DNA of 15,309 nt, taken from NCBI GenBank assembly GCA_964388035.1, contig CAYLZE010000116.1, positions 1 to 15,309 of the forward strand, in the 5' to 3' direction. Shown in pieces: positions 1 to 15,309 of the stretch; positions within the stretch are counted from its first letter, which is position 1; every line of letters begins with the position of its first letter. Position numbers and translations under genes: made by a program. Origin of the DNA: an uncultured archaeon (lineage in GTDB: Archaea; Asgardarchaeota; Lokiarchaeia; Sigyniarchaeales; SOKP01). A model generated the notes under the pieces. The model saw only the letters and a list, made by a program, of their open reading frames with translations. It was not told where the DNA came from and did not search any database.

Positions 1-1
1 T

Positions 2-76
2 AAAATCACTCCTATTGAAGAAGCTCTCCAAAAAACCGTTGATTGGTATAAAGAATATTTACAAAAAAAGAATTAA
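2..76 (+). CDS. C-terminal fragment of an NAD-dependent epimerase/dehydratase (extended SDR), truncated by the window edge
   Basis: Frame 2 reads KITPIEEALQKTVDWYKEYLQKKN* with TAA at 74-76. The TPxEExLxxTVxWY pattern is the typical C-terminal helix of extended SDRs (epimerase, DFR/HpnA and 3beta-HSD-like). Confidence 0.7.
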   Translation, partial: KITPIEEALQKTVDWYKEYLQKKN

Positions 77-163
77 TCCTTGTTCCAACCCAAAAGTCAT
101 GAAAATAGCTTCCCTGAGGATAGGGTTTTTAATAAATGAAATAAAAAGGGTAATGTTAATAAA

Positions 164-643
164 ATGTTAGAAGAAAAATTATCAAGCCAAATAATAGATA
201 TAAATACCTACAAGACGGATATCACGAGAAGATACACGACTTTTCTTTCCCAATATCCGGAGATTTTTTCAGATTTGTGTGATGGTTCCGTGTTCGATTT
301 CTGCATCTATGATTCTCTCGGATCTTACGAGGATCATGTTCCCGTGGATGCATTTAACGTGCTACGCAATGGAAATGGAATTGAAATTAAACCGGGAAAA
401 GCAGAGGACTCCGACTTGGAATTAGCACTTTCGGTGGATGCCATTGAAAAATTAATCCAAACGAACACGAAGGAAGAATATGCTCAACTCCTCGGAAACT
501 TTTATAATGAACCCGATGAGGAAAAGGGCTGGATTGATTTTGCTTTGTACAAAAGAACCCAGCTCTTGATTGAAATGGGGTATGGCAGATTCGCAAAAAC
601 TGCCGGGATACTTGAAGATGAAGACAACGTGTATTCCATGTAA
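164..643 (+). CDS. Hypothetical protein, SCP2 (sterol carrier protein 2)-like fold; paralog of 2221..2628
   Basis: 159 aa ORF. GIEIKPGKAEDSDLELALSVDAIEKLIQ resembles the SCP2 strand-G-x-D-strand-helix core. It shares EI..DLxL...A..LIQ...EY...NxP...LLxxMGY with ORF 2221..2628. The fold call is inference. Confidence 0.6.
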   Translation: MLEEKLSSQIIDINTYKTDITRRYTTFLSQYPEIFSDLCDGSVFDFCIYDSLGSYEDHVPVDAFNVLRNGNGIEIKPGKAEDSDLELALSVDAIEKLIQTNTKEEYAQLLGNFYNEPDEEKGWIDFALYKRTQLLIEMGYGRFAKTAGILEDEDNVYSM

Positions 644-706
644 ATTGCTTTATTTTATACACTTTCTAAATTGAAATATTGATTAAACATGAATAAATAA
701 GTTAAA

Positions 707-2200
707 ATGTCAAAATCACAAGAATTAGAAATTTTTAATAAATATACTGGCGAAGTAATTAAATCCATACCAGCAGACACGATACAGACTGTCCGGGATA
801 AGATTATAAAGGTCCATAAAAACCAAGAACAGCTAAAAAAGATGGATTTCTTCGAACGCGCTAAGCTTCTCTCTCAATTTGCCACCAAATTGCGATTCAA
901 TAAGAACAAGCTAAAGGAGCTAATAGTGGCAGAGGGCGGGCTTCCGATCAAGTATAGCGAATGGGAGTTGTCCATAGTCACTCAAGGATTCAAATTTTGT
1001 GATTGGTATTGGCCCTTCATTGAGGAAAAGCGCTTGACCAGTATCGAAGGAGAGCAGCTAGCAAGCATTAGACGTCTTCCTCACGGATTAGCAGCTTGCA
1101 TTTCTCCTCGCAATACTCCAATAAGCCTCCCCCTTTATCAATTAGGAGCAAATTACCTAGTAGGGAACAGTGCCATCGTCAAACCATCTACCGCTTGCCC
1201 TTTAACAATGTTAGAAGCTTATTCCATGATGGAAGAGATGGAATTACCCGGACTTGATGCCTTAGATATTGTAATTGCGCCTGGAGAATGGGCTGTGGAT
1301 GAATTTCTTAGTTCACCTTTAGTTAAAACTTTAATGACCATTACCGCATCCCACACGGCAAAAGACATCATTGTTCGATACGCTAAAATTTTAAAAAAGA
1401 ATACCGACAAGTCAATGGGTGTCACCATGTATACCACTCCCTTCAAACAATTCTTTTTTGAATGTGCTGGGAATGATGCCGGTATCGTGATGGATGACGT
1501 GAATTTAGAGCAAGTAGCAAAATGGAACGTGATGGCTTCCTATACCAACTCGGGCCAACAATGCTTCTCGATGAAAAGAATCATCGTGCACAAGGATATC
1601 TATGATGAGTATATTGAGTTATTGATCAAGGAAATGGAGAAATTGAAATACGGAGATCCGACCGATCCTGACGTCGATATCGGTCCCTTGGGAAGTAGAA
1701 AAATCTTGATGATGATGGAAGTAATGGTAGAAGACGCTAAAAAGTATGGGGTCAAAATTTATACGGGAGCGGAAAAGGTTGACACGGGCAAGGATTATGG
1801 CTTATTTTACAAGCCCACTCTGGTTGAGATTAAACCAGAATTATGTTTCGATTTAACTAAAGCACCTTTCTTGTGGCGTGAAGAAGCCTTTGGTCCCGTT
1901 CGCTCCGTGACAAAAGCTAATGATATGAAAGATGCAATAAGATTAGCTAACGCGAGCAATTACGGCATGCGGGCGGTAGTGTATACCACTAATTTGGAAA
2001 ATATTGAAATCTTTAAAAATGAGCTGGAAGCTGCAAACATTTATATCAATGCACGCCCCATGTTGGTCGATATCACCGTGTCCTTGGGGGGAATCAAAGA
2101 TTCTGCATATCCTCCAGGATGTAAATATTATCCCCAAGAATTAACGTACGGTAAATATATTTACGATGGAACCCCCATAAACTTGGATAAAATTAAATAA
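707..2200 (+). CDS. Aldehyde dehydrogenase family protein, divergent; catalytic Cys retained
   Basis: Motifs: ISPRNTP (PWNxP equivalent), GNSAIVKPS, ECAGND (ELGGK equivalent, Glu252), NSGQQC (Cys286, TGC at 1562-1564), EEAFGPV, ANASNYGM, LGGIKDS. Confidence 0.92.
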   Translation: MSKSQELEIFNKYTGEVIKSIPADTIQTVRDKIIKVHKNQEQLKKMDFFERAKLLSQFATKLRFNKNKLKELIVAEGGLPIKYSEWELSIVTQGFKFCDWYWPFIEEKRLTSIEGEQLASIRRLPHGLAACISPRNTPISLPLYQLGANYLVGNSAIVKPSTACPLTMLEAYSMMEEMELPGLDALDIVIAPGEWAVDEFLSSPLVKTLMTITASHTAKDIIVRYAKILKKNTDKSMGVTMYTTPFKQFFFECAGNDAGIVMDDVNLEQVAKWNVMASYTNSGQQCFSMKRIIVHKDIYDEYIELLIKEMEKLKYGDPTDPDVDIGPLGSRKILMMMEVMVEDAKKYGVKIYTGAEKVDTGKDYGLFYKPTLVEIKPELCFDLTKAPFLWREEAFGPVRSVTKANDMKDAIRLANASNYGMRAVVYTTNLENIEIFKNELEAANIYINARPMLVDITVSLGGIKDSAYPPGCKYYPQELTYGKYIYDGTPINLDKIK

Positions 2201-2220
2201 TTGACAGATTTTGACCTGCC

Positions 2221-2628
2221 ATGGACTCCGGGGAACTATTCAACGAATTAGCTTCTTATTTTCCAAAGACTTCAGATTTAATGAGGCATCTTCAAATAAA
2301 CGCTTGTTGGGAATATGTTATTACTGAGCACTCAACAAATGATATGGAAATCAAATTGAACTATTTTTTATATAAAAAAGACGAAAATAGGTTAGAAATT
2401 TCCTTGAAAAGTCCCGGAATTAAGCCAGATTTAACTTTATATTTCACGGAAAAAGCCCTTTTAAATCTAATCCAAGGCCATCCGAGTGCGGATGAGTATT
2501 ATGCTCGCTATCGCGAGGTAATGAACCATCCAAAACCAGAGATTGAGGTAGACAATAAGGTAAATAAACCTCGACTCTTGCTTTGGAAAATGGGGTATAA
2601 AAATTGGCAAAAGGACTTTAAATTCTGA
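2221..2628 (+). CDS. Hypothetical protein, SCP2-like; paralog of 164..643
   Basis: 135 aa ORF starting 20 bp after ALDH1. RLEISLKSPGIKPDLTLYFTEKALLNLIQ...EYY...NHP...LLWKMGY aligns by eye with the C-terminal two-thirds of ORF 164..643. Confidence 0.6.
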   Translation: MDSGELFNELASYFPKTSDLMRHLQINACWEYVITEHSTNDMEIKLNYFLYKKDENRLEISLKSPGIKPDLTLYFTEKALLNLIQGHPSADEYYARYREVMNHPKPEIEVDNKVNKPRLLLWKMGYKNWQKDFKF

Positions 2629-2703
2629 AAATAGTGCCAAGATTAGGATCAAGCATTAAAATACAATTTCAAAAATAGATAAAAATACTTTAATCGTGAT
2701 TTC

Positions 2704-4224
2704 ATGAATTTAGATGTTATTAATAAATATAATGGAGAGCTTGTAGGCTCGATAGAAGCAGATAATGAAGAAACAGTCAATGAAAAAATAGAACGGACTG
2801 CTAAATGGGAATATCGATTGTTAAATACCTCCTTGGAAGAAAGAATAGATGTTATTAAAAAGATAGCCTCAGATCTCATCGATTACAAGGAAAAGATAAA
2901 GAATCTAATCGTTGCGGAGGGGGGATTGCCAATAAAATATGCCGAATGGGAGTTTCAGATGATAGAAAAAGGATTTAAATACGTGGATTGGTTTACCAAA
3001 TTTATAGATGATAAGAGCCAGAAAGACCTTGAAAGCGGTAAAGTTTCCACGATCTATTATCAACCCAGAGGACTAACGATCGGAATTACTCCGAGAAACA
3101 CTCCCTTGAGCTTGCCCATGTATTTTTGGGGATCCAGCTTTTTAACGGGGAATCCTGCCATTATTAAACCATCCATAGCTTGTCCCTTAACCATGAAATT
3201 TTGCCTCGATAAGATAATTGAGAATAAGTTTACTTTTTCTGCAGCTTATGATATCGTGATTAGTCCCGGAGATTTCATGATAAAGCAATTTATTGAATCT
3301 GATCTCACAAAAAATCTCATCTGCGTCGGTTCTTCCCATACAGCGAAACAAATATTAATAGATTATGCGGATTTTTTGAAAAAAAGCATCCAAACCTATC
3401 AAGGCATGACCAGGATTAATAAACCCTTCAAGAATTTCGTATTCGAGTGTGCAGGAAACGATGCGGGAATAATCTTGCCCGGAGTGGACTTGGAAACGGT
3501 TGCAAAATGGAACATCATTGCTTCCTATACCAATTCGGGACAGCAAAATTTTTCCATGAAGAGAATCATTGTCCATCAGGATATTTACGATGAATATGTC
3601 GAGCTTTTAATAAGAGAAATTGAGAAGTTGAAAATGGGAGATCCTATGGATGAATCTACGGACATTGCTCCGTTGGGCTCACGTCGCATTTTAATGCTAA
3701 TGGATCTCATGGTGGGAGAGGCGCAAAAGCATAAAAATGTAAGAATATTATGTGGTGCTAAGAAGGTCGATACTGGAGAGGCATATGGTCTTTTCTATGA
3801 ACCCACTTTGGTTGAAATTCCTCGAGAAAATATCCTTGACTTTAATAAAGCCCCTTTCTTATGGCGAGAAGAGGCTTTTGGGCCGGTCAGAAGTATAACT
3901 AAAGCGAAGAGCGTGGAGGATGCAATCTTCCTAGCAAATCATTCAAATTACGGCATGAGGGCAGTGGTTTACTCTCCTCCAGAGTATATTCAGAGGTTTA
4001 CCAATGAATTGCAAGCTGGCAGTGTATATATTAATAGTGAGCCCATGCTAGCAACCATTAGCACCGCTCTCGGAGGATGGAAGGACTCCTCATGGCCAAG
4101 TGGCATTAAATATTATCCTTCGGAATGCGTTCGAACCAAAATTGTCTATAATGGTTCCGAAGATAATGAACGAGCACTATTCGGTTCCAATATAGAATCC
4201 AATCCAGCATCTGTGAAAAATTAA
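2704..4224 (+). CDS. Aldehyde dehydrogenase family protein lacking the catalytic Cys (probable pseudoenzyme subunit); paralog of 707..2200
   Basis: Motifs: ITPRNTP, GNPAIIKPS, CVGSS, ECAGND (Glu248) and EEAFGPV are present, but NSGQQN has Asn282 (AAT at 3547-3549) at the nucleophile position. Long blocks are identical to ALDH1 (LIVAEGGLPIKY, KAPFLWREEAFGPVRS). A GTGAT SD-like site precedes the ATG. Confidence 0.9.
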   Translation: MNLDVINKYNGELVGSIEADNEETVNEKIERTAKWEYRLLNTSLEERIDVIKKIASDLIDYKEKIKNLIVAEGGLPIKYAEWEFQMIEKGFKYVDWFTKFIDDKSQKDLESGKVSTIYYQPRGLTIGITPRNTPLSLPMYFWGSSFLTGNPAIIKPSIACPLTMKFCLDKIIENKFTFSAAYDIVISPGDFMIKQFIESDLTKNLICVGSSHTAKQILIDYADFLKKSIQTYQGMTRINKPFKNFVFECAGNDAGIILPGVDLETVAKWNIIASYTNSGQQNFSMKRIIVHQDIYDEYVELLIREIEKLKMGDPMDESTDIAPLGSRRILMLMDLMVGEAQKHKNVRILCGAKKVDTGEAYGLFYEPTLVEIPRENILDFNKAPFLWREEAFGPVRSITKAKSVEDAIFLANHSNYGMRAVVYSPPEYIQRFTNELQAGSVYINSEPMLATISTALGGWKDSSWPSGIKYYPSECVRTKIVYNGSEDNERALFGSNIESNPASVKN

Positions 4225-4325
4225 ATTATTTTTATTACTAAATAAGTCCAACCCGTTAAAATCATTTAATCTCCTTATTTTTACTTAAAAAAGCTCTTTG
4301 ATTCTTTTTCAAGGATCAATAAAAA

Positions 4326-4341
4326 TTATCACGCATGATAA
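4326..4341. terminator. Short inverted repeat TTATCA-CGCA-TGATAA in the T-rich gap between convergent ALDH2 and ThDP-enzyme genes; possible terminator element
   Basis: A 6-4-6 inverted repeat is visible, and the intergenic region 4225-4348 has T-tracts on both strands. Confidence 0.25.
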
Positions 4342-4348
4342 CAGGATA

Positions 4349-6100
4349 TTAATAATAATTAGGAGGAAGGAGTTCCATGGGGTCTACCACGACATCCACC
4401 AGATTAAATCCTCTAGAATTCATGGCATTTTTGATTGCCTCATCTAAATTACTCAATTTTTCCACGCGTATTCCATTTCCCCCATGAGCTTCGGTGAGTG
4501 TAGCAAAATCGGTATTTGGACGATCCGTATCATAATATCGTTTTTTATAGAGCATTGCTTGTCCAAACTTTACAAAACCTAAAGAAGCATTATTAATAAC
4601 CACGATAGTGCAATCTAAGTTTAATTTCTTGATGGTTTCAAATTCATTAATCCCACCATTCATCAAACCACCATCCCCCGTGAATAAAACTTTTTTAGAT
4701 TTGAATGCATCTTTATAAAGAGATTTTACAGCAATGCATGTCCCAATAAGTGCCCCCACGCCAAATCCCGTTGGGCCCACACCTCGAGCGGTTATGATAT
4801 TCCTGCCAATTGCTTTTACAGGAAAATACGGTCCTATCCATCGCGAGCTGGCACTCGCATCCGTGACCAAGTAATCATCCTTGGTAAAATTGTCCGAAAT
4901 GGCTTTTAAAACCCTTTGAGGCTTGATTGGTTCTGCAGATAACCAAGCTTGTTCATCGGATTTCCTATATTCAGCATGGTCTTGTTTTAATTTTTCCATG
5001 TTTTCCTTTCTTTCTTCAAGCAACCCGTGTTGATCAGATCCATCCGTGATCCCGTGCTTGGCGAGATCTTCTATTATTAGCTGTAATGCTGCCTTGGGGT
5101 CTCCAACTATCCCCCATGGATGATAATACAAGCCAATTTCGGCTGGATCGATATCAATCTGAATCATTTCCGTTTTCTGCGTGGGTATCTTGAAGTTTGC
5201 TGTATCATCTTCGGTTAGCCGATTGCCCACGACTATCAGCAAGTCGGCCCGTTGCCTTATGAATTTATGATTTGGCTTTTCCCCGAATAACCCGATCGTG
5301 CCAAAATAATGACTGTCCGGTTGAATCTCACGAGAAAGCATAATCCCTTTTCCCGAAATTGTGGAAAATGCGGGTACCATGAGCATTTTGCTTAACTGAT
5401 CAATTTCAGCGAAAGCTCCAGAAAGTACTGCACCTCCTCCTGAATAAATTGCGGGTTGTTTTGCCTTTCTTATGAGTTCGAGTGCAGTTTCTATTTCGTT
5501 TATAGCGGGAGCCGGGCGGCAACCATTAATAGAACATGCTCCCCCCGCTCGGGGAATAAATTCCTGTAATCTCAGCTCCGAGGATCGCACTACATCTTCC
5601 GCGATTACCAGCGCTGCAGGACCGGGTTTTCCATTTACTGCTTGTCGAATGGCAAATTTCATGAATCGTGGTAAATATTCGGTAGATAGCACCTTTCCGG
5701 TCCATTTTGTAATCGGCTGCATTACTTCTGCTACGGGAATATCATGTGGTATGTTTAAAAGCATTTCTTTTGACTTGATCACGCCAATGATAGCAAGAAC
5801 GGGAGATCCCGATCCTTTTGCTTCTGCTAAAGCTACGGGAAAATTCATGGCACCTGCAGCTCCTGCATCACACACGCCCAAATTTCCCGTTATTCTTGCA
5901 TATGCATCCGCTCCAAAGGCAGCACTTCGTTCATCATTAAATAAAACGTGTTCAATTCCCTCTGTTGCGAGTATTCCATCATAAAATCCCAGGGTGTGCC
6001 CATCAGGAATTCCAAACACGTGTTCCACGCCATGAGCTTTCAGCAGTTGCGCCATTCCAAATCCTGTTGTTACCACATCTTTTAAATTATTGGTTGTCAT
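4349..6100 (-). CDS. Thiamine diphosphate-dependent enzyme, acetolactate synthase large subunit-like superfamily
   Basis: Motifs: GVEHVFGIPDG, NDERSAAFGADAYAR (catalytic Glu), KPGPAALVI, central domain GGGA...IQIDIDPAEIG, and the ThDP/Mg motif GDGG...INN. DASASSRW and TARGVGPTGFG differ from canonical IlvB (DVGQHQMW, SGGLGTMGFG). No regulatory subunit is adjacent. Confidence 0.88.
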   Translation of the reverse strand: MTTNNLKDVVTTGFGMAQLLKAHGVEHVFGIPDGHTLGFYDGILATEGIEHVLFNDERSAAFGADAYARITGNLGVCDAGAAGAMNFPVALAEAKGSGSPVLAIIGVIKSKEMLLNIPHDIPVAEVMQPITKWTGKVLSTEYLPRFMKFAIRQAVNGKPGPAALVIAEDVVRSSELRLQEFIPRAGGACSINGCRPAPAINEIETALELIRKAKQPAIYSGGGAVLSGAFAEIDQLSKMLMVPAFSTISGKGIMLSREIQPDSHYFGTIGLFGEKPNHKFIRQRADLLIVVGNRLTEDDTANFKIPTQKTEMIQIDIDPAEIGLYYHPWGIVGDPKAALQLIIEDLAKHGITDGSDQHGLLEERKENMEKLKQDHAEYRKSDEQAWLSAEPIKPQRVLKAISDNFTKDDYLVTDASASSRWIGPYFPVKAIGRNIITARGVGPTGFGVGALIGTCIAVKSLYKDAFKSKKVLFTGDGGLMNGGINEFETIKKLNLDCTIVVINNASLGFVKFGQAMLYKKRYYDTDRPNTDFATLTEAHGGNGIRVEKLSNLDEAIKNAMNSRGFNLVDVVVDPMELLPPNYY

Positions 6101-6187
6101 ATTTAAACAAGACTGTAATTATCCGTTACTTTTGTGATTTTTTCAAAAAAATAAAAAACTTATGATAATAAAATTAAGCTGAAAATA

Positions 6188-7894
6188 TTACGCGAATCGT
6201 ATTAACGACTCTAAAAATTCATCAGGTTCTTGATATCCTAAAAGATTTAATATGGTTGCGGCTATATTTCCCAGTTTAGGTTCTTGAAGGTCATTCTTAA
6301 TTTTATATTCGTTTTGATACTGGCTATCTACAATCGCGAACATTACCGGATTACAAGTATGAGAGGTGATATATTTTCCCTTCATTTCTTCGAGATTTCC
6401 ATGATCTGCCGTGATGAGCGTGATGCCTTGCTTCTTAGACACCTCTTTTACCACTTCGCCCACGCATTCATCGACAGTTTCAGTCGCAATCACTGCTGCA
6501 TTAAAGTCACCCGTATGACCCACCATATCACCATTAGTGAAGTTAACGCGCAAGAATTTGTATTGTTCCGAGTCAATGGCGCTTTTTAGTTCATCTAAAA
6601 TTTCCTTCGCTTTCATTTTTGGGTTATCTCTTATCAGTTCGGACTTAAAAGATTTAATTTCGCAATATTTTTCCTTGTATTGGGAGTCATAATAAACTAT
6701 TTCTTGCCCGTTTTTATTGACAGTCTTAGAGCTTGTCCTGAAATCCCGATTACCTTCAAAAAAGTATGAAACGTGTCCGAACTTGAAAGTTTCCGAAATT
6801 GCAAACATCGGCACGTTTTCAGCGCTTAAATAATCCACGATGGTTGACTTAATAATTGGAGGCTCTAAAAAGTATTTGTTTGGAATTTTCGCTTCCTCAT
6901 CATACTCAACTAGCCCATAATATTGTACGGGGGGATTGCATTTTTTGGTGAATACTTTAAAATCTTTCTCATCAAATGCTCTCGAGATCTGAATGGCTCG
7001 GTCCCCCCGAAAATTAAAATTGATCACTCCGTCGCCCTTCTCCATTTTTCCGATAGGGTTGCCCTTCTCATCAGTGATTACGAAGGATGATAAATATTGA
7101 TCAGAAATATCCGGTTGATTTTCTCTGGCTTTCTTGATTGCTTGTTCTGCAGAAGAAAAATAGCCGGGATAATTGTCTTCTTGCTCGGGTATTCCACAAA
7201 CGTGAGCTTCCCAGCCCCTTCTAACAACATCCCAATCAGATTCATATCTATCCATCGTAACGTGCATGCGCCCGCCTCCCGAAGCAATCTTGTAATTATA
7301 TCCCTTACTTTTATTGATTTCGCCTAATTTTTTTTCCAATTGACCTACATACTCCAAGGAAGACTGAGGAGGAACGTCTCTCCCATCCAACAGGACATGG
7401 ACTCTAACTTCCGGGAGATCGGAAGAAACTGCTCCATCCAATAATCCAAAAAGATGGGTTATATGGCTATGGACATATCCATCCGATAATAATCCTAAGA
7501 GGTGGAGTTTCTTGTTCTCTTTTTTAAGAGAGGAGGTTAATTCTTTCCATTTTTGGCTTTTAAAAAGTGTTTTACTTTGAATTGCTTCTTTTGACAATAG
7601 AGCTCTTTCTTTTATTAGAGTACCGGCACCAAAAGCGTTATGTCCGACTTCTGAGTTGCCCATTTCTTCGTCGGTTGGAAGTCCAACAGCCGTTCCGTGG
7701 GCTTTTAACTTAATATATAATCCTTTTTTGGGACACTGCTCGATTACCTTGTCGAGAAAGGGTTTTTTAGCCGTATAAAAAGCATTTGCATCCGTTTCAT
7801 CTCGAAGTCCAATTCCATCCATTATCACAAAAACCAAAGGTCCTTTTCTTCCTTTAAAGGTTTTTAGTGGTTCTAATTTAAATTTTTGTGTCAT
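6188..7894 (-). CDS. gpmI: 2,3-bisphosphoglycerate-independent phosphoglycerate mutase
   Basis: Motifs: IMDGIG, AHGTAVGLP...MGNSEVGH (phospho-Ser), LSDGYVHSH, LDGRDVPP, MDRYE, NFRGDRA, SETFKFGHVSYFF, NGDMVGHTG, TADHGNLE, SHTCNPV. The ATG at 7894 is preferred over the TTG at 7900. Confidence 0.96.
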   Translation of the reverse strand: MTQKFKLEPLKTFKGRKGPLVFVIMDGIGLRDETDANAFYTAKKPFLDKVIEQCPKKGLYIKLKAHGTAVGLPTDEEMGNSEVGHNAFGAGTLIKERALLSKEAIQSKTLFKSQKWKELTSSLKKENKKLHLLGLLSDGYVHSHITHLFGLLDGAVSSDLPEVRVHVLLDGRDVPPQSSLEYVGQLEKKLGEINKSKGYNYKIASGGGRMHVTMDRYESDWDVVRRGWEAHVCGIPEQEDNYPGYFSSAEQAIKKARENQPDISDQYLSSFVITDEKGNPIGKMEKGDGVINFNFRGDRAIQISRAFDEKDFKVFTKKCNPPVQYYGLVEYDEEAKIPNKYFLEPPIIKSTIVDYLSAENVPMFAISETFKFGHVSYFFEGNRDFRTSSKTVNKNGQEIVYYDSQYKEKYCEIKSFKSELIRDNPKMKAKEILDELKSAIDSEQYKFLRVNFTNGDMVGHTGDFNAAVIATETVDECVGEVVKEVSKKQGITLITADHGNLEEMKGKYITSHTCNPVMFAIVDSQYQNEYKIKNDLQEPKLGNIAATILNLLGYQEPDEFLESLIRFA

Positions 7895-7921
7895 GTTCAA
7901 TCCATTATTTTAATTATTATT

Positions 7922-7939
7922 ATTGAAATACATTTCAAT
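7922..7939. promoter_or_regulatory. Perfect 8-2-8 inverted repeat ATTGAAAT-AC-ATTTCAAT upstream of gpmI; candidate operator
   Basis: Seen directly, about 28 bp upstream of the gpmI ATG. The AT-rich context lowers its significance. Confidence 0.35.
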
Positions 7940-8043
7940 TAAAAAAATATCGTGATACTTGAAAAATGTAGAAATTACATTATATCATGCCATCTTACTT
8001 GAGATAATGCTAAGATTTTGTTAAAAAAACCGATTATGAAATA

Positions 8044-8712
8044 TTAACCACTTTTAAATTCAAGTTTCTTGTTTTTTAATATCATGAGAACAATGAAGAT
8101 AACGGAGACAAGCATGATGCCCATGAAGGAAGTTCCCAGAGAGATTAATCTAAAGTTGCCTTCTACTTTAATCAGAACGATCCCATCATCATCGATGTAT
8201 GTTTCGGTGAGAACTACCCCACGCGGATGATATTCTAATACCGAGGAGTAGTTTTGCATCAATTTAGTTATGGTGGACCCCTCTACCGTATAAGAACTCG
8301 GTAAAGTCTCCAAGGCATCTTGGAGAAATCTATCTGTAGGGGTAAGAATGAACAGGTTATCCTTGTACTCGGTAGGAGTGGAAGGCACGGTGTAGTATTT
8401 TATCACACCTTTTTGATTGAAATCGCTTCCATAATCCCAAAAATCAGCAACAATCGTGTAATCTCCTGTATCCGTAGGAGTTACTATGCTATCTATTTTT
8501 ATCCGGAGCTGATCACCTACTTCAAAAAAGGGGTTGAATCCAAATGTTCGTTCAAAATTATGTCGATTCAGCTCAGTAATTTTCCAAGTGTATACATCAT
8601 CTTCATGGACTCCCAATTCAAAAGTGGCTTGAGCTCGCACGAAGAGGCCTTTATTTATTATCAATAATCCTACCACGAAGATGAGGAAGATGATGCGTTG
8701 AGTGCGTTTCAA
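8044..8712 (-). CDS. Secreted protein with C-terminal transmembrane anchor (Lokiarchaeia-style surface protein, function unknown)
   Basis: TTG start; signal peptide MKRTQR + hydrophobic stretch + VRA/QA; LGVHEDDVYTWKITE start of a beta-rich domain; C-terminal ISLGTSF + hydrophobic helix + basic tail KNKK. Confidence 0.75.
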   Translation of the reverse strand: MKRTQRIIFLIFVVGLLIINKGLFVRAQATFELGVHEDDVYTWKITELNRHNFERTFGFNPFFEVGDQLRIKIDSIVTPTDTGDYTIVADFWDYGSDFNQKGVIKYYTVPSTPTEYKDNLFILTPTDRFLQDALETLPSSYTVEGSTITKLMQNYSSVLEYHPRGVVLTETYIDDDGIVLIKVEGNFRLISLGTSFMGIMLVSVIFIVLMILKNKKLEFKSG

Positions 8713-8887
8713 TTTGTTTTAAAATTATAGTAATTTTCTTTGATCTTTATAATTCAAGTATCTTCAAAAAGTTTTCATAAAGACCAAGACGAATTAAAAT
8801 CGTAAAAAATAACTCTTGAATTCTACATGGAAGGAAAAGAACATCATGATAATTTAAATGATCATGTCTCTTGAAAAACATTAATTT

Positions 8888-8909
8888 ATATTTAATCATG
8901 ATAAAATAT
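8888..8909. promoter_or_regulatory. Near-perfect 22-bp palindrome ATATTTAATCATGATAAAATAT upstream of the amidase; candidate operator
   Basis: 10 of 11 positions pair. The core ATCATGAT is repeated at 8843-8850, with ATCATG at 8861-8866, in the same divergent intergenic region. Confidence 0.4.
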
Positions 8910-8936
8910 CTATAATGAAGAAATTTTAGTGATCTC

Positions 8937-10355
8937 ATGAAAAAAGAAGATATCTGTTTCATGTCTGCCCTTGAAATGGCGGAAAAAATTAAGACCCAAG
9001 AATTGAGTTCTGTTGAAATTACTGAAATATTGATCGAGCGAATCAACAAGCTAAATCCCTCAATTAATGCTTATTGTACCACAAGTTTTGATCTTGCGAG
9101 AGAAATGGCGAAAGCAGCAGATGATAGAGTAAAGAAAGGAGAAAAATTGGGCGTATTAAATGGTATCCCTTCATCTGTCAAGGATCTCATGCAAACCAAG
9201 GGGATTAGAACCACTTATGGCTCTAAACTTTATGAAAATTTTATTCCCGAGGTAGATGATATTGCAGTGGGGAGATTAAAAAAGGAAGGGTGTGTATTAC
9301 TGGGGAAAACGAATACACCGGAGTTTGGACATGTTCCCTTGACCCATAATCTCGTGTTTGGTGTTACCAAAAACCCGTGGGATTTAAACAAAACATCGGG
9401 CGGTTCCAGTGGAGGAGCGGCTGCTTCCGTGGCAGCAGGACTCGGTCCCTTGGCTCTTGGCTCTGATGGTGGTGGTTCCATACGGATACCCAGTTCATTA
9501 TGTGGCGTTTTTGGTCTTAAACCCACCTTTGGAAGGGTGCCGCGTTATCCACCTATAGGAATCGCATTTTGGACCATGGATCATTACGGGCCGTTAACAA
9601 GATACGTGAAGGATGCAGCCCTCATGCTTAATGCCATAAAAGGATTCCACCCTTCTGACAAAAATACATTTCCAGATGAGGGAATTGACTATGTTAAATC
9701 ATTAGATCAAGTCCCGAATAAATTAAGGATTGGCTATTCCTTTGATTTAGGCTTCTTTCGATCCACCGAACCCGAGATAGAACAAATTGTACAAAAAGGG
9801 ATTGACCATTTGAACCAGCATGATTGGGTCCTTGAACCATTAAAAATGAAGGTAAAAAAACCAGAATATGCATTCAGTCTTTTGGTCAGTTCGGGATACG
9901 CATATGACCTAAAGAAGGATATCGTTGAAAGAAAAGAAGACATTACTCCCGGCTTAGCCCGCATCATTGAAGCGGGGTCCACTTATAATGCTATTGATCT
10001 TGGAAAAGCAACGGCTCAACGTCAAGAACTTTATGATACATTTTACCAGATATTCGAGGAACATGACATTATCATAACACCCACTACTCCAACTCCCGCT
10101 TTTGAAGCGGGTACCGATCAATTTCCAAAAGTTAAAGGAAAACAATTATCCACGGTGAGTTGGATGTCTTTCACCTATCCTTTTAATCTCCTTGGACTTC
10201 CCGCTGCAAATATTCCTTGCGGCTGGACAAAAGAAGGATTACCTGTCGGCATGCAAGTAATAGGGAAAAGATACGATGAGCAAACCGTGCTCCAAGTGGC
10301 AGCCGCTTATGAAAAAGTAGCCCCTTGGCAAGAAAAAAGACCCAACTTTTCGTGA
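8937..10355 (+). CDS. Amidase signature family amidase
   Basis: Motifs: GIPSSVKD (catalytic Lys), GKTNTPEFG, SGGSSGGAAA, GSDGGGSIRIPS (Ser-cisSer-Lys triad), GLKPTFGRVP, FTYPFNLLGLPA, GLPVGMQ. GatA-specific motifs are absent. Confidence 0.93.
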   Translation: MKKEDICFMSALEMAEKIKTQELSSVEITEILIERINKLNPSINAYCTTSFDLAREMAKAADDRVKKGEKLGVLNGIPSSVKDLMQTKGIRTTYGSKLYENFIPEVDDIAVGRLKKEGCVLLGKTNTPEFGHVPLTHNLVFGVTKNPWDLNKTSGGSSGGAAASVAAGLGPLALGSDGGGSIRIPSSLCGVFGLKPTFGRVPRYPPIGIAFWTMDHYGPLTRYVKDAALMLNAIKGFHPSDKNTFPDEGIDYVKSLDQVPNKLRIGYSFDLGFFRSTEPEIEQIVQKGIDHLNQHDWVLEPLKMKVKKPEYAFSLLVSSGYAYDLKKDIVERKEDITPGLARIIEAGSTYNAIDLGKATAQRQELYDTFYQIFEEHDIIITPTTPTPAFEAGTDQFPKVKGKQLSTVSWMSFTYPFNLLGLPAANIPCGWTKEGLPVGMQVIGKRYDEQTVLQVAAAYEKVAPWQEKRPNFS

Positions 10356-10380
10356 ATTTCTCTTGTAAAGGATAATTCAA

Positions 10381-10815
10381 CTATTCTTTTTTTTTTCTAC
10401 ATTTATTGCAAATTCGATATACATCAATCCTCTTACTGATGGGGTCAAAATCAAATTCCTTTTTTATTTGATTCCAAAATGCATTTATCGTTTCGGTCTG
10501 ATAATCCTCTATCTCCCCGCAAATCGGACAAATAGCGTTAATGTGAGGAGAAGTGTCCGTTTCATACCTCGAATCTCTATTAACAGTTTTGATTTTCGTG
10601 ACTCGCCCGAGGTCTAACATTAAATCTAAAATTTGATAAATCGTGGATAAACTAATGGTAGGATACGTCAATTTAACATCTTGATAAATGTCCTCCACAT
10701 TGGGATGATCTTTTCTTGTTCTTAAAGATTCAAAGACTGCAAGTCGTTGAGGAGTGACCTTTTTGTTTTTTTCCCTCAAGGACTTAATAAACTTTTCTCG
10801 TTCTAAATCTTCCAT
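10381..10815 (-). CDS. Fur family transcriptional regulator, PerR-like
   Basis: Motifs: TPQRLAV, DHPNVEDIY, ISLSTIY, SRYE...PHINAICPICGEIED and C-terminal CNKC (two CxxC zinc-site motifs). Divergent from a peroxiredoxin gene. Confidence 0.9.
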   Translation of the reverse strand: MEDLEREKFIKSLREKNKKVTPQRLAVFESLRTRKDHPNVEDIYQDVKLTYPTISLSTIYQILDLMLDLGRVTKIKTVNRDSRYETDTSPHINAICPICGEIEDYQTETINAFWNQIKKEFDFDPISKRIDVYRICNKCRKKKE

Positions 10816-10876
10816 TACTTATTTAAAACCCTTTTTAAATTATAAATGTAATTTTTAAATGATATAAGTATTTATT

Positions 10877-10908
10877 TAATAATGATTTTTAAGTACTAAT
10901 CATTCTTG
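10877..10908. promoter_or_regulatory. Per/Fur-box-like sites between the regulator and the peroxiredoxin
   Basis: TAATAATGATTTTTA (10877-10891) matches the Bacillus Per box TTATAATNATTATAA at 11 of 14 positions. AATGATT (10881-10887) and AATCATT (10898-10904) form an inverted repeat with a 10-bp spacer. Confidence 0.5.
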
Positions 10909-10975
10909 ATCGTTTAAATTATAAAAACAATTTTTAAAATAAAGAATGAATATTCAAAAATTGGTGAAATTTAAA

Positions 10976-11638
10976 ATGTCAAAAGAAATAGGCATTCCTT
11001 TAATAGGAGATATGTTTCCCACCATGGAGGTTACTACCACCTTCGGACCGATGAAACTCCCTGATGATGCAATTGCGGGAAACCACTGGTTCGTATTGTT
11101 TTCCCATCCCGGAGACTTTACCCCAGTTTGCACCACGGAATTTTATTCATTTGCGAAAAGAAATGATCAATTTCAAGCGTTAAACACAAGGTTAATTGGA
11201 CTTTCTTTAGATCAAGTGTTTTCCCATATTAAATGGGGAGAATGGATAAAAGATAATCTGAACATTGAAATTCCTTTTCCAATCATTGCCGATCACGGAA
11301 GTGTCAGTCACAAGCTCGGCATGATCCATCCTGGTAAGGGTTCAAATACCGTGCGCGCTGTTTTTATCGTGGATAATAAGGGAATAATACGGTTAATTAT
11401 CTATTATCCGCAAGAGATTGGACGCAACATGGATGAAATAATACGCGCAGTCAAAGCATTGCAGCTCTCAGATAAGGAGAAAGTAGCGGTCCCGGCAAAT
11501 TGGCCCAATAACGAGTTAATCAAGGATCGCGTGATCATTCACCCCGCCAGAGATGTGAAAACAGCTAAAGAGCGCTTGGCAGGTGCGGGCAAGGATTATG
11601 AGTGTTATGATTGGTGGTTTTGTCATAAAAAGGTGTAA
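10976..11638 (+). CDS. Peroxiredoxin, Prx6 subfamily, archaeal type
   Basis: Motifs: [15 protein letters not shown] (peroxidatic Cys), [23 protein letters not shown], and C-terminal CYDWWFC as in Aeropyrum TPx. The start is placed at ATG 10976 behind a GGTGA SD (10963-10967) rather than at 10946. Confidence 0.95.
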
Positions 11639-11675
11639 AAAATACTCGAAAAAATAAGGCTTTAACTTAAACCAT

Positions 11676-11701
11676 CTTTTTTTTCCTCTTTCTATTCTTT
11701 C
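11676..11701 (+). terminator. Pyrimidine/T-rich tract after the peroxiredoxin; probable archaeal-type terminator
   Basis: ctttttttt cctctttctattctttc lies downstream of the prx stop, between convergent genes. Confidence 0.4.
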
Positions 11702-11759
11702 TATTAAGAAGATTTTGAATTCTTTAAAGGGATATCAAACAAGCGGGAATTTGGTTCTT

Positions 11760-12854
11760 TTAAAAAAATGAGGAATTTTGGACGCTTGCAATTTGGCAAG
11801 AATCGCCGATGGTTATCTTTTTCTTGATTAAATCCTCTAAAATTGCATAATCTCCAATGATACTCTCGGATGAGATAATTTTTTTCAAGAAAACTCCATC
11901 ACTGATGACTGCTTCGGAAAGGATGCATTTTTCTATTTCCACGTCATCACCGATAGATACATTAGGTCCAATGATAGAATCCGAGATCTTGGCATTTTCT
12001 CCAATAAAAACGGGAGGAATGATTTTGGAATCGACAAGGTTCTTAGATGGGATGAATGCTTCATAGGAAGGATCGTTTAGCTTGACTTCAGAAAGTAAGT
12101 ATCGATTTCCGTCCAATAAACTCTCAGGTCTTCCAAAGTCCAGGATTTCCTCTTTCATTTCATTGATGCTTATTTTTTTGTTTTCCTCGATGAGCTGCTC
12201 TATAACTGGGGTTAATTGATGTTCTTTTCCATTTTCTAAAGGGATCTTACTCTGAATTTCTAAGAGTTCAAATAATCGGTGGGTAGTATCTTTACTGAAT
12301 AAATATGCTCCAGATACGGCATAATCTGAGATATATTCTTGGGGTTTTTCCACTATCTTTATAATATACTTTTCTTGCTCATCTAATACCGTGACTCCAT
12401 AAAATTCGGGATTTTTCACGCGCTTGACGTTAATTACGCCATCACACTCATTTTGGTGAAAATTCAAGAGAATAGTGGTATACTCTTCCAGGGGTAAGCG
12501 ATCACTCAAGAAAATGAAACAATCATCATTTTTTACGTGATTTTTTGCTAATAAAATAGCATCTCCCAATCCTGAAAAATAGGGCGTCTCATTGCTATAA
12601 CCAAGAGGTTCTTGTACTTCAAAAAATAAATTAAAATAATCAGAGTAATTTGTACTGAGGTAATCGATAATTTGTCTTTTTTTATATCCTACTATAAAAC
12701 AGAGATTAGTTCCTCGAGGAAAGGTTTTCTTTAATTTTAATATAATATGATCGATTAATCGCTTTCCCGCTACTTTCAAAAATGCTTTTGGTTTGGAATA
12801 GGTAAAAGGTTGCAATCGTTTTCCAACCCCTGCTATAGGACATATCAAATACAT
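11760..12854 (-). CDS. Sugar-phosphate nucleotidyltransferase (glucose-1-phosphate thymidylyltransferase long-form-like) with C-terminal left-handed beta-helix
   Basis: Motifs: AGVGKRLQPFTYSKPK, GLGDAI, IVEKP, DFGRPESLL, and hexapeptide repeats PPVFIGENAKISDSIIGPNVSIGDDVEIEK. Confidence 0.9.
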   Translation of the reverse strand: MYLICPIAGVGKRLQPFTYSKPKAFLKVAGKRLIDHIILKLKKTFPRGTNLCFIVGYKKRQIIDYLSTNYSDYFNLFFEVQEPLGYSNETPYFSGLGDAILLAKNHVKNDDCFIFLSDRLPLEEYTTILLNFHQNECDGVINVKRVKNPEFYGVTVLDEQEKYIIKIVEKPQEYISDYAVSGAYLFSKDTTHRLFELLEIQSKIPLENGKEHQLTPVIEQLIEENKKISINEMKEEILDFGRPESLLDGNRYLLSEVKLNDPSYEAFIPSKNLVDSKIIPPVFIGENAKISDSIIGPNVSIGDDVEIEKCILSEAVISDGVFLKKIISSESIIGDYAILEDLIKKKITIGDSCQIASVQNSSFF

Positions 12855-13068
12855 GGGAGCTCCCGTTTAAAATTTTGAATTGCGGTTTATATTGCTATAA
12901 TGAATGTATTTTTATAACTTTTCTTATAGAAAATCCAAAATTGGGTTGGAAAAAAAGTTTCTGAAGAAAATCATTAAAAAAATGAACTTATTATAATATT
13001 TTTATTGAAATTTCAAAGGTCATGATAAAAATTTGAAGTGAGAGTGCTCAGATTAGCGAATTGTTGGG

Positions 13069-14616
13069 TTAAACTGTTCTTTCAATTTCTTCGGAAATAA
13101 GCATCGGTTCTTCGACTATATATTCGGGTTTTATCTTTTTATTTAATGCGCTTATTTCTTTCAATTCTTTTGAAATTAAATTGGTAGAAATCCCTTGAGT
13201 AGATAACATTTTATTCCCCTCTACGATTACACTCTTTACGAATTTTGGCATTGCATTTAACATCCACTTGAATTTTCCAAATGGATTCAAATATCGCTTC
13301 GCCATTGTCTTTAAATACGTATTATCCAAATAATAAGAAGCGTAAGCTTCCCCAACCAAGCGGTAAATTTCCCTGCTTGATAATTGTTCTGTTTTCATCA
13401 TGCTATGAAAGAGGTTGTAATGTCGAAAATTTTTACTCGTGATCATGCCTTTCTGTAGCATCTCGTCATAGAATTCCGTTCCGGGAAAAGCCGTGATGGG
13501 TGTAAATTGAACGCAAGAAAGCTTCAATGTTTTCGTGTAATTAATGGTTTGACGTACCATTTTCATCGTTTCTCCGGGATAGCCAATAATAACTCCTCCA
13601 AAAATAGAAATTCCTCTTTCCTGTAACATCTCTACTACCCTTCTCGTCATAACGGGGGTGGTATTACGCTTATTCATGGCATCCAGGCTTTGTTGATGCA
13701 CGGATTCAATTCCCAAAAAGATCTGCCGAAATCCCGCCTCATCTAATAGATCGATGAGCCAAGGATTTCGATACAAGGTATCAACTCGAGATTGGCAGCT
13801 AAAATGCAATTTATTGGGAATTCCTGACTTTATTATCGCATCTAGAATTTTTTTTGTTCTTTTACTATTAATTGTGAAATTATCCTCGCAAAAGAAAACG
13901 AAATCATTTTTCCAGTCGACACTATAAAGTTCTTGCATTATTCTATGCACGCTTTTGGTACGATATGAAAGATGATTGTAGGGATCTTTCCACATTTTGC
14001 GGATACAACAAAATTTACAATCATGGGGGCATCCTCGAGAAGATTCAATTAAATCTACACGGTTTCCAAGATAAAGATATTTCTTATGATCAATCAAATC
14101 CCTTCGGGGTAAGGGAAACACATCCAGATTAGTTTCCAAGGGACGATCAGGATTATGATGAATTTTACCCTCATTATTCTTATAAGAAAGGCCTTCAATT
14201 GTTTTCAGTTCCTTCCTGTTTTTATTCTGTTCAAGATAATCTATTAGTTCCTTGAAAGTATGCTCTCCTTCTCCTCGTACGATATAATCCACGTAAGGTC
14301 TCTTAACGACGAAATTAGGAGCTAAAGTGGGATGGTATCCTCCTAATACAGTGGTACATCCTTGTTCTTTAGCAATTTTAGCTATGTTAAACGCTTCGAA
14401 TATTTGAGGGGTGAGACTACTGATAGCTACTACATCGCAATTATTCAATTCATTTTTAAAACTTTTTTCCTCGAACTTATCCACTTTATAATCCAATAGT
14501 CTGACGTGGTGTTCTGGTACTGTTGCAGCAATGCTTATTAACCCCAACGGAATACTTTTTATGATAAAATCTAACCCAGAATCTAATCTTCCGGGATTTA
14601 TAAATAGTATATTCAT
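13069..14616 (-). CDS. Cobalamin-binding domain radical SAM enzyme
   Basis: N-terminal B12-binding domain (PLGL, VLGGYHPT, VRGEGE), SRGCPHDCKFC (CxxxCxxC), EDNF, FLGIES, IIGYPGET, FPGT. An AGGTGA SD lies 4 nt before the ATG. Confidence 0.93.
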   Translation of the reverse strand: MNILFINPGRLDSGLDFIIKSIPLGLISIAATVPEHHVRLLDYKVDKFEEKSFKNELNNCDVVAISSLTPQIFEAFNIAKIAKEQGCTTVLGGYHPTLAPNFVVKRPYVDYIVRGEGEHTFKELIDYLEQNKNRKELKTIEGLSYKNNEGKIHHNPDRPLETNLDVFPLPRRDLIDHKKYLYLGNRVDLIESSRGCPHDCKFCCIRKMWKDPYNHLSYRTKSVHRIMQELYSVDWKNDFVFFCEDNFTINSKRTKKILDAIIKSGIPNKLHFSCQSRVDTLYRNPWLIDLLDEAGFRQIFLGIESVHQQSLDAMNKRNTTPVMTRRVVEMLQERGISIFGGVIIGYPGETMKMVRQTINYTKTLKLSCVQFTPITAFPGTEFYDEMLQKGMITSKNFRHYNLFHSMMKTEQLSSREIYRLVGEAYASYYLDNTYLKTMAKRYLNPFGKFKWMLNAMPKFVKSVIVEGNKMLSTQGISTNLISKELKEISALNKKIKPEYIVEEPMLISEEIERTV

Positions 14617-15309
14617 TTATTCACCTAATTATTGAAAAATTACTAATTACTACTTTTACCCAATAGAATTTAAAATTTCTATCGTATTGTAAAAGCAAAA
14701 AATAAAATGTTATATGATTTATCTTATTATGCATTAAAGAAAAAGCTAATCTTTGTCCAGAAAATACTTTATTTCATATTCTTATTAATCTGTATTGGAG
14801 GGAAAGCTTTAACTACATCCATAGCGATTTCATTCCCAGTTCATTTCCTTAAATTACGAGATAAGGGATTTTCATATTCGGGAGAGCGAAACCTTTTTGT
14901 TTTCTACTTTAATTATTTATTGGCACACTATGACCTCCAATGGGGAATTATAAATCTCTCGTTTAGTTTCTTTACTATAGCAAGTAGAGGATTAACAATA
15001 ACTTCCCATGGCCAATCATTAAATGCCCTCGATATCTGTTTTCGATACGTTTTTTGAAAGTACAAGTGTTTGTTGAACAAAAATTATAAAAGGAGAAGAT
15101 TTCGAGATTTAAGGGTATTACATGTATTTAATTACATGAATGTTAATCTAAAAGCGTGATAAAAAGTTATTCATGTATCTCTAAATTCTAAATTAATATC
15201 CCAACATGTGATAAAATTCAACCCCTTCAAGATATAAAATGCAGGGTATTAATACTTCTTTTTTATTTTGGTCATTCCCTCTTAAATGAATTTTTGTTTT
15301 TTTTTATAA

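Follow-up and report, generated by a model that had tools for sequence, protein, structure and literature searches.

An aldehyde dehydrogenase without its catalytic cysteine, best read as a lineage-restricted pseudoenzyme, beside a Cys-bearing paralogue in an Asgard archaeal operon

The analyses described here reveal that the second of two aldehyde dehydrogenase (ALDH) genes in an operon of an uncultured Asgard archaeon encodes a protein without the catalytic Cys residue. This protein, hereafter ALDH2*, does not form a Cys thiohemiacetal or thioester and is best read as an ALDH pseudoenzyme, being full-length, foldable as judged from its structure model, devoid of the catalytic residue, and apparently held by purifying selection after the loss. 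We consider it probable that ALDH2* is maintained and non-catalytic, and see about an even chance that it acts through the Cys-bearing ALDH1 encoded upstream; a selectively maintained pseudoenzyme serving as a non-catalytic partner beside ALDH1 is the best explanation overall, held with evenly balanced confidence. The window, that is, the whole stretch of 15,309 nucleotides analysed, is the entire contig C116; the genome measures 5.47 Mb, with a completeness of 96.7% and a contamination of 7.3%, and named homologues belong to Promethearchaeota/Lokiarchaeota and related Asgard groups.

Table 1 Features of the two-ALDH operon in the window
Feature	Position	Strand	Basis or remark
3' end of extended SDR (HpnA/3-beta-HSD-like), operon head	1..76	+	truncated by contig end; 5' part at end of contig C24
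ORF159, small accessory gene of type-1 cassette, probably SCP2-like	164..643	+	nearest named cluster SCP2, score 0.85, lead only
ALDH1, type-1 member, 497 aa, catalytic Cys286 (TGC 1562-1564)	707..2200	+	presumably the operon's active enzyme
ORF135, small accessory gene of type-1 cassette, SCP2-like lipid-carrier fold	2221..2628	+	structure model
ALDH2* (506 aa), type-2 member of Asgard-specific ALDH family with complete ALDH fold but no catalytic Cys	2704..4224	+	PF00171, model, clade placement
Codon 282 AAT (Asn), nucleophile position (human ALDH2 Cys302)	3547..3549	+	AGT (Ser) in three related lineages
Codon 158 ATA (Ile)	3175..3177	+	Leu in P0003, also Cys-less; Thr in each of the 118 listed relatives with Cys
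Glu248, general base (Glu268 equivalent), retained	3445..3447	+	alignment
Asn132, oxyanion-hole residue (Asn169 equivalent), retained	3097..3099	+	alignment

ALDH2* shares 54% identity with ALDH1 and matches PF00171 with 248 bits (cut-off 23, E 1.6e-73). Its model (pLDDT 84.9) is a complete ALDH of the three-domain fold, with 3pqa and 5exf as the best Foldseek matches (E 1.8e-33, TM 0.77-0.80). Residue 282 aligns with the catalytic Cys of the solved ALDHs 3pqa and 6j75; positions 3523-3564 encode the 14 residues given in the initial annotation, with the AAT codon of Asn282 inside, and its reading of Asn in the catalytic Cys position, opposite TGC in ALDH1, holds. No new Cys that might serve as a substitute was found near site 282 in ALDH2* of the window or in P0003, the only other full-length Cys-less protein. 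The statement that the protein is otherwise preserved is, however, slightly too strong: Glu248, Asn132, the NAD(P)-site residues Lys155, Glu390 and Phe392, and the active-site loop around residue 282 are kept in the Cys-less proteins, but Thr158, a Thr in all Cys-bearing relatives examined, is replaced by Ile in the window and by Leu in P0003, and further changes occur near the cofactor site (A209G/T, A192M, A250S, G322A) and at near-invariant sites (P177T, A192M, G322A, M332L). With the motif aligned by its conserved Lys and Pro, we take position 158 to correspond to Glu195 of human ALDH2. In the human enzyme, Glu195 binds the adenosine ribose and sets the NAD/NADP preference (PMC8160307). 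The enrichment of changes at the cofactor site (p 0.005-0.04) is a lead only, its site list having been compiled post hoc. Changes at clade-invariant sites number 18 and 15 in the two Cys-less proteins against 2-14 (mean about 7) in comparable Cys-bearing ones, an about twofold excess suggesting that the constraint on ALDH2* is partly relaxed or shifted.

The replacement is narrowly distributed and not a matter of chance. Of 119 further family proteins listed, 118 have Cys at the site, as do, among the matches listed, 37 of 38 ALDH2-type orthologues; the exception, P0003, has Ser (AGT), is 79% identical to the window protein, and is encoded in a locus (L081) with the same gene order and an intact ALDH1 upstream. 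The window protein and P0003 are sisters (SH-aLRT 95 in the quick tree used for clade placement, 99 bootstrap in a small tree), while their next relatives (P0002, P0121; same-genus genome G001) have Cys, with the SDR directly before ALDH2 and no ALDH1 at the locus. Searches for further Cys-less members with codons not starting with T returned, in a set of 400 Asgard genomes, no genome but this one and were empty for JGI metagenomes, and a search for THN codons returned nothing in GTDB genomes. Wherever they extend over the site, the shorter fragments, the cluster members and the 80 metagenome loci have Cys without exception. The Cys-less state appears, from these sequences, to mark one small clade. 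As for the check suggested in the initial annotation, whether Asn is fixed in a clade always standing beside a Cys-bearing copy, the pairing is seen in both loci with known context (the window and L081), but the fixation is not, the clade being mostly Ser and including a Ser-bearing strain about 98.5% identical to the window. The co-occurrence with ALDH1 is one evolutionary event, represented by two full-length genes and two short contigs, and carries no statistical weight.

The AAT codon is reproduced with zero differences by Logan contigs from two separate salt-marsh runs (X1 3413-3585, X2 3050-3597), which may come from the source campaign but are still separate samples and assemblies; X2 contig 22 (A>G at 3548), a short piece of a distant homologue, was excluded. 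In a 2025 marsh run (X12), the site is covered by contigs 11 and 13, about 98.5% and about 90% identical to the window, both with AGT (Ser). The Cys-less sequences are thus four within one clade, with Asn in the window and Ser in L081/P0003 and the two marsh strains, and close orthologues do not all have Cys. A sequencing or assembly artefact, with which the singleton status of the ALDH2 protein in its 90% cluster would be compatible, has a negligible chance, given the agreement of two runs and the intermediate AGT in relatives; the initial annotation was right in calling a single sequencing error unlikely. The three-base difference between TGC and AAT on which it relied is present but did not arise as one event, the lineage having evidently passed along the path TGY → AGT → AAT. 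Asn282 appears to be a within-species variant one transition away from Ser, which seems to be the usual residue of the Cys-less clade. With the site evolving at or below the gene-average rate (omega <=0.02), Ser in the ancestor of the window/P0003 pair has a posterior of 0.86-0.99, which weakens to 0.3-0.9 (Cys up to 0.66) under a freely variable site; if the site became freely variable on a short stem, there may have been two late, independent Cys losses.

The Cys-less clade is intact and under purifying selection across about 20% amino-acid divergence. The initial annotation argued for selection from the silent differences that separate ALDH1 from ALDH2, but the two types split long before the Cys loss, which invalidates this argument, and the evidence had to come from inside the Cys-less clade. 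There, ALDH2* of the window and of L081 give a pairwise omega of 0.040 (dN 0.12, dS about 3), next to 0.031-0.039 for the neighbouring TPP enzyme, iPGM and amidase and 0.019 for ALDH1 against its L081 orthologue, and a branch model of nine sequences gives 0.013-0.026 on the Cys-less branches versus a background of 0.021 (p=0.33), with omega=1 rejected (LRT 526); these omega values are approximate because dS is near saturation, and the stem/tip split is poorly determined. Near-identical strains differ by 6 silent changes and 1 replacement, the latter at the Ser/Asn site (p about 0.001-0.003 under neutrality), and X12 contig 13 shows 9 silent and 2 replacement changes in 36 codons (Fisher p 2e-6). 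No stop or frameshift was found in either full Cys-less gene or in the contigs compared. A dN/dS far below 1 after the Cys loss is thus found in pairwise, branch-model and unsaturated strain comparisons alike.

As to how the two genes came together, 103 of 161 genomes of the Loki class carry the family, 102 of these 103 in single copy (one split over two contigs), and only the present genome among the carriers has two copies. Type 1 (ORF159-ALDH1-ORF135) and type 2 (ALDH2 alone) stand mostly behind the same SDR. The 80 metagenome loci are likewise single-copy and Cys-bearing, and in them the small genes accompany type-1 and type-3 genes wherever the contig reaches, never type-2 genes; ORF159 and ORF135 are also absent from the three type-2 genomes tested. 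The sharing of the same SDR and the presence of both types within single genera (g11, g7, g2) point to repeated replacement. As the SDR of L081 is 77% identical to that of the type-2 sister, the simplest history would be that a type-1 cassette inserted between an SDR and an ALDH2 that were both native; an ancestral two-copy state with many losses is less parsimonious. A tandem duplication of one SCP2+ALDH unit was rejected, as ALDH1 and ALDH2 lie in clades that separated deep in the family and ALDH1 is the one that both small genes accompany. In the predicted course of events, the genus ancestor would have had an SDR directly followed by an active ALDH2, and one sub-lineage would have acquired ORF159-ALDH1-ORF135 between the two, rendering ALDH2 catalysis redundant; Cys would then have been replaced by Ser (AGT) and Thr158 by a hydrophobic residue, followed by a later drift from Ser to Asn in one population. 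Faster evolution of ORF135 in the Cys-less clade was not supported.

In the predicted working of the operon, the SDR would produce an aldehyde from a hydrophobic (fatty or isoprenoid) alcohol and ALDH1 would oxidize it with the help of SCP2-like carriers, while ALDH2*, presumably co-expressed, would be a non-catalytic subunit of a mixed ALDH1/ALDH2* oligomer that it stabilizes or tunes, perhaps with the aldehyde bound in the intact substrate pocket of ALDH2*. ALDHs are oligomers, and together with the weakly better conservation of the oligomerization segments this makes co-assembly with ALDH1 the likeliest role of ALDH2*. Relative to Cys-bearing pairs, conservation is slightly higher in the oligomerization hairpin and C-terminal region and slightly lower in the Rossmann domain, weak differences of 1-2 SD each; the same trend against the Cys-bearing sister counts against our explanation. 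The neighbouring genes, the sole basis here, suggest a hydrophobic alcohol or aldehyde as the substrate class. The SDR of L081 is closest to HpnA/SdmB-type extended SDRs (HpnA match E 8e-52, below cut-off), and the ORF135 model (pLDDT 96.3) has SCP2 and UbiJ-SCP2 as top matches (E 3.6e-5, TM 0.44-0.51); with ether-lipid neighbours and FAD-linked oxidase loci elsewhere in the family, a route from hydrophobic alcohol through aldehyde to acid may be envisaged. At L114:2573-8521, a type-2 SDR-ALDH2 pair directly follows GGGP-synthase-like (PcrB), UbiA-family and geranylgeranyl reductase genes, hinting at isoprenoid-lipid substrates. In L117:3874-8979, L090, L091, L098 and L106, a CCG (Fe-S) protein carries an ORF159-like domain as a C-terminal fusion, and the L117 fusion sits behind an FAD-linked oxidase that replaces the SDR; this family of ALDHs is thus supplied by another type of dehydrogenase encoded upstream. 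Beyond a non-catalytic partnership, we put forward, tentatively and as a rather doubtful extension, that after arrival of the cassette the resident ALDH2 became indispensable, without catalysing, as a subunit of a hetero-oligomer of active and dead ALDHs, matching with two genes the active-plus-dead architecture of ALDH16, in which case every step of the Cys loss would be sampled in nature as the Cys sister, the Ser clade and the Asn variant.

Other readings of ALDH2* have to be weighed against this partnership with ALDH1. The protein may be non-catalytic but independent of ALDH1, continuing an older type-2 binding role, beyond the reach of ALDH1, toward the SDR or another partner, or as a free aldehyde/lipid sink or sensor. 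The selection after the Cys loss is equally compatible with such a role, and ALDH2 lies directly behind the SDR in type-2 loci (gaps 8-38 bp), with helix G and the insertion remaining type-2 in character without convergence on ALDH1. We nevertheless regard it as unlikely, because most genomes manage without any ALDH2 and SDR similarity tracks the host lineage, not the ALDH type (the type-1 SDR of L116 is 75% identical to the type-2 SDR of L113), which argues that the SDRs work with either ALDH. A predicted complex of the L081 Cys-less ALDH2 with its SDR scored 0.00, gave no answer, and weighs neither way.

Alternatively, Ser282 could be a working nucleophile, for cofactor-free ester/thioester hydrolysis or slow oxidation, with the Asn allele a recent null in one population. 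AGT-encoded Ser in three lineages spanning the clade, with Asn in the focal population only, would fit this and to that extent speaks against the non-catalytic partnership, as would the retention of the general base and oxyanion hole alongside altered cofactor-site residues (T158I/L, A209G/T, A250S, A192M, G322A), a pattern to be expected of a hydrolase working without cofactor. However, the corresponding Cys302Ser exchange in human ALDH2 costs more than 99% of both activities, the remainder being about 0.3% for the dehydrogenase and 0.4% for the esterase (PMC2740413), and by analogy neither Ser282 nor Asn282 would be expected to catalyse; the gene-wide dN of 0.12 keeps most residues, so that retention of Ser is uninformative, and Asn was found in two separate samples, making Ser chemistry in our view quite unlikely. 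It is also conceivable that a redundant gene is in slow decay, having lost Cys late and independently in each lineage, its low omega stemming from an earlier active state. The preponderance of Cys among the listed orthologues, the excess of changes at invariant sites, and the longer protein branches of ALDH2* (0.18, 0.15) than of ALDH1 in the same genomes (0.056, 0.057) are in line with decay, but it is unlikely, with a slim chance at best, and largely refuted by the silent-dominated differences (6:1 and 9:2) among lineages already sharing the non-Cys state; the intact reading frames, a rate equal to that of the neighbouring enzymes, and the same AGT codon in three lineages likewise oppose it.

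ALDH2* as a non-catalytic partner is worth comparing with known Cys-less ALDH pseudoenzymes, precedents for which exist in ALDH16A1, as the initial annotation stated, and in the second AldDH of GRM1 microcompartments. GRM1 loci contain two ALDHs, in one of which Cys is replaced by Ser or Pro and for which a scaffold or regulator role was proposed (Axen et al. 2014, PMC4207490). The present locus similarly pairs two ALDHs, one of them Cys-replaced, but, unlike GRM1, which occurs mainly in Firmicutes, it is an SDR/SCP2 operon of archaea whose ALDHs form a family apart and whose Cys-less copy arose independently and within narrow limits; neither the genes called in L081 nor those scanned in the window include a microcompartment shell or glycyl-radical gene. 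Human ALDH16A1 has an ALDH fold without the catalytic Cys that is retained by selection, with a proposed binding role (PMC10650815, PMC8160307), and in this retention ALDH2* resembles it. Whereas ALDH16A1 has lost the whole triad in mammals and bears an additional Rossmann domain at its C-terminus, ALDH2* consists of one 506-residue ALDH with a single Aldedh stretch, keeping Glu and Asn and having lost only Cys and some cofactor contacts. In domain layout and catalytic register, ALDH2* is like the archaeal non-phosphorylating ALDHs, namely Methanocaldococcus lactaldehyde dehydrogenase (3pqa, NF040648) and Pyrobaculum NADP-ALDH (4h73, 5exf), with TM about 0.78; these, in contrast, are active Cys enzymes and share only 23-26% identity with it. 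The NCBIfam ALDH equivalogs, including NF040648, score at best 246 (ALDH1) and 206 (ALDH2), far below the cut-off of 650, and with such identities and scores the substrate is not transferable to ALDH2.

A literature search found no paper on this Asgard ALDH family or on Asgard ALDH pseudoenzymes, and what is new here is one more dead enzyme of an established kind, restricted to a single lineage and belonging to neither the GRM1 nor the ALDH16 family. Dead ALDHs as such are no novelty, but what they do is mostly guesswork, and they arose long ago. The reach of the present case is limited to one small clade of marsh archaea with an uncultured host, but it offers an active sister (80% identical), both the Ser and the Asn form, and the active partner, four proteins with which the retention of a dead paralogue can be addressed; nor does the lack of Cys in an Asgard ALDH have to mean an error or a pseudogene.

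Several features of the locus and the family are recorded here in their own right. The operon SDR is split between window 1-76 and G000:C24:52682-52939, two contig ends, and C24 and C116 are therefore probably adjacent. A sigma-70 promoter/terminator scan stayed at chance level, the sigma-70 model being ill-suited to archaea. After ALDH2, genes for a divergent acetolactate-synthase-like TPP enzyme and iPGM lie on the opposite strand (window 4349-7900); both follow ALDH2 in the two Cys-less loci and are not at this position in the Cys-bearing sister loci. The Cys-bearing sister genes start with TTG behind a clear AGGTGA ribosome-binding site (L082:7985-8003, L118:6985-7003), and both Cys-less genes with ATG without AGGTGA (window 2690-2706). 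Throughout the family, Cys-bearing members included, Arg replaces the Trp before the oxyanion Asn, the FTGS motif is absent, ECAG follows the general base, and roughly 15 residues are inserted before it; related clusters at 50% identity retain part of this non-canonical motif pattern. P0048 carries a 17-residue tandem repeat right after the catalytic Cys, possibly an assembly artefact, and P0153, among the profile matches, is 899 residues long and has two ALDH catalytic motifs, each of which includes Cys.
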